The notes beneath the pieces are model-generated. The model was not told the DNA's origin. It saw only the letters and a program-made list of their open reading frames with translations, and did no database searches. DNA of 64,000 nt, from IMG/VR virus record IMGVR_UViG_3300042691_019786; one strand, written 5' to 3'. The position numbers were made by a program, and so were the translations under genes. Within the stretch, counting starts at the first letter, position 1. The number at the start of each line of letters is the position of its first letter. This DNA is from a virus. This document shows, piece after piece, positions 1 through 64,000 of this stretch.

Positions 1-201
1 GATAATATCTATCAATATAATAGATATATTCATTTTTTCTAGGTATAACGTTAAATTTAACGTTATTTTTTATTGGATTCCATTTACTATCCAATAATGT
101 CGCATTATATTTAGTCGAAAACATATTTAAATATATGATTATTTTTCTTTATAGTCAATATTTATTATTATAAAATAACAATTAATTAAATCTTAGAAAC
201 T

Positions 202-276
202 ATGGGTTGCGGATGCGGAAAACCAAGAACAGTAGAAACTACTACTCCACCACCAGTTACACCAACTAGTAAATAA
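202..276 (+). CDS. 24-aa Cys-rich micropeptide (MGCGCGKPRTVETTTPPPVTPTSK), not in ORF track
   Basis: ATG at 202, TAA at 274-276; TATTTAT motif upstream (159-165) and terminator hairpin directly downstream. Confidence 0.6.
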   Translation: MGCGCGKPRTVETTTPPPVTPTSK

Positions 277-295
277 TATGGTGGTTATAAAAAAT

Positions 296-324
296 AAAGG
301 ACTCTAATTTAGAGTCCTTTTTTT
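296..324. terminator. bidirectional intrinsic terminator
   Basis: aaaggactct-aattt-agagtccttt hairpin between convergent ORFs, A/T tracts on both sides. Confidence 0.8.
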
Positions 325-688
325 ATTCTACTGGGTCTGGTCCAGTTGGCATATCTACTGATTGGGTTTGCGTATCACCAGTAGATACTGTTTGTGTTTG
401 AGTACCTCCACTTGTTGGTGTTTGAGGTTGTGGTGGTTGCGGTTCACCACCTAAATTATTACTTCCAAATCTTCTTGTCAAAGGGTCTAATAGTACAGTA
501 CCCATACCTATTTCAACTATCCATTCCATTGATTTAAACATGTGTTCTTCAACTTTTAACCCAAAATATAAATTGCTTATAAAACCAATTGACATCATTG
601 TAAACGCTAAAAATGAAATTAATCTTTTACTAGATACATCACTTTTTGAACTTAAAGCTTTTAATAAAAATTGTTTTATTTTTTCCAT
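323..688 (-). CDS. small 2-TM membrane protein (holin-like) with Pro/Thr/Gln-rich tail
   Basis: SSKRL motif followed by hydrophobic helices; low-complexity C-terminus. Confidence 0.5.
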   Translation of the reverse strand: MEKIKQFLLKALSSKSDVSSKRLISFLAFTMMSIGFISNLYFGLKVEEHMFKSMEWIVEIGMGTVLLDPLTRRFGSNNLGGEPQPPQPQTPTSGGTQTQTVSTGDTQTQSVDMPTGPDPVE

Positions 689-721
689 AGTTTTGTTTTT
701 AATATAAATATGCTAAAAAAT

Positions 722-754
722 AAAAAACCCCCAGTAAAGCGACTTACTGAGGGT
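722..754 (-). terminator. intrinsic terminator downstream of tmRNA
   Basis: accc-ccagtaa/ttactga-gggt stem followed on the minus strand by a T6 tract. Confidence 0.7.
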
Positions 755-804
755 AATAATTTCATTACTCACGGATATTTGTTTGAGAATGAATCTGTTA
801 AGAG

Positions 805-1164
805 TGGAGTATACGGGAATCGAACCCGTGTGTTGAATATTCTTCAATGCTTTCTACATGTTTAGGACATAGTTTTCAAACTATCCGAAATTTCGCTACC
901 TCTTTTTACCGTGTAATTTAAGCTTCACACCAGATGGATTACCATTATCTTAGTGGATTACCACCATCGGTAGGTTACTACCATATGCAATATTAGGCTA
1001 CTGCAAGCTCTCCGTTAGAAACGAATGTCGCTTCATCAAGGAAATTTTCTGATACGATTAAATCGTTGTCAATTCTTGTTCTAATAGACAGTTTAAAGTG
1101 CTTCCAATCTAGCACTACATGCTTACTACCTACGACTATACCCAGTCAATACCTTAAATACCCC
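805..1164 (-). ncRNA. ssrA: transfer-messenger RNA (tmRNA), 360 nt
   Basis: 5' GGGGTAT pairs with 3' ATACTCC-A, including the G3:U alanine determinant; GGTATTGAC D-loop equivalent; T-arm ACGGG-TTCGATT-CCCGT; pk1-like GTGCT/AGCAC stem; tag frame 1070-993 reads DNDLIVSENFLDEATFVSNGELAVA*; CCA not encoded. Confidence 0.95.
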
Positions 1165-1183
1165 ATAAATTAAAGAACGTGTA

Positions 1184-1318
1184 TTATTTTACTAAATAAT
1201 AAATTTCACCATTAAGTTTAATAAAATAATTAAAAATTTTTGATGACTTAGAAAATTCTAAAGTTTCGTTTTCATATATTAAGAAAACTGAATTGTTAAT
1301 TATTTTTATTGTATTCAT
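1184..1318 (-). CDS. 44-aa hypothetical protein upstream of tmRNA (MNTIKIINNSVFLIYENETLEF...)
   Basis: open frame ATG 1318 to TAA 1184, preceded by TATTTAT motif; below ORF-track cutoff. Confidence 0.4.
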   Translation of the reverse strand: MNTIKIINNSVFLIYENETLEFSKSSKIFNYFIKLNGEIYYLVK

Positions 1319-1378
1319 AATGTGTTTTATAAATATGTGGGTTTCTGTTAAAAAACCCACTTATTTATTTTCTTATTA

Positions 1379-1409
1379 CAAATGTACAAACATTTTTTAA
1401 ATAATGCAA
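1379..1409 (-). promoter_or_regulatory. Bacteroidota-type housekeeping promoter upstream of tmRNA
   Basis: minus strand TTG-N20-TACATTTG matches the -33 TTTG / -7 TAnnTTTG consensus. Confidence 0.75.
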
Positions 1410-1421
1410 GTAATTTTGCAA

Positions 1422-2147
1422 TTATTTTTTCTTTTTAGCTGTAATAATGTTATCAACGATTCCATAAGCTAAAGCTTCATCAGCATTTAACCATAAATCA
1501 CGACTTGCATCTTCCATTACTTGTTTTGGGTCTTTATCAGTATATTGACCTAACAAACCAAATAAAATGTCATTATACTTTTCACCTTCAGCAATTGAAC
1601 GTCTAATGTCTTGGATGTTACCTTGAGCTCCAGTCGAAACTTGGTGTAGCATTACTCTACTGAAACGTAATGTATAACGTTTACCTTTTGTGCCAGCACC
1701 CAATAAGATACTTCCCATACTTGCAGCCATACCAGTGTTAATTGTTACGCAATCAGATGTGATATAATCCATTACGTCAACGATTGATAAACCAGATTTT
1801 ACTGAACCACCTGGAGAATCGACATGTAAAGTAATATCTTTTGTTTCTAAGTTATCCAAAAACATAAGTTGTGCTTGTACAACTGTGCTCATTCTGTCGT
1901 TAACTGGGCCAGCTAACCAAATGATTCTATCCATCATCATTCTTGAAAAGATATCCATTTGTGTTGCTCTTAATTCTCTTTCTTCAAGAATGTAAGGCGT
2001 TAATGATGCTGATGGCACCATTAATGACGCTTGAGAACCATAAAGCTTTTCTTGCATTTGTTCCCATTGGTGAAACTCTAAAGATGAAACACCCATATGC
2101 TTAATAGCATAATCTCTAAATTCATTAGTTAAATTCATATTATTCAT
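1422..2147 (-). CDS. clpP: ATP-dependent Clp protease proteolytic subunit
   Basis: TPYILEER...DIFSR, SPGGSV, catalytic Ser (AASMG), His (MLHQ), Asp (RDLW); Bacteroidota-style N-terminal extension. Confidence 0.96.
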   Translation of the reverse strand: MNNMNLTNEFRDYAIKHMGVSSLEFHQWEQMQEKLYGSQASLMVPSASLTPYILEERELRATQMDIFSRMMMDRIIWLAGPVNDRMSTVVQAQLMFLDNLETKDITLHVDSPGGSVKSGLSIVDVMDYITSDCVTINTGMAASMGSILLGAGTKGKRYTLRFSRVMLHQVSTGAQGNIQDIRRSIAEGEKYNDILFGLLGQYTDKDPKQVMEDASRDLWLNADEALAYGIVDNIITAKKKK

Positions 2148-2448
2148 AAAATTTTGTCGTTATAATAATTGGTGTGTTTTCACCCATCCATGTTGATTTT
2201 ACGTTGTAGTAATAGTATTCTAAAGCCATTTCTAAACAAACTTCATCTTTGGTTCTATCAACTAAATCTTCTGGTGATGCTTCCATTTGATGGAATAGAA
2301 TCTCAATTATTTTTTCTTCATCGTAAGCTACTATAGGACCAAAATTAGGTCTTTCAGCTATACCTATTATAGCATCGTCAAACCCATCCATGAATAACGC
2401 TTCTGGGTTTGACTCAGCCAATAGTTCTTCTACTTCTTCTCTACTCAT
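2140..2448 (-). CDS. conserved phage hypothetical protein
   Basis: DGFDDAIIG...YD...EY..YN...GE.TP pattern typical of a phage family; coupled to neighbouring genes. Confidence 0.7.
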   Translation of the reverse strand: MSREEVEELLAESNPEALFMDGFDDAIIGIAERPNFGPIVAYDEEKIIEILFHQMEASPEDLVDRTKDEVCLEMALEYYYYNVKSTWMGENTPIIITTKFYE

Positions 2449-2900
2449 TAGTATGCTTTTGCTTTTTTACTAGTAGCATTAGCAGCCTCATCTTCAGCTT
2501 GTTTTTCAGCTTCGTATAAAGATTTAATAGACTCACGTAATGTATTCCATTTATCAAACGTATGTTTAGATAATACACCACTAAATGTTACAACATCTGG
2601 TTTGCTGATAATTAATTTATCATTTTCCATATCATAATGGATACTAGATAAAGATTCCTCAACAACAATTCTGCGTTGTTCATCAGTTAATTGTTCAAAA
2701 ATTCTTTCATTGATAACGATGATTATGTCGTCACCAGTTTTGTATTTTAACAATTCATTTGCTTTGTTAACTTTAAACAATTCTTTAGATTTGTTGTTAA
2801 CCAATACACTGATATTAACATATTGGTCTAAACCAACATTTTTAATTACTTCGTTGTATAAATCCAACGTGTCTTCAAATGGTTCTTCAAATTTTGCCAT
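2448..2900 (-). CDS. hypothetical protein, possibly degenerate phage metallopeptidase-like fold
   Basis: DIIIVIN...LTDEQR..VVEESL...KPDV resembles that family but lacks HExxH. Confidence 0.5.
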   Translation of the reverse strand: MAKFEEPFEDTLDLYNEVIKNVGLDQYVNISVLVNNKSKELFKVNKANELLKYKTGDDIIIVINERIFEQLTDEQRRIVVEESLSSIHYDMENDKLIISKPDVVTFSGVLSKHTFDKWNTLRESIKSLYEAEKQAEDEAANATSKKAKAY

Positions 2901-2970
2901 AATTTACTTTTTTATTTATTTTACTTTATTTTTCCTAATATACAATTTTATTATATGAATTACAAGCAAA

Positions 2971-3993
2971 TTAAGAATTTTGTGTTGCAAGTAATTTTTC
3001 TTTTAAATCAATGATAACAGATTTTGTTTCATCATCAATCTCTTTAGGTATGTCAACAGATAGGTTAACAAAAATATCACCTCTACCATCATCACCATAC
3101 ACTTTAATACCTTTGAATGGAATTCTTAACGTTTGTCCTACTTCACTATGTTCTGGGATAGTTATTCTAATGTTGTTACCTTCAATTGTAGGTATTTCCA
3201 TCTTACCACCTAAAACCATTGTTGGAAAAGGTACTTTTAACGTTAATTTTAAATCTTTACCGTTTCTAGTGAATAATTTATGTGGTAATTCTAAAATCTT
3301 TATTATTAAATCACCTTCCTCACCATTTTTAACACAATGACCTTTACCTTCCATAACAAATGACATACCATCAATAACACCAGATGGAACTTCAACTTCA
3401 ACCATTTCTTCTTTATCAACAACACCATTTCCTTTACACTTCCCACATTCTTTTGTGTATGTTTTACCAGTGCCAGAACAATGATTACAAGCAGTCATTT
3501 GCTGAATTATACCCATAGGTGTCTTCATAACGTGAACCATTTGACCAGAACCACCACAAACGTGACAATCTACAGTGTTTTCACCACCATGACCATCACA
3601 CGTACCACATTTGGCTTTTCTAGTGTATTTATAGCTCTTATTAACACCATTAAAAATATCTTCTAACGTTAGTTTAACGACTAACGAAATATTTGAACCA
3701 TATCTAGGTTGGTCAAACCCACCAAATGGGTTTCTTCCACCAAACGGATTTCTAAATCCACCGAATGGGTCGAAACCTTGTCTACCACTAGAATGACCAA
3801 ATTGGTCATAATTAGCCTTTTTGCTGCTATCTGACAATGTTTCGTATGCTTCTGATATCTCTTTGAATCTTTGTTCGTCACCGCCTTTGTCTGGGTGATG
3901 TTCTTTTGCTAGTTTTCTATACGCTTTTTTAATTTCATCAGCACTAGCACCTTTTTTAACACCTAATACTTCGTAATAATCTCTTTTACTCAT
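2971..3993 (-). CDS. dnaJ: chaperone DnaJ (class A)
   Basis: J-domain with HPD, G/F-rich region, four CxxCxGxG repeats, C-terminal domain. Confidence 0.96.
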
Positions 3994-4047
3994 GTTAATC
4001 TTTATTTTTTGTCTAAACTACATATTTTTATATAAAAAAGCAAGTAT

Positions 4048-4701
4048 ATGAGTTATAGAATTGTGTTATTATCAAATGGAAAATATAAAAAAACGTTATA
4101 TAAATGTAAAACCAAACAAAACGCTTTTCTTAAATTTCACAAAATGAAAGAAGAAAATAATGTCCTTTATCCAAAAAGATTTTTAAACACAAACGGAATT
4201 AAAAAAGTTAAATATGAAATTTGTGTTACTAAACCTACTGAAGAAGATGATACTTTTAGATTGTTAAGGGATGATTATGGCAAATTATACACTGAACAAC
4301 CTTTGGGCGATTGGACAATATTAGTTTCTGATGAATATAATATTGAAGAAACGTTTTATATCTATGGTTATGAAGGTGATGAACGACCAACAATAAGAGA
4401 AGTTGTTAAACGACTTATGTTAGGTGCTCACGCTAAAAAAATGGTTAAACAAGTATTGGTTGTTTATAATAAACTTGTAATTTATAATGAAGACCAGTTT
4501 GATATGATTATTTGTAAAAATTTAGAGGACGCTCAAAGATTACATCATACGCTGGCAAAAATTGTTAAAAAACAAAAAATTAAAAGTTTATTATTTATGG
4601 GTACAGCGCAACCAGCACAGATTGGTCGAATGTATGATATCATACATGAAGAAACTGGTTGGCCATACACCAAAATAAGAAGGACTAGTACTAGACCTTA
4701 A
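4048..4701 (+). CDS. hypothetical protein
   Basis: 217-aa ORF filling the gap between minus-strand genes. Confidence 0.75.
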   Translation: MSYRIVLLSNGKYKKTLYKCKTKQNAFLKFHKMKEENNVLYPKRFLNTNGIKKVKYEICVTKPTEEDDTFRLLRDDYGKLYTEQPLGDWTILVSDEYNIEETFYIYGYEGDERPTIREVVKRLMLGAHAKKMVKQVLVVYNKLVIYNEDQFDMIICKNLEDAQRLHHTLAKIVKKQKIKSLLFMGTAQPAQIGRMYDIIHEETGWPYTKIRRTSTRP

Positions 4702-4889
4702 TCAATATACAGTCTTTCTAAGTTTTTAACTAGAACTTCTATTCTAGCGTTATTCCTATCTATAATTTCTTGTTTATCTGTAGGAATCTCAAATACGTAT
4801 TCAGATTTTATTTTAGATATTTCTCTTTGTAATATATCACTTTCTCTTACGTATTCATCGTATAATCTAGCTTTGTCTTCTCTATTCAT
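4698..4889 (-). CDS. small coiled-coil hypothetical protein (start MNREDK)
   Basis: ATG at 4889 overlaps the stop of the upstream gene. Confidence 0.65.
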   Translation of the reverse strand: MNREDKARLYDEYVRESDILQREISKIKSEYVFEIPTDKQEIIDRNNARIEVLVKNLERLYID

Positions 4890-5232
4890 TACATTTGCAT
4901 TTACCATCTGGGTTATTACCACAGTCACATGGTTTTTCTTCTAATTCAATGATTTCTTCTGGGATATCAATATCTTCACCAATTGAGAAACTCTTTTTAA
5001 CGTCTTCAATTATTTTGTTTATTTTCTCCATTTCATCTTTTGGAACTACCAAAGGGTTGATACATTCAACTCTTTCTTCACCGTTTGTCGGTAAGAAGAA
5101 TGCCATAGCGTTAGCTTTTTTTTGATTTAACATCATGTTAACTGATTCTGTGAATGGTTGGATGATTTCTTTAATTTTCATCATCTCAGCGTCCAAATAG
5201 AACACTATAATCAACGGATAATTTTCACTCAT
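4882..5232 (-). CDS. hypothetical protein with Cys-rich C-terminus
   Basis: 116-aa ORF ending CDCGNNPDGKCKC. Confidence 0.7.
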   Translation of the reverse strand: MSENYPLIIVFYLDAEMMKIKEIIQPFTESVNMMLNQKKANAMAFFLPTNGEERVECINPLVVPKDEMEKINKIIEDVKKSFSIGEDIDIPEEIIELEEKPCDCGNNPDGKCKCNE

Positions 5233-5234
5233 TT

Positions 5235-5507
5235 TTATTTGTTTTTAATGTATTCGGAGAAACTTATTTCTTCGATTATGTTTTGTTTATCAATCGTTTC
5301 TAAACTTTCATTTGTAACAAAATGTTCTATTATTAATTCATCAACTTTAGCGTCTTTGTTTTTACTACCATACTCAGTAAAACCATTTAGTATTATATCA
5401 CCTTCACCTAGATTTAGAATCAGATAGATTAGGTATTCACTAATCGATTTATCATCAAACGTAGAACTTTTTAGTTTATCAATTTCTTTTACAACAATTC
5501 TTTTCAT
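5235..5507 (-). CDS. hypothetical protein
   Basis: 90-aa ORF in operon-like spacing. Confidence 0.6.
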   Translation of the reverse strand: MKRIVVKEIDKLKSSTFDDKSISEYLIYLILNLGEGDIILNGFTEYGSKNKDAKVDELIIEHFVTNESLETIDKQNIIEEISFSEYIKNK

Positions 5508-5583
5508 TTATACTTTAAATATTAAATTATTATTATTTAATTTAAGTTTATCGATTTTTTTTCACATTGTAAAGCATAAAAAC

Positions 5584-5611
5584 AAAAAAAGGACCCAAAA
5601 TGAGTCCTTTT
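5584..5611 (-). terminator. intrinsic terminator
   Basis: minus strand AAAAGGACTCA-TTT-TGGGTCC-T7. Confidence 0.8.
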
Positions 5612-5617
5612 AATTAG

Positions 5618-5807
5618 TGTTTGTAACAAAATGCTGGAGTAGTTTTAACCTTCTAAACTCAATAAAGAAGTGTCAATTTTTTTATTAGGCTTTGACTCCT
5701 ATTTTTACCCTAAAATCTCCCGAAGGTGTTAATTTTAAGGTTGTTACTGAACTATATTAATTGTATAAATTTTTTTAAGTTGCAGAATGCATTTTTCTAT
5801 ACAAACA
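5618..5807 (-). ncRNA. candidate structured ncRNA (Y-RNA-like partner of adjacent Ro-like protein?)
   Basis: ends pair (TGTTTGTA/TACAAACA and AAAATGC/GCATTTT); internal cUUCGg hairpin, possible pseudoknot, two TTCWGYAAC motifs; no ORF; terminator immediately 3'. Confidence 0.55.
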
Positions 5808-5818
5808 TTTGAAGAAAA

Positions 5819-5838
5819 TTGGGGCTTTTACACCCCAA
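5819..5838 (-). terminator. hairpin after Ro-like gene (terminator or processing stem)
   Basis: minus strand TTGGGG-TGTAAAAG-CCCCAA followed by TTTTCTT. Confidence 0.6.
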
Positions 5839-5842
5839 CCTC

Positions 5843-7282
5843 TTAGATTGTTACTGGTGAGTAACGCTCAGAGTCGATAACACTCAACATCATTGATATT
5901 GGGTTTAAATCACGACCAGCTAACAAGTTTGTTAACAAGGCTGGTGAGAATCCAGATACCAATGCAGTACCATTTGTATCAAAGTGTACTGGTTTGTTGT
6001 TATCACCTCTTGATTGAATGTTCCAGTATACAACTTTTGGAGTTTTATATCCAGCTTCTGCATACATTGATTCAATCATTTTTTGAGCAGTTGGGTTCCA
6101 ACCTCTACCTCTTAAAGCAGAATTAAACTCCATGTCTGACAAGATTAAAATCATTGTCGGCATTTCTGATTGAGGAACGTTAGACTGTTTAGCTTGTTTA
6201 AGTATTACCTTAAATACAGCTTCCAAGTTTGTTGACATATCCCAATCAGCTCTTTGAAGTTGATTGTAACGCTCATTTAAATTACCTTTCAAGATTTGTA
6301 ATTTTGGACTTTCAGAGAAAGTAACAAAAGCATCTTGGAAAGGACCAACGTTTCTTTCAGAGATGTATAATCCCAATGAGATTGATACATCCATACAAGT
6401 AACGTTAGGGTTACCACCAGCTGGGCATGACATTGACCCAGAAACGTCAACTACTGGTAAAACATACTCTTCGTTAGTTTCCATGTAGTTTGGTAACGCT
6501 TTCCATTGTTCGTTAGCACCTTTAGCATTTCCATGTTTCAAGTTTTTAACGATGTCATATGGGTACACCGCACCAGCGTTGATTTTAGTTTCACCTTTTT
6601 CAAGAGAAGCTAAATACGCTTGGAATCTCTCTAAATCGTTCTTAGAGAACGCTTTCATGTAATCACTCATCGCTTTTGATGGCAATTTAGAGTACTCGAT
6701 TTTAGAGTATTCTCTAGCACACATTAATTGCTCAACTGTGTTAGAGTTTTCAGTCAATAACTTACGGTATTGCTTTGGTGTTAACCCCAAATGCTTTCTT
6801 AAAGCATTCGCCCATCTTTTCTTCTCACGGTTAGATACGTTTGGACGTGGCATCCATTTAGCTGCCAAACCATCTTTTCTATCTAACGCTGCTGAGATTA
6901 AGTTCAACGCTGTAGTTTGTAATGGTGTACCAACAAGAGTTAGTAAATCATCCCAACGACCATACTCGTTAAACAAGTGTAAGTTTTTACTTAATATCTC
7001 TGTACGGTTCTCAGCTAAGTAAGCAACAATATCTCTAAAGATTTGTCTTTCACCAGCACCACCCCTTACGTCACGAGCCCAAAATAACAATTTCATTGCA
7101 TGTAATGGATTCTCAGCAAAAGCTTTCGTGAAAGCATTGATTAATCTTTGCTTGTCTTGACCTCTCATTGCACCGATTTGGAAGAATAAATCTACACAGT
7201 GGTTCAAAGATGATGAGTTTGTAGCCATTCCGTTTTCAGTTAACGAATCCGCTGTTTGCATTGCTTTTAAAAATGTGCTCAT
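5843..7282 (-). CDS. Ro60/TROVE-like protein (DUF2828 helical domain + vWA)
   Basis: N-terminal TENG, RDVRGGAGER, YGRWDDL, AAKWMPR motifs; MIDAS-type DVSGSM; ILSDMEF; LVSGFSP. Confidence 0.85.
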   Translation of the reverse strand: MSTFLKAMQTADSLTENGMATNSSSLNHCVDLFFQIGAMRGQDKQRLINAFTKAFAENPLHAMKLLFWARDVRGGAGERQIFRDIVAYLAENRTEILSKNLHLFNEYGRWDDLLTLVGTPLQTTALNLISAALDRKDGLAAKWMPRPNVSNREKKRWANALRKHLGLTPKQYRKLLTENSNTVEQLMCAREYSKIEYSKLPSKAMSDYMKAFSKNDLERFQAYLASLEKGETKINAGAVYPYDIVKNLKHGNAKGANEQWKALPNYMETNEEYVLPVVDVSGSMSCPAGGNPNVTCMDVSISLGLYISERNVGPFQDAFVTFSESPKLQILKGNLNERYNQLQRADWDMSTNLEAVFKVILKQAKQSNVPQSEMPTMILILSDMEFNSALRGRGWNPTAQKMIESMYAEAGYKTPKVVYWNIQSRGDNNKPVHFDTNGTALVSGFSPALLTNLLAGRDLNPISMMLSVIDSERYSPVTI

Positions 7283-7317
7283 AATATTTTATTTTTAAGA
7301 TTTATAATTAAGTGTTG

Positions 7318-7348
7318 CAAATGTACGAACACTTTTTTGTTTTTGCAA
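7318..7348 (-). promoter_or_regulatory. Bacteroidota-type promoter for Ro-like gene
   Basis: TTG-N20-TACATTTG on minus strand. Confidence 0.75.
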
Positions 7349-7401
7349 GTTTTTTTTAAACTTTTTTTAAATTATTTTTTAATTTGTTGATTTTTATCTA
7401 A

Positions 7402-7878
7402 TTATTTTTGTGCATCTAAGAAATCCATATCATATAATTCACGTTTAACTAGTTTTCTAATACCGTTTACTTTCTCATAAGTTCTAATGTAATGTTCTTG
7501 ATAAAGAATCGTTACAGTGTCACCAATAGACGCTATTAGTTTATCATGAAGTACTCTATGTTTAGTTTCTTTACCTTCAACTGTAAACGTGCCATGCTCA
7601 CATTGAAAAGCAACACCAAAACGTTCTGGTATAGTAGTTGTTGTTAATTGATGGTTTCTACCTACTTTAACACCAGTATTTCCGTTATAATCAGTACCAG
7701 TAAACCCACCATGGTCAACCATTGTTCGTCTTATTTCAGTACGATGTTCTGATGGTGTATATAATGTTGTCACCACAACTGCTTTTTCTCTTAAAATAGG
7801 TGTTGTTTCGATTTCAGTATCGGCACAACTAGTTAAGGATAATATTAATCCTAACACTAAAAATTTACTTCTTTTCAT
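7402..7878 (-). CDS. putative lipoprotein (start MKRSKF)
   Basis: basic N-terminus, hydrophobic core, lipobox LTSC. Confidence 0.75.
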   Translation of the reverse strand: MKRSKFLVLGLILSLTSCADTEIETTPILREKAVVVTTLYTPSEHRTEIRRTMVDHGGFTGTDYNGNTGVKVGRNHQLTTTTIPERFGVAFQCEHGTFTVEGKETKHRVLHDKLIASIGDTVTILYQEHYIRTYEKVNGIRKLVKRELYDMDFLDAQK

Positions 7879-7889
7879 TTTATTTTTAT

Positions 7890-8402
7890 TTATAATTTTA
7901 AAAACCATGCCCTTACTGTTGCAGTAGAGTTTTGTATATTCTTAAACTCAGCGTTGTTTATTTGTCCATCACTAACAAAGTATTGTCCAACTTCGCCACT
8001 ATAATGGCTACCGCCAAAAGGTAAAAAATAATTTAATGTCAAAGTCTTATTTGTTGATGCAACACCAGCAGTTAATGTATATGTTCTTAACGCATAGAAA
8101 TTACACTTATATTGATTGTTTGAAACAAATTCAATCGTGTCATTTGGATATGACGTTGCAAATGCAGTTACTACTTTTGTTAATACCCATCTTGTACCTA
8201 CTAATTCATTATTTGTAGAACCACCCCAATTAGGTAACGTTCCTTTGTATGTATATTTCCACTCCCATGTTGTCGTGTCTTCTGGTTTAGGTTCATTCTG
8301 AGCGTAACTACCTGGAGTTATTTTCTTACATGACGCTAAAAACAAGCAAGTCACTACACAAAGCGAAATTATAAATAATGATATTTTAGTTTCTGTTTTC
8401 AT
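7890..8402 (-). CDS. putative lipoprotein, lipocalin-like
   Basis: signal peptide with LASC lipobox; ELVGTRWVL resembles a lipocalin/META N-terminal strand. Confidence 0.7.
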   Translation of the reverse strand: MKTETKISLFIISLCVVTCLFLASCKKITPGSYAQNEPKPEDTTTWEWKYTYKGTLPNWGGSTNNELVGTRWVLTKVVTAFATSYPNDTIEFVSNNQYKCNFYALRTYTLTAGVASTNKTLTLNYFLPFGGSHYSGEVGQYFVSDGQINNAEFKNIQNSTATVRAWFLKL

Positions 8403-8406
8403 ATTA

Positions 8407-8438
8407 CAAATGTAAGTATAATTTTTTAATCTACCAAA
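8407..8438 (-). promoter_or_regulatory. Bacteroidota-type promoter (near-leaderless) for lipoprotein pair
   Basis: TTTG-N20-TACATTTG ending 4 nt before the ATG at 8402. Confidence 0.7.
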
Positions 8439-9034
8439 TTTTTTACAAAATTTCTCACATATTGTTTTCTGTGATACTTATTTGACCCATGTTCTTTCAA
8501 CGCTTCAATATGGTCTGGCGTTAAATAACCTTTATTTTTACACCAATTGTATTGTGGGTGTAATAAATGTAATTTACACATATATTCGTCACGTCTTACT
8601 TTAGCAACGATAGCAGCGGCAGCAATGCATGTATATGTATCATCACCTTTTGGTACTAATGTTACTTCAGCGTCTTGTTCACGTTCAGTCCAAACAGTCC
8701 CATCTATTAATATATGTTCTGGTTTAACTGATAATTCATCTAGACACTTATACATAGTATTAAATGTTGATGGGTTGATACCTATTTCATCAATTTCTTT
8801 CACTGAACCAGCGTGGCATGATACAGCAATAGCATTTTCCATTATCAATGTGTATGCTTCATCTCTTTGTTTTGGTGATAGTTTCTTTGAATCTCTGATA
8901 AGTGGTGAATTAAAACCTTTTGGTAATATAACAGCTGCTGTTACAACTGGTCCAGCACCACAGCCTCTACCAACTTCATCTAACCCAGCGACTAATTTAT
9001 AGTCACCATATTCTTCTAATAATTTTTTAGCCAT
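8426..9034 (-). CDS. rnhB: ribonuclease HII
   Basis: GLDEVGRG..AGPV, RDSKKL, LIDG, KGD...IAAA.IVAKV.RD, NKGY motifs. Confidence 0.95.
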   Translation of the reverse strand: MAKKLLEEYGDYKLVAGLDEVGRGCGAGPVVTAAVILPKGFNSPLIRDSKKLSPKQRDEAYTLIMENAIAVSCHAGSVKEIDEIGINPSTFNTMYKCLDELSVKPEHILIDGTVWTEREQDAEVTLVPKGDDTYTCIAAAAIVAKVRRDEYMCKLHLLHPQYNWCKNKGYLTPDHIEALKEHGSNKYHRKQYVRNFVKNLVD

Positions 9035-9048
9035 TTGTCTTTTTTTTA

Positions 9049-9079
9049 CAAATGTACAAAAAGATAATTACGTAACAAA
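9049..9079 (-). promoter_or_regulatory. Bacteroidota-type promoter for rnhB
   Basis: TTTG-N19-TACATTTG. Confidence 0.7.
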
Positions 9080-9301
9080 TTATTTTTTAATAAATTTAAC
9101 AATTAGTCCATCTATTTCAACTTCAAACTCATTGTTTTTTTCATAATCAGTTCCATTAGGGTTAGACAGATAATAAAGATGTTCATTCATTTTATTATGT
9201 TTTTCTTCGTCTAAAACATAAGTAATAATTAACCCATTTTTATTAATTTTTTCATTATTGATTATTTCTGAAACTGTTTCTATTAAGTCTTCGTATTTCA
9301 T
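9080..9301 (-). CDS. hypothetical protein
   Basis: 73-aa ORF in tandem arrangement. Confidence 0.65.
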   Translation of the reverse strand: MKYEDLIETVSEIINNEKINKNGLIITYVLDEEKHNKMNEHLYYLSNPNGTDYEKNNEFEVEIDGLIVKFIKK

Positions 9302-9302
9302 A

Positions 9303-9521
9303 TTAAAACTTTGTAAATAAACTTTTTATAAAATCAAAAAATCTTTCTTTTTTTGATTTTGTTATCACTTTAACTTTATTTGGGTTTTTCTTAATTTCAG
9401 TACCCAAGTTAGTTTTTATGTCATTAATGAAATTCTTTTTTTTGATGTCGGTGATTAATTTATCAGCCACCATTTCGTTTTCAATCATCTGAATTTCACG
9501 GTTAATCATCTTATCGTTCAT
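9303..9521 (-). CDS. hypothetical protein
   Basis: 72-aa ORF; TATATTTG -7 element at 9536-9543. Confidence 0.65.
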   Translation of the reverse strand: MNDKMINREIQMIENEMVADKLITDIKKKNFINDIKTNLGTEIKKNPNKVKVITKSKKERFFDFIKSLFTKF

Positions 9522-9566
9522 ATTTTTCTTTTTATCAAATATATGTATTAGTTTTTACATTGTAAA

Positions 9567-9836
9567 TTATTTAACATAAGAAGATTCATTGTCATGGTCA
9601 CATTTATGACAAACAAATAAATCAGATTTATTTGATTCAGACGCTAACCAATGCCAATCACATTTTTTACAAGTAATTTCAAATTCTTTTTCATCAATAA
9701 TAGTCCAATGTTTGTCTTTTTTCTTTTTTCGATAATAAACGTTAGAACCACCAATATCTCTCATTTGATATTGATACTCATCTTTTTTACTTTCGGTAAG
9801 CAAAACATTTAATTTATATTTTATGAATTTTTTCAT
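9567..9836 (-). CDS. small protein with C-terminal zinc ribbon
   Basis: CKKC...CHKC; TATTTAT motif upstream. Confidence 0.65.
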   Translation of the reverse strand: MKKFIKYKLNVLLTESKKDEYQYQMRDIGGSNVYYRKKKKDKHWTIIDEKEFEITCKKCDWHWLASESNKSDLFVCHKCDHDNESSYVK

Positions 9837-9898
9837 ATTCTTTTTTATTATAAATATTGACTATATGCGCTATAAATATTATATTTAAATAAAAACTT

Positions 9899-10237
9899 AT
9901 GACAACATTAATTTTTATTCTTATTTGTTATGGGGCTTGTAACAATTTAATTTATGGCTCTGTTTTTGAAGGTTGGAGAAACTTTCTAGCAAAGATGGGT
10001 ACTGGCGGTTACAGTATTCATAAACTATTCACGTGTTTTATGTGTTTGGGTACTTGGATGGGTTTTGCGGTTTCTGGAATTATGATTTATTTTGGATACA
10101 GTAAATTAACCCCTATGGGTAGTTTGGGTGTAGAATCACCTATTTTAATCGTTTTTTTTAATGGATTAATTTCCGCAGCTGGCGTGTGGTTAACACATAC
10201 AGTACAAGAAGCTTTTGAACGAGCTTTCTCAAAATAA
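9899..10237 (+). CDS. DUF1360-like membrane protein
   Basis: three hydrophobic segments; KLFTCFMCLGTW CxxC motif. Confidence 0.7.
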   Translation: MTTLIFILICYGACNNLIYGSVFEGWRNFLAKMGTGGYSIHKLFTCFMCLGTWMGFAVSGIMIYFGYSKLTPMGSLGVESPILIVFFNGLISAAGVWLTHTVQEAFERAFSK

Positions 10238-10263
10238 AAAAGCCCCATTAAGGGGCTTTTTTT
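10236..10263. terminator. bidirectional terminator
   Basis: aaaagcccc-attaa-ggggctttt between convergent genes. Confidence 0.85.
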
Positions 10264-10278
10264 GTTTGTTGTTGTTTA

Positions 10279-10971
10279 TTATCTAGGTGGTAATTCTACT
10301 TTACTAGATATTGCTTTTAGTTTTTCACTTTGTTTTTTGTTTTTTAGCAATTCCATGTTTCGTAATGCTCTTTTTTCTTCTTCAATCATTTCCATTTCTT
10401 CTTCAGTTAACTCAATTGGGTTACCATTTTCGTCTAAATAAGATGGGATAATTGTTTCTTCAAATTCTTTCTCACCAGATGTCGCATATTCTTCAACATT
10501 TTCTGGATAAAAATCAGATGGGTTGGTTGTTTGTATTGGTTCATCAATTATAGCGTCTTCGTTTAATGCTTCTTCTATTTCAGCGTCAAAATCATCTAAC
10601 CTAGGAACTAAGTCTTCTTCGCTAAAATTAAATTTAAGTCTTTTTAATTTATCTAAACTAGTTTTCTTAAAAATTTCTTTTAACTCATTAACTTTTTCCT
10701 TTAGTAAATCATGTTTCTTTTCACGCTCAATATTTAAATCAATTGTTTTCTTAACATAATCTAATAAATCATCCAAACCAACACCAGCAACTTCACTAAA
10801 AAGCATATAGTAATTCATTTCTTCGTTACCTCTGACTTTTTTAACCTTATTGTCATCTGGTACAGTCCAACCTTCTTTGAACACAGCATCAACTAATGGT
10901 GTCCCTTCTAGATATCTTATACCTATAACATATGGTTGTAAAGAATCTAATGTTTTTTGTATATTTGACAT
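10279..10971 (-). CDS. hypothetical acidic/coiled-coil protein
   Basis: 230-aa ORF. Confidence 0.75.
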   Translation of the reverse strand: MSNIQKTLDSLQPYVIGIRYLEGTPLVDAVFKEGWTVPDDNKVKKVRGNEEMNYYMLFSEVAGVGLDDLLDYVKKTIDLNIEREKKHDLLKEKVNELKEIFKKTSLDKLKRLKFNFSEEDLVPRLDDFDAEIEEALNEDAIIDEPIQTTNPSDFYPENVEEYATSGEKEFEETIIPSYLDENGNPIELTEEEMEMIEEEKRALRNMELLKNKKQSEKLKAISSKVELPPR

Positions 10972-10980
10972 TTTAATAAT

Positions 10981-11193
10981 TTAAATTGTGATTCCAGTAA
11001 TAAGCACTGATAAAATATATGCTATAGATATACCTAATAAATTTAACTGTAATTTAGGCATTTTATATTTCTTAGGTTCTTCTTCGGTTGAAGTTACAAC
11101 AGCTTGAATAAAGTAATAAGCGTGTCTAACCACGTTTAAACATGCTAACATGAATAAAACGATAAGTAATTTATTAAGTATAACTATAAACAT
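10981..11193 (-). CDS. small 2-TM membrane protein
   Basis: two hydrophobic helices in 70 aa. Confidence 0.7.
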   Translation of the reverse strand: MFIVILNKLLIVLFMLACLNVVRHAYYFIQAVVTSTEEEPKKYKMPKLQLNLLGISIAYILSVLITGITI

Positions 11194-11204
11194 ATTTTTA
11201 TTTT

Positions 11205-11387
11205 TTAAGCTTTAACTGTTTTAGTTTTTGTAGAAACATCTAAACGAATGTTTTGTGCTAAAGTTTTAACATCTTGTAATGATTTTCTTAATCTTACACC
11301 AGCAGCTTTGTTACCTTTTTCGTAAAATTTTGTTGCGTCATCTTCCATAGATGCTACCAAGTTTTTTAATTCTTCGTACTTTTCCAT
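11205..11387 (-). CDS. histone H1-like protein (Hc1 family, Bacteroidota type)
   Basis: KFYEKGNKAAGVRLRKSLQ..K.LAQ..R signature. Confidence 0.85.
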   Translation of the reverse strand: MEKYEELKNLVASMEDDATKFYEKGNKAAGVRLRKSLQDVKTLAQNIRLDVSTKTKTVKA

Positions 11388-11389
11388 TT

Positions 11390-11617
11390 TTAATTTTCTT
11401 TTTCTTTTGTGTTATTATTATTATTTAACATATTGCTAAACGTAGCAATAGCGTTTTCTACTGTTGAAAGTCTATATACTAAAGATTTAAGTGTATTAGT
11501 CCTTTCTTCAATAGAAATATCGTTTCGGTTGATGGCACTTTCGATGTCATCTTCGAGTTTCATTTTATCCATGGTCATTTCCATCATGACCAAATTAATA
11601 ATTCTTTCAGTATTCAT
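11390..11617 (-). CDS. hypothetical protein
   Basis: 75-aa ORF. Confidence 0.65.
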   Translation of the reverse strand: MNTERIINLVMMEMTMDKMKLEDDIESAINRNDISIEERTNTLKSLVYRLSTVENAIATFSNMLNNNNNTKEKEN

Positions 11618-11655
11618 ATTTTTAAAACTAATGCATTTTTTCTAAAAATAAATAG

Positions 11656-12126
11656 TTAAAACGTTTTTTTTAGCGAAATTTCAAATATTTTGTATAATTC
11701 TAATAATGTATCAATGTCAGCGTTTGTCTTTTCTCTCTCATAATCAAAAATATTGGTCCATATCACCAATAAAGTTTTGTTTAAGTTTTCATCTTTATTT
11801 GGGTCTGAATAATACAACTCTAACACAAATTCTAAAAAATATTGATATAACTTGTCGCTGTTGATAGTTATGTCTTCTTTTTCAAAATTGTCAACAGTCT
11901 TTTTCCAACACCATTCAAAATGTTTAAAACGCTGTTCATCTGTCGTTAAATCATCACCCAAGTAAGTTGTGAACACTAATTCGATAAGAGATAATGTAAA
12001 ATCTCCATATAACTCACATTTATCAAATAAGATATTATGTGTTTTATATATCTTTAACATAGTATCAAAACTTACTGGGTTATGAATATAAGCCAATAAA
12101 TTTAATTTATTAAAATTATTGCTCAT
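11656..12126 (-). CDS. hypothetical protein
   Basis: 156-aa ORF 5 nt downstream of the YkuD-like gene. Confidence 0.75.
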   Translation of the reverse strand: MSNNFNKLNLLAYIHNPVSFDTMLKIYKTHNILFDKCELYGDFTLSLIELVFTTYLGDDLTTDEQRFKHFEWCWKKTVDNFEKEDITINSDKLYQYFLEFVLELYYSDPNKDENLNKTLLVIWTNIFDYEREKTNADIDTLLELYKIFEISLKKTF

Positions 12127-12131
12127 TATAA

Positions 12132-12743
12132 TTATTTAATATCAGTTGAATTTAATAATGTGTAAGTGAATGAATTACCATGTATTTTAGCCGCTTTTCT
12201 AACTATACTCATAAACGCATCAAAATCCATTACTCTTTTAAATACTTGACAACCAGCTGACCAGTTTTCCACCCATGTAGAATCTCTACCAGCTTTATGT
12301 ATGTTAATTCCGTACATACCTTCAGTGATTTTATTTTCATCATATTCTAAATCAAAGTCAGCATCACGGTAAACTCTTACGTTTCCATTTCTTTGACATA
12401 ACGCATCATATTTTCCTTGATGTTTATCTATTCTCCAAACACTTCTATATTGATTTGGTACTAATCTTGCACAACCACCTTTAATACCCATTTTATTCCA
12501 TTCTAACATGGATTTTTTACCTGGGTCTGTTGTTGCCGCCCATGCATAAAATTGCCAAGCGCCTTTTTCATCTTTAAATGAAATAGTAAGAATGTCATCA
12601 AATACGTTTGTAACTTTTTTACCAGTTGCTGCATTACGAATACCTACAATATTTACATCATAAGTTTTATTAGCGTCATCGTTAAACCATCTGTAACCTT
12701 TTGATTCAACCGCAGCTTTAATCTGTTCTCTTGTGTAACTCAT
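12132..12743 (-). CDS. putative peptidoglycan-acting enzyme, L,D-transpeptidase (YkuD)-like catalytic motif
   Basis: GINIH-x12-SAGCQV resembles the His...S-x-G-C catalytic motif of YkuD-family enzymes. Confidence 0.6.
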   Translation of the reverse strand: MSYTREQIKAAVESKGYRWFNDDANKTYDVNIVGIRNAATGKKVTNVFDDILTISFKDEKGAWQFYAWAATTDPGKKSMLEWNKMGIKGGCARLVPNQYRSVWRIDKHQGKYDALCQRNGNVRVYRDADFDLEYDENKITEGMYGINIHKAGRDSTWVENWSAGCQVFKRVMDFDAFMSIVRKAAKIHGNSFTYTLLNSTDIK

Positions 12744-12746
12744 ATT

Positions 12747-13301
12747 TTATCTTTTTTTATTTTTATCAGAGGCATATTTAACCCCCATTATTGTTCCTAT
12801 TATACTAAAACTATTTGTTAATAATATACCAAATATGTTAGCCCATGTTGATTGTATAACTGTAGTGTCGCCACCTAAATATATTACATATAAATACATA
12901 AAGCTAGTAAATAAACCTACACCAATAATTATAGATAAAGAAATTTTAACAATCAACCCTATTAACTCAAATTGTGTTTTCTTTTGAAGAAGTTCTAAAT
13001 CATTTTCAGCATTTTCTCTAGCTTTTTCAGCAACATCCAACGCTATTTTTAATTCTGCGTTTATTCTTTCGTTTTCTTCTTTAGCTTTTTTTAATTCAGT
13101 GTTTTGTGATTGAACTTGTTTGGTTATTGTTAATCTTTTTCTTCTATTATCGTTGTCGTTAGATATACATGTTCTAAGATATTGTTGAAAATTATCGTCA
13201 TCAGTTTCAATCAATTTAGCAATATTACCCTCCAAACCTATTTTTCTGGTTTCATAAAGATGGATTAATTGCTCCATTGTATTTTTATCTAATTTTATCA
13301 T
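12747..13301 (-). CDS. membrane protein: N-terminal soluble domain, coiled coil, two C-terminal TM helices
   Basis: heptad-rich middle; TMs ISLSIIIGVGLFTSFMYLYVIY and IFGILLTNSFSIIGTIMGV; basic tail; ATGA overlap with receiver gene. Confidence 0.8.
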   Translation of the reverse strand: MIKLDKNTMEQLIHLYETRKIGLEGNIAKLIETDDDNFQQYLRTCISNDNDNRRKRLTITKQVQSQNTELKKAKEENERINAELKIALDVAEKARENAENDLELLQKKTQFELIGLIVKISLSIIIGVGLFTSFMYLYVIYLGGDTTVIQSTWANIFGILLTNSFSIIGTIMGVKYASDKNKKR

Positions 13302-13735
13302 CTATACACTCTAAATTTTCCTTTACCTTTTTTATAGTTTTCAAAATCTTTTTTGAAATCTTCTAACCTAGGTTCAATCTCATCTGATTTAACAATCCAA
13401 AATTGCGCTCCAGCTTTTACCGCTTTTGCTTGTTCTTCTGCTTCGTCACTTGATGAAATAATTCCTATAACAACATGGTTACCATATTCAAAATTAATTC
13501 TTCTAACCAATTCAATCCCATCAAAAGTAGAACCTATCATATTTAAATCAACGAACACACATTCTGGTCGTTCATCTGTTTTATTTGTTTCATACCATTT
13601 CTTAAACATTTTTTCAGCTTCATCTGCTGAAGAAACGCTTTGTAAAGAAAGTGTTATATCTAAAAGACTACATGCGTCTTCGAAAACTAAGTGAAATAAA
13701 TCTTCATCATCCACTAATAATATTGAATCTATCAT
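13298..13735 (-). CDS. single-domain response regulator (receiver only)
   Basis: ILLVDDE acidic pocket, VFVDLNM phospho-Asp, DGIEL, ISSS, GA...IVK conserved Lys; no output domain. Confidence 0.92.
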   Translation of the reverse strand: MIDSILLVDDEDLFHLVFEDACSLLDITLSLQSVSSADEAEKMFKKWYETNKTDERPECVFVDLNMIGSTFDGIELVRRINFEYGNHVVIGIISSSDEAEEQAKAVKAGAQFWIVKSDEIEPRLEDFKKDFENYKKGKGKFRVYR

Positions 13736-13737
13736 AA

Positions 13738-15501
13738 CTATTTTAATTTTATTTTTATTTTAGTACCATTAACAATTTTTTCTGAAAAAATTTCAAAACC
13801 ATGTTCTTTAAGTATTGCTATACAAATATTTAACCCTAACCCCGTACCAGGTTCTTTTTGGTTTTTATTTCTATTATATGGTTTAGAATATTCTTCAAAT
13901 TGGTCTTGTGTTAATCCTCTACCATTATCTTCAACAACTAGCGTTTCATCATCTTCCATGTAAATGTTGACCAATTTATTGCTTGAGTCATTGTATTTTA
14001 AACCATTTCTAATAAGATTATCAATTGCTGTACAAAACAATGATTCGTTAACTTCAAAATTAGGTAAATCATGTATTTTAACTTGACTGAAATATGCTGT
14101 TGATTTTAAAAAGGTTGTTAAAATTTCTTTTAAGTTATGATAATCTTTAGCTAACACAGCGTCTTTTTTAACCAAATTTGTAAACTCATAAACACCTTTA
14201 TAAACTTTCTGTGTATGTTTCAAACCTTCTTTAAGCATCTTCAATGGTGCTTCTAATTTATTTACTTCAATTATTTCTGGTGTTAATCTTCGTTGTAATG
14301 AATTAATTCCTCTTGGGATATATGTATTTATACCAGAATGCATATCGTGTCTTAGAATCTTCGCAGCGTGCTCTAAATAGGTGTTCTTTTTGTTTAACTC
14401 ATTCAATGATTCATATAACTCAGTCATATCTTGTCTTATTGATGAGAAACCGATTAATTCATTCGTATCATGGTCAAACTCTGCTTTAATATATGTATCA
14501 ACATAATATAAACTACCATTCTTTCTTTTATTCACAACCAAACTATGCCAAATCTTCTTATCGTTGACTGTAGTTTTATACATCTTAGCCCAGAATTTTT
14601 TATCATGGAAACCAGAATTAACCAAATTATGGTCTTTACCAATTAATTCTCTTTTTGTGTAACCACATACTTCTGAAAATTTTTTATTGGCGTATGTTAT
14701 TTTACCATGTTTGTCTGTTTTTGAAACCAACGCTGTTTCATTTATGAAATCTTGGAAATCAACAAGATTTTGTTCAACCATTTTATTTTCTTTTACTGAA
14801 TACATAAAAGAATATAATGAAGATAACATTTCGGCAAAATTAATTTCAACTTTATGCCATTCTCTAGGTGTTAATGATTCAATACAAATTACACCTATTA
14901 CTTTACCTTTATAAAGTATTGGAACATCTAACATAGATTTAACACCTAATGGAATCAAATAACCATCTTTAAAACATTTTGTTGATGGATGTGTTTCAGC
15001 GTCATCAGCAACAATAATTGGATTAACACTTAGCGCATTAAAATAAGGTTCATAATCTTTTTTATTTAATGTTAACCCTTCAATCCATTTATCATCACTT
15101 TTAATGTATAGTTGTTGACAAATGATACTTGTTTTATCGTTGTTGTATAACCAAATAGAACATCTATCAACATTTGCACATAACGTCACTTCTTTGGTTA
15201 ATAGTTTGGCACCATCAACAATATTCCCATCATAAAACAATTGATTGTGTGATTGATGTATTAACGTTTCGTTTAATGATTTAGCGTAATAATTTAAATT
15301 CTCTGATTGTTTGCTTTTCTTTATATAGTTTCTTACGAATAATACTGCTGGGATAGAAAAAAGGATAATTGATAAATAATTGAATATTGCAATCTCTTTA
15401 CATAATGGAATATAATCTAACATTATAAAGGTATGTGTTAAAATATAAAGCATCATGATAATAGAACCAATACCGATATATAATTTGTTAAGTTTATCCA
15501 T
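13738..15501 (-). CDS. sensor histidine kinase (2 TM-GAF-PAS-HisKA-HATPase)
   Basis: GAF (VDRCSIWLY...KSMLDVPI), PAS (ITYANKKF...GY...ELIG...NKRKNG), H-box LRHDM, N-box NLIRNGLKYN, G1 EDNGRG, G2 GTGLGL. Confidence 0.93.
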   Translation of the reverse strand: MDKLNKLYIGIGSIIMMLYILTHTFIMLDYIPLCKEIAIFNYLSIILFSIPAVLFVRNYIKKSKQSENLNYYAKSLNETLIHQSHNQLFYDGNIVDGAKLLTKEVTLCANVDRCSIWLYNNDKTSIICQQLYIKSDDKWIEGLTLNKKDYEPYFNALSVNPIIVADDAETHPSTKCFKDGYLIPLGVKSMLDVPILYKGKVIGVICIESLTPREWHKVEINFAEMLSSLYSFMYSVKENKMVEQNLVDFQDFINETALVSKTDKHGKITYANKKFSEVCGYTKRELIGKDHNLVNSGFHDKKFWAKMYKTTVNDKKIWHSLVVNKRKNGSLYYVDTYIKAEFDHDTNELIGFSSIRQDMTELYESLNELNKKNTYLEHAAKILRHDMHSGINTYIPRGINSLQRRLTPEIIEVNKLEAPLKMLKEGLKHTQKVYKGVYEFTNLVKKDAVLAKDYHNLKEILTTFLKSTAYFSQVKIHDLPNFEVNESLFCTAIDNLIRNGLKYNDSSNKLVNIYMEDDETLVVEDNGRGLTQDQFEEYSKPYNRNKNQKEPGTGLGLNICIAILKEHGFEIFSEKIVNGTKIKIKLK

Positions 15502-15538
15502 GTTGTAAGTTTTTAATATAAATATTTAAAAAAAACTG

Positions 15539-15566
15539 AAAAACCCCAGCAATTGCCAGGGTTTTT
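15539..15566 (-). terminator. intrinsic terminator after lysozyme/endonuclease locus
   Basis: aaaaacccc...gggttttt hairpin. Confidence 0.65.
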
Positions 15567-15587
15567 ATTGTTTTTTTGTTTATAATT

Positions 15588-15650
15588 TTATTTTGTGAAA
15601 TATAAATCAGCTTCTGCTGTTCTTCTTCTAACTAAACCTTTCAATGTTCG
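15588..15650 (-). pseudogene. orphaned 3' fragment of a lysozyme gene (RTLKGLVRRRTAEADLYFTK*)
   Basis: aligns with the C-terminus of the intact lysozyme (KVLKGLVVRRQAEADLYFKKD); overlaps the endonuclease end in another frame. Confidence 0.9.
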
Positions 15651-16293
15651 ACAAATACTTAAACGTAGTATCATTCTTTCTAAAGCCATTTAATTTATTA
15701 ACTAAAGTACTATAACTTATATTAGTATCTTTAGCACATTCTTTAATTGAATCCCAAATTTTACCGTTTTCAATACAAATAATTTTTTTAGCATTACAAT
15801 GTTTACCACCACTAATTGAATTTGAATGTTTTATTTTAGTTTCAATACTTTTAGTTTTACCTTTTTGTGATGGTGGTACAAAACCTTTTTCTTTCGCATT
15901 TTTTGATAATTTGGATTTAGTTTCATCAGACATTACCTTACCTTTCATTCTATCTGAAATTTTTCTCCTACCTTCAATAGTTTTAGAATAGTTCTTATCA
16001 CCTAACATCAATGGTGGATTTTCACCACCATCAGTTAAATTAACTAAAGTGCCAGTACCTAAATCTTTTCTACCATATTCGTAAATTAATTTTTTTTCCA
16101 TCTCACAAGCTTCTTCCCATGATAAATCTTCAGCTAATATTTCAACTTTATAATTAGTTTTATTTATAATGTTTAACCAAAAAATTGAACGTTTTGTTTT
16201 ACTTTTTTGGTAAGCCCTAGCTATAGTTTTACCAATACCAACATAAAAAACTTCGTTAGTATCTAAACGTACATGTCTATAAACAACCGCCAT
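15628..16293 (-). mobile_element. free-standing GIY-YIG-type homing endonuclease with NUMOD3/NUMOD1-like DNA-binding region (start MAVVYRH)
   Basis: VYRH...FYVGIG...RAY...E..LI..YGR...LVNLTDGG; SDETKSKLS and SIETKIKHS repeats; SIKECAK HTH. Confidence 0.85.
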
Positions 16294-16294
16294 T

Positions 16295-16756
16295 TCAATC
16301 CTTTTTAAAATATAAATCAGCTTCCGCTTGTCGTCTAACAACTAGACCTTTTAATACTTTATTTGAAGCTTTTGTCCATTTCATAAATTCTGCTCTGATT
16401 GTTTCATCGTTAGGGTTTTTATTAACTTTTTTTAATAATGTTGACGCTTTTAAATTTGCTGGTCCTAAATTATAACAAAAAGACACCAACGCATCGAACT
16501 GATTTTGTGTTATTTTGTCTATACAGTATGAATCAACATATTGTTCAAATTTTATTAACATAGATTTTAACAATTCAACACCTTCAGCTTCTGTTACAGC
16601 TTTGTCAGCCATAGTAACTTTCTTACCATTAGGGTAAAAAGTTGCGCCATATCCGATAGTACAAATTTTTGCTGGACATAAATAAGGCTTACTAGAAAAG
16701 CCTTCAAAACTTTTTATTAAGTTTATACCATTTTCACTAATTTTAGTTATTTTCAT
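16295..16756 (-). CDS. endolysin, GH24 (T4/RrrD-like) lysozyme
   Basis: LIKSFEG...PY.CP...TIGYG; QNQFDALVSFCYNLG; GL..RR.AE. Confidence 0.93.
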   Translation of the reverse strand: MKITKISENGINLIKSFEGFSSKPYLCPAKICTIGYGATFYPNGKKVTMADKAVTEAEGVELLKSMLIKFEQYVDSYCIDKITQNQFDALVSFCYNLGPANLKASTLLKKVNKNPNDETIRAEFMKWTKASNKVLKGLVVRRQAEADLYFKKD

Positions 16757-17441
16757 ATTCTTTAATTATTCTATTTATTATGTTTCTAGATAAATTATAT
16801 TTCTTATGTAATTGTAATTTATTTATACCATTATTATAATCTATAATTATATCATTTTTTATATTTTCTTCTATTATTTTAAAATTATGTGGTTTGTTAT
16901 TCTCATAATATTTTTTAAGCCCTTTTGAAGTCTTTTCTTTCGTTTCTTCACTTAATTTAATACCCTTCTTTTTTGACTCTTTACCTTTAGTTCCAATAAC
17001 ACCTAACTTGTTTAGTTCGTAAGTTTGTTTACTTTTAAGTTCTTTTAATTTAGGGTCCGACCAAGTTTTTTTTGAAGTTTCACTTCGTTTTTTCTTTGTT
17101 TCTTCAGATTGTTTCTTACCAGTTAGTTTTTCTGAGATTATATTTTTTTGTTCTTGACTCATACCTTTATTACCATCACCACCATTGGTCATGTTAACTA
17201 AACTACCTAAACCTAAATCACGTCTACCATATGTTTCTATTAATAATATTTCAAGTTCTTTTGCTGATTCATAATCAATATCTTTAACTATTATCTCAAC
17301 TTTATATTCAGTTTTATTAACTATATTTTCCCATAATTTATTTCTAGAACGTTTTTCATATGCTCTTTTTTCTTTTACACCAATACCAATATAAAAAATT
17401 TCATTAGTATCTAATCGTCTATGTCTATATACTACCGCCAT
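16743..17441 (-). mobile_element. free-standing GIY-YIG-type homing endonuclease with NUMOD3 repeats
   Basis: paralog of 15628-16293 (MAVVYRHRRLDTNEIFYIGIG...LVNMTNGG); SEETKKK repeats. Confidence 0.85.
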
Positions 17442-17444
17442 TAA

Positions 17445-17558
17445 TTAATTAGCTATTGTTGGTACACCAGCTGGACATTTATAAGGTTTTGCACTGAAAC
17501 CTTCAAATTTCTTGATTAGTTCGATACCTTTTGTACCAGTTTTTGTAATCTTTTCCAT
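17445..17558 (-). pseudogene. orphaned 5' fragment of a lysozyme gene (MEKITKTGTKGIELIKKFEGFSAKPYKCPAGVPTIAN*)
   Basis: 37 codons aligning to the first ~35 residues of the intact lysozyme; stops 3 nt before the endonuclease ATG; TATTTAT motif upstream. Confidence 0.92.
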
Positions 17559-17586
17559 AACTTTTATTCATAAATATTGTATCAAT

Positions 17587-17617
17587 AAAAAAAGGTACCC
17601 ATATGAGTACCTTTTTT
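17587..17617 (-). terminator. intrinsic terminator
   Basis: aaaaaaggtac-ccatatga-gtacctttttt. Confidence 0.8.
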
Positions 17618-17638
17618 ATATTTTAATTAATTAAATAT

Positions 17639-19375
17639 TTAGTATTCTTCATTCATACCTTCACCCATCGCCATATTAGTATCAGCACCCATATTTTGTT
17701 GTGCGTCTGGTTGTTTAGCGTTCATATCACTAACAACCATATCAAATTTATCTAAAAGTGTACCTAATTTACCAGTATCTTGATTACCTGGATTATCAAA
17801 TACTGAAATTAATTTATCAAATATATTGTATAAAGTAACTCTTTCGTTTGCAGCTATTTTACCAAAAACACTTCTTAATTTATTATTAATCATATCTCTG
17901 AAATCATTAAAACCTATTTTAAGACCTTCAGCTTCGTACATACCTTCTTCATACATACCTTCTTCATACATACCTTCACCCATCCATGATTCGTTGATTG
18001 GTTCAAATTTAATTCCACCAATTACAACACCTTCAGATAAACCTTCTTCGTTTTCTTTAGCTTCAGTTTCAACTTTTGCAGTTGATTCTTTACCCATGTG
18101 AATGTGTTTTTTAGCGTCAGCAGCGTGAGGAACTTTGATTTCATCCCAGTTACCTTCTTTAGCTGTCACATCTTCGATATTTTTACCACCTTTAGATGCT
18201 GTTTCTGTTGATTTAGTAGTTTCTTCTTTTACTTCTTCTTCTTCTTTAACAACTTCTTCTTCTTCAACAGATTCTTTCATTGTTACATGTTTAGTAGCTT
18301 CAGCTGCATGTTTTTTAATTTTTTCAAATTCACCAGTTTTTGGATTTGGCGCTTCAGTTTTCTTTTCAGATGCTACAGAACCTTCAACATGTTTTTTTGC
18401 ATCAGCAGCATGAGGAACTTTGATTTCATCCCAGTTACCTTCTTTAGCATCAGCATCTTCGATGTCTTCCATCTCCATTAACATTTTTGTTTTTTTCCAA
18501 ATATCGTTAAACGTTGAGTTTTCATCTAATCTAGCTCTACCTTTTACAGTTCCTAATGTTTCTTGAGATTTGTACCCCATTAGGTGTTTCATTTTTTGCA
18601 TGTCTTCATTAACCATGTTTTTGTCAGCTGCCATAAGAACAACTGCTTTACCTTCAGTTAATGAACCTTCCCAACGGATTTTATAGTTTTCAACACCATC
18701 AGTCATTTCAAATACTTTTTTATCTACTTTGTAAGATTCTGGTATCATTTTAAGTGCATTTCCAACACCGTTAAACTCTTTTTTGAATTTAAGTCTTTTC
18801 ATTCCTTCTTTTATTTGTGGTTTATTGTTATCTTTATTCTCAAATGCATAAGCCTTATGACTTTTATCTGGCGTAACTTCCCAGTCATCACCAAACATTT
18901 TTGTTGTTGGTGTTTCTTTAGCTCTAATTTCTTGTGACTTTTCAATTGACGCTGCTAGATTTTTTCCAAAATCTGGACCAGTAAATCCTTGTTGTGCTGG
19001 AATAACATTAGCCCATTCTGGATTGTTACCCATTCTACTAGAACCAACAATAGCTTCTTTAGCTCTATCACTAAATTCTTTATTTGGATTTCTATCATAT
19101 TGAATCATCTCTTGACCATTCATGATTTCCATTTGGTCATGATATTCTTTTTCTTCGTTACTGTTATAATTAAATTTGTTGTTAACATCAGTAACTTCCA
19201 TACCTTTGTTCAAATTTTTATCATAACCGTTTAAATCTTTATCAACATCTTTTATTGCTTGTTTGTTAATTTTTTCAGAAGCTTTTTGAGCTGCTGCTGT
19301 AACTGCAATACCTGGAGTTTCAGCCTCATTAACAAATTTGTTTACTAGATGTTTTTTAATTATATTTTTATCCAT
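17639..19375 (-). CDS. large acidic protein with internal repeats, putative internal head/scaffold-like protein
   Basis: 578 aa, Glu-rich; duplicated KEGNWDEIKVPHAADAKKH; EGMYE x3; TATTTAT upstream. Confidence 0.6.
   Translation of the reverse strand: MDKNIIKKHLVNKFVNEAETPGIAVTAAAQKASEKINKQAIKDVDKDLNGYDKNLNKGMEVTDVNNKFNYNSNEEKEYHDQMEIMNGQEMIQYDRNPNKEFSDRAKEAIVGSSRMGNNPEWANVIPAQQGFTGPDFGKNLAASIEKSQEIRAKETPTTKMFGDDWEVTPDKSHKAYAFENKDNNKPQIKEGMKRLKFKKEFNGVGNALKMIPESYKVDKKVFEMTDGVENYKIRWEGSLTEGKAVVLMAADKNMVNEDMQKMKHLMGYKSQETLGTVKGRARLDENSTFNDIWKKTKMLMEMEDIEDADAKEGNWDEIKVPHAADAKKHVEGSVASEKKTEAPNPKTGEFEKIKKHAAEATKHVTMKESVEEEEVVKEEEEVKEETTKSTETASKGGKNIEDVTAKEGNWDEIKVPHAADAKKHIHMGKESTAKVETEAKENEEGLSEGVVIGGIKFEPINESWMGEGMYEEGMYEEGMYEAEGLKIGFNDFRDMINNKLRSVFGKIAANERVTLYNIFDKLISVFDNPGNQDTGKLGTLLDKFDMVVSDMNAKQPDAQQNMGADTNMAMGEGMNEEY
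17933..17977. repeat. 15-bp tandem repeat x3 (encodes EGMYE)
   Basis: ttcrtacataccttc three times. Confidence 0.9.
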
Positions 19376-19421
19376 TTTAAATTGATTTAATTATAAATAT
19401 CTTAGTTTTTAATAAAGTTTA

Positions 19422-20918
19422 TTACTTATTGTTTTTTGATTCAATTATTCTTTTAACTTCATCGATTGTTTTACCAGTCTTTTTAGCTATCGTTTCATAA
19501 ATCTTGTTTTCACCTAATGAAGGTGCGTTTACACTTCCTTTAGCTTTTTTTAGTTTAACAACACCATCTACAGCACCAGTACTACAACCAGAACCAGCTG
19601 GTTTATTATTAAGTTTTGTACAATCGTTAAATTCAACAAATGCACCTCCAGCATATTGTGGTGTTTTCTCAGCCTTTGTTTTACCAACATTTTTAAATTC
19701 ACCATTTCTACCGATTGGTAGTGCGTTTGCATCGTATGCGCCTATCGACCCTTCACCTTGTGTAGTTTCTTTTATCCCTTCTTTAAAAGTTTTTTTAAGT
19801 GGTTCATTATATTTACCAACTGGCATATTTAATCTCTCACCAGACTTACCACCACCAAAAACACTAACACCACCACCAACACCACCAAGTGACATTGTTT
19901 CATCAAAAGGTAGTCTAGTTTGTGTAGAAGGAGGGTTTTTAGATTGTGGTTGAACTTTAGGTAAAACTTTTTTATTTTTATTTAAATAATTACCACCAAA
20001 ACCACCAGTTTCATGGTCACCAGTAATATTTTTTCTAGCGTCTAATGCCGCTTTCATTTCTTCTGGTGTTTTATCACTTTTTCTATGTGTTTGTGGAAAT
20101 TGTTTAGCTAATTGGTTTTTAGCCGTTTCGTTATCTATTTCATTTAATTCTTCTTCTTCACCATTTAACGCTTTTATCAATTTTTCATCATGTGAATAAA
20201 AATCTAACAAATCATTTTTAACTTCATCGGTAATAGATTTTAATTTATCAGAGTTTGATTCAATGTAGTTTTTTAATACTTGTTTGCTTTGTTCATCATT
20301 GTTAGTCCAATAACCATCCTTGTTATCGTCAGCATAACCTAGTTCAGTAGCAATACTACTCAACTCAGATTCATCACCACTAACAGCTTTCATGAATTCA
20401 CTATTATAATCGTCTAAATCAAATAATAATTGTTCATCCCCAGATGATACTATAGCTATTTCACCATTGTTATATTTAATATCAATATCGCTTTCTTGCG
20501 CTGTTGGTCTTGGGAATTTATTAGGTTCTTGGTTAATTGGATTGTCTGGGTGATTATCAAACCAATCACCTTCAGTTATTCCACCAACAATTTCATTTAA
20601 TCTTTCTTCGTATATTTTTAATGCATCTTGTGGTGAACCTAATTTTTTTGACAATTTATAACCGTCTTTTTCTTTTACTAAGATATCTTTTAAACCTTCT
20701 AGAATTGATTCATAATTAACGCTGCATTCATTCCAAAATTCTGATAGGTTTTTACTTTTACCATATAGGTATTCTAATAGGTTTTTGTATTCTTCTTTTA
20801 AGTTATATTTTTTAGCCATATCATCAACTCTATCTAACCCTCCTTTAACTATAGGTTCTTGGTTTAGAGATTCTAATAATGTTTTATATTGGTTTTTGGT
20901 TAAAATTAGTTTTCTCAT
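19422..20918 (-). CDS. hypothetical protein, possible internal virion protein
   Basis: 498 aa; KLILTKNQY N-terminus; many [LI]xE motifs. Confidence 0.6.
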   Translation of the reverse strand: MRKLILTKNQYKTLLESLNQEPIVKGGLDRVDDMAKKYNLKEEYKNLLEYLYGKSKNLSEFWNECSVNYESILEGLKDILVKEKDGYKLSKKLGSPQDALKIYEERLNEIVGGITEGDWFDNHPDNPINQEPNKFPRPTAQESDIDIKYNNGEIAIVSSGDEQLLFDLDDYNSEFMKAVSGDESELSSIATELGYADDNKDGYWTNNDEQSKQVLKNYIESNSDKLKSITDEVKNDLLDFYSHDEKLIKALNGEEEELNEIDNETAKNQLAKQFPQTHRKSDKTPEEMKAALDARKNITGDHETGGFGGNYLNKNKKVLPKVQPQSKNPPSTQTRLPFDETMSLGGVGGGVSVFGGGKSGERLNMPVGKYNEPLKKTFKEGIKETTQGEGSIGAYDANALPIGRNGEFKNVGKTKAEKTPQYAGGAFVEFNDCTKLNNKPAGSGCSTGAVDGVVKLKKAKGSVNAPSLGENKIYETIAKKTGKTIDEVKRIIESKNNK

Positions 20919-20920
20919 TA

Positions 20921-21163
20921 TTAATTATTTTTATTTGAAAGGTTATCAATCCATGTATTTCTTTTTAGCCAAAGAGTTTTGTAAAGTTGTGTCAAAACAT
21001 TTTTAGTTATTTCAACAACTTTATCTTCTAATTCTTTTTCGTTTTTTAATTTTTCTTTAACTATCTTTTCTATTTTATTTTTGAACTCAGCACCATCAAT
21101 ATAACCTTTAATTTGTTTATTGACATCTGTTTTTGATAGCTCTTCTTTAATTATATCCCTCAT
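20921..21163 (-). CDS. hypothetical protein
   Basis: 80-aa ORF; TATTTAT upstream. Confidence 0.7.
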   Translation of the reverse strand: MRDIIKEELSKTDVNKQIKGYIDGAEFKNKIEKIVKEKLKNEKELEDKVVEITKNVLTQLYKTLWLKRNTWIDNLSNKNN

Positions 21164-21196
21164 TTAGACTTTTAATTATAAATATGGTAAATAAAC

Positions 21197-21222
21197 AAAA
21201 AAAGCCCTAAACTTAGGGCTTT
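21197..21222 (-). terminator. intrinsic terminator
   Basis: aaagccctaa-ac-ttagggcttt with A-tract. Confidence 0.8.
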
Positions 21223-21242
21223 ATTTATTAATTCTATAAATA

Positions 21243-21959
21243 TTATTTAATCATATAATCACCACATGAAATAACCACCTCACATTCTGATAATGAACTA
21301 TTTGAATAGTCAAAAGTTCCTAAATCAACAGATTTGATTTGACAACCAGTCATTAACCATGTTTCAAAAACAACACCAGTTGGGTCTAACATTTCGATTT
21401 TCATACCAAAATATTTTTGATTATAACCCATATCAAATAGTTTCTTGTTAATATTGTTAGTTATCGTTGGTTTAAATCTCAAAACAATATCTTCAATAAC
21501 ATATTTTTTTATATGTGTATTTATACCCAACACTTTAACATTTTCAAAAATAACTTTTGGTCCACTTATAGATGAAACAAAGAAAGGTTCAATACCCAAT
21601 TCTTTTGGTAATATTACTAAAAATCTGTTGTTTCTAACAAATTCTGGCGCTACTACTTCTTTACCGTATTTAAGTGTTGGTACTCTATGGTTAGTACCAT
21701 TTTTAGTGTCAGATAAAGCGTCTTTTGGTTTTTCTAACAATGGATTCTTTTTACCAGTTAATTCCTCATAATATGGGTTAGCTTCACCAGTGAAAGGGTC
21801 ATACATAGGAATCTCATTTTTCTTTTGTTCTACATACTCTTTTGGTAAAGGTTTAGATATAATCGCTTTTGGTGGTTGCGCTTTTCTCCTAGTTCTAGGT
21901 TTATAATTCTTTTTGTTTGATTTTGTTGTTCCTTCTTGAATTGGTTTAGGTTCGCTCAT
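21243..21959 (-). CDS. tail-tube (gp19)-like domain with disordered N-terminal extension
   Basis: RNNRFLV...LGI...EMLDPTGVVFETW..TGC......G.FDYS pattern of myovirus tube proteins. Confidence 0.55.
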   Translation of the reverse strand: MSEPKPIQEGTTKSNKKNYKPRTRRKAQPPKAIISKPLPKEYVEQKKNEIPMYDPFTGEANPYYEELTGKKNPLLEKPKDALSDTKNGTNHRVPTLKYGKEVVAPEFVRNNRFLVILPKELGIEPFFVSSISGPKVIFENVKVLGINTHIKKYVIEDIVLRFKPTITNNINKKLFDMGYNQKYFGMKIEMLDPTGVVFETWLMTGCQIKSVDLGTFDYSNSSLSECEVVISCGDYMIK

Positions 21960-21964
21960 TAAAA

Positions 21965-22531
21965 CTATTCTTTAATCTTTATGTTATTTATGACGCTCAT
22001 AGTGTCCTTCATGCATTCACTATAAACTTTGGCATTATAATATGGTTTGAATTTTAACAATCCCCATAAATATTTCTTATGCCAATCTTTATATAAAAAA
22101 GTAGTTAACTTATCATTAACTTCTTTTTTTGTAAATGATATAGAGTCTTTCTTAATGTAACCAGAAAGACTATAACATTTTTCAGTTAAGTTAAAATAAC
22201 TTTTTTCTGAAACGCTATCTTTTTTTAAAACTGTAACAGATAACGTTGAATCTTTGAATCTATATTTTGTGTCAACAATATTTGTTATGTATTTTGTTTT
22301 TATATTTAAAACTTTTGCAATTGAATCATACTTTGGGTATAAGTCTTTTAATTCTCTAAAAGTTAATTCTTGTTGCATAGATTTATTTTTGATTAAAGCA
22401 ACCATGTTGTTGCTAAATCTAGTTCTTTCTTCTTTTTCATTTTTATATAACTTAAATAAAAAAGCTAATGATGTAAATAAAAACATCACTAATAAAACTA
22501 ATCCAATTAATATTTTATTTTTTAACATCAT
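21965..22531 (-). CDS. N-terminally anchored membrane protein, spanin-like candidate
   Basis: single N-terminal TM followed by coiled coil; adjacent to amidase-like gene. Confidence 0.5.
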   Translation of the reverse strand: MMLKNKILIGLVLLVMFLFTSLAFLFKLYKNEKEERTRFSNNMVALIKNKSMQQELTFRELKDLYPKYDSIAKVLNIKTKYITNIVDTKYRFKDSTLSVTVLKKDSVSEKSYFNLTEKCYSLSGYIKKDSISFTKKEVNDKLTTFLYKDWHKKYLWGLLKFKPYYNAKVYSECMKDTMSVINNIKIKE

Positions 22532-23045
22532 AAAAATACTCTTCTTCTACTTTAGGTTCATTTTGTAGATTAACTAAATAACCCTTTAACCCATTTTTTA
22601 TTTCTTCTTCATTTAATTTATCATCACTAGTCGAGTTAAATTTAGAACCTTGTGTAAATGATAAAGAAAATTCAATTTTATTTTCATCATCAACTATTTT
22701 TTCACCAGTAATAATGATATCACCGTTAAAATCTTCTGTTTTTGGTTTAACGTAAACACTAGTAACTCTAATACCTAATTTTATACCACCTATAGCTGTA
22801 GATATTTTTTCAAGCCTTTCATCGGGTTTTTCTAATTTTTTATAACCTTCAATTGGGAATAAAGGTGTTGGACCATCTTTTGGTAATTCAGTATTTTCTG
22901 TATCTGGTAAATCATCCCCTTTTTCAAATTTAGGAACTGACGCAGTTACTGGTGCATCATCTTCTTTTATTAATTGTTGTTTAAACCCTCTAATTACAGA
23001 CATCATTTTTTTTGTCATGTCGTGTTCGTTGATGTTTTCTTTCAT
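22515..23045 (-). CDS. hypothetical protein
   Basis: 176-aa ORF. Confidence 0.7.
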   Translation of the reverse strand: MKENINEHDMTKKMMSVIRGFKQQLIKEDDAPVTASVPKFEKGDDLPDTENTELPKDGPTPLFPIEGYKKLEKPDERLEKISTAIGGIKLGIRVTSVYVKPKTEDFNGDIIITGEKIVDDENKIEFSLSFTQGSKFNSTSDDKLNEEEIKNGLKGYLVNLQNEPKVEEEYFYDVKK

Positions 23046-23049
23046 TTGT

Positions 23050-23658
23050 TTAGTTTTTACTTTCTAGTTTATTTTTAAATTCTTCACAGTTCCATGCTGG
23101 TGATACATCAAAATAGTGTTTATTCAAATTACTTTTGTATAATACACCATTAAAACTACTAGTATCATCCAATTTTGTGTTGTGGCTCATAGCTATCTTT
23201 GGTATAAAGAATTCTTCACATAAATCGTTAACTAGTTCAACACAAGCGTCCATTTGTTCTTGTGTATAAACAGCCCATTTATTGTGACCTTTCCAATTTC
23301 TACCTAAGACTATACCATTATAAATATTACCTTTCCAATCATAAAATCGTTCATCTGGTAAATTTCTAGTTAACCACCCTTCATTTTCCAATAAAATAAC
23401 AATCGATTTTGTGTTTTGCTCTAACTTTGGAAAATACTTTGATAAATACGAAGGTTCAAAATGTTTATGTATTACACCAGATTTATCTATGGTAAACGCA
23501 GCAGTCTTTTTGTTATTCCCATTTAACCTAGTTTTCCAACCTATAACATGGTTCATATTGTTACTATAAGTATTACCAATAACTATTTGTTTTTTTATAC
23601 ATTCTATAGGTATGTAATGTTTTTCTTCTAATGAATATTTTTTATCTTCTATTACCAT
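23050..23658 (-). CDS. Amidase_2 (N-acetylmuramoyl-L-alanine amidase)-like protein, apparently lacking Zn ligands
   Basis: KKQIVIGNT, FTIDKSGVI, SIVILLEN, YTQEQ, DVSPAW match the amidase scaffold. Confidence 0.65.
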   Translation of the reverse strand: MVIEDKKYSLEEKHYIPIECIKKQIVIGNTYSNNMNHVIGWKTRLNGNNKKTAAFTIDKSGVIHKHFEPSYLSKYFPKLEQNTKSIVILLENEGWLTRNLPDERFYDWKGNIYNGIVLGRNWKGHNKWAVYTQEQMDACVELVNDLCEEFFIPKIAMSHNTKLDDTSSFNGVLYKSNLNKHYFDVSPAWNCEEFKNKLESKN

Positions 23659-24980
23659 TAACCACGTTTATAAAATATTTTGTTATCATCACCATTTTTG
23701 ATTATTTTATTTGAACCTATTCTTTCTATCGTGTTGCTAGTTTTAGGTTTTGGAACGTCAACAGAAAACCCTCTACCTTCTTTAATTTCTCTTATGTCTT
23801 CTAAATTAACTTTACCAGTTGGTATTACTGGTTGTTTTTTATAAACTGGTACTTCAATATTTTTTTCACTAACAGTTGTTGATGGTTCTACTTGAGTTAC
23901 AGCATCAGTTATTTGGTCATTTACAGCCTCAATTACAGTGTCATTTACAGTGTCATCATGTTCTTCTTCAATTGGTATAATGATATCTTCTATTTCCAAA
24001 TCTTCAACCATCTGATTCATAACTTCACTTAACGCATGGTCTTCATCAAAATTTACACCCTCATTTACACCCTCATTTACACCCTCAGTTATTCCCTCAT
24101 CGTTACTTTTTTCTTTAATCATTTCGATAATAGTTGTTGGTGTTTCACCAGATGGTACGTGATTTATTTTAGGTTCTAATGGTGTTTGTTTACCTTCCAA
24201 TTCAAACACTTTATTTGTTGCTAACACTAACGCAATTGCCAATGGGTCAAATACGAATATAAGTAACAAAATAAGATAGTTAACAACATTAGCCATAGGA
24301 ATGCCAGTCAACTCTGATATGTATTTAAGAGGACCAACTTCACCAGCAATTTCACTTCCAGATTTTAATTCAATAGCTTTAACGTTATAAGCGTTAACTG
24401 AATCTGACAAAACAATATTCTTAGCGTTGATAGCGTCTATCTCAGCGTTCAATAGTTGAATTTGTTTATCTGAACTCTCAATATCACGTCTAGCGTTTCT
24501 TTGATTTCTATTATCAGTTGAGTTGTCTAAACGAGTTTCTTGGTTACCTCTAAGGTTGTTTAATTGGTCAACACGTTTAGTTTTAGTTTCAATGATTTTT
24601 GTATTATCAGCAATAGTCTTTTCAAACGTTTGTTTTTTCGCTTCTAACACACCTAATTGACCTTCATGTATCTCTAACTTATTTGCTGTCGATTGATAAG
24701 CGTTAGATAAGAAACCGTAAATACCTACAGACGTTATAACCATAAGAATCGCAACACTAATTGTTAAATAAAACTTTAACCCTTTGGCTAGTTTATGCCA
24801 ATATGTGTGTAACGCAGTTGTCGTAACCACTTTACCAACTTCTAATGTTGTGGCCATTATAATTACAGCTGTGCTAGCGCCAGCAAATAACTGACTTAAA
24901 CCCCACACAGAAAAATAAGCAGCACAACCAGCAACGGTTAGTGCTAAAATTAACATTATGTAACTAAATTTTACTTTCAT
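23658..24980 (-). CDS. multi-TM membrane protein with long coiled coil
   Basis: AAYFSVWGL..LFAGA, LEVGK, TSVGIYGFLS, EVGPLKY, IFVFDPLA motifs of a large-phage membrane family. Confidence 0.8.
   Translation of the reverse strand: MKVKFSYIMLILALTVAGCAAYFSVWGLSQLFAGASTAVIIMATTLEVGKVVTTTALHTYWHKLAKGLKFYLTISVAILMVITSVGIYGFLSNAYQSTANKLEIHEGQLGVLEAKKQTFEKTIADNTKIIETKTKRVDQLNNLRGNQETRLDNSTDNRNQRNARRDIESSDKQIQLLNAEIDAINAKNIVLSDSVNAYNVKAIELKSGSEIAGEVGPLKYISELTGIPMANVVNYLILLLIFVFDPLAIALVLATNKVFELEGKQTPLEPKINHVPSGETPTTIIEMIKEKSNDEGITEGVNEGVNEGVNFDEDHALSEVMNQMVEDLEIEDIIIPIEEEHDDTVNDTVIEAVNDQITDAVTQVEPSTTVSEKNIEVPVYKKQPVIPTGKVNLEDIREIKEGRGFSVDVPKPKTSNTIERIGSNKIIKNGDDNKIFYKRG
24051..24086. repeat. 12-bp perfect tandem repeat x3 (encodes EGVN)
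   Basis: atttacaccctc three times. Confidence 0.9.
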
Positions 24981-25009
24981 ATACTTTTATTTTATAAATA
25001 CTAAAAACT

Positions 25010-25031
25010 AAAAAAAGGGTCATAGACCCTT
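25010..25031 (-). terminator. intrinsic terminator after sigma gene
   Basis: aagggtc-ata-gaccctt with A7 tract. Confidence 0.7.
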
Positions 25032-25034
25032 AGT

Positions 25035-25856
25035 TTATTCATTTATTAAATCAAATAAATCATGAGCATTATGTCTTAATTTTCTAATAGCTTTTTCTTT
25101 TATTTGTCTAATTCTTTCTTTTGTTAAACCGTATCTATCACCAATCGCTTCTAAAGTCATAGCTTCGCAATTTGTATCGATACCAAAATAACATTTTATA
25201 ATTTCTTTTTCTCTTTCACTTAAAATAGATAACGTTATATCTATTTGATTTTTGATTCTTTCGTCAATGATTAATTTGTCTTCATCACCATTATCAAAAG
25301 GTATTAGTTCTATTAACTCGTCACCTTCTTCATTGATGTGTTCATTAAGTGATGTACATTTTGGGTAATTAATTAAGTTTAAATCAAAGTTATCAATATC
25401 ATTAACTGTGAAATCAGCATCGTCTAATAATTCAATTTTTGATATTTCTTTATTTAACTTAGAAATCTTATTAATAACATTTGAAGGTAATCTTACCATT
25501 CTAGCGTTATCATTTAGACTTTGAATAATAGATTGTCTTATCCACCATACTGCATAAGAGATGAATCTGAAACCTTTTTTGTAATCAAATCTTGTTGCTG
25601 CTTTAACTAATCCGTAATTACCTTCATTTATTAAATCTTGCAATTGCAAACCTTGCCCTTGATATTCTTTAGCTACTGACACAACAAATTTTAAATTTGC
25701 TTTAACCAAAGTCTCAATCGCTTTTGTGTCGCCTTTTTTAATTCTTTTCGCTAAACTTATTTCTTCGTTTTTAGTTAAAACTACTGATTTTCTTACTTCC
25801 TTAAAATATTTTGATATGCTGTCGTTGTTTTCAAAATTTACAAACTTTTTATTCAT
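25035..25856 (-). CDS. RNA polymerase sigma-70 family factor (RpoD/SigA-like, no region 1.1)
   Basis: ANLKFVVSVAK, DLINEGN.GL, GFRFISYAVWWIRQSI, VRLP, region 4 TLEAIG..YGLTKERIRQI. Confidence 0.95.
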   Translation of the reverse strand: MNKKFVNFENNDSISKYFKEVRKSVVLTKNEEISLAKRIKKGDTKAIETLVKANLKFVVSVAKEYQGQGLQLQDLINEGNYGLVKAATRFDYKKGFRFISYAVWWIRQSIIQSLNDNARMVRLPSNVINKISKLNKEISKIELLDDADFTVNDIDNFDLNLINYPKCTSLNEHINEEGDELIELIPFDNGDEDKLIIDERIKNQIDITLSILSEREKEIIKCYFGIDTNCEAMTLEAIGDRYGLTKERIRQIKEKAIRKLRHNAHDLFDLINE

Positions 25857-25932
25857 TAATACTATTGTTACTCTTCATGTTATTCTTTTTAAATATAAGG
25901 ATATTTTCTTAAAAGTCAATACTTTATATCCT

Positions 25933-26466
25933 TTATTTAGCCAAAAGGGTCAACATTTTTTTATCATAATCTGTTAATTTTTCAACCCCAGAATCTATGA
26001 TTTTATTCATCGCTTCTTGTTTTTCTTTAAGAGTCATATTTTCAATTTCTTCTTCAGTTAACCTTCTTGGTCTTATACTACCTTTAACTTCTTTAACTTC
26101 TAATTTTATTTTTTTACTATTTTCTTTGATGATTTTAGCGTCTTCAATAGCATCTAATAAATCATTCATTCTTTTAGTTAAGATAGAATCAGATTCTTTT
26201 AAAAAACCAAATAACCCTTCATGGATTTCTTCTTTTGCAATGTGATATCCAGAAGATTTAGGATTTAAATCAAAAACAAAAAAACTTCTGTTTTGTAATT
26301 TAAACCACTCGTTTATTTCGCCAACCGTTAACGCTGATGATAGTGTAGCAATAATGATACCTTTGGCATCCAATATATTGGGTTTATTATCGCTGATTTT
26401 TTCTATCTCAGCGATAACATTTTTAGTATCACCCATTATTATTACACAATAATTTTTAAATTCCAT
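25933..26466 (-). CDS. hypothetical protein
   Basis: 177-aa ORF. Confidence 0.75.
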   Translation of the reverse strand: MEFKNYCVIIMGDTKNVIAEIEKISDNKPNILDAKGIIIATLSSALTVGEINEWFKLQNRSFFVFDLNPKSSGYHIAKEEIHEGLFGFLKESDSILTKRMNDLLDAIEDAKIIKENSKKIKLEVKEVKGSIRPRRLTEEEIENMTLKEKQEAMNKIIDSGVEKLTDYDKKMLTLLAK

Positions 26467-26513
26467 ACCCCCTTTTTTTTAACTAATGTACAATTTTAAT
26501 ATTAAATATGCAA

Positions 26514-28883
26514 TTATTTAATAGTTATTTTTGATATGTTATCTTTTTTGATTACTGTAACTACATTGTCACCCCAATCTTTAACAATATCATTGTGTGT
26601 TATAAAGAACACTATTTCATACATTTCTTTTATTTTATCAAATAACGTTTTTAACTTCTCAATGTTGTCTTGTGCTACTTTACCTAAAACTTCATCAAAC
26701 GTTATAAAATTTGGCATTGGTAGAGTTGATAGTTTACCTAACACAGCTCTTAACGCTAAACTAGCCGCTGTTTTCTCTAAACCAGAACCAGATTTTAATA
26801 ATTTTGACACACCGTCTTTAACTAATAAAAACTGAACATCATTCTTATCATTAATAAATATCTCAACATCGAAATCTACAACTTCATCTAACAATCTTTG
26901 TATTTCAGAATTTATAATTGGTAACACAGAACGCAACACTAATTTGCTAATTCCTTTTTTACCAACCAAATCAATATAGATTTTAAAAATCTTATCTATT
27001 TCTTCTTCTTTTTTAATAGTCTCAATCAATTTGGTTTTAGTTTCAACACCAAGTTTGTGGTTTTTAATTTCAGTTTTAACACGTTCTATTTTAGCGATAA
27101 TATCATCTTTAGAAAATTCCAACACAGAAATATCTGTTTTAATTTTAGATAGTTCACTATCAATTTTCTTGTTTAATTCAATAGCATCTAAATTAAGTTT
27201 GTATTTTTTCAAATCATTACGTTTAGCGACAATATCATTTTTTAATGAACCAATCTGAACTTCTAATCTATCTCTATTTAATTCATATTTGTTTTTGTCA
27301 TCAATAAGTTCTTTGGTCTTATTTAACGTTTCTAATTCTTTATTTATATTCTTGATACTAGCATCTAGTTTAGTAACTTCTTTTTTGATTTTTTCAATAT
27401 CTGATTCATGTTTAGCAATGTGTTCAGAGTTATCAACATCATCTAATTTTCTGTTACATGATTGACAGATACCTCCAGCAATTAAGTCGGTAACAACTTT
27501 TTCAAGTCTAGTTATTTCAGCTTCTTTAACAGCCTTTGAAGATGTTTGTGATGATAACTCTTTTGTTAACTCATGATGATGGTCTTCATCAAAAGATACC
27601 TCACCAATCTCATTTATTTTAACAACATATTCATCAACACTTTCTTTTAGTTTAACACCTTTTTCAATCAAATCAGCAATTTCTTTTTCTAAGTTAGATG
27701 GGTTTAATTCAGAAATAGTAACATCTATTTTTTCTTTGCTGTTTATTAATTTATCATTTTCAGCGTTTAAATCAGCAATATCTGTTTTAGCTTTTTCTAA
27801 CTTCTCATTTAAACTAATTTCTAATTCAGCAGCCAATTGACCCTTTTCATTATGGTCATCTATTTCTTCAGTAAGTGTAATAACATCATATTCATTAGAT
27901 TTTTTCTTTCTAGCGAATTCGTTATACATTTCTCTAACAGCTTTTTCTTTAAGTTCTAATATTTCTAAACCAATAAGTCTAGTCAATACTTTACCAGATT
28001 CAGTTGTTGTTAAACCAATCAAATCATCTAGATTATTTTCAGTTGCCAATACAAGCATCTCAAAGTCTTTTTCACTACCAATACTTTCTTTTATCTTTTT
28101 GGTTGTTCTAGTAGCGTCTTCTTCATTTAATTGTTTTTCTTCACCATCTGGTAATAACTCATAATAATTAACTTTGTTAACAATAGTCCAACCACCACCT
28201 TTCTTAGCAGTTCTTTTCATCTTACGTTCAATGATGATTTCTTCACCTTCGATTTCAATCATACCACGAACAGTCAATTCATTTTTGTCACTATATTGAT
28301 TAAATACTTGTTCATTAGTATCTGTTTTTGTCGTATTACCATGTAACAAAAACTTCATAGCGTCAATAGTCATTGTAGTTTTACCACCTTGGTTAGATGG
28401 GATTGAATTTACTATGTTCAACCCTCTTAATTTTGTAAATGGAATATAGTTATCTTCACCAAATGATAATAGGTTATTAATCATTAACCATTTAACACTC
28501 CAACTTCTATGTTGTGTTTCATTAACATCAACGTTTAATTCACCGTTAACTTTGTCATCTAACGCAAGTATTCTATTAAAGTCAACATTCTTACCATCTC
28601 TATCAATTAACTCCTTCATAAGGGCTCTTTGATAGTTAACATCCATTATGTTTTCAATACCAGCGCCAGTGATTTCAATAAGGTCACCATTGGCAGTCTT
28701 TTTAACTGGACGATATATTACGTTTATGTTGTTTTTGTTAACACCATATTTAGTAGCAAAGTAATTTCTAATTTTGTTTTTAGCTTCTCTGCTGTAATTA
28801 TGTGGTTGGTCATCCCAATAAACTTTTATCTTCGCATAAGGTGATATCGCTTTGATATCTGATACTACAATACTATTCTCCAT
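26514..28883 (-). CDS. SbcC/Rad50/gp46-like SMC ATPase
   Basis: Walker A NQGGKTT, long coiled coils, CQSC zinc hook, signature SGSGLE, Walker B FDEV, ITH. Confidence 0.92.
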   Translation of the reverse strand: MENSIVVSDIKAISPYAKIKVYWDDQPHNYSREAKNKIRNYFATKYGVNKNNINVIYRPVKKTANGDLIEITGAGIENIMDVNYQRALMKELIDRDGKNVDFNRILALDDKVNGELNVDVNETQHRSWSVKWLMINNLLSFGEDNYIPFTKLRGLNIVNSIPSNQGGKTTMTIDAMKFLLHGNTTKTDTNEQVFNQYSDKNELTVRGMIEIEGEEIIIERKMKRTAKKGGGWTIVNKVNYYELLPDGEEKQLNEEDATRTTKKIKESIGSEKDFEMLVLATENNLDDLIGLTTTESGKVLTRLIGLEILELKEKAVREMYNEFARKKKSNEYDVITLTEEIDDHNEKGQLAAELEISLNEKLEKAKTDIADLNAENDKLINSKEKIDVTISELNPSNLEKEIADLIEKGVKLKESVDEYVVKINEIGEVSFDEDHHHELTKELSSQTSSKAVKEAEITRLEKVVTDLIAGGICQSCNRKLDDVDNSEHIAKHESDIEKIKKEVTKLDASIKNINKELETLNKTKELIDDKNKYELNRDRLEVQIGSLKNDIVAKRNDLKKYKLNLDAIELNKKIDSELSKIKTDISVLEFSKDDIIAKIERVKTEIKNHKLGVETKTKLIETIKKEEEIDKIFKIYIDLVGKKGISKLVLRSVLPIINSEIQRLLDEVVDFDVEIFINDKNDVQFLLVKDGVSKLLKSGSGLEKTAASLALRAVLGKLSTLPMPNFITFDEVLGKVAQDNIEKLKTLFDKIKEMYEIVFFITHNDIVKDWGDNVVTVIKKDNISKITIK

Positions 28884-29286
28884 ATAAATCTCTTTTGTTT
28901 TTCTTTTTTAACTCTTCTCTTAATTTTTCTAAAGTATCGTTCCATTTTTGTTCAAAGTCTTTAGACTCTTCTTTGTATTTGTTACGTTCAGCTTCTAGGT
29001 CTTTTATTTTGTTCGCTAATTCTTCGTTATTAGAATTATCAGTTATATAAACTTCCTTTTCAACTGGAACTTCAACTTTTACTTCCACTATTTTTTCAAC
29101 AATCTTTTCAACTGGAACTTCGACTACCTTTTCAACCACTTTCTCTACAGTTTGTGGTGTAGCGCCAAATTTCTCAACGGTAAATCCTTGTCTAAGAATT
29201 TTCATTGTGAATTCGTCAATATTGGTTATATTATTGGCTCTGCAATAATCCCAAATCTCATCTTTTAATTGTTTAGATATCTCCAA
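28873..29286 (-). CDS. hypothetical protein with VEKVVEVP repeats
   Basis: V/E/K/P low-complexity repeat and C-terminal coiled coil. Confidence 0.75.
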   Translation of the reverse strand: MEISKQLKDEIWDYCRANNITNIDEFTMKILRQGFTVEKFGATPQTVEKVVEKVVEVPVEKIVEKIVEVKVEVPVEKEVYITDNSNNEELANKIKDLEAERNKYKEESKDFEQKWNDTLEKLREELKKKNKRDLYGE

Positions 29287-29503
29287 GGTCCACTTTTGTT
29301 AAATCTTCACGTGTTTGATGTAGCAACACAACTTCATGGTCTTTCTCATCAACATTTATTGCTAATACTGGTTTATCAACTCTATAGATAAATCCTTCTT
29401 CGTTTTCTGGGTCTACAAACCCATATTCACCATTAACAACGGTGAAATCATTCATTTCTTCTGGTAGAGAGTTAATAAACTCTTTTAATTCGCTTAGTTT
29501 CAT
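29273..29503 (-). CDS. hypothetical protein
   Basis: 76-aa ORF overlapping both neighbours. Confidence 0.7.
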   Translation of the reverse strand: MKLSELKEFINSLPEEMNDFTVVNGEYGFVDPENEEGFIYRVDKPVLAINVDEKDHEVVLLHQTREDLTKVDLGDI

Positions 29504-30312
29504 AAATTAGTTAGTTTTTCTTCACCATTTTCAATATCTTCCAATGATGTTATTTTAAATTGATAGAATGGATATTTGTTATCAACATCATGTTCAGTAT
29601 ATGTTTTAGTTTCGACATCCCATAATAAGAAACCATGTTTACTAACATTCTCACCAAAATTTTGTTGAATCAGTGATGATGGGTAAGCTATCATAATACC
29701 TTTATGGTTAAATATTTGTCGTTTATGTATATCACCTAACATTGCAATATCACAACCTTCAAATATATCTAATTCAGCACCATGGTCGATTTCATAACCA
29801 ATATCAGTTTTAGCGTTGATTATTGGCGCATGAAACAAACCGATATATGTTTTGTCATCTCCAAATTCAATTCTAGCACCTTCAATGTCTGGTCTAGCGT
29901 TTTCTTCAAAAATAGAATACGCACACCAAACAATATTGTCATCTAAATAACATTTAGATTCTTTGAAATAGTTTATTTCTTTATCACCCAAGAATTGTAC
30001 CATAGGTGAAATACTATCCATACGATTAGCGTTATTTTCTAATAAATCATGGTTACCAGCAATTATAATAACTGGTGCTATCTCTTCTAACTTTCTTAGG
30101 AACCATGTACCTAAAATTAACATCTCATTAGAAATAACAATCTTTTGGTGAACCAAATCACCAGCAATAACTATTCTAATTTCTTCTCTGCTATAATCAG
30201 CTAATAATTCTCTCAAATCACCCAATAATGTTTTGAACACATCTTTGTATTCATCATGCATTCTAAGTGTTCTGATATGTATATCAGCTAAGTGTACTAC
30301 TTTTTTTATCAT
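29500..30312 (-). CDS. SbcD/Mre11/gp47-like metallophosphoesterase nuclease
   Basis: ADIH, AGDL, AGNHD, FH, GDIHK motifs. Confidence 0.92.
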   Translation of the reverse strand: MIKKVVHLADIHIRTLRMHDEYKDVFKTLLGDLRELLADYSREEIRIVIAGDLVHQKIVISNEMLILGTWFLRKLEEIAPVIIIAGNHDLLENNANRMDSISPMVQFLGDKEINYFKESKCYLDDNIVWCAYSIFEENARPDIEGARIEFGDDKTYIGLFHAPIINAKTDIGYEIDHGAELDIFEGCDIAMLGDIHKRQIFNHKGIMIAYPSSLIQQNFGENVSKHGFLLWDVETKTYTEHDVDNKYPFYQFKITSLEDIENGEEKLTNL

Positions 30313-30318
30313 TTATAA

Positions 30319-30678
30319 TTATTTTTTTTGTATTTTTTCAATCTCTAATTCTTTACCATCTAAAAAACTTTCTAATAATATTTCATTTATTATTATTCTT
30401 TTATTTTTACCAATATTTCTAAAACCATTATAACCATAGTGTTTTATATGGCTATAACCAGCTACATCACCACCACTTTTAAAAAATTTCTTAGCATTTA
30501 ATGATTTTGTAACTTTTGATAAATGATATTTGGTTAATTCTAATTCTTCAATTAATTCCTCATTAGTTACGACACATTCACCCATTATAAATTGTCTACC
30601 CAAAACAAATAAAATTAATTTCTTTTCATTTTCTGTTAGTAAATCACTTTCAATTATCTTATCTTTATTCTTTATCAT
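30319..30678 (-). CDS. putative winged-helix DNA-binding protein
   Basis: TNEELIEELELTKYHLSKVTKSL HTH-like pattern. Confidence 0.5.
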   Translation of the reverse strand: MIKNKDKIIESDLLTENEKKLILFVLGRQFIMGECVVTNEELIEELELTKYHLSKVTKSLNAKKFFKSGGDVAGYSHIKHYGYNGFRNIGKNKRIIINEILLESFLDGKELEIEKIQKK

Positions 30679-30679
30679 A

Positions 30680-31462
30680 TTATGCGTTTTTCATTAAGTT
30701 ATAGTAATGCATTTCAACTAACTTCTTAGCTTCGTTTTTCATATACATTATTTGTATCTTTTCAAATGACATTTTTTCTTTATCCCAATATCCAATTCTA
30801 ATTTGTCTACATTTTCTTTTAGGGAACTCTAATTCGTACATATAAGCGTATACAGACAACTGTAATGTATAAACTGACCATTGACATGCTTGCATGTGGT
30901 CAAATGGCTTAAAAAGCGTTTTAAAACCAAATGGGTCAAAGAAATTAAACTCTCGGTTTGTCTTCCAGTCCCAAACATCAAAATATACATCATCAATATC
31001 AATAATAAGGTCAGACATACCAGCTAACTCATATTGTTCAGCAAATAATATTCTTTCTGGCCATATGGCAACACCTTCATCAATTTTTAACGCTTCATAC
31101 CCATCAATAACTTTTTGTTCAAATTGACCGTCTTCAGTGTCATCTGGGAAATACCATTTGTTTGCTAATAAATATCTTTCAACGATGTCGTGAACTTTAG
31201 AACCGTAAATGTTCGCTTCATCATTTAACATTTGCCAATATTCTAATATTTGTTGTTGAGACATACCGATATATTTCTCTTGTTTAACATTATCAGCTTG
31301 ATTGACAATAGCCATAGAAACCGCTTCTGAATCAAAATGTGGTTCTATAGATGTCAAAGTAGTAGTAACTGATTTATATATTTTACCAGTTACTCTATGA
31401 TGATATTTATGTTCAATAGGTTCTAGATATACTGGACCTTCCCATAATCTTGCTTTACTCAT
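30680..31462 (-). CDS. PD-(D/E)XK exonuclease
   Basis: SVTT, GSKVH, E..L, AG.SDL, DWKT, Y.LQLS.Y motifs. Confidence 0.88.
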   Translation of the reverse strand: MSKARLWEGPVYLEPIEHKYHHRVTGKIYKSVTTTLTSIEPHFDSEAVSMAIVNQADNVKQEKYIGMSQQQILEYWQMLNDEANIYGSKVHDIVERYLLANKWYFPDDTEDGQFEQKVIDGYEALKIDEGVAIWPERILFAEQYELAGMSDLIIDIDDVYFDVWDWKTNREFNFFDPFGFKTLFKPFDHMQACQWSVYTLQLSVYAYMYELEFPKRKCRQIRIGYWDKEKMSFEKIQIMYMKNEAKKLVEMHYYNLMKNA

Positions 31463-31479
31463 TTTATTTTATTTTAATG

Positions 31480-31510
31480 CAAATATACTATATTTTTAAT
31501 CACTTTGCAA
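31480..31510 (-). promoter_or_regulatory. Bacteroidota-type promoter for exonuclease/SbcCD operon
   Basis: TTG-N20-TATATTTG. Confidence 0.7.
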
Positions 31511-31534
31511 CTATTTATCAATAAACTTTATTTA

Positions 31535-32041
31535 ATGAAAACATTTATTAAAAAATTATTAAAAGAGATGTTAGATGATAAATCATTTGAGTTACCTAAA
31601 CACATAGATATTGATTCTGAGTTATTAACTAAAATATCAACAATAGGTTTAAACGATTTTGAAATTTTAGAAAATGGTGATGACGGTAACGATAAAATGT
31701 ATTTAAAAATTAAATTTAACGACCCAAGTTTAGAAATATTATCTGATTCAATTCAATTTTATGTTCAAATAATAAAAGATTTTATATATCATCCCCATAT
31801 TTTCTTAAATAAAAATTTAGAAAATAAAAAAATAGGTTCTAAGATACTTAAAAAATTTATTTATGAATTTGGTCATGCATATTTAAGCAAAGGTAGAACA
31901 ATCAACCCTAATTTATTTGGTATGTTTAATAAGTTCTGTAAAACTGATTCTAAATTAGAATGTATTGAATCTAGTAAAGGTATTTTAGTCACTTTAATTG
32001 ATAATCCTATTAAAAATCAGTTAATTGATTTTATGAAATAA
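31535..32041 (+). CDS. hypothetical protein, GNAT-like (start MKTFIKK)
   Basis: HIFLNKNLENKKIGSKI resembles a degenerate GNAT motif A; TATTTAT at 31512-31518. Confidence 0.55.
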   Translation: MKTFIKKLLKEMLDDKSFELPKHIDIDSELLTKISTIGLNDFEILENGDDGNDKMYLKIKFNDPSLEILSDSIQFYVQIIKDFIYHPHIFLNKNLENKKIGSKILKKFIYEFGHAYLSKGRTINPNLFGMFNKFCKTDSKLECIESSKGILVTLIDNPIKNQLIDFMK

Positions 32042-32042
32042 T

Positions 32043-32984
32043 TCAAATAGTTAACTTATACGCACTTTTAAGTAATTGAATAATACCTTTACTACCAAAC
32101 TTTTCAAATAGTTTAGATGGGTCATAACCCTCTGGACACTTAACCACCTTAACTTTGCCTCTAAGCTCACCAAAGTTAATTTCATGGTATAACCTAACAG
32201 TATCGTCATAAGCGTCATCATCCATTACGATAACAACATACGCTTTTGCTTTTTCTTGTAACAAGTCCAATAATTGTTCTGGTAAGTATTTCCCCAATAA
32301 CGGTATTGAGTTAGGTGTGACTATATGGTCTGTTGCACCTTCAACCAAATATATTGTAGAATCCCAATTTATTTTACCTTCATTAAAAACTATTTCTTGC
32401 TTTTCAACATCTGGGTTTAAATATTTAAGTTTAGTAAAATCTTTTGGAAACCATCTAGCTATAAAATAATTTAATTCACCTTCTGAATCATAAGATGGTA
32501 TTATTACTCTGTTGAAATACTTACCGCTGGTAGTAAACCCTATTTTATAATCTTTGATTATTTCATCAGTGATTCCTCTTTCACGTAAATATCCAATAGC
32601 TTGATTGTATCTGTATTCATTACCTTTGCATTTAGATAGTTCTTTATAACCTTCTGGTAATGTAAGTATGATTTTCTTTTTTTCCTTTTCAGATATGCTG
32701 ATATCTGGTTTAATCAATACATAATCACGTAAGTTTTTTGGTGAACCGTAACGTTTAAGTAATTTGTATACTGAACCATACATGTTGTTTTTTTCTTTAC
32801 ATGACCAACATTTAAAAACTGATTCTTCGTAGTTAACTTCTAAGTTACCTTTACCGTCACCCTCTGGCATATCTTTGTCTTCAGCGCATGCTGGACAATC
32901 AAAGGCAATCTGCCCCGTTTCCTCATTATATTTTCTATGAGGACCTAAAAAACTTTCTAGTATGTATACCAAATATTCGTTCAC
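32043..32984 (-). CDS. DNA primase (zinc finger + TOPRIM)
   Basis: CPAC/CWSC, YLRERGI, RVIIP, KYLNP, VEGATD, MDDDA, DP. Confidence 0.92.
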   Translation of the reverse strand: MNEYLVYILESFLGPHRKYNEETGQIAFDCPACAEDKDMPEGDGKGNLEVNYEESVFKCWSCKEKNNMYGSVYKLLKRYGSPKNLRDYVLIKPDISISEKEKKKIILTLPEGYKELSKCKGNEYRYNQAIGYLRERGITDEIIKDYKIGFTTSGKYFNRVIIPSYDSEGELNYFIARWFPKDFTKLKYLNPDVEKQEIVFNEGKINWDSTIYLVEGATDHIVTPNSIPLLGKYLPEQLLDLLQEKAKAYVVIVMDDDAYDDTVRLYHEINFGELRGKVKVVKCPEGYDPSKLFEKFGSKGIIQLLKSAYKLTI

Positions 32985-33036
32985 GGTTCAAAATTACAAA
33001 AATAATAAACCATTTACAAATATTTGTTTAAAATAA

Positions 33037-33684
33037 TTATCTATCCCAAAGATTATTTTTATACATGAACCCTATACCAGCGACATATGCATCTGATGTG
33101 TCAAACGTTTCTTTTTTAAGTTTGTTGTTTTTGTCATAGAACCAAGTTACTTGTGGTTCTAATTCAGCAACCTTTTCCCAAAGCACATATTTTTTATCAA
33201 CGTCAAAAGGATAACCACCAAATAACACTGGTTTGTTCTTAGCAATTTGTTTTTCATTCAAAGGAGTTCCATCTTTTTTAAATGTTCTAACAGCCATTAA
33301 TTCTGGGAATGAATATTGTCTAGCGTCATAAGATGAAATAAACTCTGGTACAATACCTAAAGTATCATATACTGATTTAGATATCATACCATTAAATCTT
33401 AATAATGTAGCAATTGTATATACGTTGTTTGATTGTAATAAAGGTTCTTCAATAACAACTTTATCAATACCAATATCTTTGTATTTAAATAAAAATTCTG
33501 TTTCAAATATTTCAACCTTTTTGAATAACTCTTCCATCTTGTTAGATGGTTTTGGTTTAACTATTGGTGAAACATGGTGTAATAATCTTAATTCACCTTT
33601 GTTACCAAAATCTTCAAATAAGGCAATACCAATTGTAGATGTCGAAACATCTAACGCCAATAAAAAACTTTGTTTTTCTTTCAT
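33037..33684 (-). CDS. RuvC-like Holliday junction resolvase
   Basis: LALDVSTSTIG, VVIEEP, D.SDAY catalytic acidic residues. Confidence 0.8.
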   Translation of the reverse strand: MKEKQSFLLALDVSTSTIGIALFEDFGNKGELRLLHHVSPIVKPKPSNKMEELFKKVEIFETEFLFKYKDIGIDKVVIEEPLLQSNNVYTIATLLRFNGMISKSVYDTLGIVPEFISSYDARQYSFPELMAVRTFKKDGTPLNEKQIAKNKPVLFGGYPFDVDKKYVLWEKVAELEPQVTWFYDKNNKLKKETFDTSDAYVAGIGFMYKNNLWDR

Positions 33685-33732
33685 GATTTTAATTTTGTAT
33701 TAATTTAAAATCAAATTAAAAAAAATAAATAG

Positions 33733-34950
33733 TTATATTGTAATTTTTATTGATAAGGCTAAAAATTGGTTAACGTTTTTAGTGATTTGTCTATCTGTTT
33801 TACCATAAGCAATCAAATTACCAAAATCATCATATAACCCAACTTCAGTTATTTTTGGAATATCATCATTACCAAAATAAATGCTAGTTGATGCACCAAA
33901 TTCACCTCTTTCTGCAATACATGATATTACTTGGCTTACATTTGTTGATACACTATCAAACGTTAATGTTGTTGCTGTAACACCAGAAAATAAAGTTGTA
34001 CCAGAAACTAACACATCATTTATAATTGTTGGGTTAGTTATAGCTATAAACCCACTGTCTAAATAAGCCATACCAACAGCTGTGTCAGCAGTTGCTGCTA
34101 AATTTGTGTTTGTTTGTAAATTATATGCTCTTTTGTTGTTATTGCTAAATGGTTTTGATAATCCATAACCAGTAGCCCAACTTAATGATGAATCACCGTT
34201 AGGTTTTTTGATTGTGTCGCTGAATAATGGAGCAACATTTAAACCAAAATAAACAACATTATTAGCAACGTCTCTGTAATTAGCATCTAGTTCATTTACA
34301 CTACCAGAATTAGATTGGAATGTGCTATATAAAGTATATGTACCAGCACTAGTTGGTAACTCTAATTTAACTGTTTTACCATCAATAACTTCACCATATG
34401 TAGCATTGTTTATTCCAATAAATAATACTCTATTAGTTGCGAAACCACTAAAACAAGTATCTGAATAACCACCAGATTGTGCTGTAACACCAGTATAATT
34501 AATATCTGATATTGAGTCTAAAGGTAAGTTAAACGAACTAAATAAATTAACTAGTGGGTCTGAGTTAACGCTATTTCTATTTACTAAGTTATATGTTAAA
34601 TTAGCACCACTTATTGTTACTGAACCATTATTTGCAGTTTCAGTTAAGATATTGATTGATTGAGGTGAAACTGGTTTAGTTAAATCACCATTTTGATTTA
34701 CAACTAAAAAACTTTTAATACCTACAACTGGTGGTGTACTATTACTAGTTGTATTACCATAACCAATGTTACCATTTATAGATGGTACTTGACCAGTTGA
34801 TAATGTTAAACTAGTATAGTAATTAGCATCAGAATCACCTAAACTGAAATACTTAATTAAATTATTATTAGTAGATATTAATTTCTCTCTACCTATTGGT
34901 GTTAACTTAGCAGTTAATGTAATCGATGTTGCTGAACTATTAAATCCCAT
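33733..34950 (-). CDS. putative baseplate/tail structural protein
   Basis: AKLT..GR...FSLGDSD N-terminus; ITEVGLYDD.GNLIAYGK C-terminus; Ser/Thr/Asn-rich. Confidence 0.7.
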   Translation of the reverse strand: MGFNSSATSITLTAKLTPIGREKLISTNNNLIKYFSLGDSDANYYTSLTLSTGQVPSINGNIGYGNTTSNSTPPVVGIKSFLVVNQNGDLTKPVSPQSINILTETANNGSVTISGANLTYNLVNRNSVNSDPLVNLFSSFNLPLDSISDINYTGVTAQSGGYSDTCFSGFATNRVLFIGINNATYGEVIDGKTVKLELPTSAGTYTLYSTFQSNSGSVNELDANYRDVANNVVYFGLNVAPLFSDTIKKPNGDSSLSWATGYGLSKPFSNNNKRAYNLQTNTNLAATADTAVGMAYLDSGFIAITNPTIINDVLVSGTTLFSGVTATTLTFDSVSTNVSQVISCIAERGEFGASTSIYFGNDDIPKITEVGLYDDFGNLIAYGKTDRQITKNVNQFLALSIKITI

Positions 34951-34952
34951 TT

Positions 34953-37145
34953 TTAGAAGTCAATTGATAATTCTAATGTTATTGTATTATTATTGGCTAA
35001 AGCAACTGGTGTGCTTAATTTACCAATACAAACTAGATTCCTATCTGAATCATAAATACCCACTTCACTTACTTTAATATTTGGTGGGTTAGTTGTTACG
35101 TCACTACTTCTAGTAATGTTTGTAGTTGAATTAAATTGGCTAGAATTAACTCTGATATCAAAAATTGTCTTAAAGATAGTCGCACCAATGTGTGTGTTTA
35201 AATTACCGTAAAAGAATCTTTCATCACCAAATTGTAAGTTACTTGGGCTTATGTTTGGTACATAACTAACTAAACCATTTAATGCAAATATTGATGAAGA
35301 AGCATCTTTTATTAAATCTAATACGAAACCATTTGTTAATGGTATTTGAACCTCTAATAAACTAGGGTTAATTGTTTCTCCAGACACACCAGTAATTGCT
35401 GTTGATGTGTAATCTAATTGTTTCCAAAGGCCAGAATCTGGTCTGTCATTAATGTTTGTTACTATTTGATATAATAATTTAAATTTATATGCATGGAATC
35501 CATAACCATCATATGAAACATCTTCTAATTTTCTCATATATGGTAATAAATCAACACTATTAATCATAAACTGAACATCTTTAGCTGTTGATGTTGTGTT
35601 GGTGATTTTAATGTATTTTTGACAAGGTAACGCTGAAGTAAATCCAGATGATACACCTAAATTGTCCAATGAATAAGTTAAATACATTGTTTCGTTAACA
35701 CCTAAAATACCAGTTGATGTACCACCACTTGGTGCCGATAATGTTGCTGTTAATTCTGGTAACGTCCAGTTTCTATTTGATTTATAAGACATTGCAGCAA
35801 CAATCTCATCGTCATGGAAAACAACTGTTTTAAGTTGTGGGAATATTTTACCTACAACCAAAGGAGTTTCACTTGATGGAATTCTTGTTGGGTCTTCTAT
35901 TAAATCAATGTATTCTAAACCGTTATCCATAGCGTTTGTAATACCACTACCGATAAATCTCATACCCATTTGAGTACCAAATCCAGAAGCAAAATCTCTT
36001 CTGTGATACATCAAATCTGGTAAATCTAAATAAAGATATTTGTTGTTTACTATATCAGTGTAGAAAAACTCACCGTAAATACTAGACACCATATTGTTGG
36101 TATAGTGAATGATTGAGATTGATTTCGTTACATCATCCAACACGCTTTTACCTGGAGTATCACAAGCTTGGTTCGTTAATTGTATTGCGTTAGCTGAAGA
36201 AATACAAGGTAAATTAAAATAAGGGTATTTGCTACCTAAATAACTATAAGAACCATATTTTGTATAATCTTCGTATAAGTTTGTTGTTGATAAACCAGTT
36301 ACACCAGCCAACGTTTCACACCATACATTATTCATATTCCAAACTGGAACTTCTTCACAGTTAACTGGACATAACGAATCAAATGATAATGTGTTAGAAT
36401 CCCAATATGCTGTTTGTGTTTCAGCGCCAAACGTATCATTAACTTCACCACCACCATAAACAAAAATTTGTGAATAACCACTAAAGTTACTTAAATTGAA
36501 GTTTGGTAATTGTCTATCTAAATTAACATAATAACCAGTAGTGGCTGCTGTCATACTTTGAATCTTATACCATAAGTTTTGTAATGGTTTATCGTTACTA
36601 TTTGCTGTTAATGTACCACCAGAAAGTGTTCCTTTATAGTTACTATATTTAATCAATACATAATCACCAGTTGTTATACCAGTAGAATTAATGTAAAGTC
36701 TTGTTGTTCCACTAAATATAGAGCTACCTACTGCGCTAGGGTCATTAAACGAAGTATATTTTACATATGTCGAACCAGTTTTGGTTGTAAAAGTACCACC
36801 ACTATAATCAAAGAAACCTTTTGTGTCTGCTTGGTTGTTTACTACTGACCTAACAACACTAATAATTGAACTGTCAACAACTTGTAAAGGGTCAGAAGTT
36901 GTTGAAGGTAGGATAAACGATTTTAAGTTAGGTTGTTTATCAAAAGGTCTAAAAATAACACTTGTTGCTGATAAAGTTACGTCTGTAGGATTTGCATCAA
37001 CTATAGCTTCTCTACCATAATTTATTTCTGAGTCACCAATAGCCCAATAAGAAAAATTAAGTTTACCTAACGCTAATTGTGTTCTTCCTATTTCAGTTAA
37101 TTTGATTGAAACAAATGGACTTGTACTTTTTATAATATATGACAT
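34953..37145 (-). CDS. putative baseplate/tail structural protein, paralog of 33733-34950
   Basis: KLT..GR...AIGDSE N-terminus; VSEVGIYD...LVCIGKL C-terminus. Confidence 0.7.
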   Translation of the reverse strand: MSYIIKSTSPFVSIKLTEIGRTQLALGKLNFSYWAIGDSEINYGREAIVDANPTDVTLSATSVIFRPFDKQPNLKSFILPSTTSDPLQVVDSSIISVVRSVVNNQADTKGFFDYSGGTFTTKTGSTYVKYTSFNDPSAVGSSIFSGTTRLYINSTGITTGDYVLIKYSNYKGTLSGGTLTANSNDKPLQNLWYKIQSMTAATTGYYVNLDRQLPNFNLSNFSGYSQIFVYGGGEVNDTFGAETQTAYWDSNTLSFDSLCPVNCEEVPVWNMNNVWCETLAGVTGLSTTNLYEDYTKYGSYSYLGSKYPYFNLPCISSANAIQLTNQACDTPGKSVLDDVTKSISIIHYTNNMVSSIYGEFFYTDIVNNKYLYLDLPDLMYHRRDFASGFGTQMGMRFIGSGITNAMDNGLEYIDLIEDPTRIPSSETPLVVGKIFPQLKTVVFHDDEIVAAMSYKSNRNWTLPELTATLSAPSGGTSTGILGVNETMYLTYSLDNLGVSSGFTSALPCQKYIKITNTTSTAKDVQFMINSVDLLPYMRKLEDVSYDGYGFHAYKFKLLYQIVTNINDRPDSGLWKQLDYTSTAITGVSGETINPSLLEVQIPLTNGFVLDLIKDASSSIFALNGLVSYVPNISPSNLQFGDERFFYGNLNTHIGATIFKTIFDIRVNSSQFNSTTNITRSSDVTTNPPNIKVSEVGIYDSDRNLVCIGKLSTPVALANNNTITLELSIDF

Positions 37146-37216
37146 ATTATTTTATATTTTGTTTTTTATTATATCTTTTTTTTATTTTAATTATAAATAT
37201 TCAATAGTAAATAATA

Positions 37217-38650
37217 TTAATACGAATTTACAGAATTAGTTGTTATTTTTATAGGAATGGTATCACTATAACTAATATTGTTTATTTCATCACCACATAA
37301 AGTAGTGTATTTCTTATTATTTTTAACTCTATAGAAATATTGAGTTCCAACACTACCAGTAACGTTAAAACTATTTGTATATACATTTACATTTTCAATG
37401 TAATTTGTCGTTCCAGTAAAATAAAAAGAACTAAATGTATTGTCATAACCTACTTCTAATGTAAATTCACCATTGTTTGTTTGTGGTGCTGGGTCTATTG
37501 TCCAATTTACCGTTACTAAATTTGTGTTTATACCATTTGAAAATTGTATCAAAGGAAAATAAACCAATGTAATCATATCACCATCATATATATCACCTTC
37601 TAAAATAATACGTTTTGGGTTAGTAGTTGATTTGTAATAATCAACATTATCAGCTAATGTAGCCCCGTTTATCATTACAATTATTTTTGATAATGTATCT
37701 GGGTTAACAGATGTATAAACCTCATATTTATTTGTTGTTGTGTTATAATAATAGTTATTACTACCTTCACCGTTTGTAGGTCCGCTAGGTATAGGTCCAA
37801 CAACATCAATATAATCAATTGTTAATTGTGATGATTCTGTAGGTACATATATCAACGTTACTATATCATCAACAACAGTTGCTGCGCTTAATGTGATTAC
37901 ATTTGCGCTGTATATGTAATCGTAATCTTTGGCTAAAGTTAAACCATTTAATGTTACAACAAAATCGCCACTTGGATTATTAGGTAATAATATTTGAGTT
38001 GTATTAGGTTCTGGTAATATTACTGATTGGTATAATGAGTTAACTGGGATTCCTTGACCAGCTGTGAATAATGTAGGTGTTGCTGCTGATGTCATTGCTA
38101 AGAAGTAATAATCAACATCACCATTGTAAATGCTATATTCATTTCCGAATAAATAAAATGATGTGTCTATTTTTTTACCTAACCTTCTTAAATAATCAGT
38201 GCATGCACTATATTCAAAAAATCCTTTAACTAAGTATTCACCGTCTAATGTTAGTCCACTAGTTGGTATATATTGTGTTGTTGTATTTGTCGCACTAAAA
38301 GCTGAATAACTAATAATGTTTGATGAAAATATCGGTGTCGTTGTAAACCCAGTAAAAACATCTTCGTATTTATATATTGAAAATTTAAATGTAGCTTCTG
38401 TATCAATAAATGTTTGAGTGTTTGCTGTAAACCCAAATGATAATGGTATTGTTTGTGTTAAACTAGTAGTTACTATGTGAGTACCAGCAGACATAGTTGT
38501 TCCAGTACAATCTATTTTTGTCGCACCAGTTATGTTGAATAAAGGTGATTGAAAAATACATATATCTGAACTCATGTTGACATTATTGTCTTTTTTGTTT
38601 CTACGCCCAGAATGTTGTGTTTGTGAATATATTCTTTCTTGGTATCTCAT
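37217..38650 (-). CDS. putative virion structural protein (beta-rich, fibronectin-III-like C-terminus)
   Basis: repeated V.lNG.tL...dY units; YFYRVKN. Confidence 0.65.
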   Translation of the reverse strand: MRYQERIYSQTQHSGRRNKKDNNVNMSSDICIFQSPLFNITGATKIDCTGTTMSAGTHIVTTSLTQTIPLSFGFTANTQTFIDTEATFKFSIYKYEDVFTGFTTTPIFSSNIISYSAFSATNTTTQYIPTSGLTLDGEYLVKGFFEYSACTDYLRRLGKKIDTSFYLFGNEYSIYNGDVDYYFLAMTSAATPTLFTAGQGIPVNSLYQSVILPEPNTTQILLPNNPSGDFVVTLNGLTLAKDYDYIYSANVITLSAATVVDDIVTLIYVPTESSQLTIDYIDVVGPIPSGPTNGEGSNNYYYNTTTNKYEVYTSVNPDTLSKIIVMINGATLADNVDYYKSTTNPKRIILEGDIYDGDMITLVYFPLIQFSNGINTNLVTVNWTIDPAPQTNNGEFTLEVGYDNTFSSFYFTGTTNYIENVNVYTNSFNVTGSVGTQYFYRVKNNKKYTTLCGDEINNISYSDTIPIKITTNSVNSY

Positions 38651-38892
38651 TAGTAGCTTATTTCTATATCTTTAATTTCAACATCATATTGGTTTTTTAA
38701 TCCATAAACAATAGGTGTATTAGCTCTACTAGTATATTCAATTCTAGAAAAGTCTTGTAAAAAAGCAGTTAATCCATACATGTTTATGTAATCTTCAGTT
38801 TGAATATCACAAACAACATTTTTAACCAAATTAACAGAACCATTGTATTCAGTTACAACTTCTCCAACTATATTTTTTAATAATACCAACAT
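38650..38892 (-). CDS. hypothetical protein
   Basis: 80-aa ORF coupled to downstream gene. Confidence 0.65.
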   Translation of the reverse strand: MLVLLKNIVGEVVTEYNGSVNLVKNVVCDIQTEDYINMYGLTAFLQDFSRIEYTSRANTPIVYGLKNQYDVEIKDIEISY

Positions 38893-38922
38893 AACTATAA
38901 ATATATTTAAATTTTAAATTTG

Positions 38923-39510
38923 TTAATTGTTAACAATTGATATTCCACCAGATGTTTGTGATGAGCTATTACTGTCTGTTACAGTACCTCTAAATTCAGA
39001 ACCAATATCAATTCTTTTAATATATATACCGCAACATTTACTTGTTACTGGTTTTTCATCAGTTATTGTTGTAATTTCAGAACATGTGTTAAAATCATAT
39101 GCTTGAACATCGCAATTTGTGTCTAATAAAAATACAATTTGTCTTTGTAACTCTTTGTTTTGGTTAAAAGCATCCATATAAGCATTCCATTCAGTATAAC
39201 CACATTGGTCAAAAGTACCATTTACCAAAGAACTTTCTAAATCAGCCAACGCTTGTCTTAATGGACCTATTGGTTCGTAATCTACAAACACAAACCATTC
39301 ATTGTACAAATCAATAATTTTATTTTTACAATCAGATGCTGGGAAATTAGCAATTTCTTCTAAATAATAATCGTTAAACGATTTACTATTATAGTCAATA
39401 ATTGACCTAAATGTAGTAAAAACATCTTCCCATTGTGATGGAGTTGTTTTTGTCATGTTTGCACCACAAACACCAGAGTTATAAAAATCTTCTAAATCAA
39501 ATAAATACAT
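38923..39510 (-). CDS. MY[LF]FD-family protein 3 (putative virion accessory module)
   Basis: N-terminus MYLFDLEDFY shared with the two upstream genes. Confidence 0.7.
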   Translation of the reverse strand: MYLFDLEDFYNSGVCGANMTKTTPSQWEDVFTTFRSIIDYNSKSFNDYYLEEIANFPASDCKNKIIDLYNEWFVFVDYEPIGPLRQALADLESSLVNGTFDQCGYTEWNAYMDAFNQNKELQRQIVFLLDTNCDVQAYDFNTCSEITTITDEKPVTSKCCGIYIKRIDIGSEFRGTVTDSNSSSQTSGGISIVNN

Positions 39511-39537
39511 AAATTTATTATTAAATTAAATATAATT

Positions 39538-40269
39538 TTACCATATTGTATAATTTTCTCCATTGTTTGGTGAAAAATTCAAGTTATTATCATAAGGTAG
39601 TTCATCAAATGTGTCACCATCTATTACTGCCATCATATTTTTAACACTACACATAAATTTTTTCATCAAATTATCATAATTATTAACTTTAACTTTTAAA
39701 TCTGAAATTTCAAAACTAGTACCAAAATTAACAGTTTTAGTAATAGCGCTGGCTGAGCTAGTGTATGGGTTATATATACTTATATTTACTGTTGATACTC
39801 CAGTGTAAGAATCTTCATAAGTTATCATATAATCTAAAAATTCTTCATATGTTTTACCTACAAAATCTGGATAGTTAAGTGGTGGATTTGTAAAGGCATT
39901 ATAGTAATATCTATTTAAATTAATTGTACCCATTAATTCATATTTTGACACTTGCCAATCACAATAATCATACATACAATTAACCCATATTTCATTATAT
40001 GTTGGTGTACATCCAGAATCTGGTCTATAATTTATTGGTGTAAAGCCGTCTATATATGCGTTACCACTAGCACTTGACGCTAAAAACCATTCCGATAATG
40101 CTTTAAGGAAAGCGTCTCTAGTAGCATCAGCTGTAGTTCCATAATCAGCAAAATCATTTGGTTTAATAAATCCAGCACAACCAACACCTACATAATTTCT
40201 ACCAGTATTGTACCATGTTGTCTCATCTGAATTATATGTGTAATAATCGTATAAATCGAAAAAATACAT
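39538..40269 (-). CDS. MY[LF]FD-family protein 2
   Basis: MYFFDLYDYY N-terminus; AVIDGDTFDE near C-terminus. Confidence 0.7.
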   Translation of the reverse strand: MYFFDLYDYYTYNSDETTWYNTGRNYVGVGCAGFIKPNDFADYGTTADATRDAFLKALSEWFLASSASGNAYIDGFTPINYRPDSGCTPTYNEIWVNCMYDYCDWQVSKYELMGTINLNRYYYNAFTNPPLNYPDFVGKTYEEFLDYMITYEDSYTGVSTVNISIYNPYTSSASAITKTVNFGTSFEISDLKVKVNNYDNLMKKFMCSVKNMMAVIDGDTFDELPYDNNLNFSPNNGENYTIW

Positions 40270-40297
40270 AATTGTTTGTTTTTAAATAAATATTATC

Positions 40298-40978
40298 TTA
40301 TATTGTATACTCTTCAAAAGTATCGTTATCTATTGCCTTCATTAACGCTTTAAGGCTACCCATATATTTTCTTAATGAATTGTTTTGGTTATAATAATAT
40401 GAATCATTCCAATCATTATATTGTGGGTGTACTATTGTGAAATTAACAGTTGTACCACTATTTGTTGATGGGTCAGCTGAAAAACTACTATATGTTGTTG
40501 ACCCAGTATAAGGTACATTAGCTGATGAATAATAACTACTAGGGTCATTTAATGACCCAGATTTAGCATAACTAGACCATGCATCTTTATAGCTTGTACA
40601 AGTAAAACCAATATTTACTTTATTATCAATACACGCACTTCTCCATTTTTTTTCAGTGAATGACACTTGATTAACGTATTTACGCCAATCTATATTATAT
40701 TGTAACCAATTTGGTAATAACTGATTATAATAAATGTCTCTAGCTAAAGTATTTGTTGAATTACCAATATTAACTGTTGTTGCTGTAAACCATTGATGAA
40801 CCGCAAAAATGTGTGCAACTCTAGTCGCCCCAGCAGTAGTAACTAGGTCTTCAAATGATGAACCGTACATACCTCTACCACAATAGTTAATACCACCACC
40901 ACCTTTACCAGCTTTTGCGTCAGCGTCAAAGGCTGCTCTAGTTGTTGTTGCGTAATCTTCTATGTCAAAAAAATACAT
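40298..40978 (-). CDS. MY[LF]FD-family protein 1
   Basis: MYFFDIEDY N-terminus; KAIDNDTFEE C-terminus. Confidence 0.7.
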   Translation of the reverse strand: MYFFDIEDYATTTRAAFDADAKAGKGGGGINYCGRGMYGSSFEDLVTTAGATRVAHIFAVHQWFTATTVNIGNSTNTLARDIYYNQLLPNWLQYNIDWRKYVNQVSFTEKKWRSACIDNKVNIGFTCTSYKDAWSSYAKSGSLNDPSSYYSSANVPYTGSTTYSSFSADPSTNSGTTVNFTIVHPQYNDWNDSYYYNQNNSLRKYMGSLKALMKAIDNDTFEEYTI

Positions 40979-40994
40979 ATTTAAAAATTTTTAA

Positions 40995-43900
40995 TTAATA
41001 TATTATTGTTGTTGCAGTAAAGCCAGATAATGTATGAGTACTTGCTGTTATTGAATATTTAGGTGGTAAATTAACACCGTTGGTTGCTATTAACTCTGGT
41101 ATTGTATTAACGGTGTAACCAGAAACATTGCTTAATTGCCAGTTTCTAGTCATATCACTAATAAAATATTCACTAGCCCATAACATTGGTTTTATCGATA
41201 AAACCATGTTTCTTTTTTTATCCATTGAATCTTGTTTTTGTAGTCTTCTTTGGATGAAAATTTGGTCTTCAATAAAATCATGTAATGCAGTGCTCCAACT
41301 GTTTAATATTGGGTCCCATGCGTAACCTACATGTGAAGTAGGTGTTCCAACCATAATTAAATCACCTTTACTAGCTGTTGTTGGTAATTCACTAACCGTT
41401 GATACCGCACTTAAATATTTTACATCACTAACACCACTTAATAAACTACTTAATGGGACACCATGTGTTGGGTAATTAACTGTATTCCATTCTGTATAAG
41501 CTGATGCTCTAGACCACCATGTATATTTAATACGTCTCATAGTGCCACTACTGTAATATTTACTAAGATTGGTAATAGGTTGTATTGGTTGATTATAATT
41601 AACTGATGGGAAATCTGATTTTTTAAACCCTAAATATAAACCATCAACTATATCGTTTATATTTTGTTCTTGTTCATTTACATAAGTTATATATTCTAAA
41701 GTTGTATCTCCAAAATCACCAGAACCGTTTGGTCCTTTATTTGGTCTTAATGTATCTATAGAAGAGAAATCACATGACGTTCCAGTATAATATAATAAAT
41801 CCATATCTGAACCGCTTGGCATGTTATTTAGACTATCCATTAAATCTAAATTCCTAAAGTTTATATACGGTTGTATTTCAGCATCATTACAATTTGGTTC
41901 TTCTACATATTTAAATGGTCCACAGAATGAATCTAGTGTACATTCATATGGTTCAATTTTATATGGACATGGTAATACTGAACCTTTACTTTCAATAATT
42001 TCTTTACCAGTTACGATTGGCGCATTTTGTAAAACCCATTTTTTAATGGGGTGAAGTAATAAATAATTATTAGCCCATGTAAATGGTTTCATTGCTAAGA
42101 ATAATTCATTTTTAGCTTTTAAAAATGCGTTTTCTTTTTCTCTAGCTTCACCTAAAATATCATCATTGATATAAGTATATAATGTTGTTGACCATTCATT
42201 TGTTCTTGGGTCCCATGCGTAACCTACATGTGAAGTAGGTGTTCCGACCATAATTAAATCACCAGCATTACCAACAGTTGGTAATTCAGCAGCAGTTTTA
42301 ACAGATTTGATATATCTGACATCATCAGTGTATGCTGATAAAACAAACCCAATACCTCCATACCATGAAGAACTTGTTATCGCTTTAGGTCTTCGGTAAC
42401 CTCTTACTTTTCTTGGTTTACCTTTATAGAAGAAATTATTAGGGAAACTAAATGATGTGCTAGTTGCTGTATATTTTAAGATTAAATTGATATCTGGATA
42501 ATGTTGGATTAAATCATCATTACAAAACCCTAATACATTTAATTCATTATATTCCAATGCTTGTCGTTGGAACGAATTAAATTGGGAACTAGCTATACCT
42601 AGTAAATCTAACGTAGCTTCTGTATCATGACTATCAATTACAGTTTGTAAAGAAGTGTAATCACATTCACCACATGTACTAGAAACAAATGAACTTAATT
42701 CTTTATCCGTAGGCATTGTATATGGGTCATCCATAAAATCTATTAAAGTTATACTAAAATAATCGTTACAATTACCGCCTTCGCAACCACCACAAGTTGA
42801 ATAGAATTTTTGTATTTGGTCAAATACACAATCATTTAAGAAGTCCCATGATGTATTGCTTGGGTGTTCAAAACCATTTATACAAGTTTCTAAATTACCA
42901 GTCTTGTATTGGAATTTTTGTTGGTCAAATAATGTATTACCATAAATGATAGTATTACCCCATATTGTTGTCGATGGGATAACTTGTTCAACAACATCAG
43001 TCCAATAATTACCGACCATGTCTGTTAAACTTCTCATTTTGTCATATGTATAAGCTAAACTTACGTTTGTCGTATACAAAGATGACTGTAAGTATTTGTC
43101 ATAGAAAGCTCTTAACGTTGCGTATTTAGAAATTGTTTTTCTATTCTTAACGTCAATCATTTCAGTTGATACAATTTCTTTGAAATTAACATCACTTGGA
43201 ATGTTTGTTAATTTAGTTGATGTTAATGAACTATAACTTATACAATCTGTTCCACAACCACACGAATCAGTTTTTACTATAGTAGTACCAGTTGCCGCTG
43301 AAATAACACTTCTGCCAATAGATGTACAAACTGGTGTTCCACCACTACAGTTATTTAGTGAATAACCATCTGGACATGAATAACCATTTGTCACACTCAA
43401 TAAAAATTCACTACCAATCATTTGTTTAGTTGAGAAAATCAAACCAGTTGTTCCAGTTGACGTTGAAGCTGTTAGGTCTTCTAAACTGTTTGGGTCATAA
43501 ATTTCAGCAACAAATGCTGCTTGGCTACCAGCATTATACCCTTCCATTTCAATAATTGTAGGACCAGAAGGGATGCTAATTGGGAATACATGTAAATAAT
43601 TAAAGTTTCTACCATCTGTAACTGTAAAACTAACAATTAATTCACCGTTTATTTTAAATCTAAGCCAGTTATCTGAAGCTAACCCTAAATAATATGTTTT
43701 AGGTTCTGGAATGTCAATACAAACAGTAAAACCTATCCATTTAAATTCTGGATAGTTTGTACCCCCACCACTTGGATTTGGTAAATACGTACCCCAAACA
43801 CCAGCATCATTTAATCTACCATCGGAATAATTCATAGCATCATTCGCCCAAAATGTATTTCCAGAACTAACTGTTTTCTGTATTGGTATTGGCACACTGC

Positions 43901-46751
43901 TTGAATCCACAACAGTACCAGAAGGTAAAGTTATTGGGAAAGTATAATTATCAATGTTGCCATAAAATCTAGCACCTAAATTGTTATATGATGTGAATTT
44001 TTGACCAGTATAAGCGGTAAACATTGTTCCACTGTATGTTGCAGCAATTGTTGATGATGAATAACAACTATCATTTGATGGTGATTGTGTATACCCATTA
44101 GGACAACTAAATGTTACACTAGTTGAATTTACACATAATGCGCTATAAACGTTTAAAATATCATTATTATCGTTAACATAACACCACACATCAGTTTCAA
44201 TTGCTGATGCAATATTCATGTTTAAATCAATCTCTTTAGTGTTGATTACTAATCTTTCATCTAACACACCATAATCAGTGTTCCTAATAGTTGTACCACC
44301 AGTTGCATTTGAGATTACAAATTCTCTGTTAACATATGATGTGTTGCTATTCCATGACTTTTTATTATCAACTATTTTTGTTAAATTAAAACCTGGAGAT
44401 TTAGTCAATGTAACAGCACCTTCAGTACCGTTAACACATTCTTTGTTAAGTTTAATATCATCTAACATCACACAAATATCACTACATGTATTATTTACTT
44501 TAAGTGATATTTTAATTTTTTTGTTAGCGATTGTTTCTAATATATTAGTGTCAGTAATTACTTCACTATATTTTAACCATTGTGATGAAAAAACTTTTGG
44601 TGATAATGAAGCTTTAAACGTTTCTATTTCAGTAAAATCATAACCAGACTGGTTGTATAAGCCTCTACCTAACATATCTTTAGTAAATCTACATGAAGAA
44701 ACGTTACAAACATCACCCATAGTTATTCTACCAGTACATTCAAATAAATAAAATCCTAATGGCGCTGATGGCCCATAAAACTCATCTTTTCTATAAATGA
44801 TTGAATAACATTCATTAGCGTCAGCCCAAACCAATTCTTCTTGATTTGGTGTACCACAGATATAGAAACCACTACTATCTTGTTTTTCTAATAGATAATC
44901 GTATAAGTTACCAGAACCTATGCTAGGGAATAATTCTTGTTCAAGTACCGTTGTTAATGAACCATCTGATTCAACTACATCTAAAACAAAACTAACATCT
45001 AGTGTTTCTAAAGCATCAAGAATTGTTTTACATGATGTTTGTGTTACTGGTTGATTTAACAAAGATGTTAATTGAGCATTTAAACGTGCTATTTCAGCAT
45101 TACAGTTTGTTTGTTCTTTAACTTTAGCGTCAATTTGATTTTTAATATTTGTTTTAGTACCAAATGGTGTTGTACATTCAGTTAAATAAATAGCACCATT
45201 TGTTTCTTGTAATTTGTATAATGTAGCAACTTGTTCACATGTATATGACGTTGGGTCACCGTTGATAAATTTTTGATAATTTACATAACCTATTATTCTA
45301 TTCCATTCAGTTAAACCATCTGGTTCTGTAATACAAAATATTGTTTTAGTTGCTACATCATTAAATTCATAAAACGCAAAAGGTGATATGTTTGTTATGT
45401 CACCAAATCCAGTATTATTAAAATTGTTTGTTGAAACAATTCTAGTTGGTGTAATTGGGTTTACATAAGGTTTATTTGTGTAATTATACGTTGTGTTTCT
45501 AGTATAAGGGTCATTATACCAAATAATTCTTGGTTCCCAGTCTGGTAAATATGGTGAAGGTATATATCCAGTTTCAACATCTGGATAAGATGGTGTTCTT
45601 GTTGTTGTTGTTGTTGTACCATTTGTAGTTGATGTACCACCAGCACCAGTTGTAGTTGTCGTAGTTGTTGGTGTTGTAGGTGCTTGAGCACATAAAGGAA
45701 AAATAGATTTAGTAAATACATTACCTTTTGAATCTCTGATTGCAAACCAATTATCAATACCTAAATAACATGAAATTATATTATTATCTGTGTAGTTTAC
45801 CCAACTAGTATTTGCTAAAGCAGCTGCTTGATTTTTATATGCAAATGTCCCTTGTATTTGATACGGTGGATATCCACCAGTAATATTAGAAATAGAAGCT
45901 GTTATACCTATTCTAGATGAATCATTACAATTATATGCTATATCAAAGTCTAATGGTATTACCGCAGTTCTAGGTGTTAAAAGTGAAGCAAAATTTGTAC
46001 ATTCTACTGAATAAGCTGTGTTTCTATACTTATTATTTAAAGTATCAATTTCTTGTGTGATTGCTTCACATTTAACTTGTTGTTGCGCTATTTGTTGTCT
46101 TAAAATGTTTATCTCAGAAGTTGAATCTTCTTGACCATTCATTGCAATTTCACCTAATTTAGCACAATCATATTTAAATAAATAATCAAATTCAATATTT
46201 AATACGCAATCAGTATCATCTTTACCAACATTAAAAATGCTACCATCATTTCCGTTAGGGTTAAGTACTATTTTAAAAGTTGTTGCACATGAATCAGAAG
46301 GGGTAGCAATTGGTTTAACTCTACATGTTTGTGTATTATCATCCCAAAATGCTGTAGTTCCAGCTGGTAAATTAAAATAACTTTTACCAGTCATATCAAC
46401 ACTCAATTTTTCAATTGTAGGTACAATAAATTGAGTAAATTGTTTTTCACAACAATATTTACCTAAATAATTTGTTGAATAATTAAGAATTTTTATTGAA
46501 CCTCTAGTATATGACGGTTCAATAAAAATTTGAATCTCACCTTCTGGTGTTATATCGATTACTTCATGTTTAAATGTTAATCCATCATAGGTATTATTTG
46601 CTAAATAATAGTTATATTGTTGAGTAGTGAAATTTTCTGCTACATTTTTAAATAACGTATCACGATTAGCTCTACATGTAGAAACGCCATCTTCTCTATC
46701 GTAACCTCTATATTGTAATATCGGTGATTCTAAACCAAATAAATACCCCAT
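40995..46751 (-). CDS. 1918-aa Cys-rich virion protein (tail fibre/baseplate adhesin), PA14-like domain
   Basis: Thr-rich linker, CP.GY repeats, LASDNWLRFKING PA14-like segment, duplicated C-terminal modules. Confidence 0.65.
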   Translation of the reverse strand: MGYLFGLESPILQYRGYDREDGVSTCRANRDTLFKNVAENFTTQQYNYYLANNTYDGLTFKHEVIDITPEGEIQIFIEPSYTRGSIKILNYSTNYLGKYCCEKQFTQFIVPTIEKLSVDMTGKSYFNLPAGTTAFWDDNTQTCRVKPIATPSDSCATTFKIVLNPNGNDGSIFNVGKDDTDCVLNIEFDYLFKYDCAKLGEIAMNGQEDSTSEINILRQQIAQQQVKCEAITQEIDTLNNKYRNTAYSVECTNFASLLTPRTAVIPLDFDIAYNCNDSSRIGITASISNITGGYPPYQIQGTFAYKNQAAALANTSWVNYTDNNIISCYLGIDNWFAIRDSKGNVFTKSIFPLCAQAPTTPTTTTTTTGAGGTSTTNGTTTTTTRTPSYPDVETGYIPSPYLPDWEPRIIWYNDPYTRNTTYNYTNKPYVNPITPTRIVSTNNFNNTGFGDITNISPFAFYEFNDVATKTIFCITEPDGLTEWNRIIGYVNYQKFINGDPTSYTCEQVATLYKLQETNGAIYLTECTTPFGTKTNIKNQIDAKVKEQTNCNAEIARLNAQLTSLLNQPVTQTSCKTILDALETLDVSFVLDVVESDGSLTTVLEQELFPSIGSGNLYDYLLEKQDSSGFYICGTPNQEELVWADANECYSIIYRKDEFYGPSAPLGFYLFECTGRITMGDVCNVSSCRFTKDMLGRGLYNQSGYDFTEIETFKASLSPKVFSSQWLKYSEVITDTNILETIANKKIKISLKVNNTCSDICVMLDDIKLNKECVNGTEGAVTLTKSPGFNLTKIVDNKKSWNSNTSYVNREFVISNATGGTTIRNTDYGVLDERLVINTKEIDLNMNIASAIETDVWCYVNDNNDILNVYSALCVNSTSVTFSCPNGYTQSPSNDSCYSSSTIAATYSGTMFTAYTGQKFTSYNNLGARFYGNIDNYTFPITLPSGTVVDSSSVPIPIQKTVSSGNTFWANDAMNYSDGRLNDAGVWGTYLPNPSGGGTNYPEFKWIGFTVCIDIPEPKTYYLGLASDNWLRFKINGELIVSFTVTDGRNFNYLHVFPISIPSGPTIIEMEGYNAGSQAAFVAEIYDPNSLEDLTASTSTGTTGLIFSTKQMIGSEFLLSVTNGYSCPDGYSLNNCSGGTPVCTSIGRSVISAATGTTIVKTDSCGCGTDCISYSSLTSTKLTNIPSDVNFKEIVSTEMIDVKNRKTISKYATLRAFYDKYLQSSLYTTNVSLAYTYDKMRSLTDMVGNYWTDVVEQVIPSTTIWGNTIIYGNTLFDQQKFQYKTGNLETCINGFEHPSNTSWDFLNDCVFDQIQKFYSTCGGCEGGNCNDYFSITLIDFMDDPYTMPTDKELSSFVSSTCGECDYTSLQTVIDSHDTEATLDLLGIASSQFNSFQRQALEYNELNVLGFCNDDLIQHYPDINLILKYTATSTSFSFPNNFFYKGKPRKVRGYRRPKAITSSSWYGGIGFVLSAYTDDVRYIKSVKTAAELPTVGNAGDLIMVGTPTSHVGYAWDPRTNEWSTTLYTYINDDILGEAREKENAFLKAKNELFLAMKPFTWANNYLLLHPIKKWVLQNAPIVTGKEIIESKGSVLPCPYKIEPYECTLDSFCGPFKYVEEPNCNDAEIQPYINFRNLDLMDSLNNMPSGSDMDLLYYTGTSCDFSSIDTLRPNKGPNGSGDFGDTTLEYITYVNEQEQNINDIVDGLYLGFKKSDFPSVNYNQPIQPITNLSKYYSSGTMRRIKYTWWSRASAYTEWNTVNYPTHGVPLSSLLSGVSDVKYLSAVSTVSELPTTASKGDLIMVGTPTSHVGYAWDPILNSWSTALHDFIEDQIFIQRRLQKQDSMDKKRNMVLSIKPMLWASEYFISDMTRNWQLSNVSGYTVNTIPELIATNGVNLPPKYSITASTHTLSGFTATTIIY
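41309..42263. repeat. 58-bp direct repeat, 57/58 identical (41309-41366 and 42206-42263)
   Basis: ttgggtcccatgcgtaacctacatgtgaagtaggtgttccRaccataattaaatcacc, offset 897 bp, in frame. Confidence 0.9.
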
Positions 46752-46764
46752 ACCTTAATTAATT

Positions 46765-49455
46765 TTATCTTCTGTTTAATGGGTCGCAACAACCTATTGT
46801 ATTTTCTATTTTATCTTTTATATAATTATATATATACCCTTCTAATCCTAAATTTAAATCTGCAATACCAGCATTAGTTAATTGACAACCAAACCCTTTA
46901 ATGTTTGTGTAAGGGTCAGTTATTTGTGTTGGTATGGTATAATATGAAGGGCAATGACTCCCATCTGGTGTTACTAAAGCGTACCTACCATCACCATAAA
47001 AAGTTTTAAAAGTTAAATATTTGTTATTAGAACCAGCTGGAACTGTAGTTGGTTGTAAGATATCACCAGCAGTTATATTTCCATTATTATCAAAAAAATA
47101 TTCTCTTATAGTCCATTTACACGCTGCTGTACATCCACATTTATTACTTCCACAACAAATATTACCACTAGTAAACATATTAATAGCATCTGGTGTGTTT
47201 AACCCTTCTTGGAGTTGACTCTCAAAGAAAAACGATGTACCACCAAAAGATTTACAACATTCTTTATCTATAAAAATACTTTCATACTCACTAGCTGTGT
47301 TATTTTTAATTGGAACCCCTTTTGCATCTTTTTCATATAATTTAAACACATAAATACCAGTTGTTTCATCTAATGTTTTGCTTATTAAATTATCACATGG
47401 TAACTTACTTGAAATAGATTTATTAACACAAACTCTTAATATATCATCATCACCGTCACATGGACAACCACAAACACTTAATGTTTGTGTTGGCATTGGG
47501 TCTGGAATTACATCAGCTGTATAAACATAACACTTATCTAATTCATGTCCCATATCATCAACTACATCAATGTATGTTTGACCATTATAACCATTAATAA
47601 CACCTAAATTGTAATTTGTAAATAGATTACTAGAATTAATTACTTGTGCGCTAGTAGTGACTGTTACTGTTGAAAAATTAGGTATAAGCGTTCTAAATTG
47701 GTTAATATACATAGAACCACCATCATAAGGACCTACGTGAGGATTATTACCTAATAATATATCAATATCGGCCATTTGACCGCCAGTTTGTCTATACCAT
47801 AAACCATAATTTTGGAAGTACATATCCTCAGTATTTGGTAATGGTTTTGGGTAACCGTCAGAATCGACTGGATATAAAGTTAAATCCGTATCTAATCCAT
47901 TAGCATCTAACGTTTCAATAAATAAATCAATATCTATCGGTCCATCAGCTACGTAAATATGTTCATTAAAAGTTATTAACCCATTAGGTATACCTAAAAA
48001 TTTTAATAAGAACTCAACAGATTTTCTAGCACCTTTTGATTTCCAAATCCATGGTGAATTTAAAATTAATCTTCTCCATAATTCAATATCAACCTCAACT
48101 GGTGTCATACCTACTGATTGACCTTTATAGCTAGATTTCTCACTTTTTGTGAAAGTTTCTAATAAATCATCACCTAAAACCGAAGTTATTAATTCCCAAC
48201 CTAAAACTCTTGCCAAATCTTTTAAATATTTGTCTGGCATGTTGTTCTTTTTGTTGTATGTAACGACATGTGCAAAAGAAATACCTTTAATATATTTGTT
48301 TATGTCGTCAAACATCCTACCATAGATATTTAACGTTTTTGTTACTTTTTGTCCAGTAGTAGTGTCTTGGTGTAATTCATCTAAATGTACTGGTAATGTA
48401 TCAAAACTAGATATTGATTCAGACACCAAAAATCTAGCCATTAAGTTAGTTTCAACAGCGTCAAATTTGTTGACCATGTCTAATATTTCAGTTACATAGT
48501 CTTCATAATCGTTGCTATTAAATTCTAAATTGTAACCATCTTTTACTGGCCATGTTAGTGTTTTAGTTCTAGTTATTAATTGACCAGTTTCTGTTTTTTC
48601 TGGATATTCAAAACTTGTTGTATATTTTGGTATTGTCGTTAAATTTAGCAAATCTTTTTTCAACCCATCTAATGTGTTAAAAAATAGATTTGTTACTGAT
48701 GTTTTTGGTTTAATATGATACGTGATTGTTTGATATATAGTACCATTAGAAAAAGGGTCTCCAACAACTGTTAAATAAATATAATCATCAACAACATCGC
48801 TAGCACCAATAAAATCAATTATGTTATATTCAACGTCATTAACAAAAACACAATATTCTAAAAAATTAATAACTAAATCTCTAAGTTGATTTACTTCATT
48901 GAAAGTGTTAAGTAAAGTTCCAGTTTCAACATAATTAATGTCAAATTTGTTAATAAGAGCATTTGTACTTACTTTAAATGTTGATAAGTTTGTTAAAACA
49001 TCATACGAATAGTCTTCATATGTATTAGTGACAATACTATTAGATGGATTAATCGCATTAACATATAATGATGCTGGCCAATTGATAATGATATCTTCTA
49101 ACGTAACTCTAAAGTATTCACTCATTGAACCAAACAATGCATGGTTTTTAAGATTTGTTGAATCTAATCTTAAAACAGTTTTTGCGTTTGCTTTAACTAA
49201 TTGTTGAAATTGAGCTTCATTCGCAGTTAATTCATCAATAGTGTAAAACTTTGAAAAATTATTAGTAATATACTGTTTGTCTACTTTAGGGTCTAAATTT
49301 GTTGTCACGCTAAAGTTACCCATAGTGAATAAAACGTTACCACCATTGTTGGTTAACTGTAAACCAACTAGGTCTGGACTATATTCAGAGTATTCTATAT
49401 TTCTATTGTATATTGTTTTTTTAGAATACCCAGGTACTTTAATCTTTTTAGCCAT
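46765..49455 (-). CDS. putative baseplate wedge-like protein (gp7/P2 I-like domain)
   Basis: YLKDLARVLGW...LWRRL...WKSKGARKSVEFLL motif. Confidence 0.7.
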   Translation of the reverse strand: MAKKIKVPGYSKKTIYNRNIEYSEYSPDLVGLQLTNNGGNVLFTMGNFSVTTNLDPKVDKQYITNNFSKFYTIDELTANEAQFQQLVKANAKTVLRLDSTNLKNHALFGSMSEYFRVTLEDIIINWPASLYVNAINPSNSIVTNTYEDYSYDVLTNLSTFKVSTNALINKFDINYVETGTLLNTFNEVNQLRDLVINFLEYCVFVNDVEYNIIDFIGASDVVDDYIYLTVVGDPFSNGTIYQTITYHIKPKTSVTNLFFNTLDGLKKDLLNLTTIPKYTTSFEYPEKTETGQLITRTKTLTWPVKDGYNLEFNSNDYEDYVTEILDMVNKFDAVETNLMARFLVSESISSFDTLPVHLDELHQDTTTGQKVTKTLNIYGRMFDDINKYIKGISFAHVVTYNKKNNMPDKYLKDLARVLGWELITSVLGDDLLETFTKSEKSSYKGQSVGMTPVEVDIELWRRLILNSPWIWKSKGARKSVEFLLKFLGIPNGLITFNEHIYVADGPIDIDLFIETLDANGLDTDLTLYPVDSDGYPKPLPNTEDMYFQNYGLWYRQTGGQMADIDILLGNNPHVGPYDGGSMYINQFRTLIPNFSTVTVTTSAQVINSSNLFTNYNLGVINGYNGQTYIDVVDDMGHELDKCYVYTADVIPDPMPTQTLSVCGCPCDGDDDILRVCVNKSISSKLPCDNLISKTLDETTGIYVFKLYEKDAKGVPIKNNTASEYESIFIDKECCKSFGGTSFFFESQLQEGLNTPDAINMFTSGNICCGSNKCGCTAACKWTIREYFFDNNGNITAGDILQPTTVPAGSNNKYLTFKTFYGDGRYALVTPDGSHCPSYYTIPTQITDPYTNIKGFGCQLTNAGIADLNLGLEGYIYNYIKDKIENTIGCCDPLNRR

Positions 49456-49470
49456 TTATCAATTTAATTT

Positions 49471-50394
49471 TTAAATAGTTGTAATATTTGAAAATGCTTT
49501 TGAAAAATCAATAACATTTCTTTGTTCTCTAACTTCAAACAATTGTTTACCAGAAAACTGGTCTTTAATTTCATACAAGCTGTATTGTTTATAAATATTG
49601 TTACTAAAGTTATATATTGTATAAATACCATCTTCAATACTTTTTGTTTGATTTCCATACAATGCATATGCTAAAGTTTCAAAATCGTGTTCAACCATTT
49701 CAACTTCAAGCATTATTGGATTGAAAAATGTATTTGTAATAATAACTTGTTGATTGGGTTGTCCGATAAATGGCGTAGCGTTAGGTTTAACGTTAGGTGC
49801 TGACGAAGGAGTCAACGTACAAAAAATTAAACTAGAATTATCATTTAAACGATATCTAATAGCCTTTTGACTAGAGTTAGTTAAGTTTTGATTAACTGGT
49901 TCTGCTCTGTTGTTAGAAGTTATTATTCTATAAAAATTATTTATTTTAGCATCAGTTGTTGATGTAGATGAATTTAAATATTCAATTCTATAACCAGTTA
50001 ACCCATTATTCTCAAATTTATTTGCAAATTCAGTAGGTACGCTAGCAATATCAAATAAAATACCTTTAATATCTGGGTATGCCGATAAAACACCAACGTC
50101 AACAATTTTAACTCTGATTTCAGCTGGTCTGATAACAATAGTATAAAAACCTTTTGCTGAAAAATCAGAAACTGGTAATTTTAATGTATATACACCACCA
50201 AATATTTCAAATGTTGTTACATTTGATAATGATTTATTAGGGTTATCAACTTTTTGTAAAACATCAACTGAATTTAATTTAGTGAATGTAGGGTCATCAT
50301 TTTTATCTCTAGTTGGGGTAAAATGATAAAATATTTCAACATCTTCTGGTGAAATATCCGCTGGTCTTATTGTTCCGTATGTTCCAGTAGCCAT
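49471..50394 (-). CDS. conserved structural-region protein
   Basis: 307-aa ORF in baseplate operon. Confidence 0.75.
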   Translation of the reverse strand: MATGTYGTIRPADISPEDVEIFYHFTPTRDKNDDPTFTKLNSVDVLQKVDNPNKSLSNVTTFEIFGGVYTLKLPVSDFSAKGFYTIVIRPAEIRVKIVDVGVLSAYPDIKGILFDIASVPTEFANKFENNGLTGYRIEYLNSSTSTTDAKINNFYRIITSNNRAEPVNQNLTNSSQKAIRYRLNDNSSLIFCTLTPSSAPNVKPNATPFIGQPNQQVIITNTFFNPIMLEVEMVEHDFETLAYALYGNQTKSIEDGIYTIYNFSNNIYKQYSLYEIKDQFSGKQLFEVREQRNVIDFSKAFSNITTI

Positions 50395-50395
50395 A

Positions 50396-50533
50396 TTACT
50401 TTTTTATTTGTTTTATTTTAGCAACCATCATATCAATTTCATAATTTGATAGTTTATTTATTTCTTTTAAAGGTAATAACAAATGGTATGAAAGTAACCA
50501 CTTATTATTATATTCTTTTTCTTTTTCTGTCAT
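50396..50533 (-). CDS. 45-aa protein (MTEKEKEYNNKWLLSYHLLLPLKEINKLSNYEIDMMVAKIKQIKK), not in ORF track
   Basis: fills the gap between two structural genes, with 1- and 4-nt spacing. Confidence 0.6.
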   Translation of the reverse strand: MTEKEKEYNNKWLLSYHLLLPLKEINKLSNYEIDMMVAKIKQIKK

Positions 50534-50537
50534 ATTT

Positions 50538-51419
50538 TTATTGTCTTGTTACATTAAAATAACCACCGTTATAAGTTGCAATGTCCCCTAATGTTTTAAC
50601 TTCTGCCAATCTTAAATGGTTTTCAAAAACATTATTAACACCTCTTTCTATAAATACATCGTCATATACTTCTGGGACAGAAATCATACCTAATAAATAT
50701 TCTTCTTTTGTTAACCCACTTAATGAAATGTTAGTTCCGTTGAAACCTTCACCAATAAAATTAACAACTGTTAATGGTGTTACTTTTATAACGCTATCAA
50801 TAATTGTTGTTGTGGTTCTACCAGTATATTCAACATATCTTAACCCAGTTGTTTGATTATCAGTACCTAAATTACCGTCATTAATAGTGTCAAACACATA
50901 AACTTTTGGTTCTCCATATGATTTAATTCTATCAACACCTATTATTTGGTCTCCTTTATAATTTGTATATGTTTCTTTATTTACATCAAAATTAGTTCTA
51001 TATGGTAAATTTCTATTATATGATTTTAAATCTTCTAATTTACTATCTGTAGAACCAGTAACTACAGCGTTGGCATAATTATAATAATCTTTTTCAGCGT
51101 TTGTAGGATATCTTAAAACATATGATAAATTATATGGTGTGTTTAGATTAGTAAAAATAGGGTTAGGAACGTTTTTCATAAACGGAAACGTTATATTTAA
51201 CTTACTTAATTTATTTGTTAAAATAGTATAATCAACTGCTGAATTAGCTTTATCATATGTTATAAAGTCAATATCTGTATATAAACCCATATCATCCATT
51301 GTTTGCGTCAATAAAACTTTAATATAAAATGTATCGGCCGTCATAGCACCCCAACTTTTAGATTTGTCAGCTCTATCAGTATAGTCTTCTAAATTTATCG
51401 TTCTTTTAATAATTTCCAT
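50538..51419 (-). CDS. putative structural protein
   Basis: 293-aa ORF in baseplate operon. Confidence 0.7.
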   Translation of the reverse strand: MEIIKRTINLEDYTDRADKSKSWGAMTADTFYIKVLLTQTMDDMGLYTDIDFITYDKANSAVDYTILTNKLSKLNITFPFMKNVPNPIFTNLNTPYNLSYVLRYPTNAEKDYYNYANAVVTGSTDSKLEDLKSYNRNLPYRTNFDVNKETYTNYKGDQIIGVDRIKSYGEPKVYVFDTINDGNLGTDNQTTGLRYVEYTGRTTTTIIDSVIKVTPLTVVNFIGEGFNGTNISLSGLTKEEYLLGMISVPEVYDDVFIERGVNNVFENHLRLAEVKTLGDIATYNGGYFNVTRQ

Positions 51420-52246
51420 TACAATGCATTTATTTGATATAAGTTAACAATGACAGTTTCATTGTTGTAAGTTACATTATTGTTAGGTAAACTTAAACCA
51501 TTTCCTTGGTATGTTGAATCTATATAATAATTAAACCCAGTTGTTGTTCTGATAATTTTATATTTTGTATATAATTCTTTAACTAATTTATCAATATATT
51601 GTGGAGCGTTTTTAGTCATCATGTTTAAAACTTTACCAGTTTTAGCATTTTTAAAAACAGCTTTCATATATATATCTTTTGTTTGATTAATAGCTAATTG
51701 ATTTTTAAAATCATATATATAATAACCAGTTGAAATAGTGTTTTTACCTACAAATGGGTTTGTTAAAATAAATTTAACTTGTATTTGATTAGCTGGTTTA
51801 ACTTTACCGTTACTATCAAAGTCAATACTGTTTAAAACACAATTAATATTTATTTTATTAACCAATCTTTGTGTTAGTGGGTTGTCTGTATCATAAAATA
51901 ATAAATCAACTGAACTATATATAAAATTATTTTTTCTATTAGCTAATTCTTCGTTAGTGAAACCTATGTCACTATAAAAAGAAGAATACGTATTAGAATT
52001 ATTTAAAAAATTTAAATTATATATAACTGTATTTATTTGAGACCCACTAGTATTGACTGGTGAAAATCTAGTTTTTTCGTAATCAACAATTGGGTTGATG
52101 GAAGCTTCAACTTGCTCTTTAACAAACACATCTTCAATTAATTCATAATTATCAGCTACTTGAAAGTCTGTTTGAAAAGGAACTGGTAAATAAATAAAAT
52201 CAGAACCTAAATTCTTGCTGTTTATTGTAAATTTTTTAACATACAT
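51419..52246 (-). CDS. putative structural protein
   Basis: 275-aa ORF, translationally coupled. Confidence 0.7.
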   Translation of the reverse strand: MYVKKFTINSKNLGSDFIYLPVPFQTDFQVADNYELIEDVFVKEQVEASINPIVDYEKTRFSPVNTSGSQINTVIYNLNFLNNSNTYSSFYSDIGFTNEELANRKNNFIYSSVDLLFYDTDNPLTQRLVNKININCVLNSIDFDSNGKVKPANQIQVKFILTNPFVGKNTISTGYYIYDFKNQLAINQTKDIYMKAVFKNAKTGKVLNMMTKNAPQYIDKLVKELYTKYKIIRTTTGFNYYIDSTYQGNGLSLPNNNVTYNNETVIVNLYQINAL

Positions 52247-54068
52247 CTTCTGTTGGTGTAATATTATATTTATCTGTTATTCTATTACCTAAATAGTCTG
52301 ATGGAAATTTTGACCAATATAATTTCCATATACCAAATGGGTCTTGTCTTTTAACTTTAAACATATAATTGTTATACAAATAATGAGCGCCATTTAAGAA
52401 TGGATAATCAATAGCTGTTTCATCACTATCATTTTGACCAATATCTAACATGTCTCTCCATATAATTCTACCATCACCTAAATTTGTCGCATAACTTGGG
52501 ATATCTGTGGTAAATTCATCACCTTGTTCTACATAATTAGAAAATACTCTAATTACAGATTGATAATGAGCTCTATAATAATATCCTTCGTGTCTAGGTC
52601 CTAAATTAATTGTAACTGTTGGTTGTCCAGATGTTTTTGTAGTCCTTTCACTTATATAATTTAATGTTGATGGAGTTTCTCTATTCAACGTGTTAAATCT
52701 ATAAAAAACTTCTTCTAATTTAGTTTCATTTAATGTTTTTTTGTTGTATTCAACTAAATCACCATAAAAGTCATTGTTACCTTGTATAGAATTGTTGTTA
52801 TCTATCTGTACAGTCGTTTCTAACGGCTTAAAAGATGTAAAAGGTGTGTTAACCCCATTGTGAATTTTTTGTATCACTGGGACGTTTAAAATGTGTTGTG
52901 GAATATTGTTTAAATCATAAACTGAAAAATAAGGTAATTCTAACCCAGATGAAACTCTAGAAAATAAATTATTACTACTAGTTTTGATTATTGTTAAGTA
53001 TAGTTCGCTTAATGGTCTACCTAAATTATCTTTTAAATTTGTAACGTCAATATCTTCGTTAAAAATAAATTGTTGTAATTTATCGTTAAATAAGTTTTGT
53101 GAAAAACTTGCGTTATAGATATCGTAGTCATCTGTTTCAATTGTGATTGTTGATTTGGTTTTTATCTTTTTAAATTTTCTAAAATAATAAATACATTCTT
53201 CATCATCTATCATTTTTTTCATTCTAGAATTTGCTGTTAAAATACCAGTTGTAGGTATATCTAATACAAAACAATAATCTTTTAGTTGATTTGCTGAGTC
53301 ACCTAGTGAATAGATTTCGTAATCACCGTTAAACCCATTTGTACCTACTAATCTAACCGTATCGCCAATATTTAAATTATGACGACATGGGATTTTAAAA
53401 ACTGTCATTTGTTTATCAGATATAGTCACAGATTCAATATCAACAATTAATAACCCTCCAGAAACCATAGAATGTTTATCATCTATAGAACTAGGATAAG
53501 TAATTGTTAATTCCCAATTTTTAACGCTTTTTAAATTGTTGGTGTTATGGAATGGGTTATAATCTGGTAAAAAACTAAATCTATTCCTAGTTGGTTCCAT
53601 GTCATAATATTTACAATTTTCAGTTACGTCAGAACTATAATAACCAAACCAACCATCTCTTTCGGTTAAAAAATTATCTATAGCTGTAGGATATGTGTTA
53701 TCGTTACTATCAGCATTATTATTATCTTTTGGATAAGATAAATCTAAAAAATCTGACATAGAGTTAAACCCAGCCAATGTGAATTTATCTGATTTTAACG
53801 AATCAGATAAATTAAATAATACATTTGATATAAAAGGGTTTATAGTACCTAAAATCCTATACGATTTACTACCTTGTCTTTCTTTATTAAACTGGTCATC
53901 AACATCAACTATTTTGTAAATTTCATTATTTGGTATTAATCTACTAGTGTTTTGTAAATTAACTTTAACAAAATTATCAACGTTAACAGATTCCTTTGAC
54001 GTTTGACTATTTAACCTTTGTCTTATTCTATCATCACTCATAATTAACCATTTATTACTATTGAACAA
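52236..54068 (-). CDS. putative baseplate structural protein (start possibly at 54041)
   Basis: ~600-aa ORF in operon. Confidence 0.7.
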   Translation of the reverse strand: MFNSNKWLIMSDDRIRQRLNSQTSKESVNVDNFVKVNLQNTSRLIPNNEIYKIVDVDDQFNKERQGSKSYRILGTINPFISNVLFNLSDSLKSDKFTLAGFNSMSDFLDLSYPKDNNNADSNDNTYPTAIDNFLTERDGWFGYYSSDVTENCKYYDMEPTRNRFSFLPDYNPFHNTNNLKSVKNWELTITYPSSIDDKHSMVSGGLLIVDIESVTISDKQMTVFKIPCRHNLNIGDTVRLVGTNGFNGDYEIYSLGDSANQLKDYCFVLDIPTTGILTANSRMKKMIDDEECIYYFRKFKKIKTKSTITIETDDYDIYNASFSQNLFNDKLQQFIFNEDIDVTNLKDNLGRPLSELYLTIIKTSSNNLFSRVSSGLELPYFSVYDLNNIPQHILNVPVIQKIHNGVNTPFTSFKPLETTVQIDNNNSIQGNNDFYGDLVEYNKKTLNETKLEEVFYRFNTLNRETPSTLNYISERTTKTSGQPTVTINLGPRHEGYYYRAHYQSVIRVFSNYVEQGDEFTTDIPSYATNLGDGRIIWRDMLDIGQNDSDETAIDYPFLNGAHYLYNNYMFKVKRQDPFGIWKLYWSKFPSDYLGNRITDKYNITPTEDVC

Positions 54069-57000
54069 CCTACACTATCAGTAACTGTATCACTTACTGT
54101 TGAAGGTGAAGGGCATGATGCACCAGTACCAGCAGCATATGTTGTATTTAAATTATATGGTGTTGCTGTTAATGAACCAATACCACCATTAGCCGACACT
54201 TTAAATTCACAAGTTTGTATATTATTAGGTGTTGTTGTTGTTCTAGTTATTGTACCGTTTAATTCAACAGCTGGTACTGTTAAGTTAAGTTCTTTGGTAG
54301 TCTCACAACCAACTTTATCTATTAATGTTAAATTTATTTTAACATTTGTTCCAGTGAATGACGAACCTAAACTTTCAATATACGTGTAAGTTTGTTGAAC
54401 ATTATTTATTGTAACAGTTTTTTCTGCACCATTATTTATTTTGTATTTTAAAGTATATGGTAATCTTTGTGTGTATGGCACTAAAGATGCGTCAATATGT
54501 GATATACCAAAATTAAAAGTAACTGTTTGTCTACTACATTGTTTTGTGTTATTTCTATCTTTAATTTCCAATGCAACATTAGGTAATTCTATTTCACTCT
54601 TATTAAGTTTTACCCATGAATTACCATCTTGAAGACATCTTAACTTAGTATCAGTAAAATATTGATTTGTCAAATAAACATTCATTTTAGAGTTACTTGC
54701 TAATTCTGATTTAGGAATTTCAAAATACGTTTGTTGGTTATTAACATACGGTATTGTTACTACTTTATCTTTACCACCAATTTCATAAACAATATAAACA
54801 TTATTGTTTATTACACCACTTGCTATATCTATAGGTATTATATATTTATTTGGGTCACATTGTTTAGCTAATAAAGCAGCTGAAGGTTTTGTAGCTTTTA
54901 ATTCTGGTGTTAAATGTTTAATAATCACAGAAATTGATGATGTAGTATTTACAGCATCAGTCACTGTTATATTATATTGACCAGCAAGTAATTCAATTAA
55001 TTTAACATTAGAGCCATTAACGCTTACTTCTTGTTTGGTATAATTATTTGGTCCAGTTATATCGTATTTGTAAGGTACTTTACCACCATTAACTGTTATT
55101 ATAATACCTTCTGTAACTGATGTTCTACCGCCAAAACATTGAATGTCAACGTGAGATTCAGTAATGACCAAAGGTGTTGGTCCTATAATTATTAAGTCTT
55201 TAATCTCTACAGTAGTATTGCAAGAATCTTTAACTACTAATTTATAACCACTACCTTTACTATCTGACACTAAATTTCCAATTTCAAAAGGTATTTGTGT
55301 TACTGTAACCGAACCAGAAGTTATTGATTTACCATCGCTATTGAATAATTGATAAGTATATCCACCACAACCACCATTAACACCAGTTATTGTTATAATA
55401 CCATCACCAACTGTTGCGTTTGTAGCATTTTTAGTTACACTAGCTGACGCTGATAATTTAGGTGGACCAGCAATCGTTGTTGATTGTTTAGTTGAATTAC
55501 CATTTTTATCAACAACTGTTATTGTATAAGTACCGACAGCTAAATTTGGTACTGATATATTAGTATTACTAGAATTAATTGTACCACTTTTATTATAAGC
55601 ATTTGGTCCACTAATAATATAAGTATATGGTGCAGTACCGTATAGTACACTAAATGTGATTGAACCAGTTGGGTTGGTGATTGACGCACCAACAGATGCT
55701 GCTTTAATAGTTAAAGTTTCTGTTATAGTTCTTGGACAGATACCAAAATATCTTTGATTTAATTTTTCAATTGCAGTTGCACCTGGCATTAAACCAAAAT
55801 AGAAAAAATATGAATGTTTAGGTTGTGTAAAAATATTTTCACCACCATAACCTCTAAATTTTGCATATTCGACACCATTATCAGTACTACTATTAAAATT
55901 GTATGTAGGTTTACCGTATTTACCGTTTTGGTTTATTATGTTAAAATTAGTATTATGTGGTACTAAAGGGAATTTATATTTAGGTGCTGATGGTTTTAAA
56001 TAAGTCAAATCTTTATTTAAATCATAAAACACATTTCTAAAATAAATACCAGTATCATCATCCATTGTTGTGTGATTTAACCAACCATTAGGTTTTACTG
56101 TAACACCGTTTACTTCTATCGCATCATCTGTTGTTACTCCATATTCACATATATGTCTAACATTTAAACATTGTCTATAATCCATCACAATACCTAGACA
56201 GTTAATGTCAAAAAATAAACCTAGTAATTCATCACCTTGTTCAACCATACCAGTTGATTCAACAGAAGTTTTATCATCTGGGTTTTCAAATTCAGCTGTT
56301 AGTGGTGGTAATTTATATGTTGTTGTTTGTAATAATCTATAAATACTAGGCATACCTTGCCAGTCACATGTCTCTGTTGAACCTAGTAATACTATATCGG
56401 TAGCAAAAAGTTTATATTTAACATCATGCATACTTGCTGCATAATATAACACATCATCAACTTTTGTATCTTTAAAGAAAATTTCAACATTCTTAACTAC
56501 ACCATCTGCTATCCCACCACTATCAAATGTTTTATCTTCTGAACCATTCCATCTTAGAAAATCGGTTGGGTCACCATTATAGCATGAATCTAATAAATAA
56601 TTAGTATAACATGAATTATCTCTGTTACCATCTTTATCAGTGTCAACACCGCTATCCGCTCCACGACCTTTAAAATCTTCACAATCATATTCACAGAATT
56701 TAGTTTTACCTTTTCTTTTTTTCTTGAATTTAACTATAAATGCATATAAAGAACCATTAACCCAATCATTATAAAAATCAAATCTAAAAACGTTTAAAGC
56801 TTCAGCTAATTGAGATTGTAAACAATCATCTGCACCAGCAAAAACATCGTCCCATGAATTAACTCCATCACCTGGATAAAACACAGTTTTTTTACCTTGA
56901 TTATCTTGTTGTAACACTTCTAACCCCTTACCGAAATAACAACCTGGGGCGTATGTGTCACCTTCTGATGATGGACATTGTATTGAAAGACAAGGTATAT

Positions 57001-58627
57001 ATGGTAGTATATTACTACAGTCACAACAAGTATTTTTTGGAGGGTCACCTTTATCCGCAATACAGTAATCACATTTATTAACATCTAATAACCAAGTAGG
57101 GAAAGCACCTAATATTACACCAATACCAAATATAATAACACAAATAACAGCTAAAATAGCGTTAAGTATACGCATTACTAAGTTTAATATAGGTATTAAA
57201 ACTGAGTTTACAGCAACTATGATACTTAACATAATTGTTAATAAAATACATAAAAATCCATATAAAGGGTCCCCAGATGAATCTACTCTATTATATGGGA
57301 ATGGGTTTTTATCTCCAGTACAAGCATTCACATCTTTAATACCGACAAAGTTTCTAACGTTAAGTTTTGACGCTTGATATCTAGAAATTAAAGAACTTAC
57401 TGTGTATATTTTATTCCAATATAATGACCTAAAACTAGTTGGTTTGGTATTTGTACCAAACTCATAATCAATTTCAGCTTCAGTTTCTGGATTGTTTGGA
57501 ACTAGGAATTTAGCTCTGGCTCTTTTATCTAAATCACCAGCTGGATTCATACCTATTCTGAACCTAACGTTTGCTCTAGTTGCAATACCTATACTAGGGT
57601 TATCCGATGGGACTAATTGACCAAATTCGTCTGTAACTACATAATCTAAGTTCATCGGTATTTGATAAGCCCAAGTTCCATCTTCATCAATTAGTTCACC
57701 ACCATCCACATCAAATTGTTCTATATTACCATCTGATGTTTCTCGTATCATTTCTATTCTACCAGTAGTTGTTATTTGGTCACATAATGTACCCATAGCT
57801 CTTCTTGGTCTACATCTTTTACTTACACCATCAGTGTCTGAATCACTAAAAATAGAACCAATAAAAATAGCGTTTGATTTAATATTCAAATTCATATCTA
57901 AATCAACTCTAGTAATTCCAATTTCACATGTTTCAGTATCACCCCAAAATGGTTGTACGTTAACACTAGTATTTAATGATTTAACTTGTACAAGACTATC
58001 TAAATTTTTACTATATTTAAACTTTTGGTTTGAATCAAAGAATTTTTCTGGCGTTCCAGCGGCAATTAAATCATAAGGTTTTTGAGATGCCATACCAATA
58101 TCTGAAATATCAACATCAGCATGTATCGTATGTGTTCCTACTGGTACACCAAATAACATAAAATCACCAGACGCATTTGTTGTTGCTGTAAATTTATAAT
58201 ATTTTGTAAAGATATACTCTAATTCTGGATTGTCTAAAATTTCCCTTTTACTAGGCATTGTACCTACTGGTGTATAACAAGGGTCATTTTTTTCATTATA
58301 TTTAGGGAATAAGTTGTATCTTATACCATCTAAATCTTTATCATTAACTATTTCGTAAGGGTATAGTGATTTAATTAATGGGTTTTCTTTATCTATATCG
58401 TCTATAGGTATAAAAATACTTACTTTAGCGTTTGGTACCCCAAATCCATTGTTTACTATAACACGACCTATAACAACACCATAATCAGAGCAAAAATTTC
58501 TATAAGCTTCTTCTTGCGTGATTTTTAAACTAAGTGTTTCTAAATAATCAAACTCTTGGTCTATTTTTACTTTTAAATAGTTATCACCACCATTAGGTGT
58601 TGTCCTTATTCTAATAGTTTTTGACAT
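54044..58627 (-). CDS. 1527-aa virion protein with internal hydrophobic hairpin and C-terminal SprB-like repeats
   Basis: carboxypeptidase-regulatory-like N-terminus (GVVIGRV...PNAKVSIF); ~60-aa hydrophobic stretch; GG..PY.Y...L..G.Y.ITV.D repeats. Confidence 0.7.
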   Translation of the reverse strand: MSKTIRIRTTPNGGDNYLKVKIDQEFDYLETLSLKITQEEAYRNFCSDYGVVIGRVIVNNGFGVPNAKVSIFIPIDDIDKENPLIKSLYPYEIVNDKDLDGIRYNLFPKYNEKNDPCYTPVGTMPSKREILDNPELEYIFTKYYKFTATTNASGDFMLFGVPVGTHTIHADVDISDIGMASQKPYDLIAAGTPEKFFDSNQKFKYSKNLDSLVQVKSLNTSVNVQPFWGDTETCEIGITRVDLDMNLNIKSNAIFIGSIFSDSDTDGVSKRCRPRRAMGTLCDQITTTGRIEMIRETSDGNIEQFDVDGGELIDEDGTWAYQIPMNLDYVVTDEFGQLVPSDNPSIGIATRANVRFRIGMNPAGDLDKRARAKFLVPNNPETEAEIDYEFGTNTKPTSFRSLYWNKIYTVSSLISRYQASKLNVRNFVGIKDVNACTGDKNPFPYNRVDSSGDPLYGFLCILLTIMLSIIVAVNSVLIPILNLVMRILNAILAVICVIIFGIGVILGAFPTWLLDVNKCDYCIADKGDPPKNTCCDCSNILPYIPCLSIQCPSSEGDTYAPGCYFGKGLEVLQQDNQGKKTVFYPGDGVNSWDDVFAGADDCLQSQLAEALNVFRFDFYNDWVNGSLYAFIVKFKKKRKGKTKFCEYDCEDFKGRGADSGVDTDKDGNRDNSCYTNYLLDSCYNGDPTDFLRWNGSEDKTFDSGGIADGVVKNVEIFFKDTKVDDVLYYAASMHDVKYKLFATDIVLLGSTETCDWQGMPSIYRLLQTTTYKLPPLTAEFENPDDKTSVESTGMVEQGDELLGLFFDINCLGIVMDYRQCLNVRHICEYGVTTDDAIEVNGVTVKPNGWLNHTTMDDDTGIYFRNVFYDLNKDLTYLKPSAPKYKFPLVPHNTNFNIINQNGKYGKPTYNFNSSTDNGVEYAKFRGYGGENIFTQPKHSYFFYFGLMPGATAIEKLNQRYFGICPRTITETLTIKAASVGASITNPTGSITFSVLYGTAPYTYIISGPNAYNKSGTINSSNTNISVPNLAVGTYTITVVDKNGNSTKQSTTIAGPPKLSASASVTKNATNATVGDGIITITGVNGGCGGYTYQLFNSDGKSITSGSVTVTQIPFEIGNLVSDSKGSGYKLVVKDSCNTTVEIKDLIIIGPTPLVITESHVDIQCFGGRTSVTEGIIITVNGGKVPYKYDITGPNNYTKQEVSVNGSNVKLIELLAGQYNITVTDAVNTTSSISVIIKHLTPELKATKPSAALLAKQCDPNKYIIPIDIASGVINNNVYIVYEIGGKDKVVTIPYVNNQQTYFEIPKSELASNSKMNVYLTNQYFTDTKLRCLQDGNSWVKLNKSEIELPNVALEIKDRNNTKQCSRQTVTFNFGISHIDASLVPYTQRLPYTLKYKINNGAEKTVTINNVQQTYTYIESLGSSFTGTNVKINLTLIDKVGCETTKELNLTVPAVELNGTITRTTTTPNNIQTCEFKVSANGGIGSLTATPYNLNTTYAAGTGASCPSPSTVSDTVTDSVGCSIVING

Positions 58628-58636
58628 ATATAACTT

Positions 58637-59023
58637 TTATCCTATTGTTGATTTTAATTTATTAACTGGGTATAAAAACTCATTATTTTCTTCAAAATCA
58701 TTATCGTCATCTTCTTCTTCCTCTTCTTTTACTTCTAACGCTCTAACTTTTTGCCATCTTTTGATAGTTTTAGCTAAATTCATAACGTTAACATTTTTAT
58801 CTAACACAACTGTTTTAAATAAAAATACAACAGTAACAACTAAAACTATAGGTACAATAATTAAAGATATAAAAAATCCTAACGTTCTAACACCATAATA
58901 CATTACTTTATAGATTAGACTCAAACTTTTTATTTCATCATTTTGTTTAGCAACATCATTATTATTTAATTCATCTTGCTTGTTAAGCATGTTGTTTTTG
59001 TCATTTTTACAATTACATCCCAT
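58637..59023 (-). CDS. membrane protein with MGCNCK N-terminus
   Basis: long hydrophobic segment; acidic C-terminus. Confidence 0.7.
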   Translation of the reverse strand: MGCNCKNDKNNMLNKQDELNNNDVAKQNDEIKSLSLIYKVMYYGVRTLGFFISLIIVPIVLVVTVVFLFKTVVLDKNVNVMNLAKTIKRWQKVRALEVKEEEEEDDDNDFEENNEFLYPVNKLKSTIG

Positions 59024-59090
59024 TTTTCTATATTTTTTAAAACTTATTATTTAAATTAAAAATATCATTTTTTTAAATATAAGTAAATAA

Positions 59091-60902
59091 TTATTTAACC
59101 CTTACTCTAATATCTGTTGGGAATTTTATTTCAAACATAGATGTTGGTTCACCAAACAATGTATAATCAGCGCTAATGTCAATTAATCTAGTTTCAACAT
59201 CTAAATAAGGTTGTGAAATTTCATTTAAACTATATTTGTTTTCACCAACTTTGTTGTATACTGATATGTTAGTTACGTTTAAAACCCCACCAATATTATT
59301 AATAACTTCAATCAATGGTGATAAATAAATATTATCACCCATGTCAAATTTATTAATGTCCATACATTCTTTAGTCTTATTAATAATTTCAGAAATAATT
59401 TGAGATTGTGGGACTTTTTTATCAATCATAACATCATAATCAATAGCTAAATTAATAACCCTACCATCTTTTATTTGAACATAGTCGTTTAACATTCTAT
59501 AGTCTGCTAAATAGTTTGATATGTTTTCCTTTAAAGTTGTATTTGATTCGTTAGATAACCTACCATTTTGGTCTAGAGTTAAAATATAAACAGAAATTTT
59601 ATTTCTATCTTCAAACACACCATTTCTGAATGGTGTTCCGAAAAGACCTGGCATTTGTGCTATTCTATTTTGGTAATCTTTTATTGTTACAGCTCTGTTT
59701 TGCGCTGCAAAATTATATTTAACCATATATCTTATTTCTTCATTTGAAGGTGCATCTTTACCTCCAATTGCTGGTAATACATTGTTTACTTTTAATGTTT
59801 TTCTAACAGTTTGATTTATGTTTGCTAAAGGACCATTAATTGTTATATCTAAAGTTCCAATATTTGTAATAGTGTTAGGTCCAACATTAGTGTCACTACC
59901 ACCACCAACACGATATTTAATAAATAATGTCGTATTTGCTGTGTGTACTTCACCTAAAGACATATTGTTTATAAAATTACCTATTTGATTAACTAAAGAA
60001 GGGTCAACATTAAAGTCACATAAACTACTTATGTTTTGAGAACCAGCTCCAAAAGTTATTTTTGTGAATCCTAAATCTGTATATTCTCTAATAAATTTTT
60101 TTGTTGTTGATATCCATTTACCTGGTGTTACCGTTGTGTTTAAAGATGTTCTATTGTTATCTGTAACGAATACTTTATCTTCTGATAAAGATGGCATTTC
60201 AAACCATCTAATATTACTATTATTAAATTGAGCGTTTGAAGGTTGGCCTTGTAAATTAGTACCTGGTAACGTAATACATGATGTAACTTCTACAACGTCA
60301 TTATCTGGTAAAATAATTTCTAAAAAAGGTACAACATCTTGTTGTGTAATTACTCTTTTAAATATCTTGGTAAACCCATTTGTTACCATTTCTCTTTTTG
60401 TTAGCGTGTAGTTAATTACAGTACCATTGGCATTGATGTTAGGTAATACAATTCTATTAGGAATACCGTTTTTATTAAATGGACTTGAAAAATCTACATC
60501 ATAAAGTAATTCAAAAACTTTACCAGCGCCATTAAATTGTGAACCAGCTCTAATCAATGGTGCATATGACACATCAAAAGTATCACCAAATACTGGTATT
60601 GTAACACTTATATCTACAATAGTTGAGCTAGAGCGTTTGTTAGGTATGTTTAACCCAAATGTTCTAGCTAATGATAATAATGAATGTCTTTCTTGCGCAT
60701 AATCAATCTGTGTTTCAGCAAACATTCTATCAGTATTATGTGATAACATATCACCAACAGCGGAGTTTAATTCTAATAACATCATACCGACAGCAGCATC
60801 ATTAAAATCACTATATATTTCTGGGTAATATTGTCTAACGTAATTAACTAAGTCGTTTCTAATGTCGGCAAAGTTTCTAGAGTCGTAATTTACATTTGGC
60901 AT
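59091..60902 (-). CDS. baseplate wedge protein (T4 gp6/J-like)
   Basis: Y..RNFADIR..L, YRVGGG...NV, AAQNRAVTIKDY motifs; follows gp25-like gene. Confidence 0.88.
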   Translation of the reverse strand: MPNVNYDSRNFADIRNDLVNYVRQYYPEIYSDFNDAAVGMMLLELNSAVGDMLSHNTDRMFAETQIDYAQERHSLLSLARTFGLNIPNKRSSSTIVDISVTIPVFGDTFDVSYAPLIRAGSQFNGAGKVFELLYDVDFSSPFNKNGIPNRIVLPNINANGTVINYTLTKREMVTNGFTKIFKRVITQQDVVPFLEIILPDNDVVEVTSCITLPGTNLQGQPSNAQFNNSNIRWFEMPSLSEDKVFVTDNNRTSLNTTVTPGKWISTTKKFIREYTDLGFTKITFGAGSQNISSLCDFNVDPSLVNQIGNFINNMSLGEVHTANTTLFIKYRVGGGSDTNVGPNTITNIGTLDITINGPLANINQTVRKTLKVNNVLPAIGGKDAPSNEEIRYMVKYNFAAQNRAVTIKDYQNRIAQMPGLFGTPFRNGVFEDRNKISVYILTLDQNGRLSNESNTTLKENISNYLADYRMLNDYVQIKDGRVINLAIDYDVMIDKKVPQSQIISEIINKTKECMDINKFDMGDNIYLSPLIEVINNIGGVLNVTNISVYNKVGENKYSLNEISQPYLDVETRLIDISADYTLFGEPTSMFEIKFPTDIRVRVK

Positions 60903-60906
60903 AAAA

Positions 60907-61287
60907 TTATATTTTAATTACTATTATATCAGTTGTATCAAAAACGCCATCAGTTATAACATATTGCATAGTTACAACAGCAGCGTAGTCACTTTCATCA
61001 GATGGTTCAATTTTTAATTCAGTAAAGGTTAATTTTGGTAAAAATTTTTTCGTTACACTTCTTATCTCTTCTAAAATTCCAGCATATGTTAATTCGTCAT
61101 TTGGTTCAAAGATAAATTTTAATAAATTTGTTCCAAAATCGGGCATATATAATCTTTGACCTCTTTGAGTCAATATTAAATGTAGTAAATCAGCTTTTAT
61201 TGCTTGATTTGGGTCTACATTTAAATCTAAGAAAAACCCTTTCTTACTATCCTTAAAAGGGTAGTTTATATTAACCGATTGAGCCAT
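60907..61287 (-). CDS. baseplate protein gp25/GPW-like
   Basis: IKADL.HLILT.RGQRLYMPDFGTNL..FIFEP signature. Confidence 0.9.
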   Translation of the reverse strand: MAQSVNINYPFKDSKKGFFLDLNVDPNQAIKADLLHLILTQRGQRLYMPDFGTNLLKFIFEPNDELTYAGILEEIRSVTKKFLPKLTFTELKIEPSDESDYAAVVTMQYVITDGVFDTTDIIVIKI

Positions 61288-61361
61288 GTTTTATTTTTTT
61301 TAATATATTATTTATAGATAAATATAATAATTAAAAATTTTTATAAGTAAATATGGTAAAT

Positions 61362-61391
61362 AAAAAAAAGGGACTTAATAAGCCCCTTTTT
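61362..61391 (-). terminator. intrinsic terminator after nrdA
   Basis: aaaaaaaggg-acttaataag-cccctttt. Confidence 0.75.
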
Positions 61392-61412
61392 AATTATTAT
61401 TTTTTGAATTTG

Positions 61413-63566
61413 TTAAGCTGAACATCCAAAACATTCAAATTGACTGTCTTTTGGTTTTTCAACTTGAGCTACTTGGCTACTAGCTAATTTTTTATTAGCA
61501 TCCAATTTAGATTTAGTTCTAGTGTAATAAACACCAGTTTTTAAACCACCTTTCCATGCATACATAAGCGCTGACGCTATTTTAGCATATTTAGCATCTG
61601 AATGATAAACATTTAATGATTGTGATTGGTCAACATACTTGTTTCTGATAATAGACAAATCCAACAATACTCTTTGTGGTATTTCCCAAACATCTTTGTA
61701 TCTTAATCTGATGTCTTCTGGTATTTCCACAATGTTTTGAATACTACCTTGATTTCCAATAACTTTATCAATCATATCTCTATCCCATAAACCTAATTCT
61801 AACAATTCATTCACTAGGTATTTGTTAACAATCAAGAATTCGCCTTGACCTACACGTCTAGTAAACAAGTTAGCAGTAACTGGTTCAAATGATTCAAATA
61901 CACCTAATAAAATAGCAGACGATGCTGTTGGCATAAGTGCTAACAATAAACTATTTAACATTGGGATTGGTTCTCCTTCTGATAGAGGTGACCAACCTTC
62001 AATATAAGTTTTACCTTCTGAATATGGACTACCTTCCCACGCTGGATAATTTCTTCCTTGTTCAATAGCCAATCTCATTGATTCTTCAACAGCAGCTTTA
62101 TACATTGTTTCAAAGATATCTTTGTTCCATTGTTTAGCTTCTTCAGATTCATAAGATATTTTTTTCTTAGCAAAGAAATCAGCCATACCAGCAACACCAA
62201 TCGCTAACGCTCTTTGGTCTTCGCCAGCAGCTTTACTCCAATCGTCTGACCATTTATTTTTGTCTATTACCTTATTTAAAGCCTTTACAAGAACTTTTGT
62301 AGTCTTAGCAATAGTTTCTAGTGTGTCATGTTCAGATAAGTTAACAGAAGCCAGCGTACACTGCGGAGTGTATTTTGGTCTTGACGCTTGGAACACTTCA
62401 ATACAAAGATTACTTTGTTTAATTATTCCAATATTTCTTTGCATGTTATTTTTGTTAGCGTTATCTTTGAACATCACATAAGGTTTACCACTTTCAACTT
62501 GTGATTTTATGATTGAGTCGAAAATAGTTTTAGGGCTAACTTTTTTACCTAAACCTAATTCAACAGCTTTGTTATATTCAGCAACAAATGCATCACCATG
62601 TAATTCATATAACGGTGTTAACCCAGCTTTTTTGATATCGTTAGGACAGAATGTATACCAATCTTCATTATTCTGTAATTTTTCCATGAATAAATCGTTA
62701 ATAACAACAGATGTAAATAAATCTCTAGTTCTTAATTGTTCATCACCAATTGGTAACGTTAAATCTAAGAAATCTAATATATCTCTATGCCATACTGATA
62801 GGTATAATGCACAACTTCCAGAACGAGAACCTTGTTTATAGAATCTCATTTTAGATTGAACCATATCAGCTAATCTAATAACACCACCAGCATTACCTTT
62901 GAATGATTCAACGATACTATCTTTACTGCGTAAGTTATCAATTAATAAACCAATACCAGAACCTTCTTTAGATGCAGCTGCTATCTTTGTAAGTGTTTCT
63001 TCGATACCTTCAAATGAATCTTCATCTAAATGTGTTAGGTTACATGAAATCATACCATTTCTCTCTGGAACACCAGCGTTTGTATAAGTTGGTGTTGCAA
63101 AGTTTCCACGTTTTGACATTATTTCTTCTAACAATTCTAAACGGTCAGCTTCATTGTCATCATGTAAATAACCAGAAACACGATTATACATACATGATGG
63201 TAATTCAGTTGGCGTTTTCTTATCATCTTTCAATGAATATTTTGAAAGGAAAGTTGTTGCAGCAAAGAAATCATAAGTTAAATCAACTGGTTGTAATTCT
63301 TTACCAACTAATTTTGATTGTCTAGATAAAAGAATCCTACCCCCTAACAATGAATAGTCTGGGTGTTGGATTACTTTATCTGCTGCTTTAAAAGCGATTA
63401 TTTCATCAATTTCAGTTGTTGTGATATTATCACTAATCAACGGAATAACTTCTTGAAATAAAGTATCTGAATCAACTTTAAGTCCTTTGGCTTGTGTTTT
63501 GATTCTAGTTAAAATTTTATTCGGTGTAAACGCTTGTGACGTTTTGTCTCTTTTTAATATTCTCAT
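61413..63566 (-). CDS. nrdA: ribonucleotide reductase class Ia large subunit
   Basis: N-terminal ATP cone, ATPT, ISC, SNLCIE, MPTASS, KTGVYY, C-terminal CFGCSA. Confidence 0.96.
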   Translation of the reverse strand: MRILKRDKTSQAFTPNKILTRIKTQAKGLKVDSDTLFQEVIPLISDNITTTEIDEIIAFKAADKVIQHPDYSLLGGRILLSRQSKLVGKELQPVDLTYDFFAATTFLSKYSLKDDKKTPTELPSCMYNRVSGYLHDDNEADRLELLEEIMSKRGNFATPTYTNAGVPERNGMISCNLTHLDEDSFEGIEETLTKIAAASKEGSGIGLLIDNLRSKDSIVESFKGNAGGVIRLADMVQSKMRFYKQGSRSGSCALYLSVWHRDILDFLDLTLPIGDEQLRTRDLFTSVVINDLFMEKLQNNEDWYTFCPNDIKKAGLTPLYELHGDAFVAEYNKAVELGLGKKVSPKTIFDSIIKSQVESGKPYVMFKDNANKNNMQRNIGIIKQSNLCIEVFQASRPKYTPQCTLASVNLSEHDTLETIAKTTKVLVKALNKVIDKNKWSDDWSKAAGEDQRALAIGVAGMADFFAKKKISYESEEAKQWNKDIFETMYKAAVEESMRLAIEQGRNYPAWEGSPYSEGKTYIEGWSPLSEGEPIPMLNSLLLALMPTASSAILLGVFESFEPVTANLFTRRVGQGEFLIVNKYLVNELLELGLWDRDMIDKVIGNQGSIQNIVEIPEDIRLRYKDVWEIPQRVLLDLSIIRNKYVDQSQSLNVYHSDAKYAKIASALMYAWKGGLKTGVYYTRTKSKLDANKKLASSQVAQVEKPKDSQFECFGCSA

Positions 63567-63579
63567 AATTTACATTCTT

Positions 63580-64000
63580 TTAAAATTCTTCATCAAACAT
63601 ACCATCAATAGTTGTTGGTATTTCCACTCTTGTATATTCACCTTCTCTTTTTTCAAAGAAGTTATTTTTAGAAGATAAACCAATTCTTGACATATATTCT
63701 AATGGGTTTCTTACATTAAACTCTACTGGACATCCAAAATCATTCAATACTATATCTGTAACATATTGAACATATTTAATCATGTCTTGTTTTGTCAAAC
63801 CTTGTAACCCTTCTGGCATACTTTCTTCAATAAATGTTTTTTCTACTTCGTAACAACCTAAAACTATATTTCTAATTTCATCTTTTGACAATTTGTATTC
63901 GTCTTTAAGATAGTTTTTATACAATTTAAGTGCGAACTCATAGTGAAACGTTTCATCACGTAAAATCAACTCATTCATTGCAGCAAGACCAGGCATTTTG
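63580..64000 (-). CDS. nrdB: ribonucleotide reductase small subunit, 3' part (truncated by window edge)
   Basis: NELILRDETFH (second ExxH), NNFFEKR..EY; directly upstream of nrdA. Confidence 0.92.
   Translation of the reverse strand, partial: KMPGLAAMNELILRDETFHYEFALKLYKNYLKDEYKLSKDEIRNIVLGCYEVEKTFIEESMPEGLQGLTKQDMIKYVQYVTDIVLNDFGCPVEFNVRNPLEYMSRIGLSSKNNFFEKREGEYTRVEIPTTIDGMFDEEF

Follow-up and report, generated by a model that had tools for sequence, protein, structure and literature searches.

A giant-phage lysozyme gene probably invaded at both ends by GIY-YIG homing-endonuclease genes, each with a replacement gene end

Introduction

This study addressed how an intact lysozyme gene in a giant phage from lake water came to lie between two nuclease genes, with a second copy of its start ahead of the first nuclease and a second copy of its end behind the other. 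Homing endonucleases usually spare a host gene by occupying an intron or intein, by using an intergenic site, or by ribosomal bypass (as in T4 gene 60). The locus lies within a 64,000-nucleotide stretch of IMG/VR virus record IMGVR_UViG_3300042691_019786 (hereafter, “the window”). In the reading that we prefer, to which a probability of about 0.88 was assigned, two free-standing GIY-YIG homing-endonuclease genes entered the lysozyme gene in separate events, and each of them brought a replacement gene end. The order of these events is nuclease 2 first and nuclease 1 later.

Locus Layout

Every element listed in the original prediction was found in its place on the minus strand. The order of the unit is promoter-like motif, start stub, nuclease 1, lysozyme, nuclease 2, end stub, and terminator. 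The promoter-like motif, ATATTTAT (17570..17577), lies 12 nt 5' of the stub ATG and is the sole copy from the stub to the terminator. The N-terminal lysozyme stub (17445..17558; 37 codons and a stop) contains resident nt 1–107 (17558–17452), followed by two new codons, the second of which is the stop. The ATG of nuclease 1 (16743..17441; 232 aa) is located 4 nt past this stop. The first 14 nt of the intact lysozyme gene (16295..16756; 462 bp encoding 153 aa) overlap the end of nuclease 1, with the nuclease 1 stop inside the lysozyme start. Nuclease 2 (15628..16293; 221 aa) begins with an ATG 1 nt past the lysozyme stop and terminates inside the C-terminal stub (15588..15650), which comprises the resident last 20 codons and a stop, with no start attached. 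The frame of this stub differs from that of nuclease 2, and the overlap corresponds to the last 7 codons of the nuclease. A terminator-like hairpin (15539..15566), featuring a 12-pair stem and then a T-run, closes the unit. Because the reading frames of the unit abut or overlap, its translation is probably coupled.

The intact lysozyme is a GH24 enzyme by its match to the PF00959 profile, of which it covers positions 1–125 of 125 (E = 5.1e-40); it also matches the phrog_7 endolysin family (E = 4e-51). The two stubs are not chance matches, since the N-terminal stub matches PF00959 by itself (E = 3.8e-4), both stubs are recovered when the phage record is searched in six frames with the lysozyme as query (E = 8e-9 and 4e-3), and both extend the nucleotide synteny with related phages that have a single uninterrupted lysozyme gene. 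The start stub extends the upstream synteny with L013, and the end stub extends the downstream synteny with L013, L015, and L007. A blastn search of the region against 50,697 annotated phage records returned one match (68%), which lies in the lysozyme gene of an uncultured, unannotated phage of 642 kb.

Family and Site Specificity of the Nucleases

The two nucleases are paralogues (48% identical over the first 149 residues), and both match the phrog_314 homing-endonuclease family (E = 3e-16 for nuclease 1 and 2e-27 for nuclease 2). An AlphaFold model of nuclease 2 had pLDDT values above 90 over residues 1–30 and 41–70. Its best match in the PDB was the catalytic domain of I-TevI (1mk0; Z = 10.5, rmsd 2.2 over 86 of 97 residues), followed by 1ln0 (Z = 10.3) and by other GIY-YIG nucleases, including UvrC (Z = 7) and T4 EndoII (Z = 5.5). 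The C-terminal part of the model matches the DNA-binding domains of I-HmuI and I-TevI (Z = 6.2 for the latter). Both nucleases are therefore predicted to have an I-TevI-like GIY-YIG fold, nuclease 1 by way of its 48% identity to the modeled paralogue.

Residues Y5, Y17 with G19, R26, E66, and N85 are invariant in 39 homologues (both nucleases included), and would represent the conserved Tyr...Tyr, Arg, Glu, and Asn of GIY-YIG motifs A, B, D, and E; the same order and spacing are described for I-TevI (PMC2988022). NUMOD3 is present in 24 of the 39 homologues. Wider searches turned up roughly 3,000 members of the nuclease family. The Pfam GIY-YIG profile (PF01541) scored nuclease 2 below threshold (E = 0.61; 10.9 bits against a cut-off of 22.6) and did not match nuclease 1, so the family assignment rests on the fold and the motif pattern. 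Only one of the 39 homologues reaches E = 0.01 with this profile. A phmmer search of the PDB with nuclease 2 returned noise only, and a search with the 39-sequence profile reached nothing beyond the DNA-binding domain of I-TevI (E = 0.14).

Relatives of the two nucleases were located with respect to lysozyme genes. Those of nuclease 1 (56–95% identity) adjoin a PF00959 gene on its upstream side in six of six loci, overlapping its start or fused to it; in L145, the relative forms an in-frame fusion with the lysozyme. Relatives of nuclease 2 (61–73%) lie directly downstream of a lysozyme gene in all four contexts, the window included. No lysozyme gene was found within 3 kb of any of 42 more distant relatives. 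To judge from these gene contexts, the nucleases represent two sister lineages that occupy opposite ends of GH24 lysozyme genes, that of nuclease 1 the 5' end and that of nuclease 2 the 3' end.

The 5' Insertion

The borders of cassette 1 (16653..17451; 799 bp, minus strand) were taken from strains that do not have the insert. The cassette opens with a 10-nt leader that has a stop in each of the three frames; the nuclease 1 gene follows, and a recoded 5' end of the lysozyme gene completes it. Its insertion point falls between resident nt 107 and 108. L130, a near-identical sister strain, and L133 are 99.9% identical to the window upstream and are without exactly 16653–17451. Contigs from two further lake studies (runs X7 and X20) join 16652 to 17452, i.e. 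they skip the same 799 nt, with no ambiguous bases. At this exact site, then, presence/absence polymorphism exists among near-identical genomes (L130, L133, X7, and X20), and in the empty-site forms the stub leads directly into the lysozyme middle. The 5' insertion is thus directly observed.

The sister strain also bears on the claim that the stubs and the middle of the intact gene once formed a single allele. The L130 lysozyme equals the start stub at nt 1–107 and the intact gene of the window from nt 108 to the stop; the 42 differences between the two full-length genes all fall within nt 1–107. The claim was thereby borne out for the 5' end. Over these 107 nt, the stub is identical to the L130 start (107/107) vs. 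59.6% identity to the window's own inserted start. The junction lies directly before conserved glycine-tyrosine-glycine codons, where the original prediction had placed a target site, and recoding is dense here (9 of 18 nt differ directly before nt 107).

A counterpart of cassette 1 occupies the same site in an unrelated phage, L138, with 92–97% nucleotide identity (95% for the nuclease at the amino-acid level). Its flanks are only 60–80% identical to those in the window, and identity falls on both sides at the same borders. The L138 cassette lies within a different lysozyme allele and a different gene neighborhood, and a resident-type stub of its own is present. As these identity profiles indicate, cassette 1 is an element that moves between phages. 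Start stubs are also found in L141 and L142/L144; they are absent from L139 and L145.

Insertion 1 must be very recent, because the start stub is identical at 107 of 107 nt to a living allele. This recency bears on a variant of the preferred reading in which both insertions took place but the nucleases have since become inert passengers or domesticated proteins, such that the arrangement is a fossil and no longer an active homing system. Nuclease-free alleles with recoded ends are common, as they should be once a homing cycle nears its end and targets become scarce. However, both nuclease ORFs are intact and have kept all residues that are invariant in the 39 homologues, and current lake metagenomes contain forms both with and without the cassette. 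We regard a fossil state as unlikely, although it is the best-placed of the alternatives considered here.

The Probable 3' Insertion

Sequence comparison argues strongly for a second insertion at the 3' end of the gene. From the end stub onward, the sequence is syntenic with eight relatives in which the lysozyme gene is single and uninterrupted. Segment identities were taken against L012/L013, the closest of the syntenic relatives. The end stub is closest to them (87.9%, vs. 75.9% to the window's own intact end), and so are the start stub and the flanks. Compared to this reference, the stubs are 87.5–87.9% identical and the lysozyme middle 86–87%, vs. 63.5% for the replacement N-terminal end and 77.6% for the replacement C-terminal end. 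The replacement N-terminal end instead matches another allele, L006, at 89%. The replacement C-terminal end belongs to a foreign allele: it is identical at 89 of 89 nt to L007 (nt 367–455), whereas the middle diverges from that allele by 13%. In another phage, L134, a 73%-identical nuclease is accompanied by a replacement end and by a resident stub that begins at the same codon.

The intact lysozyme is accordingly a three-part mosaic, composed of a recoded 5' end (16756–16653), a resident middle (ca. 16652–16391), and a replacement 3' end that covers at least 16366–16302 and possibly starts at 16390. The segment identities, together with the comparison to L130, uphold the earlier description of the gene as a chimera with a new 5' end, a resident middle, and a new 3' end. 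The 3' junction, located between the double-glycine codons and the next Lys/Arg codon, likewise agrees with the proposed target site. Near it, 10 of 12 nt differ at nt 391–402, and the double-glycine motif is lost in all four nuclease-2-linked alleles. I-TevI-type enzymes cut some 25 bp away from their binding site, so neither insertion junction need be a cut site.

The coherent-allele claim is supported at this end by the identities to L012/L013 and L007, but the corresponding empty site was not found. An exact-pattern scan of viral contigs with the end stub revealed no nuclease-2-free strain, a degenerate pattern for an uninterrupted allele with a stub-like end had no match in metagenome contigs, and a protein search with the L130 lysozyme yielded no cluster above 92% identity with a stub-type end. 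Such a strain may still exist despite these results. Because no nuclease-2-free strain with the exact stub was found, the case for the 3' event is one of comparison and not of an empty site. The lysozyme population is itself mosaic among the alleles compared, and the coherent-allele argument is therefore weakened for the 3' end. The recoded ends are not exclusive to the cassettes, since they also occur in the nuclease-free, stub-free alleles L006, L007, and L008; their source could be ordinary allelic recombination.

If a ready-made block of nuclease 1, lysozyme, and nuclease 2 had replaced the resident middle in a single event, only the stubs would be resident. The intact gene is overall nearest to L006 and L007 (91–92% aa) and not to the stub-matching relatives, and both nucleases tightly flank the lysozyme, as such a block would have it. 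Yet the middle is as near to L012/L013 as the stubs are, and cassette 1 keeps its own sharp borders in L138. Above all, L130 carries nuclease 2 with the same middle and C-terminal end (100% identical), no nuclease 1, and the resident start; to derive it from a block, an exact 799-bp deletion would be needed at a junction that offers no homology. A single event is consequently very improbable. The independence of the two insertions, as originally proposed, is upheld by the same strain, which carries nuclease 2 only.

Expression Signals, Splicing, and Assembly

The motif ATATTTAT is not over-represented in the window (27 found vs. 21.9 expected), and it is strand-biased, with 21 of the 27 copies on the minus strand. 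Exact copies lie 12–18 nt 5' of the ATGs at 17558 (the stub), 15501, and 19375, the latter two belonging to the neighboring genes; the motif may thus work as a promoter. A sigma-70 promoter scan was uninformative (22 sites vs. 16.6 expected). A third terminator-like site (16704–16684), inside the lysozyme start, is probably due to chance.

Group I introns that encode endonucleases are known in phage lysin genes, which would give some color to the notion that the nucleases reside in self-splicing introns, or that RNA- or protein-level joining of the pieces makes the stubs real exons. No RNA dataset was listed among the 24 sequencing runs surveyed. That notion is nevertheless very improbable: an Rfam search of 15000–18000 at E up to 1 detected no intron family (only weak matches at the terminator hairpin), a complete full-length lysozyme ORF lies between the nucleases, each stub duplicates a segment already present in the intact gene, and the cassette 1 leader is closed by stops in every frame. 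Each nuclease forms an ORF of its own between stops, with no self-splicing intron or intein around it; the cassette borders fall in coding sequence, and the Rfam search matched no intron ribozyme core beside the ORFs.

The arrangement is not an assembly artefact, because it is 100% identical over 6.6 kb in the independent assemblies L128 (NCBI) and L129 (JGI), and one contig of another run, X3, carries it with zero differences. In run X6, 0.65 of the sampled words matched, but only short fragments of other organisms' relatives were recovered. The source is metagenome-assembled and several lysozyme alleles coexist in such samples, but a chimeric assembly of two strains, or a tandem lysozyme duplication that decayed independently of the nucleases, is scarcely credible given the identical arrangement in assemblies from several studies, the same architecture with diverged sequence in L134, L138, L141, and L142, and the occurrence of tandem lysozyme genes in none of 80 related loci.

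Proposed Mechanism

Under the preferred reading of two separate invasions, each cassette would comprise a nuclease gene and a diverged copy of the lysozyme segment between that gene and the insertion site. The nuclease would cut a nuclease-free lysozyme allele near the insertion point. The broken end on the gene-middle side would then invade the homologous middle of the nuclease-carrying allele of a co-infecting phage, and would copy outward across the recoded gene end and the nuclease gene. The other broken end would meet too little similarity in the recoded segment and would be joined without loss, such that the resident end is left as a stub. The outcome would be a unit that is preceded by a single promoter-like motif, that of the lysozyme, and closed by one terminator. 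The scheme presumes that the nucleases cleave, where exactly they cut, that the recoded ends are immune, how the break is repaired, and that the unit is expressed. One-sided, illegitimate double-strand-break repair has been demonstrated experimentally in T4 homing (PMC2988022).

Relation to Known Systems

The closest parallel is with the mobile endonuclease ORFs (mORFs) of fungal mitochondria, which add a foreign C-terminus to the invaded gene but do not remove the native one (PMC3630166). Gene hybrids of this kind are described for atp6 of Allomyces macrogynus and for atp6, atp9, cox2, and nad3 of Glomus (PMC3630166); the Allomyces case was reported in 1994, as cited in that paper. As in cassette 2, the mORF endonuclease gene travels with a foreign 3' end of the invaded gene and the native end becomes an unused downstream duplicate; as in the window, the retained native copy is nearer to relatives than the inserted copy is. 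The differences are that the host here is a bacteriophage and that the nucleases are separate ORFs beyond a stop codon, not fused in frame. The window also holds the mirror form (a nuclease with a replacement 5' end and a promoter-bearing stub upstream), and both forms share one 462-bp gene. The locus works like an mORF element but is not classed in that mitochondrial group.

Among phage elements, the T4-like Seg endonucleases (SegF, SegG, and SegB) are also free-standing, intergenic GIY-YIG enzymes with NUMOD-type DNA-binding tails, and cleavage of the nuclease-free allele lets them spread, flanking markers being co-converted in the process (PMC2988022). The Seg elements reviewed there replace flanks and leave no duplicated gene ends, whereas the window keeps the displaced end and has its insertions inside coding sequence. 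MobA and the gene 60 bypass element of T4 are cited as a mobile DNA cassette in a preprint (bioRxiv 10.1101/2022.08.31.505936). There, too, a homing-endonuclease gene moves with sequence that alters its own target while an essential gene stays functional; the T4 case features ribosomal bypass of a 50-nt insert and an HNH enzyme, in contrast to a complete replacement gene end and a GIY-YIG enzyme in the window. I-TevI of the T4 td intron (PDB 1mk0, 1ln0, and 1i3j) shares the two-domain layout of nuclease 2, but it is intron-encoded and only 22% identical in sequence, and the window has no intron. Nucleases at recombination boundaries are treated in PMC10448857, which does not deal with target-gene duplications. 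The terminus-carrying strategy is known from fungal mitochondria; no phage precedent for terminus-duplicating endonuclease cassettes was found in the literature searched, which covered only a minority of subscription journals.

Significance

The stub and the resident middle may, more tentatively, serve as two target-derived homology arms of a self-contained, context-independent homing unit (an “intron without splicing”) that could pass from one phage to an unrelated one with no more than the conserved lysozyme gene in common. The sister lineages would then partition the gene ends, and the presumably immune recoded ends would sweep nuclease-free phages of the L006–L008 type, making the nucleases the main driver of mosaic endolysin alleles in lake phages. 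We consider this extension possible, if on balance doubtful.

For annotators, a short ORF ahead of a nuclease gene may turn out to be the displaced start of whichever gene follows the nuclease. The locus also offers two natural pairs of predicted sensitive and resistant target sequences that are usable for studies of GIY-YIG specificity. It further suggests, in concrete terms, how phage genomes can acquire mosaic alleles and the short orphan gene fragments that gene callers overlook. In phages, it represents a fourth solution to the sparing of the host gene, in which the nuclease carries a spare, rewritten gene end; the empty-site strain, the second genome with the cassette, and the sister lineages at opposite gene ends support this view.

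Organization of the lysozyme unit

The order stub, nuclease, lysozyme, nuclease, stub was confirmed, with every element lying where the original prediction had placed it, in one compact unit on the minus strand (window 15539-17577). A promoter-like ATATTTAT motif (17577-17570) is followed by an orphan start fragment of a lysozyme gene (N-stub, a 37-codon ORF at 17558-17445) and by a 10-nt leader with stop codons in all three frames (17451-17442). The gene for nuclease 1 (232 aa, 17441-16743), a putative homing endonuclease, comes next; the ATG of the 153-aa lysozyme (16756-16295) lies 14 nt within its 3' end, and that of the paralogous nuclease 2 (221 aa, 16293-15628) is 1 nt past the lysozyme stop. 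An orphan end fragment in another frame (C-stub, 20 lysozyme codons and a stop, 15650-15588) and a hairpin terminator (15566-15539) complete the unit, all features being on the minus strand. The complete lysozyme belongs to PF00959 (E 5e-40), the N-stub by itself also matches this family (E 3.8e-4), and both stubs came up when the phage record was searched in six frames with the lysozyme as query. Given the abutting frames and the single copy of ATATTTAT upstream, the four ORFs probably share one late transcript with coupled translation.

ATATTTAT may be a late-promoter element in this group of phages. Three minus-strand copies (15518-15525, 17570-17577 and 19393-19400) are positioned 12-18 nt upstream of the ATGs of three successive genes; the minus strand carries 21 of the 27 copies, and the overall count is not above chance. 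At the position of the second catalytic acid (Asp) of T4-type lysozymes (window 16685-16700), Cys apparently occupies most alleles and Asp a few (L017, L141), as judged by visual alignment only.

The unit is real DNA. Two independent contigs, L128 (NCBI assembly) and L129 (JGI assembly), match the window at 100% identity across 6.6 kb spanning the whole unit, and a contig from a further run (X3) contains a 2.15-kb stretch with zero differences. The runs holding window sequence are lake and other freshwater metagenomes, and the exact nuclease 2 protein is present on at least 22 contigs. The source is a 126.5-kb IMG/VR record judged 36% complete, which makes the window a fragment of a very large phage.

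The nucleases

Nucleases 1 and 2 are 48% identical over 149 residues, and their tails differ. The match to the Pfam GIY-YIG profile was weak (E 0.61). For a predicted model of nuclease 2 (mean pLDDT 82.6), the best structural match was the catalytic domain of I-TevI (Z 10.5, rmsd 2.2, 86 residues), followed by other GIY-YIG nucleases, and the tail of the model matched DNA-binding parts of I-HmuI and I-TevI. Tyr5, Tyr17, Arg26, Glu66 and Asn85 are invariant across 39 homologues, 24 of which contain NUMOD3.

Uninterrupted relatives

All 80 related viral loci contain a single lysozyme (61-92% identity), and in none of the 80 was a stub, or a nuclease between the stub positions, found. In eight syntenic relatives, the gene order is the upstream 578-aa gene, lysozyme and histidine kinase. 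The window aligns with one of the closest of these, L013, in two pieces that meet inside the L013 lysozyme: 17621-17452 with the upstream spacer and the first 107 nt of the gene, and 15649-12000 with its last 62 nt and everything downstream. The stubs are therefore the ends of the resident gene, still in place, and their proposed identity as displaced lysozyme termini was borne out by synteny.

The 578-aa protein (window 17639-19375, minus) has no Pfam or PHROG match. Two copies of a 75-nt repeat, 92% identical, lie within its gene (18105-18178 vs 18390-18463), as does a short tandem repeat of 15 nt near 17932-17977 that has more copies in the relative L008. Genes for a GAF-PAS histidine kinase (587 aa), a 145-aa stand-alone receiver and a protein of 184 aa immediately follow the lysozyme unit (window 13738-15501, minus, and genes downstream; L128:3793-6547).

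The 5' insertion

Nuclease 2 occurs without nuclease 1 in L130 (a contig of 121.9 kb from a different JGI sample), in L133 and in one more contig. Upstream of the unit, L130 is 99.9% identical to the window. Nucleotides 1-107 of its lysozyme equal the N-stub and nt 108 to the stop equal the intact gene of the window, such that all 42 differences between the two lysozymes fall within nt 1-107. Stub and middle thus form one allele, with the replacement start discordant. Contigs from two other lake studies (X7 and X20) join 16652 straight to 17452, a 799-nt skip with no ambiguous base. The L130 comparison and these junctions set the borders of cassette 1 at 16653-17451. The cassette comprises the leader, nuclease 1 and a replacement start of 104 nt, which shares only 59.6% identity with the N-stub. 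Since the L130 junction offers no homology for precise deletion, L130 is an empty site and nuclease 2 arrived first. The 5' insertion event is demonstrated.

The main X7 contig lacks cassette 1; the same sample yielded a 234-nt contig matching nuclease 1 with 4 differences (window 17059-17292) at low depth (2.8 vs 15.1). Its source may be a cassette-bearing strain present as a minority or a different phage that carries a related cassette.

Cassette 1 is portable between phages, judging from L138, where nuclease 1 is 95% identical and the gene neighborhood differs, with an amidase and an RNase II-like gene after the lysozyme. Identity to the window is 92-97% from the nuclease ATG through the last base of the replacement start and drops to 60-80% on both sides of the cassette. 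A start stub is also present in L138; it is of that phage's own allele type, and its end lies within 1-2 bases of the window's position. Among more distant carriers, a start stub extends 3 nt further in L141 (nuclease 66% identical), comprises 17 codons in L142 and L144 (63%) and is missing from L139 (68%). In L145 (2501-3706), a 56%-identical relative is fused in frame to the lysozyme as a single 401-aa ORF (P0154), with no stub upstream.

The probable 3' insertion

The C-stub continues the synteny with relatives. Identity to L012/L013 is 87.9% for the C-stub, 87.5% for the N-stub and 86-87% for the gene middle, and only 77.6% for the intact C-end; the expected discordance of the replacement terminus was thus supported by allele comparison. 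The intact C-end (16302-16390; nt 367-455) matches L007:4361-4449 without mismatch over 89 nt, and the middle is 13% diverged. The chance of such a tract at that divergence is about 4e-6, and the replacement C-end is therefore a foreign segment that was shared recently. L134 has a 73%-identical nuclease behind a different lysozyme allele with a replacement end, and the resident-type stub starts at the same Lys/Arg codon as in the window. In L136 (65%) and L137 (61%), the nuclease directly follows the lysozyme, with no stub. Pattern scans of viral and metagenome contigs and a protein search with the L130 lysozyme found no nuclease 2-free strain with this C-stub. From the synteny, the allele comparisons and the L134 arrangement we strongly infer a 3' insertion by cassette 2 (nuclease 2 and the replacement 3' end). 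With the empty site at the 5' end, the alleles compared here uphold the earlier reading of two nuclease insertions, each with a replacement terminus.

L007 carries the replacement C-end tract with neither nuclease nor stub; recoded ends therefore also circulate without nucleases. Start and end variants are combined in many ways across the 120 closest lysozyme clusters (P0239-P0358); for example, recoded-type starts are found with ordinary ends, and ordinary starts with recoded-type ends. The lysozyme allele pool is, by this sampling, strongly mosaic.

Site specificity and proposed mechanism

In 6 of 6 loci examined, the nuclease 1 lineage is situated just upstream of a lysozyme and either overlaps the lysozyme start or is fused to the lysozyme, and the nuclease 2 lineage is just downstream in 4 of 4 contexts; among 42 more distant family members, no lysozyme lies within 3 kb of any. 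Divergence of the replacement segments is highest next to the junctions, with 9 differences in the 18 nt before nt 107 (AG(I/V)P to AKIC) and 10 in the 12 nt at nt 391-402 (GGRT to SNKV), the usual double glycine being lost in all four nuclease 2-linked alleles. Such recoding is the pattern that a putative immunity of the carrier allele predicts.

In T4, homing with one-sided homology leads to illegitimate junctions, and I-TevI remains bound to one cleavage product (PMC2988022). Here, the putative nuclease would cut near nt 107/108 of a lysozyme allele. The right end could then pair with the conserved middle of the donor; the left end would find no partner in the donor start, which is strongly recoded. 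If the recoded start and the nuclease gene were then copied and a non-homologous join closed the break, the outcome would be exactly the observed product. The 3' end would follow the mirror image of this pathway.

On insertion, mobile ORFs of fungal mitochondria supply a foreign C-terminus, and the native C-terminus stays behind (PMC3630166). Cassette 2 has the same design, although the host is different and nuclease 2 is not fused in frame. As far as the literature searches reach, no phage description was found of the 5' mirror form, of double occupancy of one small gene or of end-specific sister lineages. It is speculation, given that the window's stub contains no donor-derived base, that the stub and the gene middle, once formed, could act as a pair of homology arms in later transfers.
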